A stretch of 64,000 bases of DNA, taken from contig JAGVYH010000002.1 of the NCBI GenBank assembly GCA_018303325.1, positions 17,246 to 81,245 on the forward strand, given 5' to 3'. The translations under genes were made by a program, and so were the position numbers. Origin of the DNA: Candidatus Woesearchaeota archaeon (GTDB taxonomy: Archaea > Nanobdellota > Nanobdellia > Woesearchaeales > DSVV01). Of this stretch, positions 1 through 64,000 are shown piece after piece. The notes beneath the pieces were generated by a model that was not told where the DNA came from, ran no database searches, and was given only the letters and a program-made list of their open reading frames with translations. Positions within the stretch are counted from its first letter, which is position 1; every line of letters starts with the position of its first letter.

Positions 1-504
1 ATTTTTTCAATGTTATTAACTAATGGTTTTGTAATAAGTATGCTTGATTTCACTCAAAACTCAACGCTTAATAGTTTGTCAAACACTTTTATTAAGAGGT
101 CTTTTCAGCGTAGTATGGCAATTGAGTGGGCAAATAATAATCTACCTAACAGTTCAAAATTGCTTGTTTATTTTAACGAAGATAAATATGGTATGCAGGG
201 AATTGAGGTGTTTTATGATTATTATTTTAACCCTGCATTCGAAGTAGTATCACTCAAAGAAACAAATGATAAGGTGTTGTTTCCTGATATTATTTCTTTT
301 AAGGAAATTGATGGTTTAACTTATTTTGGAAAAGAGGTTTATATAATCTCCGACGTTGAGATAGAAGACATAAAAAAAGAAATAAGTTTATTAACTCTTA
401 AAAATAATGCCACACTTAACTTAGAAAAATTTGAACAAAAAGAGATTTATTCAACACTAGTATCGCCAAATGTAAAAATAATTAAGTTATGGATAAAATC
501 ATAG
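1..504 (+). CDS. hypothetical protein, possibly the 3' part of a gene that begins upstream of the window
   Basis: Reading frame is open from nt 1 and the first ATG is at 10. No recognisable motifs. Confidence 0.35.
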   Translation: MFSMLLTNGFVISMLDFTQNSTLNSLSNTFIKRSFQRSMAIEWANNNLPNSSKLLVYFNEDKYGMQGIEVFYDYYFNPAFEVVSLKETNDKVLFPDIISFKEIDGLTYFGKEVYIISDVEIEDIKKEISLLTLKNNATLNLEKFEQKEIYSTLVSPNVKIIKLWIKS

Positions 505-557
505 TTAAAATATGCAGAATAATTAAATGAAGAACTAAACTAAAAAGATGAGATAAA

Positions 558-1361
558 ATGGAACCAAAAAAACATACTGAAGATGAAACACAAAGATTTA
601 AAAGTGAGATTAGTATAAATCAAAACCCACTTAGGTATAATATAAGCACTTGTTTTCGTCTAAAGCTAATAAATAGAAGTATATCTCCAAAACCAAACGA
701 AAAATTATTAGATGTTGGTTGTGGTATGGGTTTTATGGCTTGGTTTTTTAGTAAAAAATGTAATGTTTATGCAATAGACATTTCATTTGACTCAATTAAG
801 TTTGCTTCACAAAACAAGAAAGTGAAATGGGTAAATGGTAATGGGTTAATGCTTCCGTTTAAAGATAATTCTTTTGATTATGTAATTACATCAGAAGTAA
901 TGGAGCATGTTGAAGATGGGTATGGCTTTGTTGCAGAACTTAAAAGAATTATTAAACCTGGTGGCACAATTATATTAAGTACACCATCTATTGACGGCAT
1001 TTTGCGTGTTTCAAAAATTTGCCACATGCATGGCAATGAAACACATCATAAAATAGGTTATTCAAAAAATGAATTATTGCCTATGTTCAAGAAAAATAGA
1101 TTAAAAGTATTAAACGTAAAATATGGCCTTAATTTTTTTACACAGATTTTTATGGAAATAATAAAAATAGGTTATACTATTAAAAATCCTCACTTTGAAG
1201 ATCAAGCAGAATTAGAAAAAGATAAGAACACATTATTGTTTAAAATTTATAAATGTATCTTTTTAGCAATTGCACCTTTTTTAATAAGAATAGACCAGAA
1301 ACTTGAAAAATATATTCGTGGCAACAACATTATGATTGTTGCAAAAAGATTAAACAAATAA
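558..1361 (+). CDS. class I SAM-dependent methyltransferase
   Basis: Motif I LLDVGCGMGF and post-I acidic residue. IKPGGTIILSTP motif. Confidence 0.8.
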   Translation: MEPKKHTEDETQRFKSEISINQNPLRYNISTCFRLKLINRSISPKPNEKLLDVGCGMGFMAWFFSKKCNVYAIDISFDSIKFASQNKKVKWVNGNGLMLPFKDNSFDYVITSEVMEHVEDGYGFVAELKRIIKPGGTIILSTPSIDGILRVSKICHMHGNETHHKIGYSKNELLPMFKKNRLKVLNVKYGLNFFTQIFMEIIKIGYTIKNPHFEDQAELEKDKNTLLFKIYKCIFLAIAPFLIRIDQKLEKYIRGNNIMIVAKRLNK

Positions 1362-1670
1362 GCTTTAAATCAAAAAACCTGCCTCAAATTTGCTTACCCA
1401 GCCACAGCAAACTGTGTGGCACTATTTGAACCAAGCACCACGGCAACTTAATTATAAAACATTATTGTCGTCGATGTAATGTATCAAAACTAATATGTCA
1501 AGCTACTAGCTCAAATGTATAAGCATGGGCGTTGATAATTAAATTATATTTCCACGGCTATATTTATTTAACAATATTTATACAATTATTAAAGTCCATC
1601 GCTATACACAAAGTGCGTGACATATTGTTGTATTAAACTTGGTTTGTAATAAAAAGAATATAAAATACAA

Positions 1671-2600
1671 CTATTTACTTATATATTCTCTTAAAAAAGG
1701 TAGTGCTATAAGTGAAGCAACCCAATATCTTGTAGATAATAAAACACCAATGCCTGCCATTAAGCTTGGGGATGCATAATCTAAGAAAAGGAATATTAAC
1801 GCTGAATCTCGTATACCCATCCCACCGATAGTTAAAGGAGCCAAACCAGCTAAAATTGCTGCAGGCACAAGACTAAATATTAATTTTATTGGAACAAAAT
1901 AGTTTAAAGATAAAAATAAAAAATAGATTTGAGAAAGTTGGACTAGCCAAGACAATAAAGACAGTAAAAATATAGCCGCTAGCCTTATTTTATTCTGTTT
2001 AAGCTCAAAAACAAATCCTTGCATGTTTATTATCATATTTTCTATCTTTTTATGTTTAAATAAGAACCAAAACAATCTTTTTGAAAGAGGTGAATTTAAA
2101 AAATCAATTTTAAAATAAAGTATAGTAAACATTATAATGATAAGACAGAAGAAGATGAGCAAGCCAAACACATAATTAAATTTATTTACAGTTAATAAAC
2201 CAAGCAAAAATAAAACACATAAGGTAAAAATATCTAGAACTTTTTCAAAGACAACGCAATTTATAGCTCTCTTTATATCAACCCCTTCTTTTTTTAAAAA
2301 ATATGCTTTTGAGAGCTCACCTAGTTTTGATGGGACAAATGAATTAAGACCAATGCCTGCTAAACACATTTTTATTGAGTCCCACATGCTAATTTTATAA
2401 TCATAATTAATAATAACTTTCCATCGTATACTTATGACTAAATACAATGGCACATAAAATAAAAAAGATATTAAAAAAAATAACAAATTTAATTCGTAAA
2501 AATAATTTAGAAACTCAGTTGTATTAATATTAAATAAGATTACTACAAATATTGCAATTGTAAGTAACAATGCAACAATCTTTTTTAGTGTTATTTTCAT
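1671..2600 (-). CDS. polytopic membrane protein, UPF0104 / lysyl-phosphatidylglycerol-synthase-TM-like (flippase-like)
   Basis: About 8 predicted TM helices. N-terminal architecture typical of the flippase-like family that co-occurs with glycosyltransferases. Confidence 0.55.
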   Translation of the reverse strand: MKITLKKIVALLLTIAIFVVILFNINTTEFLNYFYELNLLFFLISFLFYVPLYLVISIRWKVIINYDYKISMWDSIKMCLAGIGLNSFVPSKLGELSKAYFLKKEGVDIKRAINCVVFEKVLDIFTLCVLFLLGLLTVNKFNYVFGLLIFFCLIIIMFTILYFKIDFLNSPLSKRLFWFLFKHKKIENMIINMQGFVFELKQNKIRLAAIFLLSLLSWLVQLSQIYFLFLSLNYFVPIKLIFSLVPAAILAGLAPLTIGGMGIRDSALIFLFLDYASPSLMAGIGVLLSTRYWVASLIALPFLREYISK

Positions 2601-2622
2601 TTACATTTCCTTCATTTAATTA

Positions 2623-3885
2623 TTAAATTGTTTTTTTTAGTAGTTTCCTTCTCAATTTTGCTGCTAAACCCATAATTGACAAAGGAATAAGTTCTGCAAA
2701 CATGTGAAATGTCTTGGATGTTGCAATTTTAAAAATAAAGGATTCGAGTTTTATTCGTCTTCCTTCAGCATTTGTATGTTTCAGTGGACTTATACCATAA
2801 ATTGGCTTTTGGTTATACTCATCCATTCTCATAAATGCACCAATTTTTTTATGTTTAATATTATGTTCATGAGAATTGATAAGTTTTTCTAATGGAAGTT
2901 GTTTAAGATTGATACTGTTTTTTACAAGCTCAAGAAGAGTTTTCCCTCTTTCTGTTCTTATAATCATTGTACCCCATGGTTCCCGATTAAGCTCATCTAA
3001 CCAAATATCACCAAATGAAATATCACTAAATTCAGCCATATAGTCTATGCATATTAAACATCTTTTAGGAACAAACATTGTATCAACAATGTCATAATAA
3101 TATTTAGGTAAGAAATGGGTTTTGCTTATTTTTGGGTTTTTTGTTTTAATTAAAAAACCACCTGGCCATTTTCCACCTCTGTATTCAATACTCAGGATAT
3201 CTTTAAACTTAATGCCCTGTTTTCTTATCAGGAACTTTGTTGCATTATTTGAAACATTAAATCCACAAAATAATCCTAAAATATATTTAATGTTACTTAC
3301 ATTTTTATGTTTATTTTTTTGTAATTTTCTTATACCATGTATATGGCATGGCAGTCCGACAAAAGCTATTTTTTTGAACTGCCTTGTCTTTTTCAAAATA
3401 CTATTTAAGGAAATAAGTGTATACTTTGATCCCTTAGCATGATTAATATCGGAAAGATTGTCTACTATTGTTGCTGTACACATCCATGGTTTACTCTCAG
3501 ACATTGAAACTACAATAGCGCCGTCTATCAATTTTTTTTTGAATGCCTTTGAAAGAATCGTTGTGATTGCTCCGCCGGAAGATGCGCCATTTCTTGTGCC
3601 TAATTGTTTAGACTGCACTAAATACAATGAGCTATAACATCCTATTTTTTTGTTTACTATGCTATTATCACCAAATACAAGTTTGTTCATTTGCGGATAA
3701 TTAAATTCAATCCCTGGACAATTATTGTAGCATTGACTACATGAAATACATTTATCATTATCAAAAAGAATTTCCTCATTATTTGTATTTAATGCTTCAA
3801 CAGGACAAATCCCAACACATGTTCCACATTTATTGCATAACTCAGGATTAATATTTTTAAAATTTAATTTTTTCAAATTTTGCAT
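2623..3885 (-). CDS. 4Fe-4S ferredoxin-domain / coenzyme F420 hydrogenase beta-subunit (FrhB)-like protein
   Basis: N-terminal 2x CxxCxxCxxxCP clusters. Central GASSGGAITT and VGLPCHIHG motifs of the FrhB family. Confidence 0.6.
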   Translation of the reverse strand: MQNLKKLNFKNINPELCNKCGTCVGICPVEALNTNNEEILFDNDKCISCSQCYNNCPGIEFNYPQMNKLVFGDNSIVNKKIGCYSSLYLVQSKQLGTRNGASSGGAITTILSKAFKKKLIDGAIVVSMSESKPWMCTATIVDNLSDINHAKGSKYTLISLNSILKKTRQFKKIAFVGLPCHIHGIRKLQKNKHKNVSNIKYILGLFCGFNVSNNATKFLIRKQGIKFKDILSIEYRGGKWPGGFLIKTKNPKISKTHFLPKYYYDIVDTMFVPKRCLICIDYMAEFSDISFGDIWLDELNREPWGTMIIRTERGKTLLELVKNSINLKQLPLEKLINSHEHNIKHKKIGAFMRMDEYNQKPIYGISPLKHTNAEGRRIKLESFIFKIATSKTFHMFAELIPLSIMGLAAKLRRKLLKKTI

Positions 3886-4036
3886 ATAACTATGAACGCT
3901 GTTTGCTTTATATGTTTTGTGAAGTTGCCATATTCAAGTTAAATACGTGATTTTTAATAATTTTAATAATAATAAATACTGCCAACCATAATTAATAGAT
4001 GATAAAACTATTTATTTTTTTGTTATTCTTTAAATT

Positions 4037-5869
4037 TTAAGAAGGATTCACATATTCTCTGACTCTAAAATAAGGATTATTTGCAGTTAAACCGGTTTTT
4101 TCAGTTACATCAATAGTATTATTCATTATCCATTCATATTGAGCGGGATATGATTTAGAGATATCAGCTAAAGTTTCTATTCCAATTCCCACTTTTTTTT
4201 GATAAAGATTAAATATAAAAAATTTAAGATTATTATTTTTTACTTGTTTTTCTATCCATGAAACATTAACAATTTTATAGTTTGCGCATATTTTTTGTGT
4301 ATAAAATGTCAGAGATTTGTCTTCGTTATATGCTAGGCAAGAATAATTAATACCTTCTGTATTTTTTTTCAGAAAATCACCAACTATTTTTATTGCTTCT
4401 GGCCTTTTGAAGATTCCAACACCAGATAATACTAAAAAACTAGCTGAAAGTATATTGATTGTGAGAAATATAATAATGAATATTGTTGCAATCTTTCTTA
4501 ATTGTTCTTTACGAAGATTTGTTCTTGAAATGTAAATTATTAAAATAACCGCCAAAAAAACAATAAACATAATAAATAAATAAAAGTACTGATTTGTGGT
4601 TTTTAGCATTGTTTCTATTACATAGTTCCCTTTAATATCAACAGAAAACAAAAAAGGGAAGAATTTTAATATTATAATCCAATAAATTGTAGTTAAGCCA
4701 ATTAACAATGGAAGTAACAGCTTATTCTGTCGGATAAATGAGATATATACTATATATATGCCTATTGCTGCAAATGTTACATATGCCGGACTAAACACAG
4801 TCTGTCTTTCTACATAAGGTTGTTTGTTGATATAATAAAGCAATGACACAGCTAAATAAGATAACCACAACAGATAATGTACATTTCTAACTCTTTTTGC
4901 AAGAGTTACAATTTTCGTTAAGGAGTAAATTAACCCAAATAATAATGGAATAAATATTAGCCCGATAAATGGAGTTAGAATTAAATACTTACCCATTAAA
5001 AGAATATTCTCAGTAAATGGCTTATAATTCATATATGCCTTGTTTATTCCTAAACTATGTATTAATATTATCTTGAACCAGTTTAAATATGAAGTATCGT
5101 TCCATAGAATCCAAGGCAGCAGCATATATAAAAAATAGATAAATAGTGCTATAATTGTTGCTATAATAAAATGCTTGTACTTACATAATAATTGTCTGCT
5201 TATTTGAGATGGGCTTTTGTTGTTGTTTAATCCTGTTTTAGCTGAAAAATAAATTTTTATTGCTATATAAGGAATTAAAGATAATATGGGTAAGATTCCT
5301 CTGAAATCTGTTGTTAATAGATTAACTAAACAAACAAATGCCGCTAAATAAGTATAATGTGGTTTGTTTTCTTCAATACTTTTGATCACTAAAAAAATAG
5401 TTAATACTACATAGAAAGTTAAAGCACTGTGCAAAAATCCGCTTCTTGAAAAAGCAATATGAAATGGAAGAAATGCAAACAAAATAGTGGCAAGATATGC
5501 TATCTTTGTATTAAACTGTCTTTTTAATAAATAATATAGAACAATAACTGTTAAACATGCAAAAATTATGCTTGGCAGCTTAACAGCAGTGTTAGTATAG
5601 CCAAATATAAAAATAAATGGAACAATAGGTGTTGCTGCAAATGGCCGATTATACTTATAACCACCATATGAAGTAGGTTCATCTGGAAAAGAAGGATAAA
5701 TCGCTCTTGAAGGATTTTCGATTATATGCATAGCAAGCTGGGCATACTCGGAATCATCTCCACCACTAAGTTCACCAGAATTATAAAATCTAACAGAAAA
5801 TGTTGAAACGACCAATATTAACAAAAAAAATAATTCAATTGTTTTTTGGTTAATCCTTTTTTTTTCCAT
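4037..5869 (-). CDS. GT-C fold glycosyltransferase (ArnT/PMT-like, GT39/GT83 family)
   Basis: 610 aa with more than 10 TM helices. First-loop acidic DDSEY motif. C-terminal soluble domain. Confidence 0.55.
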   Translation of the reverse strand: MEKKRINQKTIELFFLLILVVSTFSVRFYNSGELSGGDDSEYAQLAMHIIENPSRAIYPSFPDEPTSYGGYKYNRPFAATPIVPFIFIFGYTNTAVKLPSIIFACLTVIVLYYLLKRQFNTKIAYLATILFAFLPFHIAFSRSGFLHSALTFYVVLTIFLVIKSIEENKPHYTYLAAFVCLVNLLTTDFRGILPILSLIPYIAIKIYFSAKTGLNNNKSPSQISRQLLCKYKHFIIATIIALFIYFLYMLLPWILWNDTSYLNWFKIILIHSLGINKAYMNYKPFTENILLMGKYLILTPFIGLIFIPLLFGLIYSLTKIVTLAKRVRNVHYLLWLSYLAVSLLYYINKQPYVERQTVFSPAYVTFAAIGIYIVYISFIRQNKLLLPLLIGLTTIYWIIILKFFPFLFSVDIKGNYVIETMLKTTNQYFYLFIMFIVFLAVILIIYISRTNLRKEQLRKIATIFIIIFLTINILSASFLVLSGVGIFKRPEAIKIVGDFLKKNTEGINYSCLAYNEDKSLTFYTQKICANYKIVNVSWIEKQVKNNNLKFFIFNLYQKKVGIGIETLADISKSYPAQYEWIMNNTIDVTEKTGLTANNPYFRVREYVNPS

Positions 5870-6152
5870 AGTTTGTTTTAAATTTGTCAGGATTGTTCAT
5901 TTTTTAGATAAACTTAAGAAGTGATTAATAGTTTAAAAAGTTTCTGCACTTAAAATATTAAATTATAATTGAAAAAAAGTTAATATGAACAGAACAATGA
6001 ATTATTCAAAATTGAAATTTATGAATATAGCTTATAGATTTAAAAGTTCCGCAAACTATTTAAACCATTTGTCTTTTTTGAAGTTAGATAAAGCAATTTT
6101 TATTTTAAGGCAAAATGATATCACAGAAATCTAAAAAAATTTAGAGAAAAAA

Positions 6153-7523
6153 ATGAAAATTTTATTTGTTTATCCACCACCATTTGAAGATAAGATTTTT
6201 TCCAATTTAGTCTATCCTCCCCTAGGTATATTATTTCTTGCAAGCGTTGTTAGAGAAATGGGGCATGATGTAAAAGTATTTGATGCGAATGTGTTGCGTG
6301 CAAGTTTTGAAGAAACAGTTAATTATATAAAAGAAATTAAGCCAGACATAGTTGGAATAACAGCAGCAACTGCAAATGGACCAAGTACATTTAAGCTTGC
6401 AGCAAAGATAAAGGAAATCGAACCGTCTGTCAAAATTATTTCTGGTGGGCCACATATTACTGTCGCACCAGAAGAGTGCCTAAATGATGAAAATATTGAT
6501 TATATTCTTGTTGGTGAAGGTGAGGCAACAATTAAAGAGTTAATTGAAGCATTAGAATCAGGTAGTGACCCAAATAAAGTAAAAGGAATTGGTTTTAGAA
6601 AAGGAAAAAAAATAATTATAACACCAAAACGTGAATTAATTCATGATTTGGACTTATTGCCAATGCCGGCATATGATCTTATTCCTATCGACAAATATTG
6701 GTCACCACAAATTACTGAATTTCCGTTTACAAGCATGATAACAAGCAGAGGCTGCCCTTATCACTGCATATTTTGTGGTGTTCAAGCAATATTTGGCTAC
6801 CAATATCGTTTTATGAGTGCAGAAAAAATGTTTTTTCAGGTTCAGGAATTACAAAAAAAGTTTGATGTTAAGACAATCATATTTAAAGACAGCGAATTTG
6901 CTTTAAGAAAAGATAGAATAGAAAAATTTTGTGATTTAATCATTAAAAATAATGTTAAAGTAAAATGGCTTTGTAATGCACGCGTTAATAATATGACTAA
7001 TGAACTTCTAACAAAAATGAAAAATGCTGGATGTTATTCAATAACATATGGTGTTGAATCTGGTTCTGAAAGGATTCTTACTGTGCTTAAGAAAAATATT
7101 ACGTTGAACCAAGCACGAGAAACAATAAAACTCACAAAAGAAGTTGGTATTGAATGTGCAGCCAATTTTATATTAGGAAATCCGACAGAAACAAAAGAAG
7201 ATATCGAAAAAACAATAAACTTTGCGATTGAATTAAATCCAGATTATGCAATGTTTTCATATTTAGTTCCTTATCCTGGGACTGAGATTCATGAAATGGC
7301 AGCACATAATAGTTGGGTTATCAATGATTTAGATAATGTATATAAAAACAGCTCTGTGGTTATGAATGCTACGGCTTTAACAACAAAAGAGTTATCTAAA
7401 TATATGAAAAAAGCTTATTTTAAATTTTACTTTAGACCACGATTTATTTGGAAAACAATTAAAAACTTAAAATTCTCTGACTTAAAAACAAAACTGCCTG
7501 CTTTAATTGATATATTAAAGTAG
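6153..7523 (+). CDS. B12-binding domain radical SAM protein
   Basis: N-terminal cobalamin-binding Rossmann domain (PPLGILFLASV...DANV). CPYHCIFC radical SAM CxxxCxxC cluster. Confidence 0.85.
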   Translation: MKILFVYPPPFEDKIFSNLVYPPLGILFLASVVREMGHDVKVFDANVLRASFEETVNYIKEIKPDIVGITAATANGPSTFKLAAKIKEIEPSVKIISGGPHITVAPEECLNDENIDYILVGEGEATIKELIEALESGSDPNKVKGIGFRKGKKIIITPKRELIHDLDLLPMPAYDLIPIDKYWSPQITEFPFTSMITSRGCPYHCIFCGVQAIFGYQYRFMSAEKMFFQVQELQKKFDVKTIIFKDSEFALRKDRIEKFCDLIIKNNVKVKWLCNARVNNMTNELLTKMKNAGCYSITYGVESGSERILTVLKKNITLNQARETIKLTKEVGIECAANFILGNPTETKEDIEKTINFAIELNPDYAMFSYLVPYPGTEIHEMAAHNSWVINDLDNVYKNSSVVMNATALTTKELSKYMKKAYFKFYFRPRFIWKTIKNLKFSDLKTKLPALIDILK

Positions 7524-7646
7524 TTTATTTTCTCTTTAAATTTTATTATTTGAAATAAAGATTATTTTTTTATTTATAAAATATTACTCAAAAGCAATAA
7601 AACTTCATTAACTTTTTAAATTAATAATTATTCCTTAACAATAGTT

Positions 7647-9299
7647 ATGACTAAAAATAACATATCTAATCCCTACCTTAATTTTGTAATGAACAATATA
7701 GTTCCTAGAATCTTAACAAAGCTTGATAGAGATTACACTTCTCAAACATACGGCTGTTTTGACAGAAAATACTGGCATTACCGCATTAATGATTTTCCTT
7801 CACTTATAGAACAACAGCCTATGCTTGCTCTGGCGCAGTTATATACATGGAAAGATAAATCAAATATTTATTATAAAAATGAAAAAATAAGAGAATATAT
7901 TCTTGCTGCATTAAATTTTTGGAAAAATAAGCTGCATTCTGATGGAAGCGGAGATGAATATTGGCCAAATGAACATAGTTACCCACCAACAGTATTCCCT
8001 TTATTTGCTGCTTGTGAAAGTTATAAATTATTAAATCTCAACGATGATTCTTTAAAAAGAGCTATGCTTAAATCTGTAAACTTTATCTCGAAATGGAAAG
8101 AGAAGGGTGCTGTTAATCAAGAAATTGCATCTATTGCCGCTTTATACAGCGCTTATACAATCCTTAAGAAAAAAAGCATTTTGATTATAATTGATAATAA
8201 ATTAAAGAAAATAATTCCTCTTCAAACAAAAGAAGGCTGGTTTCCTGAGTATGGTGGTGCAGATTTAGGTTATTTAAGCGTAGCATTAGATTATGCAGCA
8301 AACTATTATCATTTAAGTAAAGATTCAAGAATTCTGCCACTTATTGAAAATATGATTGGATTTATAAAATATTTTGTTCATCCTGATGGAACATTTGGCG
8401 GCGATTATGGCAGCAGGAATACAGAATATTTTCTTTTGCATGGTTTAGAATTATTATCACAAAAGTATCCCCTTGCAAGAAGAATAGCTGACAAACTCTT
8501 AGAAAATATTAATACTGCTTATTATTTGCATAATGGAATTGATGACAGATATCTATGTGATTATTGCGGAAGATCTTTTGTTGGAGCAATGATTTCTTAT
8601 TCTCCTCAATCAGTAAATATAAAGTTGCCTTATGAACTGGAATTTGAGAAATGGTTTGCTTATTCAAAAATTTACATTAAAAGTACAAAATCAGTTTATA
8701 TTATTGTTAATCTCTTAAAAGGCGGAATAGTAAAGGTTTATAGTAAACAGAGCAACAAACACATAGAAAATAAAGAAGGTTTGCTCTTTAGTGATTGTGG
8801 ATATAATATTATTAATAGCAAAAATATTTTGACGACAAATTGGTTGGAATATGAATATAATATATTGATTAATAAGAATAATTTATTCGTCGACGGAGTT
8901 TTTCACAAACAATCTTTGTTTGTACTTACACCATTAACAAGTATCTTGTTAAGGTTTGCTGCCAAATTATTGGGTAAATTATTAATACCATTTGCAAAAA
9001 GAATAATGATCTCTTCTCAATCCATTTCATTAGTTACATTCAAAAGGAGTATATCATTATCAGATGAAAGCTTAATTATTCATGATTTCATTAGCTCACC
9101 ATTTATAATAAAAAAGTTATGTTCAATAAACCGCTTTTCTTTAAGATATGTTCCCTCTTCGCGCTTTTTTCAAATTAATGACTTGTTTATAATTAATAAA
9201 GAGCGAAAATATTTTAATATTAAAAAATTAGAATTAAAAAAAAGATTTGATTTTTTTAAGAAAGAAGAGAAAATACTAAATGTAAAAATAATTAATTAA
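7647..9299 (+). CDS. hypothetical protein (550 aa) in glycan locus
   Basis: Long ORF with ATG start and coding-like composition. No motif I can name with confidence. Confidence 0.5.
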   Translation: MTKNNISNPYLNFVMNNIVPRILTKLDRDYTSQTYGCFDRKYWHYRINDFPSLIEQQPMLALAQLYTWKDKSNIYYKNEKIREYILAALNFWKNKLHSDGSGDEYWPNEHSYPPTVFPLFAACESYKLLNLNDDSLKRAMLKSVNFISKWKEKGAVNQEIASIAALYSAYTILKKKSILIIIDNKLKKIIPLQTKEGWFPEYGGADLGYLSVALDYAANYYHLSKDSRILPLIENMIGFIKYFVHPDGTFGGDYGSRNTEYFLLHGLELLSQKYPLARRIADKLLENINTAYYLHNGIDDRYLCDYCGRSFVGAMISYSPQSVNIKLPYELEFEKWFAYSKIYIKSTKSVYIIVNLLKGGIVKVYSKQSNKHIENKEGLLFSDCGYNIINSKNILTTNWLEYEYNILINKNNLFVDGVFHKQSLFVLTPLTSILLRFAAKLLGKLLIPFAKRIMISSQSISLVTFKRSISLSDESLIIHDFISSPFIIKKLCSINRFSLRYVPSSRFFQINDLFIINKERKYFNIKKLELKKRFDFFKKEEKILNVKIIN

Positions 9300-9354
9300 T
9301 TAATTTAGGTTATAAGAACAAGAGGGTTAAAAATTAGTTATTTTTTATTAAATT

Positions 9355-10701
9355 TCATTTTGAATACATTTTCTCTTTCCATCCTCTTGCCACATTAGAA
9401 ATAGTATCATGATAAACATCTTCTTTTTTTGAAATATAATGAAGTAATCTTTCATAAACTCTCAAATATCTTTCATTTCCTGTGAGATAATCATCTGGAT
9501 GGGTAAGTATATTAATAATTCCACCAACATTATAAATATAATTTACTTTTTCTTTCCAAAGTTTAAGCATTTTGTTTGGGTTTAAATTTAAAGTATAGAT
9601 TAACCTGTAATCCTGCGGCAAAGTTAGTGGCACTTCAACCATATTATTAATCATAAAAGGAAACACCGTGCAACAACCGCTTCTTTTAGCTAATGGTGAA
9701 AGAATATCTGTGTCTGGAACAGAAGAATCACATTCAAAATAATTGCTTAGCTCTTTTAAAAAAGACTCATTTCTCATTAAAATAGGTGACCTGAAAGAGG
9801 TTGGCTTAAATCTTGCAAATGTAGTTTTTGCATGATTTAATCTTTTAGCAACACCTTTTTTATTCAAAAAAGACAATTTTCCGTCGTGATTATACCCATG
9901 TATACCAATCTCACAGCCATCTTTTACAAGTATATTTAGTTTCTTAAAGTTTAGATTATACTTATTTGAAAGAACATTCCAAGATGAATTGAAATTATAC
10001 CTTTTTTCAATTTCTCTGATAACAGAAATATTTCTGAATGATGTTTCAGTTTCCATGTCATGTGTAGCAATAAAACAGCATTTATTATTGTTTGGCCAAT
10101 GGTTAGATTTTCTGCCAGTCTTAATTTCAAGAGCCTTTTCCAACAAATACCTTAACACATCAACGCTAGGTTCAACCGGCCATGTCGGAAACCTAAACTT
10201 GTTTTTTAATGCTTTATTTGAATTAGTATTTATACTTGTGTTTATATCATTATCAATATCAATTTTCTTTTTTAAATTTGTTTTACGAATCATATTTCTA
10301 AAAAAAGGCGGGATTAAATTATATGAAAAAGGCAGTCGTGTAAATAATGCCCTTTTATGCAAAAAATATCTTTCAAAAAGAAGGTAATTAATTATATTTT
10401 CAAAATTATTAAGCTCAATATTTTTGCTGGTATTACTGAGGTTGAGAAAATCAAACTCCTTACCACCTACAATGATAGAAACATCTGGATTATTTGTGTT
10501 TTTATTGCAGATATTTTGGATTGGAAACATAATTAGTTGTTTACACCAATGTGGCAAAAGTTTTTTATTATTAATTTTAAGAGTTGCAATCTGTTTTTTA
10601 ATATGTGAATCAGTTGAGGAAGTTGATAGCGACTGCATCAACAGATGCTTTTTATATCTAATTGGAATATTTAAACTATTCAGCATGGTTTCTTCTGACA
10701 T
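9355..10701 (-). CDS. polysaccharide deacetylase family (CE4) protein, ArnD-like deformylase/deacetylase with N-terminal extension
   Basis: ATHDMETE and EIGIHGYNHD motifs resemble ArnD DVDTFRG and EVGLHAWDHH. Confidence 0.55.
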   Translation of the reverse strand: MSEETMLNSLNIPIRYKKHLLMQSLSTSSTDSHIKKQIATLKINNKKLLPHWCKQLIMFPIQNICNKNTNNPDVSIIVGGKEFDFLNLSNTSKNIELNNFENIINYLLFERYFLHKRALFTRLPFSYNLIPPFFRNMIRKTNLKKKIDIDNDINTSINTNSNKALKNKFRFPTWPVEPSVDVLRYLLEKALEIKTGRKSNHWPNNNKCCFIATHDMETETSFRNISVIREIEKRYNFNSSWNVLSNKYNLNFKKLNILVKDGCEIGIHGYNHDGKLSFLNKKGVAKRLNHAKTTFARFKPTSFRSPILMRNESFLKELSNYFECDSSVPDTDILSPLAKRSGCCTVFPFMINNMVEVPLTLPQDYRLIYTLNLNPNKMLKLWKEKVNYIYNVGGIINILTHPDDYLTGNERYLRVYERLLHYISKKEDVYHDTISNVARGWKEKMYSK

Positions 10702-10936
10702 GACATAAACAATTGCCAGAAGGTTAATAAATCTTATTAATTCGTGTTTCTTTTTTATAATAAAAGGTTAATAGTGAAAACAATGAAGAGATTAGAATAA
10801 AAGTAGGCAATAATGATAATATGGATTATAACCCTATTTTTGTTCTTATTTTCGTCTACAACTGGTGACAATTCTATTGCAATATAAGATTAATACAATA
10901 TAAACTTTTTTAAAGCAATCTGCATTCCTGCAATCT

Positions 10937-11929
10937 ATGTATAAAGGACTTAAAGTCGCATTGGTTATTCCTGCATATAATGAAGAGAAATTAATAAAGC
11001 CAACCTTAGAAACTGTTCCTAAAACAATTGACAAAATATTTGTTATTGATGACTGCAGCACAGATCATATGCCTTCTGTTGTAAAAGAATGTATGAAAAA
11101 TGATAAAAGAATAGTTGGCATAAGGCATAAAAAAAATAAGGGTGTTGGACAAGCAATTATCACTGGTTATAAAGAAGCTGTGATGCTTGGATATGATGTT
11201 GCTGTTGTGATTGGTGGGGACAATCAAATGGATTTAAATGACCTACCTAATTTTTTAGAGCCAATTGCCAGCAAGGAAGCTGATTATGTCAAAGGCAACA
11301 GGTTTATGTTTGATTATTCACAAAAATACAATAACACAGTTGAAGGTAGCGCTTTTAAGGTAATGCCAAGTCAACGTTTCTTTGGCAACTCAATTCTCTC
11401 ATTCATTGTCAAATGGGCATCTGGCTATTGGAAGATTTTTGATACACAAGATGGTTACACTGCAATTACAAGACAAGCAATTGAAAAAATTGATTGGAGA
11501 AAGGCGTGGAAAGGTTATGGTTATGTTGGAGATTGGCTGGCATTATTTAATGTTTATAATTTACGAGTTAAAGATGTTCCTAGACGAGCCATTTATCTGA
11601 AAGGAGAAAGGCAGTCACAAATAAAGATAGGAAGATATATTCTAAAAGTATTGCCTAGAATGATACGATGCTTTTTTTCGAGAATGAAACATAAGTATAT
11701 ATTTCAGGATTTCCATCCTTTAGTTTTATTTTATTTTTTAGGATTTAGTTTATTACCATTGGGTATTTTATTAGGAATTTACATATTTATTAAATGGATG
11801 ATTTATTTCCCAATTGATATTTCAGGAACAAAAGCAGTATTAGTAGCATTATTCATCATTACAGGCATACAAAGCCTTTTCTTTGCTATTTGGTTTGATA
11901 TGCAAGCAAATGAATATTTGCAGAAATAG
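10937..11929 (+). CDS. GT2 family polyprenyl-phosphate glycosyltransferase (ArnC/DPM1-like)
   Basis: VALVIPAYNEE...VIDDCSTD GT-A motifs and DxD region. Two C-terminal TM helices. Confidence 0.85.
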   Translation: MYKGLKVALVIPAYNEEKLIKPTLETVPKTIDKIFVIDDCSTDHMPSVVKECMKNDKRIVGIRHKKNKGVGQAIITGYKEAVMLGYDVAVVIGGDNQMDLNDLPNFLEPIASKEADYVKGNRFMFDYSQKYNNTVEGSAFKVMPSQRFFGNSILSFIVKWASGYWKIFDTQDGYTAITRQAIEKIDWRKAWKGYGYVGDWLALFNVYNLRVKDVPRRAIYLKGERQSQIKIGRYILKVLPRMIRCFFSRMKHKYIFQDFHPLVLFYFLGFSLLPLGILLGIYIFIKWMIYFPIDISGTKAVLVALFIITGIQSLFFAIWFDMQANEYLQK

Positions 11930-12006
11930 AATGAATAAGTAAAATTATTAACTAGATGTATTAAAAAACTTAAAACTAAACATAATTTCATTAAACATAT
12001 AAACAT

Positions 12007-13446
12007 TTGAGACTGAATAAACACAAAATGAAGATAATTTTTATTAATCCACCATTTACTAATTATGTTGGCGGCATAAAAGGGTATGGAGGAAAATCTA
12101 TGCCCTTAAACCTAACTTATTTAGCATCGTATTTAATAAGCAAAGGTTATGAAAATACTTCAATTCTAGATGCCGAAGCATTAGAATTAAGTTATGAACA
12201 AGTATTAGAACATATAAAGAAAGAAGACCCAGACATTATTGGTTTCACATCACCTACCCCTTCTTTTCAGCAGGTTGTTGATTTATCTAACTTGATAAAA
12301 CAACAAAACCCTCACGTGAAAATAATCATCGGTGGACCACATTCATCTGCTCTGCCACTAGACACAGCAAAAGAACCATCTTTAGATTTTGTTTGTTTTG
12401 GAGAAGGAGAATTAACAATGTTAGAGCTTGTTGAATTCATAGAAAAAGGCAGAACAGATTATGATAAAATTGATGGATTAATATATAAAGAAGGGGAAAA
12501 AATTATTCAAAACAAGCAAAGAAAATTAACAGAGAATTTAGATATTTTTCCTTTCCCTGTAAGAAATTTAGTGCCTAGACATCTTTATTATCCACCGCCA
12601 ACAAAAAGTGTAAGTGACAAAAAAGGAACTTCTATGGTAACTTCCAGAGGTTGTCCATTCAATTGTACATATTGTGTTGCAAAAGTAGTATGGACAAGAA
12701 GAGTGAGATATAGAAGTGTTAAAAATGTCGTCGATGAAATGGAAGAATGTGTTAACAAGTATAACCTTGGGGAATTTAATATTCATGACGAGCTGTTTAC
12801 AGCAAATGAAAAGAGAGTTATAGAATTATGCAAAGAGATAATTAATAGAAAACTTGATGTTGGATGGGTATGTATGGCAAGAGTAGATACAATTCATTCA
12901 AAAGAAATGCTGGAATATATGAAAAAAGCTGGATGCGGTAAAATTGTTTTTGGTTTTGAGTCTGGCTCACAAAAAATTTTAGATCTCATGAAAAAAGGTA
13001 CAACTGTTGAACAAGCAATACGTGCTGTAAAACTTGTTAAAGAATCTGGAATCAAAACATCTGGAAATTTCATGTTAGGGAACATTGGTGAAACGCTAGA
13101 AACAATGAGAGAAACAATTGATATGGCTAAAAAACTAAATACAGATACTATTGCTTTTTTTCAGACAAGCCCGTATCCTGGCACAGAGATTTATTATACT
13201 GCACTTGAAAAAGGGTATTTAAGAAAAGATATACAATGGAAGGATTTTGCACTATTATCTAAGACTGCCCCAGCTTTAAATCTTCCAAACTTACCGCCAG
13301 AAGAAGTAGCAAAATGGGTAAAAAAAGGATATAAAGAATTTTATTTAAGGCCCAGTTATATATTAAATCAGATAGCATGTATAAAAAATTGGCGTGATGC
13401 CAAAAGAATGTGGCAGGGAATAAAACTTCTTGTTCAGGTTAGTTAA
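12007..13446 (+). CDS. B12-binding domain radical SAM protein
   Basis: B12-binding N-domain. TSRGCPFNCTYC radical SAM cluster. Confidence 0.85.
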   Translation: MRLNKHKMKIIFINPPFTNYVGGIKGYGGKSMPLNLTYLASYLISKGYENTSILDAEALELSYEQVLEHIKKEDPDIIGFTSPTPSFQQVVDLSNLIKQQNPHVKIIIGGPHSSALPLDTAKEPSLDFVCFGEGELTMLELVEFIEKGRTDYDKIDGLIYKEGEKIIQNKQRKLTENLDIFPFPVRNLVPRHLYYPPPTKSVSDKKGTSMVTSRGCPFNCTYCVAKVVWTRRVRYRSVKNVVDEMEECVNKYNLGEFNIHDELFTANEKRVIELCKEIINRKLDVGWVCMARVDTIHSKEMLEYMKKAGCGKIVFGFESGSQKILDLMKKGTTVEQAIRAVKLVKESGIKTSGNFMLGNIGETLETMRETIDMAKKLNTDTIAFFQTSPYPGTEIYYTALEKGYLRKDIQWKDFALLSKTAPALNLPNLPPEEVAKWVKKGYKEFYLRPSYILNQIACIKNWRDAKRMWQGIKLLVQVS

Positions 13447-13460
13447 ATTTTGAGAAATTA

Positions 13461-14240
13461 TCAACTCTCTTGCTTTTCATATTTCTTGCAAATAAGCATA
13501 CCTCTAAAAAATAATAATTTAGGTATCTTTATGTTTTCAATCTGCTTTAAAAGATTAAACAAAAAAGAAGGTAAGAATTTCTTTACGGATGATGAACACT
13601 CAATAAAACTCATTATTTCAATTTGGGAAGTTAGGCTTAATTTTTTGCAGAAAGCAATAAGTTTAAATGGAAAAGAACCATATGAATTTATACTTATTAT
13701 TATATTAAGCATCCTTCTTAATATTACAAATGGATGAAATCCATTATAAAACTCGATGTATGCAACACCATCTGGCTTTAAGACTCGACTAATTTCTCTT
13801 AATGCATTTTTTTGATTTTCAAAATGGTAAAATGAGTTGAAACAAAAAATCACATCAAAACAATTATCTGGATATGGCAATCTTTCTGCTGATGCTATCT
13901 TAAATTTAACATATTTGTTTTCCTTTTTTGCATGAGTTATCATCAAAGAAGAAAGGTCGCATGCATGCAATTCTTTAGCTATAAGATTCATATGCTTTAA
14001 ATATAACCCTGGACCACAACCCAAATCCAAGACATTTAAGTTTTTTTTGTCTTTTTCTCTGTCTATATATTCATGCCTCTGAGTAGTAATAATCCTCTCA
14101 AATTTGTCAGAATCTCCAAATCGCTCGCCGTAATAAGGTATTATTTTACTATAATGTTTATTAAGCTTTTTCATAGAATTAACTTCGCGATTGTTTAAGA
14201 GATCATCCATTGTAATATACCTTAATCTTCTCAACAACAT
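13461..14240 (-). CDS. class I SAM-dependent methyltransferase
   Basis: VLDLGCGPGLY motif I and LKPDGVAYIEF. Alternative start at MDDLL (about 14210) would remove the overlap with the upstream gene. Confidence 0.75.
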   Translation of the reverse strand: MLLRRLRYITMDDLLNNREVNSMKKLNKHYSKIIPYYGERFGDSDKFERIITTQRHEYIDREKDKKNLNVLDLGCGPGLYLKHMNLIAKELHACDLSSLMITHAKKENKYVKFKIASAERLPYPDNCFDVIFCFNSFYHFENQKNALREISRVLKPDGVAYIEFYNGFHPFVILRRMLNIIISINSYGSFPFKLIAFCKKLSLTSQIEIMSFIECSSSVKKFLPSFLFNLLKQIENIKIPKLLFFRGMLICKKYEKQES

Positions 14241-15333
14241 ATCTTATCTGCTCTTCTGTCATTTCAGGGAACATAGGCAAACTTAACATTGTATTTGCAG
14301 CTTCCTCTGTTACAGGGAAACTTTCTTCATTCAGATTCATGTATCTATAAGCTGACTGAAGATGTAATGGTATTGGATAATGAACACCACATTCTATCTT
14401 GTTGTCTTTCAGGAATTGTTGAAGTTTATCTCTTTTCTCCCTGTTTTTTGTTTTTATAACATAAAGATGATAAACATGTTTTGCATAATCAGCTTCAAAA
14501 GGCGTTATAACATCATCAACATTTGAAAGCAATTCATTGTATAATCTTGCGTTTCTTCGTCTAGCTTCAGTCCACTTGTCAAGATACTTTAACTTAACTT
14601 TCAATACTGCTGCCTGCAATGCATCTAACCTTTCATTCAATCCTTCGAAATCATGCTCGTATTTTGAGCCATGTTTTCTGCCATGGTTTCTCCAAGCATC
14701 AACTTTTTTAGCAATCTCATCGTTATTAGTTACAACCGCTCCGCCATCACCATAACACCCTAAATTTTTTCCAGGGAAAAAACTAAAACAACCTATATCA
14801 CCAACAGGCACTTTTTTATTGTTAAACTCTGCACCATGGGCTTGAGCGCAGTCTTCAATGACTATTAAATCATTTTCTTCTGCAATCTCCTTTATTGGTT
14901 TCATATTGCAAGATTGGCCAAATAAGTGTACAGGTATTATTGCTTTTGTTTGGGGAGTGATAGCATTTTTGATTTTGTCGACATTAATAGTGTATATTTT
15001 AGGATCAATATCAACAAATTTAACTTTTGCACCACAATGAGTGATTACTTCTGCTGTAGCAATAAATGTGTTAGGAACAGTTATAACTTCATCATCATGC
15101 TTTATGCCTGCTGATTTTAATGCTAGGAACAAAGCGCTTGTGCCATTGCTTACACCAACACAATGTTTTGCATTGCAATATGCAGCAAATTCTTTTTCAA
15201 AGTTAGTTACGTTTTCTCCCATAATAAATGCAGTATTATCTATTACATTTTTGATAGCATTATCTATTTCATCTTTTATTGAAAAGTATTGAGCTTTTAA
15301 GTCAACAAATTTTATTGTTTGATTATCATTCAT
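14203..15333 (-). CDS. DegT/DnrJ/EryC1/StrS family sugar aminotransferase (WbpE/ArnB-like)
   Basis: Fold-type I PLP aminotransferase signature and VGVSNGTSAL motif, full length. Confidence 0.9.
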   Translation of the reverse strand: MNDNQTIKFVDLKAQYFSIKDEIDNAIKNVIDNTAFIMGENVTNFEKEFAAYCNAKHCVGVSNGTSALFLALKSAGIKHDDEVITVPNTFIATAEVITHCGAKVKFVDIDPKIYTINVDKIKNAITPQTKAIIPVHLFGQSCNMKPIKEIAEENDLIVIEDCAQAHGAEFNNKKVPVGDIGCFSFFPGKNLGCYGDGGAVVTNNDEIAKKVDAWRNHGRKHGSKYEHDFEGLNERLDALQAAVLKVKLKYLDKWTEARRRNARLYNELLSNVDDVITPFEADYAKHVYHLYVIKTKNREKRDKLQQFLKDNKIECGVHYPIPLHLQSAYRYMNLNEESFPVTEEAANTMLSLPMFPEMTEEQIRYVVEKIKVYYNG

Positions 15334-15422
15334 GAATTACATCTCCGTTATTATTAATTATAATTTGTCAAATTATTGTCACGGAATAATTTGTATAAAA
15401 ATCAATCAATGTTAATAGATTA

Positions 15423-16046
15423 TTATTCATAAACCATACTTCCATCTTCCCACTTTAAATCTTTAATATCTTTTATGATTTTTGCAGGATTGCCTGCAAC
15501 AACTTTTTCAGCAGGCACATCTTTTGTGACGACACTTCCTGCGCCAATTAATGCATTCTTCCCAATTTTTATTCCTGGCAGAATAGTTGAATTTGCGCCA
15601 ATTTTGGCATTCTCTTCGACAACTGCTCCATCAAGAAACTCTTTTGTTCTTTTTGCACTTGGATACGGCGCATTTGTAAACACAACCTTCGGGCCAATCC
15701 AGCATCCTTTTTTTAGTATTGTAAACTCTGGAATAAAGCATTGGCAATGAATTCTGACATCATCCTCTATTGTTACATGATGCTCAATAACTGTTTTTGT
15801 TCCAATGCTTACATTGTTACCAATAATATTTTCTTCTCGGATAAACACATCATGACCTGTCTGAAAATTATCGCCGATTTTGTTGCCTGCATAGATAATT
15901 GTGTGTGAACGAATAACTGAGTTTCCACCAATAACTATTTCAAGCTCACCATCATTTCTTCCTCGTGGTAGGATACCAATTATACAGAATTCTCCAACTA
16001 AGATATCTTTTGTTAATTTTACATTTTTATGAATAATAGTGGACAT
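15423..16046 (-). CDS. hexapeptide-repeat (left-handed beta-helix) sugar N-acetyltransferase (WbpD/PglD-like)
   Basis: Repeated [LIV]GxxxxI hexapeptides. Confidence 0.85.
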   Translation of the reverse strand: MSTIIHKNVKLTKDILVGEFCIIGILPRGRNDGELEIVIGGNSVIRSHTIIYAGNKIGDNFQTGHDVFIREENIIGNNVSIGTKTVIEHHVTIEDDVRIHCQCFIPEFTILKKGCWIGPKVVFTNAPYPSAKRTKEFLDGAVVEENAKIGANSTILPGIKIGKNALIGAGSVVTKDVPAEKVVAGNPAKIIKDIKDLKWEDGSMVYE

Positions 16047-16342
16047 AATTAAACCTTGTTAATTAATAAAACATTATTAAAACAAGCAGAAGAAAAGTGT
16101 TTATATTGTTTGTGAAAGTGAGAATTTATTGAATAAACTTAGTATAATTATTGTAGAACTAAATAAAAAAATGCAAACAATCTGCAGCATAAATGTTGCA
16201 GTATTGACTGTTAGCATTTTTAAATTTGAAAAAGACTTCATCTGTGACTTAAATGCTCAGAAATCAAAGAGGTCTGGCATGCGAGGAATGCTTTAGCATT
16301 TCAAATAGGTCATAGTATTCGCTTTTCCAAATAAAAAAAACA

Positions 16343-17335
16343 TTATTTTAATTCTAACTCATCACCAAATTCATCAGATTGCATAGCAAGCTCACAAGTT
16401 CTTGTAGTGTAATACTCTTCTTCGCCAATATTCTGCACTTCAGCTATGTTTTTATCAGAATTCTTAACACATGTTATAAAATGCGAGAGCTGTTCTTTTA
16501 ATGGCTCATTTTTTCTTATTTCTATATTTAGAGGAATTTCTTTGACAACTTCGCCATCCTTTATATAAAGCGGGTATACTGTCATGATTTGATCGAAAAA
16601 ATCCACATAAATTTTTTCATTTTCAGCAATAATCCACATATCTCTTTTTTTCAATGGATGACAACAGCTTACATCAATTGTTGCAAAAAAATCATTATAA
16701 TTTAAGACAATAACAGCACTATCTTCATTTCTGTCGTCGAGAAAATTTGTGCATTTACAGTACACTTTTTTTGGTTTTTGTTCTAAGACAAAGTTAAGTA
16801 TGTCAATCATGTGAATACCTAAGTTAAACACAACACCTGAGTCTGCTCTTGGCGGTTTGCTTGAGTGAACATACCTCGAAGTAATATACTGTATTTTACC
16901 GCTTTTTTCCTTAAGCCTTTTCTTAAGTTCAATTACTGCTGGGTTAAACCTGAATAAATAACCCACAGACAATATCAGCTTTTTCTTTTTTGCCAGTTCA
17001 ACAAGCTCTTTTGCTTTTTCTGAACTTAAGGTAATTGGTTTTTCAACAAGAACATGTTTGCCTGCATTCAAACATTCTTTAACAATTTCGTAATGATAGT
17101 TTGTTGGAACAACTACTGAAACTGCATCTACTAAAGGCAACATTTTTTTATAGTCTGTAAAGAATTGTGTGCTGTATTGTTTTGCTAGTGTTTCTTTGTT
17201 TTGGTCAATATCTGACAAGCCAATTAAATTACAATAATTAGATGAAACAGATGAAGATAGCTCTGAAAATATTCTTAAATGGTTTATACCCCATTTTCCT
17301 GCTCCGATAATTCCTATTTTTGTCATGTTTAACAC
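16343..17335 (-). CDS. Gfo/Idh/MocA family NAD-dependent oxidoreductase (UDP-sugar 3-dehydrogenase, WbpB-like)
   Basis: N-terminal GIIGAGKWG Rossmann motif and family-typical length. Confidence 0.85.
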   Translation of the reverse strand: MLNMTKIGIIGAGKWGINHLRIFSELSSSVSSNYCNLIGLSDIDQNKETLAKQYSTQFFTDYKKMLPLVDAVSVVVPTNYHYEIVKECLNAGKHVLVEKPITLSSEKAKELVELAKKKKLILSVGYLFRFNPAVIELKKRLKEKSGKIQYITSRYVHSSKPPRADSGVVFNLGIHMIDILNFVLEQKPKKVYCKCTNFLDDRNEDSAVIVLNYNDFFATIDVSCCHPLKKRDMWIIAENEKIYVDFFDQIMTVYPLYIKDGEVVKEIPLNIEIRKNEPLKEQLSHFITCVKNSDKNIAEVQNIGEEEYYTTRTCELAMQSDEFGDELELK

Positions 17336-17490
17336 TTACAGATGCATGATGAGTAATATTAAAATTATATGGAACAATCTCAATATTAAATGTTTTTTCA
17401 TTTAAAAAAATGTGTTAAGTAATATATTTTACTGTGAAATACATTAAAATACATAATATTTAAAAATGATTGAAGATTCTATGTAATGGG

Positions 17491-18348
17491 ATGAATGCTA
17501 TCACAAGTATTGAAGAAAGATTACACAAAGCAATAAGTTTATCTTCTGACGCTGCTGAAATAAATACAGCATATGATACATTTAAATCTTTGGAAGAAGA
17601 ATTGAAAAAAGAAGATATAACTAATTCTGATGTTTTAAATTTGTTGTCTGTATTATATTCTAATATGGCGTATGTAAACAGGCAGCAAAGTAAAAGAAAA
17701 GATGCTCTTGAGCTATTAAGTAAAGCCAGATATTATGCAAAAGATAATTTTTCAGTAGCCAGGTGTTTTGAAGAGCTTGGATTGGTGTACCGATTATTAG
17801 AGCCTAAAGAATCAGACAGCGCAGTTGTTGTATTGATAGAAGCAATCGACAGATATTCTTGCTCTGACAATAAGGAAGCTGAGGCTAGAAAGGCACGTGT
17901 TCATGGTATTTTAGGGAATGTTTATTTGGAAAGAAACATAAATGATGATTTGGATTTGGCAATGGTTCATCTTCAAAAAGATTATGAATACCAAACAATA
18001 CACGGAACAGAATATGGGAAAGGCAATTCCATACATGGTCTACTGCGTGCTTGTAACAAAAAGCATGATTATCAAAACGCATTAGATTATGCAAAAGAGG
18101 TACTTGAAATTTACAGAAGAATTGGTTTTAAAAGAGGGGTTGTTAATATTTTAATTGAAAAAGCTGAAACAGAGATAGGGCTTGGTAGTGTAGATCAGGC
18201 TAAGAACTCAATTGGTTATGCACTTGAGCATATTGATGATTTTTTTAAAGGTGACTTGGTTTTTAGAAGAGAGCAAATAGAGAAAATTGCAAAGGCATTA
18301 AATGTTGAAAAACTTAATCTAATTGTTCAACAATTATATTCAAACTAA
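17491..18348 (+). CDS. TPR-like repeat protein, hypothetical
   Basis: Helical repeat pattern. The track ORF starts at TTG 17470, so I prefer the ATG at 17491. Confidence 0.45.
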   Translation: MNAITSIEERLHKAISLSSDAAEINTAYDTFKSLEEELKKEDITNSDVLNLLSVLYSNMAYVNRQQSKRKDALELLSKARYYAKDNFSVARCFEELGLVYRLLEPKESDSAVVVLIEAIDRYSCSDNKEAEARKARVHGILGNVYLERNINDDLDLAMVHLQKDYEYQTIHGTEYGKGNSIHGLLRACNKKHDYQNALDYAKEVLEIYRRIGFKRGVVNILIEKAETEIGLGSVDQAKNSIGYALEHIDDFFKGDLVFRREQIEKIAKALNVEKLNLIVQQLYSN

Positions 18349-18553
18349 CAAGAAATCATTATTATTAGTGTTATCAAGTTCAACCCAAACATACAAATAT
18401 TTTACTTACCTTCTAAAGAAAAACAAGTATACCCTTCATATATAAGTGAATATTGATTACAATATCATAACTTTTTTAAAGCATTTATATATATTTAGCT
18501 TCTAATTAATTATTATTATAATTTTAAATAGTAGAGAATAGAGGATTTCAAAA

Positions 18554-20281
18554 ATGAATATTATTGCAATAATACCTGCAAGGGGTGGCTCTAAAGGGAT
18601 ACCTAAAAAAAATATTGCTTTGTTAGCTGGTAAACCATTGATTGCTTATACTATTGAGGAGGCAAAGAAATCAAAATATATTAATAGAATAATTGTGTCT
18701 ACTGATTCAGAAGAGATTGCAAATGTTTCTAGAGAATATGGGGCAGAGGTGATAATTAGACCTAAAGAACTGGCGCAAGATACAACACCAACTTTGCCGG
18801 TTTTAAAGCATGTATTGGAGAATGTTGAAAAAGAATATTGTGTGAATTTGATTGTTGTATTACAGCCTACTTCTCCCTTAAGAAAAGTTGAGTATATAGA
18901 TTTAGCAATTAAAAAATTAATGGATGAAAATTGTGATTCTGTTGTTTCTGTTTGCAAATTTGACCATTCCCCTGCTGCAATTGTTTCAGTTGAAGATGAT
19001 AAGCTTCAAATGACAAGTACAAACAGTAATAAATTTAGACGACAAGACTCAAATCTTTACTTGATTAATGGTGCGGTTTATGTAGTAAAGAGAGATATAA
19101 TGATGAAACTGGATAATTATATTGTTGGTGGTGATATAAGGATTATAGTTATGCCAAAGGAAGCTTCTGTTGATATAGATGAGCCAATTGATTTAAAATT
19201 AGCTGAATCTTTTTTAAAAGAAGATAAGGATAATATTACACATATAAAAATTGGAGATAAATTAATAGGAAAAGACCAGCCATGTTTTATCATCGCAGAA
19301 GCAGGCGTAAATCACAATGGTAATATAGAAATCGCAAAAAGGTTAATTGATGCTGCAATTGAAGCTAAAGCTGACGCAGTTAAATTTCAAACATTTAAGT
19401 CTGAGAATTTAGTGACTCAAAAAGCAGATATGGCAAGTTATCAGGAGAAGAATATTGGAAAAATAGAAACACAATTTGAAATGCTAAAAAAGTTGGAAAT
19501 GAAGTATTCAGATTTTGAAAGATTAAAAAAATATTGCGATGATAAAGGAATAATATTTCTTTCAACACCACACACTGAAGATGCATCTGAAGCATTAGTC
19601 GATTTAGTTCCTGCATTTAAACTTGGCTCTGGTGATTTAAACAATCTTCCTTTTCTTAAAAAAATTGCAAAATATGAAAAACCGATTATTCTTCCTACAG
19701 GAATGTCAACAATGAACGAAGTAAAAGAAGCATTGAAAACAATCTATAAAGAAGGAAATAAACAAGTGATTGCACTTCACTGCACAACAAATTATCCCTG
19801 CCCATATGAAGAAGTAAATTTAAAGGCAATGCAAGCAATGCAAAATGAGCTAGACTGTCTTGTTGGTTATTCTGACCACACCTTAGGTATAATTGTTCCT
19901 GTAATGGCAGTAACTTCAGGTGCTGTATTAATTGAAAAACATTTCACGCTTGATAAAAACATGGAAGGTCCAGATCATAAAGCGTCTCTTAATGCTAAAG
20001 AATTAAAAGAGATGGTTCAGCAAATACGCATAGCTGAAAAGTCCTTTGGCTCAAATGTAAAAGAACCAACAAAATCAGAATTAAGCATAATGAAGGTTGT
20101 AAGAAAAAGCATTGTTGCAAAAATAGATATTAAAAAAGGCAGTGTTATTACAGAATATATGCTAATTATTAAAAGGCCTGGCACAGGCATTGAACCGAAA
20201 TATATTAATACAATTGTTGGAAAAACAGCAAAAAAAGATATTACTAAAGATAAATTGATAAAAAGGGAGGATATAAAATGA
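18554..20281 (+). CDS. bifunctional CMP-nonulosonic acid synthetase (NeuA/LegF-like, N-terminal) and nonulosonic acid synthase (NeuB/LegI/PseI-like, C-terminal)
   Basis: N-terminal IIPARGGSKGIPKKN cytidylyltransferase motif. C-terminal NeuB TIM barrel (CFIIAEAGVNHNG) plus SAF domain. Confidence 0.9.
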   Translation: MNIIAIIPARGGSKGIPKKNIALLAGKPLIAYTIEEAKKSKYINRIIVSTDSEEIANVSREYGAEVIIRPKELAQDTTPTLPVLKHVLENVEKEYCVNLIVVLQPTSPLRKVEYIDLAIKKLMDENCDSVVSVCKFDHSPAAIVSVEDDKLQMTSTNSNKFRRQDSNLYLINGAVYVVKRDIMMKLDNYIVGGDIRIIVMPKEASVDIDEPIDLKLAESFLKEDKDNITHIKIGDKLIGKDQPCFIIAEAGVNHNGNIEIAKRLIDAAIEAKADAVKFQTFKSENLVTQKADMASYQEKNIGKIETQFEMLKKLEMKYSDFERLKKYCDDKGIIFLSTPHTEDASEALVDLVPAFKLGSGDLNNLPFLKKIAKYEKPIILPTGMSTMNEVKEALKTIYKEGNKQVIALHCTTNYPCPYEEVNLKAMQAMQNELDCLVGYSDHTLGIIVPVMAVTSGAVLIEKHFTLDKNMEGPDHKASLNAKELKEMVQQIRIAEKSFGSNVKEPTKSELSIMKVVRKSIVAKIDIKKGSVITEYMLIIKRPGTGIEPKYINTIVGKTAKKDITKDKLIKREDIK

Positions 20282-20919
20282 ATGTTCTTGTCGTAGCAGC
20301 ACATCCTGACGATGAAATATTGGGTGTTGGCGGAACTTTGTTAAAACACAGGCAAAAAGGAGATACTATTTATGTGTGCATTGTTACAAAGGCATATGAG
20401 CCACAATGGACAAAAGAATATATTGAGCAAAAAATTGTTGAGCAGAAGAAAGTTGATGAAGTGTTAGGTGTAAAAAAAAGATTTAATTTAAATCTTCTAA
20501 CAGTTAAGTTGAACACTTTGCCACATGGTGAGATTAATAAAAGAGTGGCTGATGTTATAGAAGAGGTCAATCCAGATATAGTGTATACCCATTTTGAAGG
20601 TGATATAAATTACGATCATACCATTGTTTTTAGGGCGTGTATGGTTGCCACAAGACCACCTAAACAAGTTAGATTATTATGTTTTGAAACGCCTTCTGAA
20701 ACAGAATGGAACAATAAGCCATTCAATCCTAATTTATGGATAAATATAAATGAATTCATAAACCAAAAGATAGAAGCATTTAAAATATATGAATTAGAAC
20801 TAAAAAAATATCCACACCCAAGAAGTTTAGAGGGTGTTAGAATTCTAGCAAAAAAAAGAGGATTAGAAATTTGTAAAGAATATGCAGAAGCATTTATTGT
20901 AGTGAGGGATTTTGGATAA
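20278..20919 (+). CDS. PIG-L/LmbE family de-N-acetylase
   Basis: AHPDDE zinc-binding motif at the N-terminus. ATGA overlap with the upstream gene. Confidence 0.8.
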   Translation: MNVLVVAAHPDDEILGVGGTLLKHRQKGDTIYVCIVTKAYEPQWTKEYIEQKIVEQKKVDEVLGVKKRFNLNLLTVKLNTLPHGEINKRVADVIEEVNPDIVYTHFEGDINYDHTIVFRACMVATRPPKQVRLLCFETPSETEWNNKPFNPNLWININEFINQKIEAFKIYELELKKYPHPRSLEGVRILAKKRGLEICKEYAEAFIVVRDFG

Positions 20920-21685
20920 AATGAACGTAATTTGGCTGTCAGCAAATAAATTGGGGTATGAACTATTAAAAGAAGCAGTTAAAATAAAAGAGGTTAATAT
21001 TATGGGCATTGTAACTTTAGATAAAGATGCTTCTACTGTTATGTATGATGCAGTTCCCGAAAAAGTGTGGAGTCAATTTGGTATTCCGATACATAAAATA
21101 AAGCGGTTAAATGAAGAAAAAGAATTAATTACAAAATTATCTCCTGATTTAATAATTATGTGTGGTTGGAGACAAATTGTTGATAAAGAGATAATAAACC
21201 TGCCTAAAGAAGGGTTTATAGGATTTCACCCAACATTGCTTCCTATCGGCAGAGGCCCAGCGCCAATAATAAATACCTTATTAAATGAGTTTAAGGAATC
21301 TGGATTGACTATGTTTTATGTAACAGAAGGATTAGACAATGGTGATATTATTGGGCAAGAGAAATTTGTTATTTATGAAGAAGATCATGCTCAAGAAGTA
21401 TATAATAAAGTAATACTTGCTGGACGAAAGTTAATACAAAAATATCTTCCTTTGTTAATAAAAGGTAAAGCACAAAGAAACCTACAAGATGAATCTAAGG
21501 CAACATTTTTTGAAAAATTAAGCTTAAAAGATAATGAAATAGATTTGAATAAAGAATCCCTTGAAATAATTTATAAAAAAATACGTGCCTTTTCTAAACC
21601 GTACAAAGGGGCATATATTAAAAGGAATGGTAAAAAATTAATAATATGGTCAGCAGAATTAATAGAAACAGATGGTGCAAAATGA
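20912..21685 (+). CDS. formyltransferase family protein (sugar N-formyltransferase, Fmt/ArnA-N-like)
   Basis: GFHPTLLPIGRG and DNGDII catalytic motifs of 10-formyl-THF-dependent formyltransferases. Confidence 0.8.
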   Translation: MDKMNVIWLSANKLGYELLKEAVKIKEVNIMGIVTLDKDASTVMYDAVPEKVWSQFGIPIHKIKRLNEEKELITKLSPDLIIMCGWRQIVDKEIINLPKEGFIGFHPTLLPIGRGPAPIINTLLNEFKESGLTMFYVTEGLDNGDIIGQEKFVIYEEDHAQEVYNKVILAGRKLIQKYLPLLIKGKAQRNLQDESKATFFEKLSLKDNEIDLNKESLEIIYKKIRAFSKPYKGAYIKRNGKKLIIWSAELIETDGAK

Positions 21686-22830
21686 GAAAAATTTGTGTTT
21701 TAACTGGAACTAGAGCAGAATATGGCTTGTTAAAACCAATTATACGAGCAATAAGAAATAATCCAGAATTAGAGCTTATTCTTATAGTAAGTGGGATGCA
21801 TTTATCAAGGAAATTTGGTGAGACAATTAATATAATTAAAGAAGATAATTTTGATATTAATTATACTTTTGAAATGAATCCTAAAGACGATAGTAACGAT
21901 GCTATGGCAATGGCAATAGGGATAGGAATACAAAAAATAGTTGATTGTTTTAAGAATTCTAATCCTGATATTCTTTTAATTTTAGGGGATAGAATTGAAG
22001 TTTTGGCTGGAGTTATTGCCGCTGCTTACATGAATATTGTGATTGCACATATACATGGCGGGGACATTACAAGAGCGGGGTTAGATGAATCGGCAAGGCA
22101 TGCTATTACTAAATTTGCCCATATTCATTTTCCTGCAACACAAAAAAGTGCTGAGAGAATTTTAAAAATGGGTGAAGATAAATGGAGAGTTCATGTTGTT
22201 GGTGCACCTGCGTTAGATACTATATTAAACACCCCACTACTAGAAAAAAAAGCATTAGAAAAGGAATTAAACCTTAAATTAAAAAAACCATTTATATTGA
22301 TGATACAACATTCGGTATCGACACAGCATAAAGATGCTGAGAAACAAATAAAGGAAACATTAGAAACAGTAAAAGAATTAAAATATCAAACATTGATAAT
22401 ATATCCTAATTCTGATACTGGCGGAAGGAAGATAATTAATCAGATTGAGTTATACGCAAAGGAGTTTCAGTTTATCAAAATATATAAAAATTTGCCGTAT
22501 ACTGTTTATTTAAGCTTAATGAAATATGCAGATGTAATGGTTGGAAACTCCAGCAGTGGAATCATTGAATCATCTTCTTTCAAATTGCCCGTAGTTAATA
22601 TTGGAATAAGACAAGAAGGAAGAGAAAGGTCAAATAATATAATTAATGTTGAACATAACAAAGAAAAGATAATCTTAGCTATTAAAAAAGCATTGTCTAT
22701 TACGTTTAGAAATTCCTTAAGAGACTGTAAAAACCCGTATGGAAATGGAAAAACTGCGCAAGAAGTAGTTAATGTTTTATCAAGTATTAAAATAAACAGC
22801 AAATTATTACAAAAAAAGATTACTTATTAA
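21682..22830 (+). CDS. UDP-N-acetylglucosamine 2-epimerase, hydrolysing type (NeuC/LegG-like)
   Basis: KICVLTGTRAEYGLL N-terminus typical of NeuC. ATG 21682 overlaps the upstream stop as ATGA. Confidence 0.85.
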   Translation: MRKICVLTGTRAEYGLLKPIIRAIRNNPELELILIVSGMHLSRKFGETINIIKEDNFDINYTFEMNPKDDSNDAMAMAIGIGIQKIVDCFKNSNPDILLILGDRIEVLAGVIAAAYMNIVIAHIHGGDITRAGLDESARHAITKFAHIHFPATQKSAERILKMGEDKWRVHVVGAPALDTILNTPLLEKKALEKELNLKLKKPFILMIQHSVSTQHKDAEKQIKETLETVKELKYQTLIIYPNSDTGGRKIINQIELYAKEFQFIKIYKNLPYTVYLSLMKYADVMVGNSSSGIIESSSFKLPVVNIGIRQEGRERSNNIINVEHNKEKIILAIKKALSITFRNSLRDCKNPYGNGKTAQEVVNVLSSIKINSKLLQKKITY

Positions 22831-22831
22831 C

Positions 22832-23392
22832 ATGAAATTAACAATTAGAAAGAAAATCTCTCCTATAAGAGATGGCTTAACAAAAAAAACAATTGAAAAA
22901 AAAAGCAGATTAATTTTAATTAATCTTATTAAGATGAGTATATTTAAAAATTCAAAAAATATAAGTTGTTATGTATCACAAGATTCTGAAGTAGATACCC
23001 ATCGGTTGATTAAACTAATAATACAAAGTAAAAGAAAAGTAATTGTACCTTTTGTTGACAAGGAGATGAATTGTGCGGAATTATTTGATTTTAATAAATT
23101 AATGAGAGGTAAATTTGGGATATTAGAACCAAAAGAAAAAAAGAGATTTAACAAAGACATGTTGGACTTAATAATTATTCCTGGTGTTGTTTTTGACAGG
23201 AAAGGTAATCGGATTGGAAGAGGCAAAGGATATTATGATAAATTTTAAAAAAAAGTTAAATCAAAAAAAATTGCTCTTGCTTATGATTTACAAGTGTTTG
23301 AAAATATCCCATTTGAACATCATGATATAAAAATGGATTATATAATAACAGAATCAAAGATAATAAATTGTGAAGAGATTAGGGCAAAATGA
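22832..23392 (+). CDS. 5-formyltetrahydrofolate cyclo-ligase (MTHFS family), interrupted by an in-frame TAA at 23246-23248
   Basis: GRGKGYYD motif occurs before the stop. The conserved C-terminal ...IALAYDLQVF...HDIKMDYIITE continues in the same frame after the stop and ends in an ATGA overlap with folD. Confidence 0.6.
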
Positions 23393-24261
23393 CAGCTAAA
23401 ATTATTGACGGAAAAAAAATAGCAGAAGGTATTAAGGAAAAGTTAAAATTTCAGATTGAAGGATTAACTATTAAACCATGCCTTGCTGTTATTTTAGTAG
23501 GCAATAATCCCGCTTCAAATGTTTATGTTAATATGAAGGAAATTGAATGCACAAAATTAGGTATAATATTAAAAAAATATTGTCTAAAAGAGAATTTATT
23601 GGAAGAGAAATTGTTAAATTTAATCAAAGCTCTTAATAACGATGTTCATGTTCATGGCATATTGGTTCAGTTGCCTTTACCATCACATATTGATGAATTT
23701 AACATTATTGAAGCCATTGAACCAAAAAAAGATGTAGATGGATTTCATGCAATTAATATGGGTTGTTTGTTTATTGGAACTCCTAAATTTGAGCCTTGTA
23801 CACCTAAAGCAATAATAGAAATGATTAACTCAACAAATATAACAATTGAGGGAAAACATGCAGTAATTGTTGGAAGAAGCAAGATTGTTGGTAATCCAGT
23901 AGCACAGCTACTCCTACAACATAATACGACAGTAACAATTTGTCACTCCAAAACACACGATCTTAAAGAATATACAAAGCAAGCAGACATTTTGGTTGTA
24001 GCTGTGGGTATACCACATCTCATAAAAGAGGATATGATTAAAGAAGGCGCAATTGTAATTGATGTAGGTGTTAATAGAATAGAGGATATTACATATAAAA
24101 AAGGATATTATTTATGCGGAGATGTTGATTTTGAGAAAGTTATAAATAAGGCATCATACATCTCTCCTGTACCTGGTGGCGTTGGTCCAGTAACAATAGC
24201 GATGTTAATGTCAAATACCTTAAAAGCGTATCATCTAATTGAAAATGGAAAAGCGATTTAA
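23389..24261 (+). CDS. folD: bifunctional methylene-THF dehydrogenase / methenyl-THF cyclohydrolase
   Basis: Full-length FolD with HGILVQLPLP and GRSKIVG motifs. Confidence 0.9.
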   Translation: MTAKIIDGKKIAEGIKEKLKFQIEGLTIKPCLAVILVGNNPASNVYVNMKEIECTKLGIILKKYCLKENLLEEKLLNLIKALNNDVHVHGILVQLPLPSHIDEFNIIEAIEPKKDVDGFHAINMGCLFIGTPKFEPCTPKAIIEMINSTNITIEGKHAVIVGRSKIVGNPVAQLLLQHNTTVTICHSKTHDLKEYTKQADILVVAVGIPHLIKEDMIKEGAIVIDVGVNRIEDITYKKGYYLCGDVDFEKVINKASYISPVPGGVGPVTIAMLMSNTLKAYHLIENGKAI

Positions 24262-24652
24262 AGAGTGGAAAAAGCCTGAAATTAAAGATGGAGAATTGAC
24301 TAAATGGAATTGGGTTGTGCAACATATTAATGGGCTTAAACTTGGAGAATATACAGATATAGGCGCATTTACTTATATCAATGCAAAGTATGGTGTTGAA
24401 ATTCAAGATGATGTTCAAATTGGAAGCCATTGCTCAATATACAGCCACAGCACAATTGATAATAAACAAGGTAAGATAACTCTTAAAAAAAATTGCAGAA
24501 TTGGTTCACATTGTGTTATAATGCCAGGAGTAACTATTGGAGAAAATTCAGTTATAGGTGCGTTTAGTTTTGTAAATAAAAATATTCCTGATAATGTAAT
24601 TGCTTATGGTGTTCCTGTTAAGATTAAAGAAAACAGCAACAATAATAAGTAA
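24239..24652 (+). CDS. hexapeptide-repeat acetyltransferase (LegH/PseH-position N-acetyltransferase)
   Basis: Left-handed beta-helix hexapeptide repeats. Confidence 0.8.
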   Translation: MKMEKRFKEWKKPEIKDGELTKWNWVVQHINGLKLGEYTDIGAFTYINAKYGVEIQDDVQIGSHCSIYSHSTIDNKQGKITLKKNCRIGSHCVIMPGVTIGENSVIGAFSFVNKNIPDNVIAYGVPVKIKENSNNNK

Positions 24653-24703
24653 TAAGTCAACCTTGAAATGAAGCTCGTTTTAGCTGCGGTTTAGGTAAAA
24701 TCA

Positions 24704-24798
24704 AAGTTTTGTTTATACTAAAAGCACAAAATAATCGAACATTATTTTGTGCTTTTGTATATACAAAAGCAATTAATTTGTTCGAAAATTAATTGCTT
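24704..24798. repeat. Family A double-hairpin intergenic repeat, copy A1
   Basis: Two adjacent roughly 18-bp-stem hairpins: TACTAAAAGCACAAAATAAT...ATTATTTTGTGCTTTTGTATA and TACAAAAGCAATTAATTT...AAATTAATTGCTTTTAGTATA. Confidence 0.7.
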
Positions 24799-24893
24799 TT
24801 AGTATATAAACAAAAGTTGCGGACTTATTACATACAACAATAAGAGATAGTATTTGTAGATTTATAATACAATTATCGTTAGAGGATATTAAA

Positions 24894-26018
24894 ATGGAGA
24901 TTATACCATTAGCAAAACCATATATAGGAAACGAAGAGATTGAAGCAGTTTGTGAGGTTTTAAAATCCGGATGCTTAAGCCTAGGTCCAAAGTTAGAAGA
25001 ATTTGAAGAAAGATTTGCAAAATTTGTGGGTGTTAGATATGCTATTGCAGTCAGCTCTGGCACAACAGGGTTGCACTTGTGTATGGCAAATTTAAACTTA
25101 AAACAAGGGGATGAAGTAATTACAACACCATTATCGTTTGTTGCATCTGCAAATTGCATTTTGTATATGAATGCTAAACCAGTCTTTGTTGATATTGATC
25201 CATTGACATTGAACATTGATCCAAAAAAGATAGAAAATGCAATTACATCCAAAACAAAAGCAATTTTGATTGTTCATATATTTGGAATGCCATGTGATAT
25301 GGATCCAATTATAGAAATTGCAAAGAAGTACAATCTCCTAATTATAGAAGATGCTTGTGAAGCATTGGGAGCAGAATACAAAGGCAAGAAGGTTGGTACT
25401 TTTGGTTTGGCATCAGTGTTTGCATTCTATCCAAACAAACAAATTACAACTGGTGAAGGTGGGATGATATGTACAAATAGTCAAGAAATTTATACTCTTT
25501 GTAAAAGTTTAAGGAATCAAGGAAGACCTGTTGACTCAAGTTGGTTAGTTCATGAAAGAGTTGGATTTAATTATAGATTAAACGAAATAAGCTGTAGTTT
25601 AGGAATTGAACAGTTAAAAAAAGTTGAGTTAATTCTTAAAAAAAGAGAAATTGTTGCAGAAACGTATAACCAATTACTTGATGGAACAGATGGAGTCGTT
25701 ATTCCATATAAATCAGATATTGCAAAACGAAGTTGGTTTATTTACTTTATCATTCTTTCAGAATATTTAAAAAGAGATGAACTATCCCAGAAATTAGATA
25801 AAAAAGGGATTAAAACAAAACCATACTTACCTTGTATACATCTACAACCAGCATATGTTAGATTATTTGGGTATAAAAAAGGAGATTTTCCAGTATGTGA
25901 AAAAATTAGTGAACATACACTAGCATTACCTTTTTTTACAGATATGAATAAAGAGACTATTGAGAAAGTTTGTAGTGAACTAAAGAGAGAGATTAAAGAT
26001 GTTTTTTCAACTAACTAA
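24894..26018 (+). CDS. DegT family aminotransferase (LegC/PseC-like UDP-4-keto-6-deoxy sugar aminotransferase)
   Basis: PLP aminotransferase fold and position next to the 4,6-dehydratase. Confidence 0.9.
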   Translation: MEIIPLAKPYIGNEEIEAVCEVLKSGCLSLGPKLEEFEERFAKFVGVRYAIAVSSGTTGLHLCMANLNLKQGDEVITTPLSFVASANCILYMNAKPVFVDIDPLTLNIDPKKIENAITSKTKAILIVHIFGMPCDMDPIIEIAKKYNLLIIEDACEALGAEYKGKKVGTFGLASVFAFYPNKQITTGEGGMICTNSQEIYTLCKSLRNQGRPVDSSWLVHERVGFNYRLNEISCSLGIEQLKKVELILKKREIVAETYNQLLDGTDGVVIPYKSDIAKRSWFIYFIILSEYLKRDELSQKLDKKGIKTKPYLPCIHLQPAYVRLFGYKKGDFPVCEKISEHTLALPFFTDMNKETIEKVCSELKREIKDVFSTN

Positions 26019-27042
26019 AAGATCAACATTCGGTGGTAAGATTATTCTTGTTACTGGTGGCTTAGGTTCTATTGGCTCAGAAATTGTAAGGCAATTGCTG
26101 AAATATAACCCTAAACAGGTACGAATATTTGACAATAGAGAAACTGAAACTTTTTTTATGCAACATGAGCTTAAACAGCACTCAAATCTTCGCTTTTTAG
26201 TCGGTGATGTAAGAGATAAAGATAGGCTTAATATGGCAATGGAACATGTAAACATTGTTTTTCATGCTGCTGCTTTAAAACATGTTCCGCTTTGCGAATA
26301 CAATCCATTCGAAGCTGTTAAAACTAATGTTTATGGTACCCAAAATATAATTGATACTGCTTTAACAAACAATGTAGAGAAAGTAGTAAATATTAGTACA
26401 GACAAAGTAACTAATACTATAAATACCATGGGTGCTACTAAGTTACTGGCTGAAAGGCTTATTTCGTCAGCTCAATATTTTAAAGGCAATAAAAAAACAA
26501 TTTTTTCATCAGTCAGATTTGGAAATGTGATAGATTCTAGAGGATCAATTATTGACCTTTTTAAAAAACAAATTAAACATGGTGGACCGGTTACAATTAC
26601 AAATCCAGATATGACTAGATTTGTTATGTCAACTAAACAGGCAGTTAATCTTGTTTTGAAAACTGCTGAAGAAATGCATGGGGGAGAAATTTTTATTTTG
26701 AAGATGCCGATATTTAAATTAAATGATTTAGTGGAAGTGGTTATAGAAGAGTTATCTTATAAAGAGGGATATGACTCAAAGAACATAAAAATAAAAAATA
26801 TAGGTATTAGAGAAGGTGAAAAATTATATGAAGACCTTATGACAGAGGTTGAAGCACAGAATTCATTAGAAACACAGACTAAATTTATTGTCCTATCAAA
26901 ATTAGGACTGCCAAATTATAAAGGACACCAGAAAAATTATAAAGCAATTAAAACAATAAAAGAACGATATTCTTCAAGGGATATCAAACCATTATCAAAA
27001 GAATTGTTAAAGAGGATACTTGTAAATGAAAAGATAATTTAA
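25999..27042 (+). CDS. UDP-GlcNAc 4,6-dehydratase, polysaccharide biosynthesis CapD/PseB/LegB family
   Basis: KIILVTGGLGSIGSEI Rossmann motif and SDR-extended fold. Confidence 0.85.
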   Translation: MFFQLTKRSTFGGKIILVTGGLGSIGSEIVRQLLKYNPKQVRIFDNRETETFFMQHELKQHSNLRFLVGDVRDKDRLNMAMEHVNIVFHAAALKHVPLCEYNPFEAVKTNVYGTQNIIDTALTNNVEKVVNISTDKVTNTINTMGATKLLAERLISSAQYFKGNKKTIFSSVRFGNVIDSRGSIIDLFKKQIKHGGPVTITNPDMTRFVMSTKQAVNLVLKTAEEMHGGEIFILKMPIFKLNDLVEVVIEELSYKEGYDSKNIKIKNIGIREGEKLYEDLMTEVEAQNSLETQTKFIVLSKLGLPNYKGHQKNYKAIKTIKERYSSRDIKPLSKELLKRILVNEKII

Positions 27043-27059
27043 TTTAAAGTTATTTTTTA

Positions 27060-28694
27060 CTACGTTTTTATTGTTTTATTGTAGTATTTGTGTTTTAGCA
27101 TGTCTAAAGCCAAATCTGAAATTCTTTCATTAACTTTACCGTCAATCTTATACACTTGATCTTTGACAAATAAATTTCTTTTTTCTTTTAACTTTTTTTG
27201 TAAATTAATGTTATTATTAACATCTTCTAATATGGTCATTAAATTATCGATATTATCTATTAATAGAACAGCACCAGAATCAACATAGGGTTTAAATGGT
27301 AAAAAATTGTTTATTTCCTTAGGTATCAAACCCATAACTGTTTTATTTAAGATGAGAGCTTCAAGAATAACTGTGCAATTAGAGAAAGCAACTACGTAAT
27401 CTGACAATGTTATTGCGTCATAAATATTAAACTCTTTTTTTATAAAGACATTATCTACACCCCTTATCATTTTAACGTATTCACTTATGTAACTGTCGCG
27501 TGGGTGTGGTTTAATGAAAAGTGCAAATTCTTTTTTATCTTTGAAGCTGTTCACTATCCTACTTAATATAGATAATGCAACCTCTTTTGTAAGATCTGCA
27601 ACAGTTGCATACAATACTATTTTTTTTCCAGATAATTTTAATAAGTATATATCTGGATCCCTATTTTCTATATTTTTATCTTCAATTTTTCTAAACAAAA
27701 AATCAGTATTTGGCTGTCCAACAATCTCAATGTTTTTTTCATCGTATCCGTCATAACCAATAAGTTTCTTCTTTGTAAATTCGCCATAAACTGCAATTTT
27801 GTCAGGCATTGGACAGCCTCTTAAAACATCTTCTTTTGAATGTACATAATATAATGTGTCATCTATCAGCCCTTCTTGTATCTCTAACACAGGCACATTT
27901 AAAGAGTGAGCAGCAGCAGTTATTGCCTTGCCTTGTAATGTTGATCCTGACATCTGTATTACTAATTTTGGTTTCATTAATTTTATAGCTTTTTTTGTTG
28001 TTTCTATATAGAATATTGCTTCACCAATCATTTTTTTTAAAACAAAATCAAGCCTGTCTTTTAATAAATGGTATGCATTTTCATTATTAATAATAAATGC
28101 AGAAGTAAAGTCTATACTTTTCATCATCCTATTGTATAAACTAAGAAATTTTTTTCTTTGCTGTTGAATTATTTTAGTTGTTTCATAATCATAAAAAAGT
28201 TCAATAGGATTTACAAAAGTATACCTTTTTCTTTGTTCTCTTGTCTTTAACCCAAAAGAAGCAAGATCATCATAATACAAAACATTTATTTCTGTTTGCT
28301 TGTTTAAATCATCAATTATACTGCCTATTCTTACGTTCCTTCCACTTTGAAGAAAAGAAGGGTGTGTAGTAACCAGTATATTACATGGATAAATATTATT
28401 TCTGCCAATGGTTCTTTTTCTCAGACGAGTCTTTAAATCAAAAGAATAGTTCATCAGAAGTGTACCCAACCTATGCTTTATTTCTTCTGTTTTTTTAATT
28501 TTTTCATTTCTTTTGTAAAAAATATCAGAGACGGATGGAAAATATTTGCTATCTCGATCCAACCATGGCTCAACAAGCCACCATAAAGAGATATTATCAT
28601 ACTTAAATAGCTCAGCAATATCTTTATGGTAATATACTTTTTTTTTTGAAAATTGTTTAACCCAAATTATTACTTTGTCCATTTTTAACAACAT
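27060..28694 (-). CDS. GT-B-like glycosyl/glycerophospho-transferase (TagB/TagF or capsule-biosynthesis-like), putative nonulosonic-acid transferase
   Basis: C-terminal KIVLYATV...KPHPRD resembles CDP-glycerol glycerophosphotransferases. Function is uncertain. Confidence 0.45.
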   Translation of the reverse strand: MLLKMDKVIIWVKQFSKKKVYYHKDIAELFKYDNISLWWLVEPWLDRDSKYFPSVSDIFYKRNEKIKKTEEIKHRLGTLLMNYSFDLKTRLRKRTIGRNNIYPCNILVTTHPSFLQSGRNVRIGSIIDDLNKQTEINVLYYDDLASFGLKTREQRKRYTFVNPIELFYDYETTKIIQQQRKKFLSLYNRMMKSIDFTSAFIINNENAYHLLKDRLDFVLKKMIGEAIFYIETTKKAIKLMKPKLVIQMSGSTLQGKAITAAAHSLNVPVLEIQEGLIDDTLYYVHSKEDVLRGCPMPDKIAVYGEFTKKKLIGYDGYDEKNIEIVGQPNTDFLFRKIEDKNIENRDPDIYLLKLSGKKIVLYATVADLTKEVALSILSRIVNSFKDKKEFALFIKPHPRDSYISEYVKMIRGVDNVFIKKEFNIYDAITLSDYVVAFSNCTVILEALILNKTVMGLIPKEINNFLPFKPYVDSGAVLLIDNIDNLMTILEDVNNNINLQKKLKEKRNLFVKDQVYKIDGKVNERISDLALDMLKHKYYNKTIKT

Positions 28695-30183
28695 CTATTC
28701 GTTTACAAATATCCTTTATTTCAGTTATAGTGACAACCTTAAGCACAAAAAGAGAAAGTATATAAAATATCAGTGCAACAATAATTGCAATTAATGCATT
28801 TAGTTCATTTAAGCCAAACAATAATATTGTTAAGTTTACAACTATTAAAAATACCGCCCCTGCAATAATGGTCTTAAGCCAGATTATAAATGGTATATTT
28901 AACTGAATTTTTGATTTAATATTTTTAAATGATGCAATAAACATGAACAAATAGCAGATTAATGTTGCTAAAGCAGCACCGATTATATTAAAAAAAGGAA
29001 TAAGTATCGCATTAAGCACAATATTAAGAAGTGCAGCAATAAAACTAGTTTTTGTGTTTAGTTCTGGCTTTCCAATACCTGCAAGCACAGCATAGTTTAT
29101 TTGAGCAACTGAAAGAATAAATATGCCTATTGATAATATTTTTAAAGTATTATTTGCTCCTATATATTCTTGCCCAAACAGAGTTTTAATGATTATTTCT
29201 GAAAAAAAGATCAAAATAATAAGAATAGGTATAAAAATAATGAATGAATATTTATATATCAAAACAATTCCCTGGCTTAAGTGTTCCATGTGTTTTTTTG
29301 ACCAAAGCTCTGAGCTCAAAGGATAGATTACATTTCTAAAACCAATTGTAATATAAGCTAAAAAATTAGCAGTTGGTAATGCAATATTATATAATCCTAC
29401 ATAAAAAACACCTGAAAAAAGCGTAAGCATTATTATGTCTGTGTAGGTTATAATAACACCAAAACCAACACCTAAAAAAGTGGGTATGGCAAATCTAAAT
29501 AGCCTTTTTAATAGTGGTTTATTATAATTTATTTTTATTAAGAAGAAATTAGGAAATACTTTTTTAAAGAAAATAAAAGAATAAATTGTTATTGTCAGAA
29601 CAGGCGCAAGTATGTAAGCATAACTTATACCAATCAATCCTAAGCCAAGCTTAAGAAATACATATGTAAGTGCAAATATAAATACTGACTTGAAAAGACC
29701 AATTGTTGAAAAAAGAATCATTTCTTGGTAGCCTTGGAATGTTTGTTTTAATAATAACTCTCCACCATAAAGAATAAAAGAAATCGCAACTAAAATAATT
29801 AAAGGCATTGATGCTACATCATGAATATAATTTTTTGCTAAAAATCCAGAGAATATAATGAATAGAATAAATATAATTATTGACATTATAAATCCGATAA
29901 TAGTAACATAAACAAAAGACTCTTTGATGGATTTTTCGTCTTTATTTACTTTAAATTCCGGGATAAATTTTGTAAGACTTTCATAGAAGCTTATATCACG
30001 AAAACTGTATATTAATGCAACAAGTGAAAATACAGAGAAAAAAAGTCCATACTCTTCTACTGTAAGGCTCCTTGCAAGAAATATTCTGTAAATATAACTT
30101 ACAAGTGCTGCTGATAAAGTAAATATTGTTATTATAATAAAATTTTTTATTGCTTTTTTAGTGTAATTTTGTGTTTCCATCAC
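28657..30183 (-). CDS. Wzx-like oligosaccharide flippase (MOP superfamily polysaccharide biosynthesis protein)
   Basis: About 14 TM helices and N-terminal RIFLARSLTVEEYG motif. Confidence 0.75.
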   Translation of the reverse strand: MMETQNYTKKAIKNFIIITIFTLSAALVSYIYRIFLARSLTVEEYGLFFSVFSLVALIYSFRDISFYESLTKFIPEFKVNKDEKSIKESFVYVTIIGFIMSIIIFILFIIFSGFLAKNYIHDVASMPLIILVAISFILYGGELLLKQTFQGYQEMILFSTIGLFKSVFIFALTYVFLKLGLGLIGISYAYILAPVLTITIYSFIFFKKVFPNFFLIKINYNKPLLKRLFRFAIPTFLGVGFGVIITYTDIIMLTLFSGVFYVGLYNIALPTANFLAYITIGFRNVIYPLSSELWSKKHMEHLSQGIVLIYKYSFIIFIPILIILIFFSEIIIKTLFGQEYIGANNTLKILSIGIFILSVAQINYAVLAGIGKPELNTKTSFIAALLNIVLNAILIPFFNIIGAALATLICYLFMFIASFKNIKSKIQLNIPFIIWLKTIIAGAVFLIVVNLTILLFGLNELNALIAIIVALIFYILSLFVLKVVTITEIKDICKRIDVVKNGQSNNLG

Positions 30184-30368
30184 TTAACGCCGTACCACTA
30201 TGTTTTAAATGTTTTATGGAATGAAAATATAGTGAACCTACTTATAGTGCAACAACTTAATCTTTAGGTGATGGTTATATGTAAACCACCAGAATTATTA
30301 AGTTGGTTGACCATATTAATTAGGCGTATACAAGTTAGTTGACTATATTACCTTGGTGGTTTGTGATA

Positions 30369-31853
30369 CTAAGAACTGGTTATTATTTTTGGATTATTTT
30401 TAATTATTTGAACTGCTTTTTTCATTGTTTTTTTAAGACCGTGTTTTTTTGTAGCATAATAAACCATTTTGAATTTTGTTTTGATATCTTCCATCATTCT
30501 TCTCGGATGCAACAATCTATATTTATTTATATCATTTCTTATATCATTTTCAAGCCGCCTTAATTTTTTGATAAATTCCTCATTATTAAAATCAGTACAA
30601 TTAAGGTATAAATCATTAACACCTTCTAACCCCATTAAATAATTTAATTCATCGCTTATTAATCCTTGCTCTTTTGCCCATTCATAAAGCTTTGTTCCTG
30701 GTAAAGGAGTAGTTACAGCAAATCCTGACGTTGGTTCAACATGAAGGCTTTTACAAAATTCTCTTGTTTCTTTTATTGAGTTTTCATCCTCACCAGGGTA
30801 TCCAAACATCATTTGCACTATTGGCTTCATTCCTGCATTTAATGTCTCTTGTATAGCATATTTATTTAATTCAACTGTGCTCTTTTTGTTCATATTATCT
30901 AATATTCTTTGGCTTCCTGATTCAATCCCATATCCTACATAAACACAACCCGCCTCTTTCATTTTCTTTAACAAAGAAGGAGTTATACAATTAACTCTGC
31001 CTTGGCACATCCAAGATATATTTAATGGTTTAATTTTGCCACATAACTCTAACATTCGGCTTTCACTAATCATTACCAATTCTTCTGCAAATTGTATCTG
31101 TGTGACATTGTACTTTTTTCTTAGTATACTAATTTCTTCGATTATCTTGTCTATTGATCTTAATCTTACACCATTAAAAGTTTTTGAGCAGAAATAACAA
31201 TTCCATGGACAGCCTCTTGCAGTTATTACATTCATACTGTTTGGATATTCTGGCTCAAAGAAAAAAGGGGTCTTTAAATATGATTCGATTGAAAATAAAT
31301 TCCATGCAGGCAATTCAATTGAATCTATGTCCTTGAGTTGAGTTTCATTAGTGGTTCGGATATATATCCCATTCTTCATAAAAGTAATGCCCTTTACGGT
31401 TTTTAGTTGTTCAAAATAGTTATCAGCATTACTCTTTTCTATTGTTTTAAGAATATTAGGCAGGATGATTTCTCCCTCCCCCATAACACAAATATCTACT
31501 TTTGTATTTTTTAACACAATTTCGCTGCTATGCATGGCCAATGCACCACCCAGAATAATCAAAGGGGAATTTGCTTTTGATTTAATATGCGTACTAATCC
31601 ACTTTACATATTTAAATTCTGGAGACATAGCAGAAATTCCAACACAATCAAAATTCTTTTTTTGTATAATTGATAAAACTTCTTCGTCAGTATACATCAT
31701 AACATCTATATCCAGTATATCTACTTGATAACCATCTTTAATAAGATGGGATGCGATATATGCTAATCCCAAAGGCAACCAAGCTGCATATCTTCGTTTA
31801 CCATTATATATCTGCGGTAGATGTATTAATAATATTTTTTTCATTTGAAACAC
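30369..31853 (-). CDS. B12-binding domain radical SAM protein
   Basis: B12-binding N-domain and ARGCPWNCYFC cluster. Confidence 0.85.
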   Translation of the reverse strand: MFQMKKILLIHLPQIYNGKRRYAAWLPLGLAYIASHLIKDGYQVDILDIDVMMYTDEEVLSIIQKKNFDCVGISAMSPEFKYVKWISTHIKSKANSPLIILGGALAMHSSEIVLKNTKVDICVMGEGEIILPNILKTIEKSNADNYFEQLKTVKGITFMKNGIYIRTTNETQLKDIDSIELPAWNLFSIESYLKTPFFFEPEYPNSMNVITARGCPWNCYFCSKTFNGVRLRSIDKIIEEISILRKKYNVTQIQFAEELVMISESRMLELCGKIKPLNISWMCQGRVNCITPSLLKKMKEAGCVYVGYGIESGSQRILDNMNKKSTVELNKYAIQETLNAGMKPIVQMMFGYPGEDENSIKETREFCKSLHVEPTSGFAVTTPLPGTKLYEWAKEQGLISDELNYLMGLEGVNDLYLNCTDFNNEEFIKKLRRLENDIRNDINKYRLLHPRRMMEDIKTKFKMVYYATKKHGLKKTMKKAVQIIKNNPKIITSS

Positions 31854-31855
31854 TC

Positions 31856-33139
31856 TTAAATACCAACAATTTTTTTGTGAAATTTAAGTATATTTATAAT
31901 TCTTTTGATATCATGATAATTCATATCTGAGTGTGTTGGCAGATTAATCATTTCTTTACTTATTTTATCTGCATTTGGGCAATTACCTTTATCATATCCA
32001 TAGAGACTCATATTTTCTTTAAGAGGATAAATTGGCGAGTCAAACCAGCAACCAACATCAACCTGATTTCTTCTAAATAAATTTATTAGTTTCTGCCTTT
32101 CTTTAAAACACAAAGCATATCTTAAATAAATATGTTTAACATTTTTTATAATGTGCGGTGTTTCAATATTCAACTTTTTCAATTCTTCATCTAATCTCAT
32201 CGCATTATTTATCCTAACTTTATTAAACAAATCAATCTTTTTTAACTGTTCAAGCCCAATTTTAGCAAATATATTATGCATTTTTATCATAAAACAGTTT
32301 GGTTTTTCAGCATTTAATTCATCTTTTGTGATAGTTGTGTTAAATAATCCTATCATTTTACATACAAGATCTATTAAATATATAAGAGGTAAACCAAAAA
32401 AATAAACGCTTTGATTAAGAAACAGGCGATACCTGATTATGTTTAATAAATGCCAAAAAACAAATAAGTTAGATGGTTTTTTACAGCATTGTTGTATTGC
32501 TTTCATCTTTTCAAAGTTTTTTTTGTCTTTTACTACAACTATGCCTCCTTGGCCAGTTGTAATATTTTTAGTATAATCAAAAGAGAAAAACCCAAAATCA
32601 AAAAAAGTGCCTACCTTTTTGCCTTTGTATTCTGCACCTAACGCTTGTGCACAATCTTCAATTACAGGGATATGATATAGGTCTGATACTTTTTTAATTT
32701 CATCAATTTCTGCTGGCTGCCCAAACAAATGATGAATAATTATTGCTTTAGTCTTAAAAGTTATTTTCTTTTTCATATCTGAAACAAGCGGATTAAACGT
32801 GTTGATACCAACATCATAATAAACTGGCTTAGCACCTGTATAAATTATTGCATTTGGAACCACAACACAAGTATAACCTGGAACTAAAACTTCATCACCT
32901 TGTTTTATTCCTAAACTTGTTAAAATGGCATATAATCCTATTCTGCCTTTTCCAAAGCTTAAAGAATACTTAACACCAAGATAGTTTGAAAATCTATTCT
33001 CAAATAGATTACAATAATCTTTTTTTTCTTCTTTGAATAATCCAATTATGGCTATTTTTATTTCATCCAAACCAATAGTTGGGTAAGGATTTATAGTGAT
33101 TTGTCGGATATATTTTCTAAGAAGATAAGTGAATATCAT
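31856..33139 (-). CDS. DegT family aminotransferase-like protein with internal hydrophobic insertion
   Basis: DegT N-terminal half (GDEVLVPGYTCVV...IEDCAQALGA), then a roughly 60-aa hydrophobic insert. Confidence 0.75.
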   Translation of the reverse strand: MIFTYLLRKYIRQITINPYPTIGLDEIKIAIIGLFKEEKKDYCNLFENRFSNYLGVKYSLSFGKGRIGLYAILTSLGIKQGDEVLVPGYTCVVVPNAIIYTGAKPVYYDVGINTFNPLVSDMKKKITFKTKAIIIHHLFGQPAEIDEIKKVSDLYHIPVIEDCAQALGAEYKGKKVGTFFDFGFFSFDYTKNITTGQGGIVVVKDKKNFEKMKAIQQCCKKPSNLFVFWHLLNIIRYRLFLNQSVYFFGLPLIYLIDLVCKMIGLFNTTITKDELNAEKPNCFMIKMHNIFAKIGLEQLKKIDLFNKVRINNAMRLDEELKKLNIETPHIIKNVKHIYLRYALCFKERQKLINLFRRNQVDVGCWFDSPIYPLKENMSLYGYDKGNCPNADKISKEMINLPTHSDMNYHDIKRIINILKFHKKIVGI

Positions 33140-33199
33140 ACAACCTCTGCTTTAAATAAGATTATAATTATTTAACTTCTACATTATTTCTTATTGAAA

Positions 33200-33730
33200 T
33201 TATTTATTCTTAATAATTTTCATCTCAAAAATTATTTGTTTATACATTTCGCCAAATATCATCCCAATATAGTTCCTGTACTTTTTTGGTATTAATTGAG
33301 CAATTAAATTATTTGGCACTAGTTCACGCTTTGTTATTTTATAAAGAATTGGTTTCATTCGTGATGTATGAACTCTATTCACATCTGAAAAAACACTAAA
33401 TGTATCTAAATGAAAAAACATTTTGTGGTATGGGTTAAATGCTGTTCTGCAATGATAATAAGGCACAATTATACTCCACACAGCATTAGGCTTAGAAATT
33501 CGATATAATTCCAAAATTATTTCTTCCCATTTGTCAAGTTCTTCAAACACCATATTCATTACAATGCAATCAAAAGTGTTATCTTGAAAAGGGTAAGGCA
33601 CCTCATTTAAATTATGAATTACATCTACACCTTCATGAAAATTAAAATCTAAATTAATCCATCCTTCTTTTATATCATTTCCACAACCCGCATTAAGCTT
33701 CATTATATTAGACCGGTTATTATTATTCAT
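33200..33730 (-). CDS. small class I SAM-dependent methyltransferase
   Basis: LNAGCGND motif I-like and DCIVMNMV motif. Confidence 0.7.
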   Translation of the reverse strand: MNNNNRSNIMKLNAGCGNDIKEGWINLDFNFHEGVDVIHNLNEVPYPFQDNTFDCIVMNMVFEELDKWEEIILELYRISKPNAVWSIIVPYYHCRTAFNPYHKMFFHLDTFSVFSDVNRVHTSRMKPILYKITKRELVPNNLIAQLIPKKYRNYIGMIFGEMYKQIIFEMKIIKNK

Positions 33731-33804
33731 GTTTATTCAGATTGTTCAATTAATTTTGTTAAATATGGTTATTTATTTGATTATATTTAATGATTAATTG
33801 ATTG

Positions 33805-33854
33805 TATACTAACATCACAAAACAATGTCGATTATTTTGCGCTTTTAGTATACA
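33805..33854. repeat. Family A-like degenerate single hairpin
   Basis: GTATACTAA...ATTATTTTGCGCTTTTAGTATAC. Confidence 0.4.
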
Positions 33855-34948
33855 TTAATAATAGAGAGGCAATTAGTTATTATTTCTATTTCTTTTTCTT
33901 TCAACTCAATATACGTCGGCAAATTAATCCCCTGCTCTGAAAGTTTTTTAGATATTGGAAAAGAGGAGTTATCTTTATAAGGGGACATTTCATTCAATGG
34001 ATAAAAAAATCTTCTTGTATCAATGCCTTTTTCTTTTAGTATATCTATCAAGTTATCCCTATTGACTGAAAACTTGTCATTTATCAAAATTGAATATAAC
34101 CAATCTACTTTCTTTGCCCATGGTTTGTTAGGCGGCAAAGTAATGTCTTTGACAGATTTTAATAAACGATTATAGGTTTCAGCAATAGCTCTTCTTTTTT
34201 CAATGAATTCATTTATTCGTTCTAATTGAGCCAAACCGACTGCTGCCTGAAGATTGGTCATACGATAATTGTAACCAATTACATCATGCCAATATCTTTT
34301 TTCTTTACTCATACCATGATCTTTTAATAATCGCATTTTTTCAGCTAATTGTTTATCGTTTGTGACACACATACCACCTTCTCCTGTCGTGATAATCTTA
34401 TTCCCATAAAAAGAAAAACAACCAATATCACCTATTGAGCCTACTTTTTTGCCTTTGTACTCTGCGCCATGTGCTTCAGCACAATCTTCAATGACAACTA
34501 AGTTATTTTCTTTGGCAATTTTCATGATTGAATCCATGTCACAAGGCATTCCATATAAATGTACAGGGATTATTGCCTTTGTTCTTTTAGTAATTTTTTT
34601 CTTTATTTCTTCTGAATCAATGCACCATGTATCTTCTTGGACATCTACAAGAACAGGCTTGGCACCAGTATAAATAACCACATTGGCTGTTGCTGCAAAA
34701 GTAAGATTAGGAACAATAACTTCATCACCTTTACCAATTCCTAATGCTAAAAGTGCAAGATGCAAGGCAACAGTTCCATTACTGCAAGAAACGCTGTGTT
34801 TCACACCACAAAAATCTGCAAATTTTTTTTCAAAAAGCTCAATAAATTTGCCTGATGATGAAATCCAGCCAGATGTAATGCATTCTGTCAAATATTTCAA
34901 TTCATTACCCTTTAAATTAGGTTTAGCAATTGGTATAAACTGCTCCAT
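33845..34948 (-). CDS. DegT family aminotransferase, GDP-perosamine synthase (Per)-like
   Basis: PLP aminotransferase immediately downstream of gmd in the same operon. Confidence 0.85.
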   Translation of the reverse strand: MEQFIPIAKPNLKGNELKYLTECITSGWISSSGKFIELFEKKFADFCGVKHSVSCSNGTVALHLALLALGIGKGDEVIVPNLTFAATANVVIYTGAKPVLVDVQEDTWCIDSEEIKKKITKRTKAIIPVHLYGMPCDMDSIMKIAKENNLVVIEDCAEAHGAEYKGKKVGSIGDIGCFSFYGNKIITTGEGGMCVTNDKQLAEKMRLLKDHGMSKEKRYWHDVIGYNYRMTNLQAAVGLAQLERINEFIEKRRAIAETYNRLLKSVKDITLPPNKPWAKKVDWLYSILINDKFSVNRDNLIDILKEKGIDTRRFFYPLNEMSPYKDNSSFPISKKLSEQGINLPTYIELKEKEIEIITNCLSIINVY

Positions 34949-35033
34949 TTTTATTATTGAATTTCATTAATTTTAACTAGCCAATTATTAGTCTATTACT
35001 TTATTGATAAGACAATTTGATTAATAATACAAG

Positions 35034-36092
35034 CTATAATCTTATTTTTTTTATATGTCTTTTAAGCACAGAAATTTCATTAGGATAATTCGGCGCATCC
35101 CATGGGAACAGCTCGCCTTTTGAAAACTTATCCCATCTTTCCATATCTGCTTTAATCATAATTTTAACTAATTCTTTAAACTTAACTTTTGGTTCCCATC
35201 CTATCTGTTCTTTTATCTTTCTTGCATCTCCTCTTAATAAATCAACGTCTTTTGGCCTCATAAATAATTTATCTGTCTTAACAAAATCTTTATAATTTAA
35301 GTTTGCAAGAGAAAATGCCTCTTCAGCAAACTCTTTGACTGAATGAGTTTCTCCTGTTGCGCAAACAAAATCATCTGGCTTGTCATGCTGAAGAATCATC
35401 CACATGGCTTCAACATATTCAGGAGCAAAACCCCAGTCCCGTTTTGCCTCTAAATTGCCAAGAACAAGCTCTTTTTGCAGATTATGTTTAATTCTTGCAA
35501 CGCCATTTGTTATTTTTCTTGTTACAAACTCAAGTCCTCTTAACGGCGATTCATGATTAAACAAAATTCCGTTTGAAGCAAAAAGGTTGTATGCCTCTCT
35601 GTAAATTCTTGTATTATGAAATGCAAGTAACTTTGCTGTTGCATAAGGTGAGTTTGGCTTAAATTGTGTTTTTTCTGTTTGGGGTGTTTCTTGTATTGTT
35701 CCGTACAACTCGCTTGTTGATGCTTGATATAACTTTATATCTTTTTTAAGATGCCTTATTATTTCCAAAAGCCTTGTTGCGCCGCTGCCATCTATCTCTG
35801 TTGTCAACAAAGGCTGGTCAAAACTGGCACCTACATAACTTTGCGCAGCAAGATTATATATTTCATCAGGCTCTGAAATGGTAACAGCTTCAAGCAAAGA
35901 AGCCATGTCTGCCATATCAGCAGGAACAAGTGTTATTTTATTTAGAAGATTAAGATACTGAAGCCTCCAAAAATTCGGTGTTGAACTTCTTCTGTATGTA
36001 CCATAAACTTTGTAGCCTTTCCTGAGAAGAAAGTCTGCAAGATATGCTCCGTCCTGTCCTGTGATGCCTGTGATTAATGCTTTTTTAGCCAT
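35034..36092 (-). CDS. gmd: GDP-mannose 4,6-dehydratase
   Basis: ALITGITGQDGAYLADFLL N-terminus and full-length Gmd signature. Confidence 0.9.
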   Translation of the reverse strand: MAKKALITGITGQDGAYLADFLLRKGYKVYGTYRRSSTPNFWRLQYLNLLNKITLVPADMADMASLLEAVTISEPDEIYNLAAQSYVGASFDQPLLTTEIDGSGATRLLEIIRHLKKDIKLYQASTSELYGTIQETPQTEKTQFKPNSPYATAKLLAFHNTRIYREAYNLFASNGILFNHESPLRGLEFVTRKITNGVARIKHNLQKELVLGNLEAKRDWGFAPEYVEAMWMILQHDKPDDFVCATGETHSVKEFAEEAFSLANLNYKDFVKTDKLFMRPKDVDLLRGDARKIKEQIGWEPKVKFKELVKIMIKADMERWDKFSKGELFPWDAPNYPNEISVLKRHIKKIRL

Positions 36093-36334
36093 ATCTATAA
36101 ACCCCTCATTTTAATAAAAGTAAGTAAATAATAATCTAATAATCTACACAAAGATAATAGCGATGAAATAGCTCGTTACTCTTTTTAAACTTTATGAATA
36201 ATATGTAATAAAACTTTATAAAGCAAAATTCACTCTTTTTTATTTTTGAATATATGATGCAATGAACTAATAAAAATTTAGAAGACGAACAAAGATAAAA
36301 AAGATATTACAAAGAGATTACGAAAAATAGAATT

Positions 36335-37525
36335 ATGAAAAAAGTTATTTTTTTTACAAATGGAATTACAGGGTTTGGCGGAGCAGAGAGGGTTCTGTTA
36401 GAGGCAGCTGCATATTTTCAGCAAAAGAAGGTTAAGTTAGTAATAATCACCTTTTTGCTTAATGAGAAAGTTGTTGAAAAGTATAAAGACAAGATTAAAT
36501 TTATTAATTTTGATACAACAAATTACTTCAAAAGAATAATTAGATTAAGAGATTTAATAAAAAAAATTAATCCTGATTTAATAATCGGCCAAAGCAGTTT
36601 GGACTGTTTATATCTTTACCTCTCAACAAAATTTACAAGATATAATTATATTAGTTATGTTCACGGCTCATTATTTTGGCTGGAAAATGAGAATTTAAAA
36701 TATGCATTGATTCACAAAAGTGTTTTTAACAAAATTAGGAATTCTGTTATTGGACATAAAGAGTTTGTTCAAAAAAAATCACCTTTGCCATTTTTCAAAA
36801 ACCTATTTTTTAATATTGTTGCATTTCTTGAGTATCTTGCAGTCAGAAAAGCAAAAGCAATAGTTGTATTGACAAAACAAATTCAATGGGAAGTGAAAAA
36901 GCTGTATAATAAGAATGCAATTATTATAAGAGGATGTATAGACAAGCAGTTATTATATTACAAACCAAAATTAGATATACGAAAAAGACACAGCTTGAAA
37001 AATAAAACAATCATACTTAATATTGGGCGCTTAGATCATAGAAAAAGGATTGATGTATTAATTAAATCGTTCTTTAATCTTTGCCCAAAATACAAAAATA
37101 TTGTTTTAATGATTGGCGGCAAGGGTCCTGATAAAGAAAGGTTAGACCAAATAATCAATGATGAAAAGTATAAAGCGTATAAAAACAGAGTAATCATGCT
37201 TGGTTTTGTTCCAGATAATGAATATTTTGATTATTTGGCAGGATGCGATATTTTTGCATTTCCAAGCTGGACAACATCTGGAATCCCAACATATGAAGCA
37301 TTAGCATTAGGCAAGAAAGTTATCTGGAGCAGTGAAGCAGAAGAGCCAGTGTTAACACATCCTAATGTTTATGTTGCTGAGCCTAATGTTGAAGAATTCA
37401 CAAAAGCAATAGAGAAAGCATTAAATTCAAAAATTTATCCAAAACCCAACTTAAAAGAGCATACTTGGGAAAGATATTTTGAAAAGTTGTACAATGTAGC
37501 AAGTAATGTTGTTAACAAGTGCTGA
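36335..37525 (+). CDS. GT4 family (GT-B) glycosyltransferase
   Basis: C-terminal glycos_transf_1 motif region. Confidence 0.8.
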   Translation: MKKVIFFTNGITGFGGAERVLLEAAAYFQQKKVKLVIITFLLNEKVVEKYKDKIKFINFDTTNYFKRIIRLRDLIKKINPDLIIGQSSLDCLYLYLSTKFTRYNYISYVHGSLFWLENENLKYALIHKSVFNKIRNSVIGHKEFVQKKSPLPFFKNLFFNIVAFLEYLAVRKAKAIVVLTKQIQWEVKKLYNKNAIIIRGCIDKQLLYYKPKLDIRKRHSLKNKTIILNIGRLDHRKRIDVLIKSFFNLCPKYKNIVLMIGGKGPDKERLDQIINDEKYKAYKNRVIMLGFVPDNEYFDYLAGCDIFAFPSWTTSGIPTYEALALGKKVIWSSEAEEPVLTHPNVYVAEPNVEEFTKAIEKALNSKIYPKPNLKEHTWERYFEKLYNVASNVVNKC

Positions 37526-37608
37526 ATTAATATTAAAAAGAGAAAATAGTCTGCATAGTTTAAACTTCTCAAACAAAAAATAATCAAAAAAGTTAAAAAA
37601 TAAAAAAA

Positions 37609-38802
37609 CTAAGTGTATTTACAACCATCTACATTAAGATTATTATAGATTATACCACACTTTCCATTTGGTAAACTGCCACCTGATGTACAATCTTGTG
37701 AATAATCATTAACCACTTCATTTGTACAAGGATTAATTGTTTGATTTATAACATAACTACCTGTCTTGCATTTTATAACTTTTTGTGGTGTACAATCTGA
37801 TGGAATCGTTTGACATTTACCGTCTGAATCGTAGCAGGTTGCGCCTGATGGACAGGTTGGTTCATAAGAGAGAGGATAACCCATCTTATCATAACCAACC
37901 CATTTATCATTAATTTTACAAATATACTTAGCATATTGATAAATCTCACTTGAATAATAATTTGTGCATGCGTACATTATATCACCCTCATTACAATTAA
38001 TAGTACATTTTGCTGAACCTGAACTTGAATCTGAACAAACGTAAGGTTCTTTTGTGTACCAATCTTTTGTAGTTGTACAATCTATATAATTATCCTTTAA
38101 CTCACCAGTACAACTATTTTTTGTCTGATTGTATAAAACATTACCTTGACATTCTGATTTAACAATTTCATTATTACAGCATCCAACATTGTCTTTACAG
38201 AGGGAATTATCATTCCATCCACAATATTTTTGATCATTGTTATTCAAATAAGTTGTGCAATCTGCATTTTGATATTCTTTTCTGTATTCGATATAATTAT
38301 ATTCATTCACACATTTGCCATTCCCTGTTGGACCTGGTTCGCATGTAACTGGGTTTGGTGGAACGCATGCACCATTTTCACAATGATAATTACCCATTAT
38401 TTTATTGCATGCGAATTTAGTCGATGTAATCTTCATTTTGCCACCAATAGCTGTGGTACATTTATATTCGATAAGATTTAATATACTAGCGCAATAATCT
38501 GTTTGAGACTGTGATTTATATGTAACTGTTGATGCTTTTTTATATTGTTCACTTACAGGACTAAAAGAACCATCAGGATCATTACATCCTAGTTTAGAAT
38601 ACGCTCCTCTAAACGCCTGTCCAGCCAATCCAACACTTTCGCTTGTTTCTCCTTCATCACTTGTTAGAACATCTTCTTCTGTTGTCCCGCTAAACCCACC
38701 ATAATTAGTCGTCATCACAACAATACCAACAACTGCCACGATTGCAACAATCGCAATTAAATACAAAGAATACTTTTTCACGTCTTTTTCCAAATTAATC
38801 AC
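37609..38802 (-). CDS. cysteine-rich extracellular protein with N-terminal signal anchor
   Basis: One N-terminal TM helix followed by 30 Cys in about 330 aa, rich in N/Y/T/K. Confidence 0.55.
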   Translation of the reverse strand: MINLEKDVKKYSLYLIAIVAIVAVVGIVVMTTNYGGFSGTTEEDVLTSDEGETSESVGLAGQAFRGAYSKLGCNDPDGSFSPVSEQYKKASTVTYKSQSQTDYCASILNLIEYKCTTAIGGKMKITSTKFACNKIMGNYHCENGACVPPNPVTCEPGPTGNGKCVNEYNYIEYRKEYQNADCTTYLNNNDQKYCGWNDNSLCKDNVGCCNNEIVKSECQGNVLYNQTKNSCTGELKDNYIDCTTTKDWYTKEPYVCSDSSSGSAKCTINCNEGDIMYACTNYYSSEIYQYAKYICKINDKWVGYDKMGYPLSYEPTCPSGATCYDSDGKCQTIPSDCTPQKVIKCKTGSYVINQTINPCTNEVVNDYSQDCTSGGSLPNGKCGIIYNNLNVDGCKYT

Positions 38803-38884
38803 CTTTTTTGTTTTAAATTGTTTAAAATTATCTATAGGAAATAACTTTAATTTTCGGATAAACTGAAATTAATATAAAGTTATA

Positions 38885-39040
38885 ATGTCGGACATAAATA
38901 CTTATACAAATAGTTATGTCCGATAAATATAGTAAGTGACACGATTTGTATAAAAATTTAGGTCACTTACTATATTTCCTAATAATCAAATCACTTTCTG
39001 TTAGTCCTAATGTTCCGATTATTAAAGTGATTTGATATAA
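38885..39040. repeat. cluster of three unique long-spacer dyad symmetries in a divergent promoter region
   Basis: TCGGACATA-n18-TATGTCCGA. AGTAAGTGAC-n21-GTCACTTACT. ATCAAATCACTTT-n26-AAAGTGATTTGAT. Confidence 0.55.
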
Positions 39041-39132
39041 TTTACTTATTTCTGAATGAAGTAATATATAAATGTTTTTTTTTGACGAGCTAACGTCGAC
39101 AACTTTTCTTCAAAATATTTATAAACCACACA

Positions 39133-39519
39133 ATGATAGTACTGCCAATGGAACAATCTGAAAAAGCTAAAAACAAAACATATATTGGATTATATGAAAA
39201 AGTAACATTAATGGGCAACAATACGCCAAACAAAGAAGTTATCGCTAAAATAGACACAGGTGCAACAAGGAGTTCTATTGATGTCAAACTTGCAGCAGGC
39301 TTGAAATTAGGGCCTGTATTGACATCAAGAATGATTAAGAGCGCGCAAGGCTCGACATTAAGACCGATTGTTGAAGGCGAAATTATTATCGCTGGAAAAC
39401 AATTAAAGGTTCATTTCACGATTGCCAACAGATCAAAAATGAAATATTCCATGCTGATTGGACAGGATGTTTTAAAAGAAGGTGAGTTTTTGATTGATCC
39501 GAGTAAGATATTAAATTAG
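39133..39519 (+). CDS. retropepsin-like aspartic peptidase (RimK-associated, DUF785-type)
   Basis: IDTGATRSSID catalytic DTG(A) motif. Adjacent to the RimK homologue. Confidence 0.7.
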   Translation: MIVLPMEQSEKAKNKTYIGLYEKVTLMGNNTPNKEVIAKIDTGATRSSIDVKLAAGLKLGPVLTSRMIKSAQGSTLRPIVEGEIIIAGKQLKVHFTIANRSKMKYSMLIGQDVLKEGEFLIDPSKILN

Positions 39520-39567
39520 GAAAAGGAGTATTTGTTTATCTGATATTATCTTTTTAGCATATAAAAC

Positions 39568-39756
39568 ACGTTTGTGGGACGCAGTCAATGTCATTAAGTT
39601 AAGCAATTCCAAACCACCAGACGCTTTAAATCATGGGCATCTGCTCAGATTTCCAGCAAGACATTATCGCGTCATTTTGTCGTACCTTCAGACCATCAAA
39701 CCATATCACCATCTTACCTTTTTTCGTGAACGTGTCCAATCAGGTAGGAACTAAAC
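39568..39756 (-). repeat. Family B MITE-like intergenic element, copy B1 (minus orientation)
   Basis: Minus strand starts with GTTTAGTTCC and ends with GACTGCGTCCCACAAAC. The 60-aa track ORF 39572-39754 lies wholly inside it. Confidence 0.65.
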
Positions 39757-39778
39757 AAATATAAAAAAAAGATATAAT

Positions 39779-39912
39779 TATACTAAAAGCACAAAATAAT
39801 CAAACATTATTTTGTGCTTTTGTATATACAAAAGCAATTAATTACAAACTGGGTATTATGCCCCGCAGCTTGCTGCGACACCCAGTTTGTAATTAATTGC
39901 TTTTAGTATATA
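39779..39912. repeat. Family A copy A2, with a 47-bp GC-rich nested hairpin inserted in the second hairpin loop
   Basis: Same two stems as A1. Insert is ACAAACTGGGT...GCAGCTTGCTGC...ACCCAGTTTGT. Confidence 0.7.
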
Positions 39913-39948
39913 ACAATAAAACAAAGAATAAATCGTGAATAAACAAAA

Positions 39949-41031
39949 ATGAAAGCCGCAGTTATAAGTTTAGGAAGTGTAAGTTCGCAATGGACAATTG
40001 AAGCTATGAAAACCTATTTTAAGGTTGTTGATGCTATTGATATAAGGGGATTAGAGGTAAAGTTAGGAAAAAAAAATATTGAAATTCTTTACAACAGCAA
40101 ACAGTTAGGTGAATATGACTGTATTTACGCAAAAGGCTCGTTTAGGTATGCGCAAATATTAAGGGTTTTAACAACTGCATATTCTCATAAATGTTATCTT
40201 CCATTAAAAGCAGAAACATTTACTTTAGGCCATAACAAGCTTCTGACACAATTAAAACTGCAGGAAGCTGGAATTCCTATGCCAAAAACTTATCTTACAT
40301 CAACAACAATATCTGCTAAAAATCTTTTAGAAAGTATTACTTACCCTATTATTATGAAATTCCCAGAAGGTTCACATGGCAAGGGCGTGATGTATGCTGA
40401 CAGTTATGCTGGTGCAAACTCAATCCTTGATGCATTAACAACCCTTAACCAGCCGTTTATTATCCAAGAATATATTGAAACAGAGGGAACAGATATACGT
40501 GCATTTGTTGTCGGCAATAAAGTTGTTGCATCAATGAAAAGAAAGGCAGCGAAAGAAGAAAAAAGGTCAAATATCCATGCTGGCGGCACAGGAGAAGCAA
40601 TTGAATTAGACAGCCAAACAAAAAAGATTGCGATAAAAACAGCGAAAGCACTTGGGTGTGATATTTGCGGTGTAGATATTCTGGAAAGCGGTTTAGGGCC
40701 TTTGGTTATAGAAGTTAATTTAAGCCCAGGGCTGCAAGGGATTACTAAATCAACAAAAATTAATATTGCTGACAAGATTGCAAAGTTTTTGTTTGAGAAA
40801 GCATCTGAATTCAAAAATTATATGGAAGGAAAGGTTAAAACATCTGAAATATTGAATGAGTGCGGGATTGACAGAGAAAAGCATAATGATAAAGAAATTA
40901 TAGCCAACTTATCTTTGAGAGGAAAAAAGATAGTTCTGCCTGAAATTATTACAGAGATTAGTGATTTTGACGAGAACCAAGAAGTAACTATTTCTGCCAG
41001 CAAAGGCAAGGTTGTTATTAAGAAGTTTTGA
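39949..41031 (+). CDS. RimK-family ATP-grasp peptide ligase with C-terminal extension
   Basis: Pre-ATP-grasp and ATP-grasp motifs. Confidence 0.8.
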   Translation: MKAAVISLGSVSSQWTIEAMKTYFKVVDAIDIRGLEVKLGKKNIEILYNSKQLGEYDCIYAKGSFRYAQILRVLTTAYSHKCYLPLKAETFTLGHNKLLTQLKLQEAGIPMPKTYLTSTTISAKNLLESITYPIIMKFPEGSHGKGVMYADSYAGANSILDALTTLNQPFIIQEYIETEGTDIRAFVVGNKVVASMKRKAAKEEKRSNIHAGGTGEAIELDSQTKKIAIKTAKALGCDICGVDILESGLGPLVIEVNLSPGLQGITKSTKINIADKIAKFLFEKASEFKNYMEGKVKTSEILNECGIDREKHNDKEIIANLSLRGKKIVLPEIITEISDFDENQEVTISASKGKVVIKKF

Positions 41032-41062
41032 GTATTGTTTTAGAGTGTTGTTTTATATTGAT

Positions 41063-41158
41063 TATATACTAAAAGTGATTAATTTCCGAACAAATTAATC
41101 ACTTTTGTATATACAAAAGTGCAAAATAATGTTCGATTATTTTGCACTTTTAGTATAT
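41063..41158. repeat. Family A copy A3, inverted orientation with compensatory stem substitutions
   Basis: GCAATTAATT/AATTAATTGC in A1 is GTGATTAATT/AATTAATCAC here. GCACAAAATAAT/ATTATTTTGTGC is GTGCAAAATAAT/ATTATTTTGCAC. Confidence 0.7.
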
Positions 41159-41185
41159 TATAAACGTATAAAATTAAAAGATACT

Positions 41186-41266
41186 ATGAATTTATTCTTC
41201 ATGAGACTGTGGACTGCGTCCCACAAACTGGTTGAGAGCGGATTTACCATTAAGGTTAGTGGGTAC
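41186..41266 (+). repeat. Family B 3' module only (B5)
   Basis: TTCATGAGACTGTGGACTGCGTCCCACAAACTGGTTGAGAGCGG...GGTTAGTGGGTAC. Confidence 0.6.
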
Positions 41267-41423
41267 TAAACAATAAAAGACCTATTTTATATAAATTATA
41301 AGCATAAGACTTATATATGTGTTAAACACACATGATAATCAATAGTGTTTAGCATTGTGTTGTTCCTTTCCTTTCACAATGGAAATACTATGAACATTAT
41401 TCTATTTTAAAGGAGGGATATGT

Positions 41424-41807
41424 ATGGAAGAGCAACTAAAGAACGTGCTCATTGTTGATGATGAGCCGCATATTGTGAATTTGATTAAGCTTAGCTTAAA
41501 CAAAGACAAGTATAGTGTGATTGGCGCTTATTCTGCGAGAGAAGCATTGATGCACATTAATAAGACAACACCGGATATTGTTGTTTTAGACTTGATGATG
41601 CCTGGTGTAAATGGGTATGAACTATGCAAAGCATTAAGAGAAAACCCTAAAACACAGAATATACCTATTTTAATATTAAGCGCTAAGAGCCAGATGAATG
41701 ACAAACTGCATGCAATTGATGTAGGTGCAGATGATTACATGACAAAACCATTTGATCCGATGGAGCTTATTAAAAGAATCAAGCTAAACCTAAACATGGC
41801 ACAATAA
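41424..41807 (+). CDS. stand-alone response regulator receiver (CheY-like)
   Basis: VLIVDDEP, phospho-acceptor VVLDLMMPG and MTKPF motifs. Confidence 0.85.
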   Translation: MEEQLKNVLIVDDEPHIVNLIKLSLNKDKYSVIGAYSAREALMHINKTTPDIVVLDLMMPGVNGYELCKALRENPKTQNIPILILSAKSQMNDKLHAIDVGADDYMTKPFDPMELIKRIKLNLNMAQ

Positions 41808-41904
41808 ACAAAAAAAGGGATTGTTCGACATATAAAATTTTACATATGTTTTACGTTATCTCCAACGATATTTTACGTCTAACATTAAACATTCAATTAA
41901 ACAG

Positions 41905-42924
41905 GTGATTACCATAAAAAACAATAATGATGAAATAAAAGATAAAATAATTGAATTCCTGAAAACAACAACTATTGGAGAGCCATCTACTGAGATTTCC
42001 AAACAGATAGGGCATAACAGGTTAACTATCTCAAAATATCTGGAGGTTCTTCAGGCACAGGGCATTGTCACAAACCAGGAGATGGCACAGGCAAAACTGT
42101 GGAAACTTGCAGAGGAAGAAAAAATTCCCAGCATATTAATAGTCGACGATGAACCTCATGTAGTTAATCTTATCAAGCTAAGCCTAAACCCCGACAAATT
42201 CAAGGTATTTGAGGCATATTCAGGAAATGAAGCATTGGAAATAATAAGAAGCAACAAGATTGATTTAGTTGTTTTAGATTTAATGATGCCAGGAATGACT
42301 GGCTTTCAGGTCTGTAAAATTTTAAAACAAAACCCATTGACGTCAAATATTCACGTGATTATTTTAAGTGCAAAAGGCGAAATAAAAGATAAGATTAATG
42401 GTATAGAGCATGGCGCAGATGATTACATCACCAAACCATTTGATCCGCTGGAATTAGAAGCGAGGATAAGCTTAAGCCTAAAACATCCTGCAACTAATGA
42501 CTCCAAACATCCTGTAACAAAACTTCCAACAAAAAAAAATATCGAGGAGCAGCTGCATAATTTTATGTTTGAGAACAAGGATTTTCATGTATACAGCTTT
42601 AACTTAACTGGTCTTGACAAATTTGCAGAAAAGAAAGGGCATAAGAAAGTAAATGAGCTGCTTGTTTTGTTTACAAGACTGCTTAATAATAATATCTTGG
42701 AAAAAGAGTGTTTTTTAGGGCATACAATTTCAAACAGTTTTGTTGTTATCGGAGATATTAAAGGGCTTGACGACGAAATATCTAAAGAATTCAGGAAAAT
42801 ACTGCCGTACATCGATGAGCAGTCTCAAAGCTTAAAGCTGGATGTTAACAAGCTCAGCAATAAAGAGATACTGCAAAGAAATATTCATGCAACAGATGTG
42901 CTAAAAGAGATAAAAGTATCATAA
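41905..42924 (+). CDS. response regulator: winged-HTH, receiver and degenerate GGDEF-like domain
   Basis: N-terminal HTH (TISKYLEVL). REC domain (ILIVDDEP...VVLDLMMPG). C-terminal GGDEF fold start (LTGLDKFAEKKGHKKVNELL) with GGDEF replaced by ISNSF. GTG start. Confidence 0.7.
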   Translation: MITIKNNNDEIKDKIIEFLKTTTIGEPSTEISKQIGHNRLTISKYLEVLQAQGIVTNQEMAQAKLWKLAEEEKIPSILIVDDEPHVVNLIKLSLNPDKFKVFEAYSGNEALEIIRSNKIDLVVLDLMMPGMTGFQVCKILKQNPLTSNIHVIILSAKGEIKDKINGIEHGADDYITKPFDPLELEARISLSLKHPATNDSKHPVTKLPTKKNIEEQLHNFMFENKDFHVYSFNLTGLDKFAEKKGHKKVNELLVLFTRLLNNNILEKECFLGHTISNSFVVIGDIKGLDDEISKEFRKILPYIDEQSQSLKLDVNKLSNKEILQRNIHATDVLKEIKVS

Positions 42925-42943
42925 TTTTTTAGATTAAAAACAG

Positions 42944-44563
42944 TTGAGTTTAAAGTATATGGCACTTTCAGTAAAAAATAAACTGCTGGCAATGATTATG
43001 TTTTTAGTAGCTATGGCAGTATTTCTTTTTGGGGTTTATCTTCTTTATTTTTTTAATATAACACAATTTAATGCCACCGGCAATATTGTATTGGAAACTT
43101 CGCAAGAAAATACAAATGATAATAATAATAACCTAAAAAATATCAACAGTATCAACAACAATATAGGATTAGAAAATCTAATTATTGTAGGATTAGGAAT
43201 TATTGTGAGTTTGGCATTGGTTGGGTTAGCACTGATACAAATAATGATAAGACCATTGGATAAAGTGATTATTGGAACGCAGCTTGTTGCAAAAGGCGAG
43301 TTTCCTCAAATAGAAAAAACCAGCAACGACGAATTTGGAAGATTGGTTACTTCATTCAATCAAATGGTTGATAAGCTAAAAGAAGGAGAAAAAGAAGAAA
43401 AAAAAGCAAAAGGCATTGCAACAAAAGAAAAGACCAAGTCAGAACTGATTATAGAATCTATGGCTGAAGGGGTAATTGTCACAAACAAAGAACACAAGAT
43501 AAGCGTGTTCAACAAAGCAGCAGAGAATATATTTAACATTGAACAGAAAAAGGCATTAGGCCGGCACATACTGCAGCTAAACAAGTATGGAATTAATAAT
43601 ATTTATCTTGATCCGAAAAAGATTTGTGAAATTGATGAAAGTGTTGATGGGAAAATAAGCAAAGTATACAAAAATATTGAGTTTAAGATAAAACATCTTG
43701 ACAAAATCGTTGGCGCTACAATTTCTCCATTAACAGACGAGAAAGATAAGTTTTGCGGGTCTGTATGTGTGTTAAGAGATATAACAAACACAAAAAGAAC
43801 GGACAATATGAAGTCAGAGTTTATCAGCACAGTAAGCCATGAATTAAGAACCCCATTGACAAGCATAAAAGGCTACGCATCACTGCTTAATCTTGAGAAG
43901 CTTGGCAATATTAATTATCAGCAGTCAAATGCAATCAAAGTAATAAACCAAGAATCTGACAGGTTAATGGCAATAATAGACCAGCTGTTGGACATATCTA
44001 AATTAGAGGAAGGTTATAAGCTTAATATTCAAAAAACAAAGATTGGCGAATGCATAGATAATTCTCCTGCGCTTGAAACTGCAAAGAAAAAGAATATTTC
44101 TGTACAGAAAAACCTGCAAAATCTGCCTGAAATAGAAATCGACAAAAACAGGATAACAGATGTGTTTACCAATTTAATATGCAATGCGGTGAAATACAGT
44201 AAAGAAGGCAGCAGTATAAGGATTACAGCAAAAAAAAGAAATAAGAACATTCAATTCGATGTGATTGATAAGGGAATAGGAATAAAAAAAGATGATTTAA
44301 ATAAAGTATTTGAAAAATTTTATCAGGCAGAAGATCCTATGATAAGGCAGCAGGGCGGCTCTGGATTAGGGTTATCTATCGTCAAAAAAATCATAGAACT
44401 GCATAACGGCACAATAAATATACAAAGTGAATTTGGTTATGGGACAACTATTAGTTTTACGCTGCCATTGAAGTTCAATAATAATAAGATTAATGATGAT
44501 AATAAAAATAGTAAGTATAATAATTATAATTATATTAATAATCAAAGGGATAATAAGCTTTAA
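42944..44563 (+). CDS. sensor histidine kinase (TM-HAMP-PAS-HisKA-HATPase)
   Basis: H-box SHELRTPLTSIKGY and G-box GGSGLGLSIV. Asn-rich low-complexity tail. Confidence 0.9.
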   Translation: MSLKYMALSVKNKLLAMIMFLVAMAVFLFGVYLLYFFNITQFNATGNIVLETSQENTNDNNNNLKNINSINNNIGLENLIIVGLGIIVSLALVGLALIQIMIRPLDKVIIGTQLVAKGEFPQIEKTSNDEFGRLVTSFNQMVDKLKEGEKEEKKAKGIATKEKTKSELIIESMAEGVIVTNKEHKISVFNKAAENIFNIEQKKALGRHILQLNKYGINNIYLDPKKICEIDESVDGKISKVYKNIEFKIKHLDKIVGATISPLTDEKDKFCGSVCVLRDITNTKRTDNMKSEFISTVSHELRTPLTSIKGYASLLNLEKLGNINYQQSNAIKVINQESDRLMAIIDQLLDISKLEEGYKLNIQKTKIGECIDNSPALETAKKKNISVQKNLQNLPEIEIDKNRITDVFTNLICNAVKYSKEGSSIRITAKKRNKNIQFDVIDKGIGIKKDDLNKVFEKFYQAEDPMIRQQGGSGLGLSIVKKIIELHNGTINIQSEFGYGTTISFTLPLKFNNNKINDDNKNSKYNNYNYINNQRDNKL

Positions 44564-44577
44564 GAGGGAGGCAAAAA

Positions 44578-44952
44578 ATGGTTAAGACCCTTAAGATTCT
44601 TATTGCAGAGGATGAAGAAAATATAGTGAATCTTATCAGACTGATATTGGGCGATAAATATGAATTAGTTGTAGTAAATGACGGCGAGGAAGCAATTAAG
44701 CTGGCAGAGAACTTAAAACCTGATTTAATCATACTGGATGTAATGATGCCTAAGATAAACGGATTTCAGGTTTGTGAAACATTAAAGAAAGATAAAAGAA
44801 CTAACCAAATTAAAATAATCTTCCTCAGCGCAAAAGTGATGAAAAATGATGTCAGTAAAGGATTAAGCTGCGGCGCAATTGATTACATAAAAAAACCATT
44901 TGAGCCCGAAGAGTTTGAGAGGAGAATAAAATCTGCTATAGAACTAAGGTGA
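44578..44952 (+). CDS. stand-alone response regulator receiver
   Basis: ILIAEDEE, LIILDVMMP and IKKPF motifs. Confidence 0.85.
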   Translation: MVKTLKILIAEDEENIVNLIRLILGDKYELVVVNDGEEAIKLAENLKPDLIILDVMMPKINGFQVCETLKKDKRTNQIKIIFLSAKVMKNDVSKGLSCGAIDYIKKPFEPEEFERRIKSAIELR

Positions 44953-45080
44953 AATGAAAATTGACTGAAGAAATAAAGAGAATTGAAGAAAAAATTGAAG
45001 AGGCGAAAATATAGAGAAAATAGCAGATTACAACAATAGAGATTTGAACTTGTTTTGCTATTAATACAAATGGTGGGAAT

Positions 45081-48000
45081 ATGGAATATAAATTAAATAC
45101 TTGCTGTTTAATGTCAATTAATGAAATTATAGATATAATGAACCATGAAAAAGGCCATAAACAGCAATTATTAGAATTGGCAAAACACATTAATAGTATT
45201 ATACCCAATGATCATTTATCTTTTTCAACAGTTGATGAAGATAAAAGAATAGGTTCTCTTTACAATGTGCAAAGTGATATACACAGTAATAGCAAAAAAA
45301 AAGAACCTATAACAGAATATAATATTACTTATAAAAAAGAATCAAGAGAAGAGAATAACGAAACATTCAAGCAGGTTAATTCTATATTTTCATCACATGA
45401 AATAATTAATCATATATTGACAGAGAAAAAACCATTCATAATCCCATTTAATGAAAGTATATCAGATACACATATTAACAAAAAAAGAGCAGATAAGCAA
45501 ATAAAAGAATTATTAATCTGCCCTATTTTATACAATGATAAAATTATAGGGACTATTAATTTTACAAGTTATGAAGAAGAGGTATACAACAAAGGACATA
45601 TAGACTTTCTGAAAAGCATAACTGATTTATTAAACAGCTACACAACAAATATTTGGACCATACATAAATTAGAGGAAACTATTGAAAGATACAATGTATT
45701 ATTTGACACGTCTTCAAAAGGGATTATTATATGTGATGAAAAAGGATTAATAAAAACAATAAATGAGAAGTTTACAGAAATCGTCGAGATTTCAAAAGAG
45801 GAGCTGAAAGAAAAACAAGATGTAAAAGATGTATTTGGAGACGCAGTCAATAATGCTATTAACAAAGCAATAGAAAACAAGGATAAAAAAGAGAGCAGAC
45901 AAAAGGTAGTAAGGCTAAAAAAAATATATTTTGAGACAAGAAATGGTGAGAAGAAATTTATTGAGCTGAGCATTATTTTCTTAGCAAAAACAAAGGAGAT
46001 GCTGATTTCTGTATATGATGTTACCGCATTGTACGAAACAGAGAATAAACTAGAAGAACAGAATGCAATCTTCAAAAATTTGTACAGCATAAGCAAAGCT
46101 CTGCAAAATACTGATGACATGGAAGAAATATTTCAAATTACTATTAAGGCATTTAGAAATGAAGGTTATGACAGGGTAAGAATATATACTTATGACGAGG
46201 ATGAAAAGATTCTTATTGGAAAAAAAGCGTCTGATATAGATGATTCAGATATGGCAGATATAAAATTAAGAATTGAAGAAAAACACGAAAAGGTTTATCA
46301 CTGTTTTACTAAAAAGGAACCAATTATAACAAAAAACAAACAAACAACAACATTTTATAAGCTGTTAAAAAAAGAGGATGTTTTAGAGACAGCTAGCATT
46401 CCATTATTAAGCGGGGATAAGGTTCTTGGAATGGTAAGTCTCGACAACAAACAAAGCAAAAAACCGCTGCATATCGATGAATTAAATACACTTATACCTA
46501 TTGCCAATCAAATTGCAATTGCAATTGAAAATGCAATACTTCATCAGGAAGACAGAAAAAAATTAAAGAAGCTTACTGCAATGTATGATGTATCAATGTC
46601 TTTAAGCAAGATATTTGATTTGGAGAAGATTCTAAATCTGGTAATTATAAAGATTGTTAAAATTATAGGATGTGATATGTGCACTATTAACTTTCTTGAT
46701 GCGACCAAAGAATATTTTATTCCCAAATCAATATACAGCCACTCGCATGAATATTTTAAAAAAGGAAGAGTTTCAGTTAACCAAAGTGTTTGTGGCTTAG
46801 CAATAAAAACAAACCAGACAATCTTTATTGAGAATGTAATAAAAGAGCCATTATATGCCAATAAACTATTTGCGAAAAAAGAGCAGTTAAGAAGTATGTT
46901 AAGTATACCATTGATTACACAAGATGAAGCGATAGGAACAATCAATATTTATACAAAGAAGACAAAAAAATATTCAAAGGATGAGATAGACCTGCTTAAA
47001 GGCCTTGCAAACCAGGCTGCATTAAGTATAAGGAACTGCGAATTATACGACAACCTTAACAAAGAAATGGATGTTCTTTCAAATATATTAGAAACAAGCC
47101 AAAGCATAAATGCACAGCTTAACCTGGACAATTTACTTAAAATAACATTTGAAAAAACAATTGAATTAACTAAAGCAGATTCCGGCATTTTATTGCTCTT
47201 AAAGGATGATTTTCTCGAGATTAAATTAACAAAAGGATATGCAAAAGAAAAGGCAAGCATTATTAGAATCAAGAAAGATGAAGGAATATCCGGCTGGGTT
47301 GCAAGAAACGGAAAGCCTTTGATTATTGCAAATGTAAAAGATGACAAGCGATATGTAGAGATAAACAAGAAAACTGTTTCTGAGGCGGCAATACCACTGA
47401 TTAAGGCAGGAAAAGTTATTGGTGTCCTTAATTTTGAAAGCAGTAATTATGATAATTTCAGAAGGTTTGAGAAGCCATTAGAAATATTGACCAACCAAAT
47501 AGCTATTGCAATTGAAAATGCAAAGCTGTATCATGAAATCAGCCTGTTTAATGAAACCCTGAAAAACGAAGTTTACATGGCAACTAAAGAGCTCGTCGAG
47601 AAAAATAAAGAGCTTGAAAGAATGGCACAGCTCAAGTCTGATTTTGTCAGCAATGTAAGCCATGAATTAAGGACGCCATTGACAAGCATAAAAGGATACA
47701 GCAAATTACTGCTGGAAGGAAGGTTAGGTGAAGTTCCAGAGAAACAGGTTCAATGTTTAAAGATTATTCTTGAAGAAACTGACAGGCTGACAAGACTGAT
47801 TAATGAGATATTGGATCTTGCTAAGCTGGAGAAAGGAAAGGTTAAATTCAAAAAAGAAAAGATAAATATTGAAGAGGTTGCTCAAAAAGTGATTGAAACA
47901 TTAACTACATTGGCTGACGACAAGGATATTAAGATACATTTCACCCCAACAGGGAAGATATTTAATATTGCTGCCAGCCAAGATCTGATAAAACAGGTGT

Positions 48001-48329
48001 TTTTCAACCTTATCGGCAATGCAATCAAATTTACACCAAAGAAAGGCAGCATTTATGTGAATATTGAAAATATAGAAAATGAAATAAAAGTAACAATAAA
48101 AGACACAGGCATAGGAATAAAAAAAGAAATTGTACCAAAGATATTTGATAAGTTCTTTCAAGTTGACAGCTCAATGACAAGAGAGCATGGAGGCACAGGT
48201 TTAGGGCTGCCCATCTCGAAACATATCATTGATGCGCATAAAGGGAAGATTTTTGTCGAGAGCGAGGTAGGAAAAGGAAGCAGTTTTATATTTACACTGC
48301 CGATACAGAAAAAGATAGAAGAAGATTGA
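45081..48329 (+). CDS. large multi-sensor (GAF/PAS-rich) histidine kinase, 1082 aa
   Basis: Repeated GAF-like blocks. H-box SHELRTPLTSIKGY and HATPase GGTGLGLPISK at the C-terminus. Confidence 0.9.
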   Translation: MEYKLNTCCLMSINEIIDIMNHEKGHKQQLLELAKHINSIIPNDHLSFSTVDEDKRIGSLYNVQSDIHSNSKKKEPITEYNITYKKESREENNETFKQVNSIFSSHEIINHILTEKKPFIIPFNESISDTHINKKRADKQIKELLICPILYNDKIIGTINFTSYEEEVYNKGHIDFLKSITDLLNSYTTNIWTIHKLEETIERYNVLFDTSSKGIIICDEKGLIKTINEKFTEIVEISKEELKEKQDVKDVFGDAVNNAINKAIENKDKKESRQKVVRLKKIYFETRNGEKKFIELSIIFLAKTKEMLISVYDVTALYETENKLEEQNAIFKNLYSISKALQNTDDMEEIFQITIKAFRNEGYDRVRIYTYDEDEKILIGKKASDIDDSDMADIKLRIEEKHEKVYHCFTKKEPIITKNKQTTTFYKLLKKEDVLETASIPLLSGDKVLGMVSLDNKQSKKPLHIDELNTLIPIANQIAIAIENAILHQEDRKKLKKLTAMYDVSMSLSKIFDLEKILNLVIIKIVKIIGCDMCTINFLDATKEYFIPKSIYSHSHEYFKKGRVSVNQSVCGLAIKTNQTIFIENVIKEPLYANKLFAKKEQLRSMLSIPLITQDEAIGTINIYTKKTKKYSKDEIDLLKGLANQAALSIRNCELYDNLNKEMDVLSNILETSQSINAQLNLDNLLKITFEKTIELTKADSGILLLLKDDFLEIKLTKGYAKEKASIIRIKKDEGISGWVARNGKPLIIANVKDDKRYVEINKKTVSEAAIPLIKAGKVIGVLNFESSNYDNFRRFEKPLEILTNQIAIAIENAKLYHEISLFNETLKNEVYMATKELVEKNKELERMAQLKSDFVSNVSHELRTPLTSIKGYSKLLLEGRLGEVPEKQVQCLKIILEETDRLTRLINEILDLAKLEKGKVKFKKEKINIEEVAQKVIETLTTLADDKDIKIHFTPTGKIFNIAASQDLIKQVFFNLIGNAIKFTPKKGSIYVNIENIENEIKVTIKDTGIGIKKEIVPKIFDKFFQVDSSMTREHGGTGLGLPISKHIIDAHKGKIFVESEVGKGSSFIFTLPIQKKIEED

Positions 48330-48335
48330 GTAAGT

Positions 48336-50273
48336 TTATAGCTGTTCAACCAATCCTTTAAATTTATCCAAACCAATAGTCAGAATAAACTTAGCCAGTA
48401 ATGGACCTCTCTCTTTGCCAATTAATAGTTTATAAGCGCCTTTAAAAAATTCTTTTGGTTCTAGTTCCAAACTTTTACAAATATTATAAAATTCATCATG
48501 CAGTTCTTTGTCTGTCCATGATTTTTGGTGCAGTTTTTTGACGACAATATCTAACGCTTTTTTGATTCTATGATCAAGCTTTAACTCTTCAGGATTGATG
48601 GTTTCATTGAGTTTAAACTTGTATTCATCGCTTGCAAAATTATTTATCCATTGTCTGGCATCATGCATTCTCTGAAGAACAGAGTGTAATTCTGCGCCTG
48701 ACAAGTTGTTTGGTAAATGGCCAAGCATTCTTAATGTATCTAAAGCACGTTCATCATTGTCCATTACAGTCTGATTAACTATGGCAGCAAACTTCAAAGG
48801 AATTTGTACAGGCATCTGTTTAGGAAGCTCGCCAACATGGCTAAGCTCATAAATTCTAGTCTGCATCTTCTTTTCTTTTTCATCTGCCTCTTCTGCGCCA
48901 AAATAAATTCTTTCTGTCTTGTCAAATCTGTCGTAAAGAAATATGATGTTATTGTCCTGTGACGGGTCAAAGTCTATAACAGAATTAGGCCTTGATTTTA
49001 TTAATAGATATCTTACCATATGCGCTGGCAGGATATTAGTTATGTCTACAAACGCAATACCCTGGCCTTTAGAAGTTGACATCTTCTTTCCGCCAATATT
49101 AAAAAATTCATAGCCATTGCCTGTGAACTGCCTTGTTGAAGGATATGGTGGTGTGTAATCAAACAATTTATTTGCTAGTTCAACACCAAAAGTTCTTGAA
49201 CCGCCTTTAGTGAAATGATCTTTGCCGGCATACTCGCAAATTACTCCTTTAGAGAACCATTTTGCAGGCCATTCTACCTTCCATGGAAACTTGCCGTTGC
49301 CGTTGTAAGGAGAAATTTTGCCGTGATGACCGCATCCTTTTGCCCATTTGACAACATCATCCCTGCATTCATAAGTTAATAATTCTGTTTCAGTATCCCA
49401 TTCTGTTGCCATGGTTGTAGCAATCCTTCCGCATTTTTCGCAGATAACATTGAAAGGTATTTTTTTAGCAGCGGCAACATCATCACCATACAATTGCCTG
49501 TAAACATCCTGAACTTTAGGATAATTGTCGAGTACAAGCTTTATTGCTTTATTAAAAGTTCCATTTTCATAATCCATGCCTGTGCTTGTTATTTCTGCTT
49601 TTATACCCAATTCTTCAAACTTTTCTACACACTGCATAAAATAATAATCTCCAAAACTTTCATATCCTTTAACTGGAGAAGGAATGTTTCTAAACGGCAT
49701 GCCTAAATACTTGTCCCATGAATTATCTAATTCCTGATTAGGCTTGTCATAAGGATCTATATCATCGCTGCTGAGAACAAATTTGGCATTTAAACCAATA
49801 CTACGCATTGCTTTGGCAATTGCATCATGAATAATCCAGCCTCTGCCAGAGCCTACATGGATTGAACCAGAAGGTGTTTTCTCGTCGTAAACAAGATAAT
49901 AACCTACTTTGTCTACTACCGCCTTTAACTTTTTATCTTTTTCTACACGCTCTTTTATATCCAATGCTATCTGGTCAGCCCAATGATTGTGTTCTTCAGA
50001 ATCCTCATTATGTTTATGCTGCATTTTAGCCTTTTCTTTATGTTCTTTAGTTAGCTCTTTATGTTCTTTATCTGATTTTTGTGTGATATTTTGTTTAATA
50101 TCTTGGTTGGTATCTAGTTTAATATCTTGTTTAAGGTCTTGTTTAAGGTCTTGTTTAGGGTCTTGCTTAATGTTTTGTTTAATGCCTTGTTGAAGGTTTT
50201 GTTTAGTGTTTTGTTTAATATTTGGGTTAGAATTTTGTTTAATGTTTTGTTTAACAGATGAGTTAGTGTTCAT
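48336..50273 (-). CDS. lysK: lysyl-tRNA synthetase, class I (archaeal type), with N-terminal tetrapeptide-repeat extension
   Basis: HWAD...TPSGSIHVGSGRG class I HIGH region and KMSTSKG (KMSKS) motif. About 95 aa of [IL]KQ[ND] repeats precede the core. Confidence 0.9.
   Translation of the reverse strand: MNTNSSVKQNIKQNSNPNIKQNTKQNLQQGIKQNIKQDPKQDLKQDLKQDIKLDTNQDIKQNITQKSDKEHKELTKEHKEKAKMQHKHNEDSEEHNHWADQIALDIKERVEKDKKLKAVVDKVGYYLVYDEKTPSGSIHVGSGRGWIIHDAIAKAMRSIGLNAKFVLSSDDIDPYDKPNQELDNSWDKYLGMPFRNIPSPVKGYESFGDYYFMQCVEKFEELGIKAEITSTGMDYENGTFNKAIKLVLDNYPKVQDVYRQLYGDDVAAAKKIPFNVICEKCGRIATTMATEWDTETELLTYECRDDVVKWAKGCGHHGKISPYNGNGKFPWKVEWPAKWFSKGVICEYAGKDHFTKGGSRTFGVELANKLFDYTPPYPSTRQFTGNGYEFFNIGGKKMSTSKGQGIAFVDITNILPAHMVRYLLIKSRPNSVIDFDPSQDNNIIFLYDRFDKTERIYFGAEEADEKEKKMQTRIYELSHVGELPKQMPVQIPLKFAAIVNQTVMDNDERALDTLRMLGHLPNNLSGAELHSVLQRMHDARQWINNFASDEYKFKLNETINPEELKLDHRIKKALDIVVKKLHQKSWTDKELHDEFYNICKSLELEPKEFFKGAYKLLIGKERGPLLAKFILTIGLDKFKGLVEQL
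50089..50256. repeat. 12-bp tandem repeat, about 14 copies, consensus (C/T)TTGTTTAA(G/T)(G/A)T, inside the 5' end of the lysK ORF
   Basis: Consecutive 12-mers CTTGTTTAAGGT, CTTGTTTAAGGT, CTTGTTTAGGGT, CTTGCTTAATGT, TTTGTTTAATGC and so on. The period of 12 keeps the reading frame. Coordinates are within about 2 bp. Confidence 0.75.
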
Positions 50274-50352
50274 ACAGAATAAGTACTAAGTTGTGTTATA
50301 TAAATATTTTGATTAATTGATTTATTGTATGTAAAAAATCTACTTCAGTTTA

Positions 50353-51924
50353 CTATACCTCTGGTTCATAATGAATTTTTAACTCTTCTGCGCGCGAAGG
50401 AAGTCTTAATTTTCTTAATGCTTTTGCCTCTATTTGTCTTATTCTTTCTCTTGTTAAACCAAAATCATTCCCAACCTCATCTAAAGTATAATTTCTTTGT
50501 TCATCTATGCCAAACCTTTTTTTTAAGACTGTTTCTTCTCTAGCTGTCAATGTTGCCAAACCTTTTCTTACTGCCATGTTTTGATCAGTTTTTTCTGCTC
50601 CTGATAATGGGCTTGGTGTTGTGTTATCAGGTATAAAATCCTCTAATGTTGAATGCCCATCTTCATCTTTCCCAATAATTATGCTTAAACTGATTGGCTC
50701 TAATCTTTCTATTCTTAATATTTTATTTACTCGTTCCAATGGAAGTTCAGATGCTTCAGCAATTTCTTCTGGTGTTGGTTTAGGAATTCCTTTTGCTATT
50801 AAATGCTGTTTTATGCGGAGAATTTTATTATATTGCTCAGTCATATGAACAGGAATTCTTATAGTCTTGCCCTCATCGGCAATGCCCCTTATAATCGCTT
50901 GTCTTATCCACCATGTTGCATATGTGCTGAATTTATTGCCTGTTCTGTAATCAAAATGCTCAGCAGATTTAATTAATCCTTCATTACCTAAACCAACAAG
51001 ATCAGATAGTTCTAAGCCTCGGTTTCTATATTTTTTTGCAATTGAGATTACTAATCTTAAATTTGCATTGACAAATGCATTTTTTAAACCCGTGATTTGA
51101 TTACTATAATATCTCACATCAGATATCACCCTTGCCAAATAAGTTTTACCTTTTTCAGTTGTTAATACTTTAGGAGAGATTGTTTCTTTAAGAAGAGTCG
51201 GAAATCTATGCTTTGAGCCATTATCACTAATTTCCAGAGTTAGAATGTCTTTACTAACTCTTCCAATTACATTATCAAAATAAGCAGGTGTAAGGTGTAT
51301 GCTTGCCAAATAAGACAAAACCCTGTCCTGATATTTCAATTTAGTTTTGTTGTTCCATTTAATACTCGATTGCTCTTTTAACTCTTCTTTTAACTCTTCT
51401 TCAAATTCAAATAAATCCATAACTGTTTTATAAAAAAATGAGACATAATCTTCTTTCTGTAATGTATAACTATTCTCATTTAATTTATCACTTTCTGTTG
51501 GATTATCGTCTTGTAATGATTTATATTGTCTTGATTGTTTTGATTGTTTTGGTTGTCTTCTTGTTTTTTTTTCTGGCAGTTGGCCATTTCTTTGCACAAT
51601 ATACTCTAAAAAAGCAGGCTCTTCATTATAATTAGGGGTTGAGATAAAATCATTATGCCTGAAACTAGGAATGGTTAAAGACATCATTAAATTAACCAAC
51701 TCGTCCATAAAATAACCATGAAGATTAAAATAACATAGCAGGGATAATTGGTTCCAAGCTTTTTCCTGCACCTGACCTAATTCTTGTTCTCCTTCCCTTG
51801 TTAAAAGAACTGAGCCTGTTCCAACTTCTTTAAGATACAATCTTAGCGGGTCGTACCTTTCCTTAGCTTCTGTTTCCTGTTCTTTTTTGCGGTAATGATC
51901 GACCATAAAAACAGGTAACAGCAT
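50353..51924 (-). CDS. rpoD: RNA polymerase sigma-70 factor (primary sigma, RpoD/SigA)
   Basis: Region 1.2 (DPLRLYLKEVG). Region 2 (YATWWIRQAI). Region 4 (LTRERIRQIEAKALRKLR). Likely start at MVDH. Confidence 0.9.
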   Translation of the reverse strand: MLLPVFMVDHYRKKEQETEAKERYDPLRLYLKEVGTGSVLLTREGEQELGQVQEKAWNQLSLLCYFNLHGYFMDELVNLMMSLTIPSFRHNDFISTPNYNEEPAFLEYIVQRNGQLPEKKTRRQPKQSKQSRQYKSLQDDNPTESDKLNENSYTLQKEDYVSFFYKTVMDLFEFEEELKEELKEQSSIKWNNKTKLKYQDRVLSYLASIHLTPAYFDNVIGRVSKDILTLEISDNGSKHRFPTLLKETISPKVLTTEKGKTYLARVISDVRYYSNQITGLKNAFVNANLRLVISIAKKYRNRGLELSDLVGLGNEGLIKSAEHFDYRTGNKFSTYATWWIRQAIIRGIADEGKTIRIPVHMTEQYNKILRIKQHLIAKGIPKPTPEEIAEASELPLERVNKILRIERLEPISLSIIIGKDEDGHSTLEDFIPDNTTPSPLSGAEKTDQNMAVRKGLATLTAREETVLKKRFGIDEQRNYTLDEVGNDFGLTRERIRQIEAKALRKLRLPSRAEELKIHYEPEV

Positions 51925-52008
51925 GAGATTTAAAAAGGTTTCTTACCTTAGAGTAAGGAGAAAAATGGTTCTTAAACAATCAGCGGTTCAGAGTGAAAAA
52001 TGTAAAAA

Positions 52009-53373
52009 TTATGATGCTTGTTTTACCACATAAACCATATCATTTTTTCTTACTTTCTCTGTTACTTTTATGGTTATTTTATTACCTTGAATCGCAGAGT
52101 TAATTGGTTTATTTGTGACAGCATTGAGAATTTTGTCAACTTTACATCTGCAATAGCCTGTAGTTGGACCTGTAATAACAATAATACTGCCTTTTTTTAA
52201 TATTTCATTGCCCTCAATTAAAATTTCAGCAACTTTCTGCTTTGCAAAATAATTAGTAACCTTGCCAAGAACCCTTTTCTGTTCTGTTGCTTTGTTGCCA
52301 TAGACATTTGACCATTCGTTTAATGGAACACCCATGTAAAAACCTGTGCTAAAACCTTTATTATAGACTTTTCTGACTTCTTCAATTAATTCTTTCTTTA
52401 GTTTATTATATTTTCCAGAATTTTCTTTTTTACTCTTCTTTTTATTTTTCTTAATGCCCATAACAGTATCAATTGCTCGCCTGTAAGCCTTGGTTACTGT
52501 ATAAACATAGTCAGCATTTCTTCCTCTGCCTTCTATTTTGAAGACGTCAATATTTGCATCGATTAATTGTTCTATAATTTCTAACGTGCATAAATCTTTT
52601 GGGCTCAGTATGTAGCCTTTGCCTAATTTCAGCTCGTGGCCTTCTTCTGCATCCTTGATTATGTATTCTTGCGAGCAATCATCATCGTTTGTATTCTCTG
52701 TTGTATTCTCGTTTGAATTTTGAGTTGTATTCGCTTTTATGTTTGCCATGATATATTCTCGTCTGCAAGGCTGCAAACATTGTCCTCTGTTGGCGCTGCA
52801 GTTATGAATAAACTGGCTCAAGAAACATCTTCCGCTAATGCTTATACACATTGCGCCATGGCAAAATGCTTCTATTTCTATTAACTTTCCTGAAGGGCTT
52901 TTTAGGTTATGTTTTTTTATTTGTTGGATTATATTTTTTATTTGATCAAGAGAAAGTTCTCTAGCAAGAACAATTCTGTCAGCATAAGCTGAAAAAAGCA
53001 TTAACGCTTCAAAATTACTGCAGCTCTGCTGTGTTGTTAAATGGACTGAAATTTCTCTTTTTCTTGCTTTAAGGATAACTGCCCAATCACTTGCAATAAC
53101 TGCATCGATTTTATGAGTTTTAACCTCGTCGAGAATATTGTCAATAAGGGTAAGCTCATTATCATAAACTATTGAATTCATTGTGAGGTAACATTTAATC
53201 TTATTTTTTGCGCAGAGGTCCTTAATTTTTGGTAAATCAGAAAGCTCAAAATTTTTAGCTCTCCCTACCCTTAGATTAAACTGTTTAATGCCGAAATATA
53301 CACTGTCACATCCTGCTTTTATTGCTGCCTGTAATGTTTCAAAGCTTCCGCAAGGGCTCATTAGTTCTACCAT
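52009..53373 (-). CDS. peptidase U32 family protein with acidic/Asn-rich insertion
   Basis: N-terminal LMSPCGSFETLQAAIKAGCDSVYFG and E/C motifs of U32. Confidence 0.8.
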   Translation of the reverse strand: MVELMSPCGSFETLQAAIKAGCDSVYFGIKQFNLRVGRAKNFELSDLPKIKDLCAKNKIKCYLTMNSIVYDNELTLIDNILDEVKTHKIDAVIASDWAVILKARKREISVHLTTQQSCSNFEALMLFSAYADRIVLARELSLDQIKNIIQQIKKHNLKSPSGKLIEIEAFCHGAMCISISGRCFLSQFIHNCSANRGQCLQPCRREYIMANIKANTTQNSNENTTENTNDDDCSQEYIIKDAEEGHELKLGKGYILSPKDLCTLEIIEQLIDANIDVFKIEGRGRNADYVYTVTKAYRRAIDTVMGIKKNKKKSKKENSGKYNKLKKELIEEVRKVYNKGFSTGFYMGVPLNEWSNVYGNKATEQKRVLGKVTNYFAKQKVAEILIEGNEILKKGSIIVITGPTTGYCRCKVDKILNAVTNKPINSAIQGNKITIKVTEKVRKNDMVYVVKQAS

Positions 53374-53441
53374 ACTACAACGTAAAGAAGAATAGAATAT
53401 AAAGTTAATGATTGAGTTTGGTTTATTAGAACTTATGTTTT

Positions 53442-53587
53442 TTTAGTTCCTGAGCGCAGCCACCTGTCTCATGATTATTTTTAGTTTATTTTATTTTATA
53501 CAACTATTTTAAAAAAATTAATTTTTCATGTGACTGTAGACTGCGTCCCACATGCGGATTGGGAGCGGGAAACAGGGTTGTGAGCAG
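53442..53587 (+). repeat. Family B copy B2
   Basis: TTTAGTTCC...GAGCGCAGCCACCTGTCTCATGA...TCATGTGACTGTAGACTGCGTCCCAC...ATTGGGAGCGGG...GTTGTGAGCAG. About 23-bp TIRs. Confidence 0.7.
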
Positions 53588-53621
53588 AAAAAAGATAGAA
53601 AAATCATATACTAAGAACTTA

Positions 53622-54170
53622 TCAATGATTATAATTCAAAAGATTCTCGTTCCTTCCTTTAACATAATGTATACTTTTGCTGTATTTGAACACTCTTCTT
53701 TCAATCTTTGTGTTTAATTGAAAATAAGCTCCAACCCTTTTTCTTAACATTTCAGGCTCAAACGGTTTAGTAATATATTCGTCTGCTTCTACGTCAACTG
53801 CTTTTCTTACATCCTCGTTTTGATGTTTTGCAGTAAGCATGATGATTGGTATCATTTTTGTTTCCTTGTTCGTCTTTAACAGCCTGCAAACTTGGTATCC
53901 ATCCATGTTTGGCATCATAATGTCAAGTATGATTAAATCAGGAGCTGAGTTTATTTTATTCAAAGCATTCTGTATTTTATTTAAAGCATCCTGTCCAGAT
54001 TCTGCCTTGATTACATCATACTCCTGCTCAAGTGTTAAAGCTATTAATTCTCTGATTGCATATTCATCATCAACAACCATGACCTTTTTTTTCTGATTCT
54101 TTGTGTCCATAATTGTAGGAAAGTAAATTGAATATATATAACTTGTTAAGCTGATACTATTAAGTACCAA
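53622..54170 (-). CDS. response regulator receiver protein (single domain, N-terminal extension)
   Basis: VMVVDDE and LIILDIMMP motifs. Probable true start at MDTKN. Confidence 0.8.
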   Translation of the reverse strand: MVLNSISLTSYIYSIYFPTIMDTKNQKKKVMVVDDEYAIRELIALTLEQEYDVIKAESGQDALNKIQNALNKINSAPDLIILDIMMPNMDGYQVCRLLKTNKETKMIPIIMLTAKHQNEDVRKAVDVEADEYITKPFEPEMLRKRVGAYFQLNTKIERRVFKYSKSIHYVKGRNENLLNYNH

Positions 54171-54219
54171 TATGGAGATTTATAACATGATAGTTTATTA
54201 TTTTGGGTTGTTTATACTA

Positions 54220-54303
54220 CTTTAAAAAAAACTTTAAATTCATGAGACGGGTGGACTTCGTCCTTAGTACGTGTTGTGAGCGGTAGACGAGATTGTGGGT
54301 AAG
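54220..54303 (+). repeat. Family B 3' module only (B6), more diverged
   Basis: TTCATGAGACGGGTGGACTTCGTCC...GTTGTGAGCGG...GATTGTGGGTAAG. Confidence 0.55.
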
Positions 54304-54367
54304 AAAAAGAGATAAATAAGATTAGAAAACAAAAAATCTAACTAAACAACTTCTTATTAATAATTAA

Positions 54368-55099
54368 TCAAATAAGCATCAAAGCAAATAAAATTCCAAC
54401 AAGAACTATGAATAATAATATCGCTAAAGGGATTATAATGATTGCAAAGAAGGCTTTTAGTTTAGTGAGCTGCTGGTAAATTCCTAAACCGATTATTTCT
54501 GTATAAAACACATGAACTAAACCTATCAAGCCAATTATGCCTGCCACAATTAGTTGGGGCATCATGTCTGTTATTGTCTCAAAAGTGGGATTTAATATAA
54601 TATTAAGAATCTCTATAATAATCAATGACACAAAATTATAAACAGCTGCTAAAAACATTGAATAAGTTATTGTTTTAAATGTGTTAAAGAAAGGCTGTTT
54701 GCCTCCAAACATTAAAACACCAAGATGTGTAATTCCTGAGGAGAAAAAAGGCATTATAAAACTAAAGGTAATACTTAAAATCATAATGATAAAAGAGAAT
54801 AACACCATATATGCTCCTTCTCTTAAATCACCATAAATACCAACAAGGAACATGATCACCTGCAAAACAGCCATAAAAATGACGTACTTAAGAATAATCG
54901 GAAAAACATCTGTTTCTGATTTAACTGAATTGTAAAACACAGAAGGATTAGTGAACAATAATTTGAATTGTGAGTAATATTTCAATAAATTAGAGGTTAA
55001 TGAATTAATTTTAGATGATGTTAAGAGATTATAGGAGTTAGATGATTTAGAAGATGAAGCAACTGTTACAGGTGGTTTAGGTAATTTTGGAGCTGGCAT
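54368..55099 (-). CDS. Yip1-domain-like membrane protein
   Basis: Ser-rich N-terminus followed by 5 TM helices. Resemblance to Yip1 is weak. Confidence 0.45.
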   Translation of the reverse strand: MPAPKLPKPPVTVASSSKSSNSYNLLTSSKINSLTSNLLKYYSQFKLLFTNPSVFYNSVKSETDVFPIILKYVIFMAVLQVIMFLVGIYGDLREGAYMVLFSFIIMILSITFSFIMPFFSSGITHLGVLMFGGKQPFFNTFKTITYSMFLAAVYNFVSLIIIEILNIILNPTFETITDMMPQLIVAGIIGLIGLVHVFYTEIIGLGIYQQLTKLKAFFAIIIIPLAILLFIVLVGILFALMLI

Positions 55100-55177
55100 T
55101 TTAATTTACTCTATTATTGCTGTATTGGATTTTCGTGTTTAAATATAATAAAATTTAAAGAAAAATAAAGAAAAAGA

Positions 55178-55843
55178 TTAAAACATCTTTTTCCATTTAT
55201 TGATTCCTTCTTTGGCAGTGTCTTTCAAAGCTAAGCCATAACCAAGGCCTAATGCGATTCCAACACCTAACATTAATCCACCCACTATTACTAAAAAGGT
55301 GTTTTGTGCTAGTCCTAAATGAATACCAATTTGGTCTAATGCTAGTAATGTTGCAAAAATCAATACTACTACTTTTGCAATATATCCTATACCTACTGCA
55401 TTCTTAATCTTGACGTGCTCGATTTTTGAGCTTACATAATCAGCTACTAAAACACCAAACAATACTAACAACAAACCAGCTATCAAGTTTGGAATCCAAA
55501 AACTTAGCTCAATCAAGAAGGTAGATAATGTAGTTAATTTTATTAATCCTGCTGCGGGTGACAAGAACAACACAAAGATATACCATTTAGATATAACAGC
55601 TAAAACATGCCCTAGCTTTAAATCACCAACTCTTTTCTTTAATCCTGTTTTTTGTATTAGATAGTCGTCAAACTTTATCTTAATGAAAAGTTTGTCTAAT
55701 ACTTTATAGATAATCCATCCAATAATATAACCGACAAGCAATACTATCAATGCTGCGATTAATCCTGGGATTACACTCAAAATCCCTAACAAAAGATTAC
55801 CTAATGCGTCTACTATAGATATTCCCAATTGTTCTAATACCAA
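55178..55843 (-). CDS. membrane protein with conserved-TM-helix repeats (MscS-associated type)
   Basis: Repeated TM helices and Gly/Leu-rich segments. Confidence 0.45.
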   Translation of the reverse strand: MVLEQLGISIVDALGNLLLGILSVIPGLIAALIVLLVGYIIGWIIYKVLDKLFIKIKFDDYLIQKTGLKKRVGDLKLGHVLAVISKWYIFVLFLSPAAGLIKLTTLSTFLIELSFWIPNLIAGLLLVLFGVLVADYVSSKIEHVKIKNAVGIGYIAKVVVLIFATLLALDQIGIHLGLAQNTFLVIVGGLMLGVGIALGLGYGLALKDTAKEGINKWKKMF

Positions 55844-56109
55844 TTTAATTCACCTCTTTCTCCCTAACTATTGATTATTCTCTCAAATTCCCCCTTCACC
55901 ATGATTTTTGAGATTAATTAGTAGTAATTAAACAAATAATATATAAAGTTTTATCACCATCATGGTGTGATAAACTGGGTTTTTGATTGCTTTGAATGAA
56001 AAGGTGGTTAACTAATATACCAAAAGTGAACATAAATAGTGTAGGAAAGAATAATAAAAAATCAAAAGTGCAATAAAAAGCAAAAATAGTATTTAACTAA
56101 GGGGTTTGA

Positions 56110-56490
56110 CTACAGCACTTTCAGCTTACCAGTAATCTTATCTATTTCTTCAATAACATCTGGACCTATTGCGCCGCAGGTTACAGTGCCAGACTCAACA
56201 AATGTATGTCCAGCGTCGGTTATTACAGAAGTTATCATTCCTTCATCTTTTGCCTGCTGGATATAATTAAATAATTCCTTCTCGTCAACAACCTTGACAA
56301 CAATCTTCATCATACCTTGGTTATGCCATTCTTTGACAAGTTGTTCGCTTTTCTTTGATTTCAAGCTTTTTAGAACGCATTCCACACTAGCGTGGCTGGC
56401 TTGGGCAGCTATCTTGCCTTTTGACATATTTAAATCTGTTCTCATTAAGATTACTTGTTTTAGTTCTTTTGAAGCCATAAGTAACACCAT
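56110..56490 (-). CDS. pth2: peptidyl-tRNA hydrolase, Pth2 (archaeal/eukaryotic type)
   Basis: MRTDLNMSKGKIAAQASHA motif is diagnostic of Pth2. Likely start at MASKE. Confidence 0.85.
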   Translation of the reverse strand: MVLLMASKELKQVILMRTDLNMSKGKIAAQASHASVECVLKSLKSKKSEQLVKEWHNQGMMKIVVKVVDEKELFNYIQQAKDEGMITSVITDAGHTFVESGTVTCGAIGPDVIEEIDKITGKLKVL

Positions 56491-56623
56491 AAGATATAGA
56501 AAATATAAAGTTTGTGATTAAAATTATTCAAAGCCTTATGTTTCAGTGCAAAAGCTTAACAAATTTCAGGAAATCGATTAAATTAATGAAACTGATTAAT
56601 CCGAAACATATTTAAATAAAACC

Positions 56624-59248
56624 ATGTTCATGAGAGCTATGGAAAAGGATAAAAACAGCGACGAGAAAATCATTCCTGAAAAAACTGAAAAAACAAGCGA
56701 AGACTCAAATAAAGAAGCAGATAATAATGATAAGAATCTTGAAATTAATGATATTTCTGCGCCAGAAATAGAGAATGTTGAGAAAGGAATTACACCAATA
56801 GTAATAGAAGATGAGATGAAGACCTCTTATATAGATTATGCTATGAGTGTTATTGTAGGAAGGGCATTGCCTGATGTTAGAGACGGCTTAAAACCTGTCC
56901 ACAGAAGGATTTTGTTTGCGATGAATGAGATGGGGATGGCGCATAATAAACCTTATAAAAAATCAGCAAGAATAGTGGGGGACTGCCTCGGGAAATATCA
57001 TCCGCATGGTGATCTGGCTGTTTATGATTCAATGGTAAGAATGGCGCAAAACTTCTCATTAAGATATACATTAATTGACGGCCACGGCAACTGGGGCAGC
57101 ATTGATGGAGACTCTGCAGCGGCAATGAGATATACAGAATGTCGTCTGCAAAAAATCGCAGAAGACATATTAGAAGATATTGACAAAGAAACAGTAAATT
57201 TTGTTGATAATTTCGACGGAACATTAAAGGAACCAGTAGTATTACCTTCAAAGGTTCCTAACTTATTAATCAATGGCTCATCTGGAATCGCTGTAGGTAT
57301 GGCAACAAATATTCCGCCACATAATATTCAAGAGGTATGCAGCGCAGCCATTAATGTTATAGACAATCCAGAAATGCCAATAAAAGAATTAATGAATATA
57401 GTTAAAGGCCCTGATTTTCCAACCGGCGGCATTATATGCGGAAAACTTGGTATAAGCTATGCATACGGCACAGGAAGAGGAAAAATTCTTGTAAAAGGAA
57501 AAACACACATTGAAAAGCATAAAGAAAGAGAAGCAATCATTATAGATGAAATACCTTATATGGTCAACAAATCCACGTTAGTTGAAGAGATTGCTGACAA
57601 TGTCAAATCAAAAATGATAGAGGGAATCAGCGATATAAGGGATGAGAGTGACAAAAGCGGAATGCGTGTTGTTATCGAACTGAAGAAAGATTCCAATACT
57701 GATGTTGTATTGAATCAATTATATAAACATTCAAAATTACAGAATACATTTGGAATTATTATGCTTGCATTGGTTGATAACGAGCCAAGAATTCTTAATC
57801 TTAAAGAGATGCTTGAAGAATTTATAAAACACAGAAAAATCGTTGTCATAAGAAGAACACAGTTTGAACTGAAAAAAGCAGAGGAAAGGGCGCATATTCT
57901 TGAAGGCTTAAAAATTGCATTAAGCGATATAGACAATGCAATAAGAATCATAAAGGCAGCAAAAGATGTTAATATCGCCAGAACTGGTTTAGTCACAACT
58001 TACACATTAACAGAAATACAGGCACAGGCTATTCTCGACATGAAATTACAAAAATTAACTTCTCTGGAAACTGAAAAAATTCTTGAAGAATTAATAAATC
58101 TGATTGAAAAGATAAAGGATTTCAAGGAGATACTTGCTTCTGAAATAAGGATTAAGGATATCATAAAAAGTGAATTAGTTGAGATTAGCGAAAGGTATAA
58201 AGACGAGAGAAAAACAGAGATAAGCGAGAGCGAAGAAGAAGAGGAAATTGAAATTGAAGATCTTATCGAAGAAGAAGATGTTGTTGTTACAATCTCTCAT
58301 GGAGGTTATATCAAGAGAACACCTTTAAACGTCTACAAATCTCAGGGCAGAGGCGGCAGAGGTATAATCGCTGCAACAACAAAAGAAGAAGATTTTGTGG
58401 AGCATTTATTTATTGCCAATACTCATGATTATTTGCTGTTCTTTACTGACAAAGGCCAAGTGCACTGGCTGAAGGTATTCAGAATCCCTGAAGGCGCCAG
58501 ACAGGCAAAGGGCAAAGCAATTGTTAATTTGATTAATATTGAAGCAGGAAGTGAGAAAGGCAGCAATATAACTGCGTTTATACCAATAAAACAATTTGAA
58601 GCAACACAATATTTGGTGATGGTAACAAATAATGGAATTATTAAAAAAACCAGCTTAGCAGAATTTTCAAACCCAAGGCATGGCGGAATAAAAGCAATAA
58701 ACATTGAAGAAGGCGATGAGCTGGTCAATGTATTATTAACCGACGGCACTAAACAGATAATAATTGCTACAAAAGACGGTCTTGCTGTCAAATTCAACGA
58801 AGAAGATGTTAGAGAGATGGGAAGATCATCGATAGGTGTAATTGGGATAAGATTGAAAAGAAAAGTAAATGAAAAAGGGGAAATAACTGATAGTGATAAA
58901 GTTATCGGCGCAGTAATCGGCGATGATAACAAAACATTACTGACAATAACTGAAAATGGTTATGGAAAAAGAACTAGTATCGGTGAATACAGACTGATTA
59001 ACAGAGGCGGGCAAGGTGTTATCAACATAATCTGCAGCGAAAGAAACGGAAATGTTGTCGGAATAAAAAGTGTTTCAGAAGAAGATGAAATCATGCTGAT
59101 AAGCCAGAAAGGTATAATTATCAGAACAAGATGCAATTTAATATCAGTCATTGGAAGAAATACACAAGGAGTAAGATTAATGAAACTTGAAGAAGGCGAT
59201 AAAGTAGTAAGTGCTGCGAAGATAATTGGCGATGAAGGAAGCGAATAG
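56624..59248 (+). CDS. gyrA: DNA gyrase subunit A
   Basis: [28 protein letters not shown] and AAMRYTE active-site Tyr region. C-terminal beta-pinwheel repeats. Confidence 0.95.
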
Positions 59249-59277
59249 AATTATGTATTTAGTTTAATGATCTAATT

Positions 59278-60249
59278 TTGAATCTGGAGCAAAGTAAAAA
59301 TCCATGGGCAAAAATTTATATAGACAGCCAATTCATTAATATTATGAACAAAAAAGTATTAAATCATTATTTGGAATTTGGTACATTTACTAATCCTGGC
59401 TGTTATAAAGAATTTCTTAAACTTCTTCCAAATGATGTAAAAGAGCTTGGCAATTTAATATGCCATCAAGTCATTCACCGCAGAACTCTCAAAGAAGGCA
59501 ACACAAAAGCTAACAAAGATCTGCGCTATGGTGATATAAATAAATATCCGTGGTATAGATTAAGATGCGATGATGATATATTGCCTACTGCTGTTTCAAT
59601 GATTGCAGAATTATTAAGGCTTGATAACAGAGGATTTTTAGCAGAGAGAAAAGTAGAACATAAAATTGTCGTCACCTGCCGTTTTGTTGCAATTCTAATG
59701 GCTTCTATCTTAAAATCAAAAGGTATTCCATGCAGGGTTCGTTCAGGATTTGCCCCTTATTTTTTCAAAGGAAGCAGCGATCACTGGATTAATCAATATT
59801 GGGACAAAAGAAAACAAATGTGGATTACTTTTGACGCAGATGGATTCTTTGACAATACAATCGGGTTTGACCAATACAATATCCCTGAAACAAAATTTGA
59901 TTGGGCTGCGAATACTTGGATTGGGATCAGAATGGGGAAATTAGATGCCAACAATTTTATCAACGCAGGCGGATTCAAAGGATTAATACCTGTTCTTTGG
60001 GCAGTCTTTTATGATTTTCACAGTTTAATGAACAATGAAATTATTTATAATCAAATGCCAAGTTATATTTATTTTAAGTTTGATAAACTAAATGAAAAAG
60101 ATTTTAAAGAAATTGATGAATTAGCTAAATTAATGTTATACCCTGATAAAAATTTTGATAAATTAGTCAAAATTTGGAATACAAAAAAGAGATTTAGAAT
60201 ATTAAACAGTCCATTAGTCTGGGACAGCGATCATGTCAAATGGAAATGA
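59278..60249 (+). CDS. transglutaminase-like cysteine peptidase superfamily protein
   Basis: Cys (VVTCRFVA), His (DHWINQYW) and Asp (TFDADG) triad spacing typical of the transglutaminase-like core. Confidence 0.6.
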   Translation: MNLEQSKNPWAKIYIDSQFINIMNKKVLNHYLEFGTFTNPGCYKEFLKLLPNDVKELGNLICHQVIHRRTLKEGNTKANKDLRYGDINKYPWYRLRCDDDILPTAVSMIAELLRLDNRGFLAERKVEHKIVVTCRFVAILMASILKSKGIPCRVRSGFAPYFFKGSSDHWINQYWDKRKQMWITFDADGFFDNTIGFDQYNIPETKFDWAANTWIGIRMGKLDANNFINAGGFKGLIPVLWAVFYDFHSLMNNEIIYNQMPSYIYFKFDKLNEKDFKEIDELAKLMLYPDKNFDKLVKIWNTKKRFRILNSPLVWDSDHVKWK

Positions 60250-60297
60250 ATTGTTAATCATTTTTTTAAAAGAAATATATGTAAAATGAGGGATAAA

Positions 60298-60423
60298 ATG
60301 AGCGAATTAGACAAGTTCAGGAAAAAATTGAAAAAAGAGTTTAATGAGCATCTTGAAGTTGACGAAGACAGCGATCTGCCTGTACATGAAAAGTTTACTA
60401 AGGAAAAGAAGATAAAGAAGTAA
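60298..60423 (+). CDS. possible small protein (41 aa, Lys/Glu-rich)
   Basis: GAGGGA Shine-Dalgarno 4-5 nt upstream of ATG. Intergenic, with coding-like composition. Confidence 0.25.
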   Translation: MSELDKFRKKLKKEFNEHLEVDEDSDLPVHEKFTKEKKIKK

Positions 60424-60491
60424 AGCTCTTGCGAATGCTTGAATAAGCGACAAACCCAAGAAATAAGCTAAGAAATAAAAAGAAACCAAAA

Positions 60492-62036
60492 ATGAACAAT
60501 CTTACTGAAAGATTTAAAAAAATTCTTAATAAAAAATGGTACATTCAGGGGTTTAATGGCTGCCTGAATTTCTGTTTTGCTGCTCCGCAGTCTGGATTAG
60601 TTGGATGTCATAATAATCTTGGATATGGTTACACAGAAAAAGTATTTATTTTTAACAAAGATTATGTTGAATATCTTTATCTTGAAGATGATTTTAGAAA
60701 TATTGGGAATACGTTTCTTGAGAAATACAAGAAAAACAAGAATTATCTCAAAGAAGTGATGAAAAAGGATGCAGTAATTGTTGCTTCATCAAAAAAAACA
60801 ATGAGCAAGATAGACAACACAGAATTAACAAAATTAAACAAACAAGAGCTGGTTAAATTATATCAGGAAATGCAAACTGCCTATCATGGAATTCTGGATG
60901 TAAGCCATATTATTGAAGGCATTTCTTTTGTCGTCGAACCGCTCCTGAAAAAAAAGATTGAAGATGCATTAAAACTTGAAAGGCATGATCCTGAATTTAG
61001 AAATATATTCAATCTGCTTATGCAACCTGCAAAGCCATCCTTTGCGAATGAAGAGTACATTGATATACTTGAAATTGTAAAATTAGTGAAAAAAGACAAA
61101 GAATTGTTTTCTTTATTCAATAAGTTAACACTTCAAGAAACAGCTGAAAGATTAAACAAAAACATAAAAGAAAAAATTATTGCACACAGAAAAAGATTTT
61201 TGTACAACCAGCTAAATTATTATCACGGGAATCCTTTAAGTGAATTAGATTATATTTCTGAAATAAAAAAACTGCTTGAAGAAAATATCGATATTGACGA
61301 TAAGCTTAAGGCAGAAAAAGAGAGATACACTTTAAATGCTAAGATGAGAGGGGGGATTATACACAAATATAAGTTTAATGATGAGATTACTTCATTAATT
61401 AATATATCGATGATGGTTCTTCACTGGCAGGATAATAGAAAAAAGAATATTTTGACTGGTGTTTATTACATGAATCTTTTGCTTGGCGAGATTGGCAGGA
61501 GATATAACATTCCATTAGAAAAGATAAAAAGATATCTTCCAGAGGAGATAACTGAAGATAAGCTTGATAATTTTAGTATGGATGATGCTAATGAAAGGAT
61601 GAAGCGTTATATTATTTACAGCAAAAGAGAAAATGGAAAGCTGATATTTGAAATTTATACAAAAGAGGATTATGAAAAGATTATGGATATTTACAATAAA
61701 ACATATATAGAACAAAATGATATTCACGGCGCATCAGCATCACCAGGCAAGATAATTGGTGTTGCAAGGATATGCAAAACAAAAGAAGATCTTTTGAAAT
61801 TTAAGGTTGGTGAAATACTAGTTGCATCAATGACAAGGCCGGAATTTGTGCCTGCAATGAAAAAAGCATCAGCCATAGTAACTGATGAAGGCGGGTTAAC
61901 GTGCCATGCATCTATTGTTTCCAGAGAATTAGGCAAGCCATGCATTGTAGGAACAAAGATTGCCACAAAAGTGTTAAAAGACGGCGATATGGTAGAAGTG
62001 AATGCAAACCACGGCACTGTAAAGAAGATAAAATAA
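60492..62036 (+). CDS. PEP-utilising-enzyme mobile (swivel phospho-His) domain protein with uncharacterised 400-aa N-terminal region
   Basis: C-terminal GGLTCHASIVSRELGKPCIVG matches the swivel-domain catalytic His motif. Confidence 0.6.
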   Translation: MNNLTERFKKILNKKWYIQGFNGCLNFCFAAPQSGLVGCHNNLGYGYTEKVFIFNKDYVEYLYLEDDFRNIGNTFLEKYKKNKNYLKEVMKKDAVIVASSKKTMSKIDNTELTKLNKQELVKLYQEMQTAYHGILDVSHIIEGISFVVEPLLKKKIEDALKLERHDPEFRNIFNLLMQPAKPSFANEEYIDILEIVKLVKKDKELFSLFNKLTLQETAERLNKNIKEKIIAHRKRFLYNQLNYYHGNPLSELDYISEIKKLLEENIDIDDKLKAEKERYTLNAKMRGGIIHKYKFNDEITSLINISMMVLHWQDNRKKNILTGVYYMNLLLGEIGRRYNIPLEKIKRYLPEEITEDKLDNFSMDDANERMKRYIIYSKRENGKLIFEIYTKEDYEKIMDIYNKTYIEQNDIHGASASPGKIIGVARICKTKEDLLKFKVGEILVASMTRPEFVPAMKKASAIVTDEGGLTCHASIVSRELGKPCIVGTKIATKVLKDGDMVEVNANHGTVKKIK

Positions 62037-62113
62037 AAATCCCTGCCACCATAAGCGACGAAATATCCTCCAATAAACTAAAATTCCAACTGCCAAAAAA
62101 GAAGGTATTTAAA

Positions 62114-62386
62114 ATGAACTCTTACCAATTGTTTCAAGCTGGAATGTTTATCATATTTATAGGAATTATTGTATTAATAATTGCGTCATTTCTCAGCGCA
62201 AAAGATGAAACAAAAATCACAAGTGATAAAAGCAGTACTGCTAAATTCAGTGTCATCGGTATTTTCGGATTTATTCCGTTTGGATTTGGAAACGACAAAA
62301 AGATGCTGATAGTTACTTTAATCTTGGCAATAATTATTATGATTGTTTCTTTCTTTTTGTTTTATAGAAAGGTTGTATTTGTTTAG
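62114..62386 (+). CDS. small two-TM membrane protein
   Basis: GAAGG RBS before ATG 62114. Two hydrophobic helices. The upstream part of the track ORF overlaps the preceding gene, so I trimmed it. Confidence 0.45.
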   Translation: MNSYQLFQAGMFIIFIGIIVLIIASFLSAKDETKITSDKSSTAKFSVIGIFGFIPFGFGNDKKMLIVTLILAIIIMIVSFFLFYRKVVFV

Positions 62387-62534
62387 TTCCAAAGCGCAGC
62401 CACACATCTCATGAATTTTTAGTTTAGGATTTTTACTTTGTTCTTTTCGAATAGAATTCTTAAAAAAATATTCATGAGACGGTGGACTGCGTCCCTAGAA
62501 GGGATTGAGAGCAGAAAACAAGATTGAGGACGAG
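62382..62534 (+). repeat. Family B copy B3, begins at the stop codon of the small TM protein gene
   Basis: TTTAGTTCC...AGCGCAGCCACACATCTCATGA...TCATGAGACGGTGGACTGCGTCCC...ATTGAGAGCAG...ATTGAGGACGAG. Confidence 0.7.
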
Positions 62535-62586
62535 AAAAAGATAAAAGAATAAGAGAAACCAGTTAAACAAATAGATTAATCACATC

Positions 62587-63522
62587 TCAGCATATCATTT
62601 CAATCGCTTTCTCATACATTTTCAATTTGATTGGCGTTTTGCCGATGATTTCTGCGTCTGCATGCGCGATTACTGGCTCATCAGAGGTTATTTCCAATGA
62701 GGTTGCTTTAACGCATATAACATCTTTAAATTTATAGACTTGGGTTGTTGCAAAACCAAAAAGATATCTCAATATATCAGACAATTCTTTTTTCTGGAGA
62801 ATGAGAACATCGAAAAAACCGTCGTCATCTTTAGAATGCGGGATAATTTGAAATAAGTTCTGAAATTTTGCAATGTTGCATACAAGAACATAATATCCTG
62901 TATAAGTATTGCCATTTAGTCTTACACTGAGCAATTTTGGCTGATAATTGAATATTGCTTTCAGCAAACTTAAAGGATATGCAACTTCTCCAAACATCTT
63001 CTTTATCTTTGGCTCGACATTTTTGTACATTTCTGCGTCTATGCCTACGCCGCAGGCAATTGCAAAGTATCTGTTGTTTGCCCTGCCGATGTCTAAATCT
63101 TTTCTTCTGTTCTGGTGGATAATATTTATTGCTTTGTCAATCGATTTAGGAATGTTAAAGGCTCTTGCAATCATGTTAGATGTGCCGATAGGTATGATTG
63201 CTAGTCCTGGTGTCCTGTTCAATTTTGTTTTTATTGCATTATTTGGCTTTTTTAAAGTTCTGGCGAATTTCTTTTCCATCAAACCATTAATGGCTTCATT
63301 AATTGTACCGTCACCGCCAGCTACAATTACTACGTCTGCTTTAGAATTTTTTGCAAATGATGCTGCATCACCCTTCTTTTCAGTTATCTTAATATCAATG
63401 TCACCTTTAAAGAAACTTTGTATTTTATGAAGTATTAAATTGCAATCTTTATTTCCAGAGCATGGATTAATAATTAGTGTGTATTTTTGATGATTATAAT
63501 TAATTGGGGTTTCGCATTTCAT
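62587..63522 (-). CDS. diacylglycerol kinase catalytic domain (YegS/DgkA-like) lipid kinase
   Basis: VVIVAGGDGTINEAINGL DAGK_cat motif. Confidence 0.85.
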   Translation of the reverse strand: MKCETPINYNHQKYTLIINPCSGNKDCNLILHKIQSFFKGDIDIKITEKKGDAASFAKNSKADVVIVAGGDGTINEAINGLMEKKFARTLKKPNNAIKTKLNRTPGLAIIPIGTSNMIARAFNIPKSIDKAINIIHQNRRKDLDIGRANNRYFAIACGVGIDAEMYKNVEPKIKKMFGEVAYPLSLLKAIFNYQPKLLSVRLNGNTYTGYYVLVCNIAKFQNLFQIIPHSKDDDGFFDVLILQKKELSDILRYLFGFATTQVYKFKDVICVKATSLEITSDEPVIAHADAEIIGKTPIKLKMYEKAIEMIC

Positions 63523-63547
63523 TGTGTTTGTTTATTATTTGTATTTA

Positions 63548-63746
63548 TTTAGTTCCTGGCATGTCCAACCCGTTCACTAAGATAAATTAGTAAGTCGTTA
63601 GTCGTAGGTCGTTTGTCGTCAGCTGTTTTTTATGTTTTTCCGTTTACAACTAACGGCAAACGACTTACGACAAACAGTTTAATTAGTGAGACGGTGGACT
63701 GCGTCCCACAAACGGAAGGAGAGCTCAATAACGGGTTGTGAGCAAT
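63548..63746 (+). repeat. Family B copy B4, longer internal palindromic GTCGTT-rich segment
   Basis: TTTAGTTCC...degenerate left TIR...GTGAGACGGTGGACTGCGTCCCACAAACGG...GAGAGC...GTTGTGAGCAAT. Confidence 0.65.
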
Positions 63747-63767
63747 AAAAAATATTAATTATAGTGG

Positions 63768-63960
63768 CGAACTTTAATATTTGATTAATTTTGTTAAAGT
63801 TCGCGTATAGCGAACGAACTAAATCACATTATTTTATTAGTTTAGTTCGTTCAATGTAACAAACCCATAAAACTTTATTATTAAAATTTAGTGTGTTTGT
63901 TACATATAGGCACGAAATTTTATGCTCAATTATTAATGTTCGTGCCTATAGCTAAACAAA
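63768..63960. repeat. cluster of four unique long-spacer dyad symmetries
   Basis: GCGAACTTTAA-n16-TTAAAGTTCGC. GAACGAACTAAA-n17-TTTAGTTCGTTC. TGTAACAAAC-n30-GTTTGTTACA. TATAGGCACGAA-n22-TTCGTGCCTATA. Confidence 0.55.
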
Positions 63961-64000
63961 TACAATTATTTTATGCCAGCCACAACACTATTCTCAAACA

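Follow-up and report, generated by a model that had tools for sequence, protein, structure and literature searches.

A high-copy foldback repeat, probably MITE- or REPIN-like, beside ancestral single genes of a groundwater Woesearchaeota lineage

Elements derived from IS200/IS605 and associated with palindromes (IS608, ISDra2) transpose as single-strand DNA and carry a separate subterminal hairpin at each end, with no inverted termini. For bacterial MITEs of the Correia, ERIC and RUP types, it was shown experimentally that the ends create promoters or terminators beside genes. Bacterial REPs prefer unidirectional and convergent spacers; their inverted dimers fold into larger hairpins, of which the singletons are remnants, and some families have no dedicated transposase (PMC3733652). 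Among archaea, a MITE census placed one Woesearchaeal genome, at 105 MITEs per Mb, among the most MITE-dense (PMC11602168). The repeat described here, family B, was found in a stretch of 64,000 nucleotides from a Candidatus Woesearchaeota archaeon (the window; 30.8% GC). The window has genes for PTH2, DUF131 and class-I lysyl-tRNA synthetase, which are archaeal markers, and its kinase and Yip1 proteins bear the label Candidatus Woesearchaeota in public records. The family is new and the kind of element is already known: on the strength of its high copy number, its intergenic sites, its DNA-type decay, the insertion differences between genomes and the ancestral status of the genes it frames, we regard it as probably a lineage-restricted, high-copy, non-coding foldback repeat of the MITE/REPIN kind, proper to a groundwater clade of Woesearchaeota.

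Among the closest known systems are the REPs and REPINs (REP doublets) mobilised by RAYT tyrosine transposases. Family B shares with them a short, non-coding sequence in high copy number, a strictly intergenic location, concentrated in unidirectional and convergent spacers, two inverted arms in one long hairpin, solo-arm remnants and long vertical persistence (PMC3733652), and its copies are indeed intergenic inverted doublets accompanied by decayed singletons. It differs from REPINs by its DPANN host, by arms of ~22 nt placed around interiors of 50-120 nt that belong to several unrelated families, and by an asymmetric 3' tail that bears TTGTGAGCRG units, beyond which there is one more, outer inverted terminus. 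With prokaryotic MITEs it has in common a small size, the lack of coding capacity, terminal inverted repeats, dispersal in many copies, nesting, intergenic sites, insertion polymorphism and a tendency to break assemblies.

The original prediction had placed two pairs of elements in the same orientation, B2 and B6 on either side of a single-domain response-regulator (RR) gene, and B3 and B4 on either side of a lipid-kinase gene. Both pairs lie at these places or close to them (Table 1), and all four elements are indeed on the + strand, the two framed genes being on the - strand. The description of the elements as 3' modules holds for B6, a degenerate solo 3' arm, but not for B2, B3 and B4, which are complete foldbacks: 80-135 nt upstream of the 3' arm there is a 5' arm that is its inverted complement. 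The sequences within the limits given, 53442-53587 (B2), 54220-54303 (B6), 62382-62534 (B3) and 63548-63746 (B4), are related to one another and to the copies at 41189 and 39529-39761. The real extents are somewhat larger than those limits. The RR gene, which had been drawn as far as 54170, starts from an ATG at 54110. The third gene said to be framed, rimK, truly is, by a - strand copy and a + strand solo 3' arm, hence in inverted orientation. An nhmmer profile of the 3' arm finds six copies in the window, with E values from 1.6e-16 to 6.5e-5 (1e-12 to 1e-16 for B2, B3 and B4).

Table 1. Family B elements and the genes they frame in the window
Feature	Position	Strand	Details
B copy with variant-iii 5' arm and truncated 3' arm	39529-39761	-	between Zn-protease-like gene and rimK
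Solo 3' arm downstream of rimK	~41189-41276	+	nhmmer E=1.6e-16
B2, complete foldback	~53436-53615	+	between peptidase U32 start (53373) and RR stop (53622)
B2, parts	5' arm 53442-53474; AT-rich interior 53475-53522; 3' arm and two GAGC units 53523-53587; A-rich tail to ~53615	+	
Single-domain RR gene	53622-54110 (ATG at 54110)	-	Pfam Response_reg E=1.7e-28
B6, degenerate solo 3' arm	54220-54350 (3' arm core 54238-54289)	+	nhmmer E=3.6e-9
B3, complete element	62376-62573	+	inverted termini TATTTGTTTAG (62376-62386) and TTAAACAAATA (62563-62573)
DAGK/YegS-family lipid kinase gene (311 aa)	62587-63522	-	Pfam DAGK_cat and YegS_C
B4, main body	63542-63746	+	5' terminus TATTTATTTAGTTCC, variant-ii 5' arm, interior, 3' arm, one GAGC unit
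Four unrelated small hairpins (TATAG-stem-AT loop-stem-CTATA type)	63763-63950	.	~190-nt array inside B4 tail
Displaced B4 3' terminus AGCTAAACAAATAC	63951-63964	+	few nt from stop of upstream TldD/PmbA gene (- strand)

The plan of the element was obtained from an alignment of more than 50 copies. A complete unit is a foldback of 150-230 nt (110-230 nt when all units are counted), with no ORF inside, in which a T-rich 5' terminus is followed by the 5' arm, the variable interior, the 3' arm, the GAGC unit or units and an A-rich tail. The 5' terminus, typically GTATTTGTTTAG (TATTTGTTTAG-TTCC), leads into TTCC. Three variants of the 5' arm are found (GGGCGCAGCCACNCGTCTCATGA, GGCATGTCCAACCNGTTCACTAAG and TACCTGATTGGACACGTTCACGAA); B2 and B3 follow the pattern TTTAGTTCC..GCGCAGCCAC..GTCTCATGA, and in B4 the variant is GGCATGTCCAACCCGTTCACTAAG. 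Complementary to the 5' arm and much less variable is the 3' arm, TCATGAGACGGTGGACTGCGTCCC, in which GTGG/GTAG and CGTC strings occur, but within the paired region. The interiors fall into at least six unrelated sequence families, and each of them is itself a hairpin, with arms made of periodic units of 7-8 nt (GTNNGTC units in B4). Beyond the 3' arm come a short variable segment, ACAAAC or TAGTTAC, and then a (G/A)TTGTGAGCRG unit, or two of them at a distance of 19 nt, before the A-rich stretch, canonical copies reading ...AATATTAAT-NAG-CTAAACAAATAC. A small hairpin in this 3' tail (CCCACAAAC / GTTGTGRG), judged by eye, was discarded, as the TAGTTAC variant of the tail cannot form it. In 27 of 50 copies the element is closed by an inverted 3' terminus, CAGCTAAACAAATAC, the complement of the 5' terminus, so that an outer inverted pair, TATTTGTTTAG / CTAAACAAATA, encloses the whole; one internally deleted copy retains both termini, which therefore belong to the element. 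Paired 5' and 3' arms lie 80-170 nt apart, and both solo 3' arms and nested 5' arms occur.

The window copies illustrate several departures from this plan. In B6 the core reads GACTTCGTCCT where GACTGCGTCCC is expected; a terminal CTAACTAAACAAC is found at 54338-54350, and the element ends 17 nt short of the Yip1 stop (54368). B3 supplies, with its TAG at 62384-62386, the stop codon of the DUF131 ORF; at its other side is the kinase stop (62587). The array of four small hairpins in the tail of B4 is read as an insertion, because canonical copies do not have this block.

Chance is excluded as the origin of the family. An 11-mer core occurs seven times in the window where 1.6 occurrences are expected, and a 21-mer core, TGWGACNGTRGACTGCGTCCC, is present in a single one of 185,579 GTDB species representatives, the Woesearchaeota MAG JACQSP01, where it is found in 35 stretches. 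With the nhmmer profile, at least 48 3' arms were detected in 232 kb of JACQSP01 loci. Its contigs also end at the repeat: at least seven of them stop within ~230 nt of a family B core, which is the signature of an assembly-breaking repeat. In the metagenome collection, where ~30 loci beyond JACQSP01 carry family B, the 21-mer core was found in 34 stretches, 32 of which are genuine; the two others are chance matches, one (L061) to a phage-gene sequence and one in high-GC DNA. The same phage gene accounts for three matches in viral contigs, all of them the same chance 21-mer. A BLAST search of the phage and plasmid collections with B3 gave no match. That the core looks invariant among paralogs is in part ascertainment bias, since a search with the core is what brought the copies to light. 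The kinase protein, for its part, was found on 23 contigs, and the same population is present in many groundwater-type metagenomes; it occurs, too, in the metagenomes from which the contig sets Ga0209211 and Ga0209343 come.

Conserved ends around highly variable interiors, a conserved motif in the 3' tail and predicted hairpins of high stability (-40 to -70 kcal/mol for complete units) might also be expected from a family of structured small RNA genes, the arms being a scaffold and the interior a specificity region. The folding data do not go in this direction. In an analysis of 23 variant-i copies, double-sided, compensatory changes were absent from all 22 arm pairs, and arm pairing amounts to 88.5% of cells vs 89.0% in shuffles. 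A frequent change in the 5' arm, GCGCAG to GCGAAG, is never compensated, and B2 of the window has gained two uncompensated stem mismatches relative to its ortholog in locus L023. Folding energy favours the + strand in 12 of 29 copies, and the number of G-U pairs does not differ between strands; folded as DNA, B3 gives -24.1 kcal/mol (z=-3.4). Rfam gave no match in the whole window at gathering score and, at E<=1 in both loci, only noise of plant-miRNA-hairpin type far below threshold; a scan for tRNA and tmRNA found none. Given the uncompensated pairing, the absence of strand preference in folding and the lack of an Rfam match, the family B hairpin is an inverted DNA repeat decaying by mutation and not a selected RNA helix. 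Moreover, the copies have no consistent promoter context, adjoin or overlap stop codons on either side, and are commonly reduced to solo arms or internally deleted, so that we hold small RNA genes to be very improbable.

Comparison with relatives bears directly on another idea, raised in the original prediction, that the bracketed genes are gained and lost like cassettes. The contig JACQSP010000139 is syntenic with the window between 50.3 and 57.7 kb, at 84-94% identity, and the order U32, B2, RR, B6, Yip1 is kept; further along, this contig of the sister MAG also has the kinase, together with B3 and, from B4, the 5' end, all in place. B2, B3, B4 and B6 are all orthologous between these two species, which are ~12-15% apart in DNA, and most of the copies examined are therefore old rather than the result of recent jumps. 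At the orthologous loci of a more distant Woesearchaeon, GCA_043813525.1, there are no B modules. One of these loci (L085) reads PTH2, MS channel, Yip1, RR, U32, with spacers of 55 nt and 2 nt around RR; the other (L044) reads TldD, TldD, kinase, GyrA, with spacers of 12-21 nt (12 nt before the kinase), and in a JGI contig, also without B, the kinase likewise comes directly after TldD/PmbA genes, with a spacer of 12 nt. Since both clusters are intact in the B-free relative, RR and kinase each belonged ancestrally to a tight cluster, and it is the B elements that came later, on both sides of them; cassette-like gain or loss of the two genes is refuted. The elements have thus been shown to have landed inside the formerly tight clusters Yip1-RR-U32 and TldD-TldD-kinase, and this is why single ancestral genes now look framed.

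What differs among close relatives is the elements, while the RR and kinase genes stay. In locus L084, the spacer between Yip1 and RR is 101 nt long and the B6 core is absent; a copy in the MAG, L033:1787, has no counterpart in L066. Locus L043 is without B3 owing to a deletion of ~510 nt at a TTGAA microhomology, which also removed DUF131, save for its first three codons, and left the kinase. Within the species there is no such variation at B3 and B4, both of which are carried by six contigs from different samples, B3 being identical in all. It is possible to imagine that the elements are recombination sites, of the integron or attC kind or the ends of composite transposons, which move the single genes between them: three genes of the window are bracketed (P ~0.01), and similar one-gene brackets are seen in other loci. 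Yet the RR and kinase genes hold the same positions in relatives devoid of B, both are conserved together with their elements in the sister species, and the sole gene loss seen, that of DUF131, has its endpoints in a microhomology and not at B arms. In addition, the bracketed genes are functionally unrelated and do not move with a site as integron cassettes do, the orientation of the elements relative to the genes is random, and no integrase or transposase lies nearby in the DNA searched. This explanation is thus extremely improbable.

Orthologous elements have diverged in a peculiar manner. The B2 ortholog in L023 has the same copy-specific tail, ACATGCGGATTG.GAGCGG, and a completely different interior; its orthology is proven, because the tail (ACATGCGG...) is specific to this copy and common to both species. 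The B3 ortholog in the MAG (L042) has a different interior as well, and the likeliest cause of such swaps at orthologous sites is gene conversion between paralogs. In L023 the B6 ortholog contains an extra hairpin insert. Between the species, identity in the B2 3' arm reaches 92%, a level of conservation equal to that of coding DNA, which could reflect a function.

All 54 copies that were scored are intergenic. For the 33 copies of which both neighbours could be called, the spacers are tandem in 21 cases, convergent in 9 and divergent in 3, and 30 of these copies adjoin at least one gene 3' end. In many copies the 3' terminus lies 7-18 nt from the stop of a gene on the opposite strand, the 5' termini are found 10-60 nt past upstream stop codons, and in three copies, B3 included, a TAG of the element itself serves as the stop codon of the gene. 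Relative to genes, orientation is about random (the downstream gene is antiparallel to the copy in 28 cases and parallel in 22). Relative to one another, neighbouring copies share their orientation: 28 pairs are in the same direction vs 7 in opposite directions (P=5e-4), or ~25 vs 7 without obvious duplicates. Within the window, gene direction switches and the B copies stay on the same strand. This co-orientation hints at a strand-specific, replication-linked mechanism acting on single-strand DNA. GC skew, taken as a marker of replication direction, follows the gene strand and is uninformative here.

As to the framing itself, with six copies placed at random among the 52 spacers of the window, three single genes would be framed with a probability of ~0.005-0.012, a value to be read as post hoc, as the window had been flagged for exactly that pattern. 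Close pairs of copies are also common in other loci, and one-gene brackets occur there too; the genes framed in these loci code for a histone, an EamA transporter, a methyltransferase, an Obg-like GTPase and several proteins without a Pfam match. These functions are unrelated, and the notion that the elements are enriched beside regulatory genes is not borne out. The framing is most simply read as the product of a high density of elements and of their preference for spacers that border transcription units.

The original prediction had also proposed that the elements deliver transcription signals. It is possible that some copies do so, judging from the position of their ends. The RR gene has a TATA-like box, TTATATATAT, at 54131-54141, i.e. 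21-31 nt upstream of its ATG and outside B6, within a promoter block that is conserved in L023 and L084; U32 has its own TATA box too, outside B2. The kinase has a single A/T-rich block within promoter distance, and this is the terminus of B4, 20-29 nt upstream of the ATG (63522), where an archaeal TATA box is expected. In the MAG ortholog of B4, the 5' terminus is at the same distance from the kinase ATG, and a B terminus is likewise placed at the second TldD gene (TldD2), just beyond the window. Overall, a B terminus is found 20-37 nt upstream of an ATG for the kinase, TldD2 and about four other genes, that is in about six of ~14 such contexts. The spacers before the kinase and TldD2 are only 12-15 nt long in relatives without B, and these two genes may now depend either on read-through of a hairpin of great stability or on a new promoter at the end of the element. 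The position of the B4 terminus suggests a possible role like that of the Correia, ERIC and RUP ends. A broader role for CTAAACAAATAC, as a general TATA box or promoter, was rejected: its distance to downstream ATGs is scattered between 25 and 115 nt, and, of the two cases at 25 nt, one comes with a Shine-Dalgarno leader.

One may go further and suppose that the B elements were domesticated as punctuation, being kept for the bidirectional terminators that inward-reading T-rich termini and a large hairpin would form, and for an A/T-rich terminus that would serve the next gene as a TATA box; the two together would put operon genes such as RR and kinase under separate control. The frequent contact with gene 3' ends, the closeness of CTAAACAAATAC to opposite-strand stops and of 5' termini to upstream stops, the TAG codons supplied by three copies, the B termini before kinase, TldD2 and the other genes, in the place of such short B-free spacers, and the conservation of the B2 3' arm would all fit. 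However, the RR and U32 genes have TATA boxes of their own outside the elements, the B terminus matches the local TATA consensus TTTATATA only weakly, the stems decay without compensation, B6 and, in the MAG, the ortholog of B4 have been heavily rearranged beside neighbours that stay intact, and orientation relative to genes is random. We consider it unlikely that punctuation is what keeps the elements in place.

If family B is a mobile repeat of the MITE/REPIN kind, an enzyme may be expected to move it. When the ORFs of 120 aa or more in ~590 kb around copies were clustered all against all, no multi-copy ORF or transposase came out, only redundant contigs. A Pfam scan of 40 window ORFs (from ~24.9 kb to the window end) showed no integrase or recombinase. 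Two Y1 sequences, TnpA of IS200 and the RAYT of E. coli, used as tblastn queries against partial genomes (~0.6 Mb) in what is a weak test, gave nothing below E=2.8; the lack of a RAYT gene, a further difference from REPINs, is to be read with the same caution. None of the orphan 5' arms examined is followed by an ORF-bearing interior, and among the loci examined (~590 kb of partial genomes) there is no parent insertion sequence with matching ends, i.e. no related autonomous element of the kind that accompanies MITEs. A pair of arms spaced by 1 kb in L031, considered as an autonomous copy, encloses a host histone gene and no transposase, and no other long-range pair of a 5' and a 3' arm has a gene within it. 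Candidate target-site duplications (AGAACTTAT at B2, AAAGATA at L002) are inconsistent between copies and orthologs, the flanks being AT-rich and the empty sites (L066, L084) too diverged for the junction to be placed.

Several observations sit uneasily with a mobile repeat: the co-orientation of neighbours, which is atypical for cut-and-paste MITEs, the replacement of whole interiors at orthologous sites, the age of the orthologous copies, the lack of a transposase in these searches and of a consistent target-site duplication, and the conserved 3' arm of B2. The IS200/IS605-derived elements offer a comparison for the first of them. They are hairpin-rich like family B, and neighbours oriented alike independently of gene strand are what insertion into one replication strand would produce; but family B forms a single large foldback and has inverted termini, and no TnpA or TnpB was found nearby. 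An HUH-type transposase would account for the shared strand of neighbours regardless of gene direction. In its most elaborate form, the proposal would be that family B is the archaeal counterpart of REPINs, moved by a single-copy HUH-type transposase acting on single-strand DNA, and that it was also co-opted as intergenic punctuation, with terminator-like T-rich ends and a TATA-like terminus re-promoting genes of the Yip1-RR-U32 and TldD-TldD-kinase clusters. Taken as a whole, this composite is quite unlikely.

For the preferred reading, that of a MITE/REPIN-like foldback repeat, the following history can be suggested. Copies would have spread into intergenic spacers, mostly beside gene 3' ends, and some would later have been reduced by decay to solo 3' arms, of which B6 is one, while others may have taken up nested insertions of other small hairpins or exchanged interiors with paralogous copies. 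Effects on transcription would be a by-product or a secondary co-option and not the reason why the elements are where they are. Candidates for such side effects are T-rich termini that may act as terminators, and an A/T-rich terminus that may act as a TATA box for a gene cut off from its operon.

For the framing pattern the outcome is a deflationary one, the RR and kinase genes not being mobile cassettes. The repeat has consequences of its own nevertheless. It is a practical cause of fragmented assemblies and, DPANN genomes being small and compact, a repeat that occupies many of their spacers and breaks up operons acts visibly on how they evolve. If the co-orientation of neighbouring copies reflects a replication-linked mechanism, then REPIN-like biology would extend to archaea; and if the termini act as promoters or terminators, family B would provide a case from nature in which mobile repeats have rewired operons.

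The elements of family B, intergenic non-coding foldback repeats made up of a 5' arm, a variable interior, a 3' arm and an A-rich tail, can differ in their interiors at orthologous sites. This was seen on comparing the window with the sister MAG at B2 (the copy between the U32 and response-regulator genes) and at B3 (the copy between DUF131 and the lipid kinase gene): at each site the interiors are unrelated, being AT-rich in the window and a TTGAAAG-repeat in the MAG. Despite these differing interiors, the orthologs in the two species have kept both the arms and the tails specific to each copy. The arms of the interiors are built from periodic units of 7-8 nt that are subfamily-specific, namely TTAGAAAG/CTTGAAAG; GTTAGTC/GTAGGTC; GGTAAGAA; CTAGGTG; and TTTGACG. 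A loose pattern, TTWG+NNN, is common to all of them, and the B terminus TATTTG-TTTAGTT likewise fits it loosely.

Among all loci with at least two copies (the window, L004-L033 and L050-L082), adjacent B copies have the same orientation in 28 cases vs 7 with opposite orientation, and this co-orientation does not depend on the strand of the adjacent gene. Just past the end of the window, a further copy was found between two TldD/PmbA genes, with its terminus 20 nt upstream of the ATG of the downstream gene.

Small hairpins of a second class form tandem arrays inside B tails, where they sit as insertions. Their unit has a stem of ~12 bp and an AT-rich loop of ~25 nt, and is often bordered by TATAG...CTATA; no two units have the same stem sequence. 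A separate palindrome, TATAC(A/T)AAAGCACAAAATAAT...ATTATTTTGTGCTTTTGTATA, is probably the family A of the original prediction, and two of its four copies directly adjoin the B copies that flank rimK.

Two segments of the window are missing in related sequences. In L043, a relative of 86% identity, a single deletion took DUF131, B3 and the last kinase codons. Contig L055, which belongs to the same species but stems from a different metagenome and is 100% identical to the window over 2.5 kb, has a gap of ~44 nt in the 3' part of the response-regulator gene.

Features discussed in the text (positions are those of the window unless a compared locus, L, is named)
Feature	Position	Strand	Remark
B2 interior	53475-53522 vs L023 3150-3225		window vs MAG
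B3 interior	62415-62465 vs L042 ~1400-1500		window vs MAG
Periodic B interiors, examples	63575-63680; L023 3150-3225; L003 2950-3045
Further B copy	L036 1005-1140
Second small-hairpin class	63763-63950; L031 2300-2580; L042 1-110; L023 ~3960-4030
Palindrome	24698-24778; 33805-33852; 39763-39843; 41110-41157
Deletion in L043	62040-62586 vs L043 921-926		~510 nt; TTGAA microhomology on flanks
Segment absent from L055	53698-53741
Sigma-70-like protein gene	50353-51924	-	523 aa
ORF with weak sigma-70 region-4 match	60492-62036	+
Class-I lysyl-tRNA synthetase gene	48336-50273	-
12-nt tandem repeat	50065-50266		at least 13 units

Other genes of this archaeal genome also deserve mention. One protein carries bacterial sigma-70 regions 2, 3 and 4, and the sister MAG contains DNA syntenic with the region of its gene. 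Another ORF matches sigma-70 region 4 weakly and has a PEP-utilizers mobile domain in addition. To our knowledge, sigma factors are no part of the archaeal transcription machinery. Finally, the gene for class-I lysyl-tRNA synthetase contains the 12-nt tandem repeat in its 5' portion, where it would encode a repetitive N-terminal extension of this enzyme.
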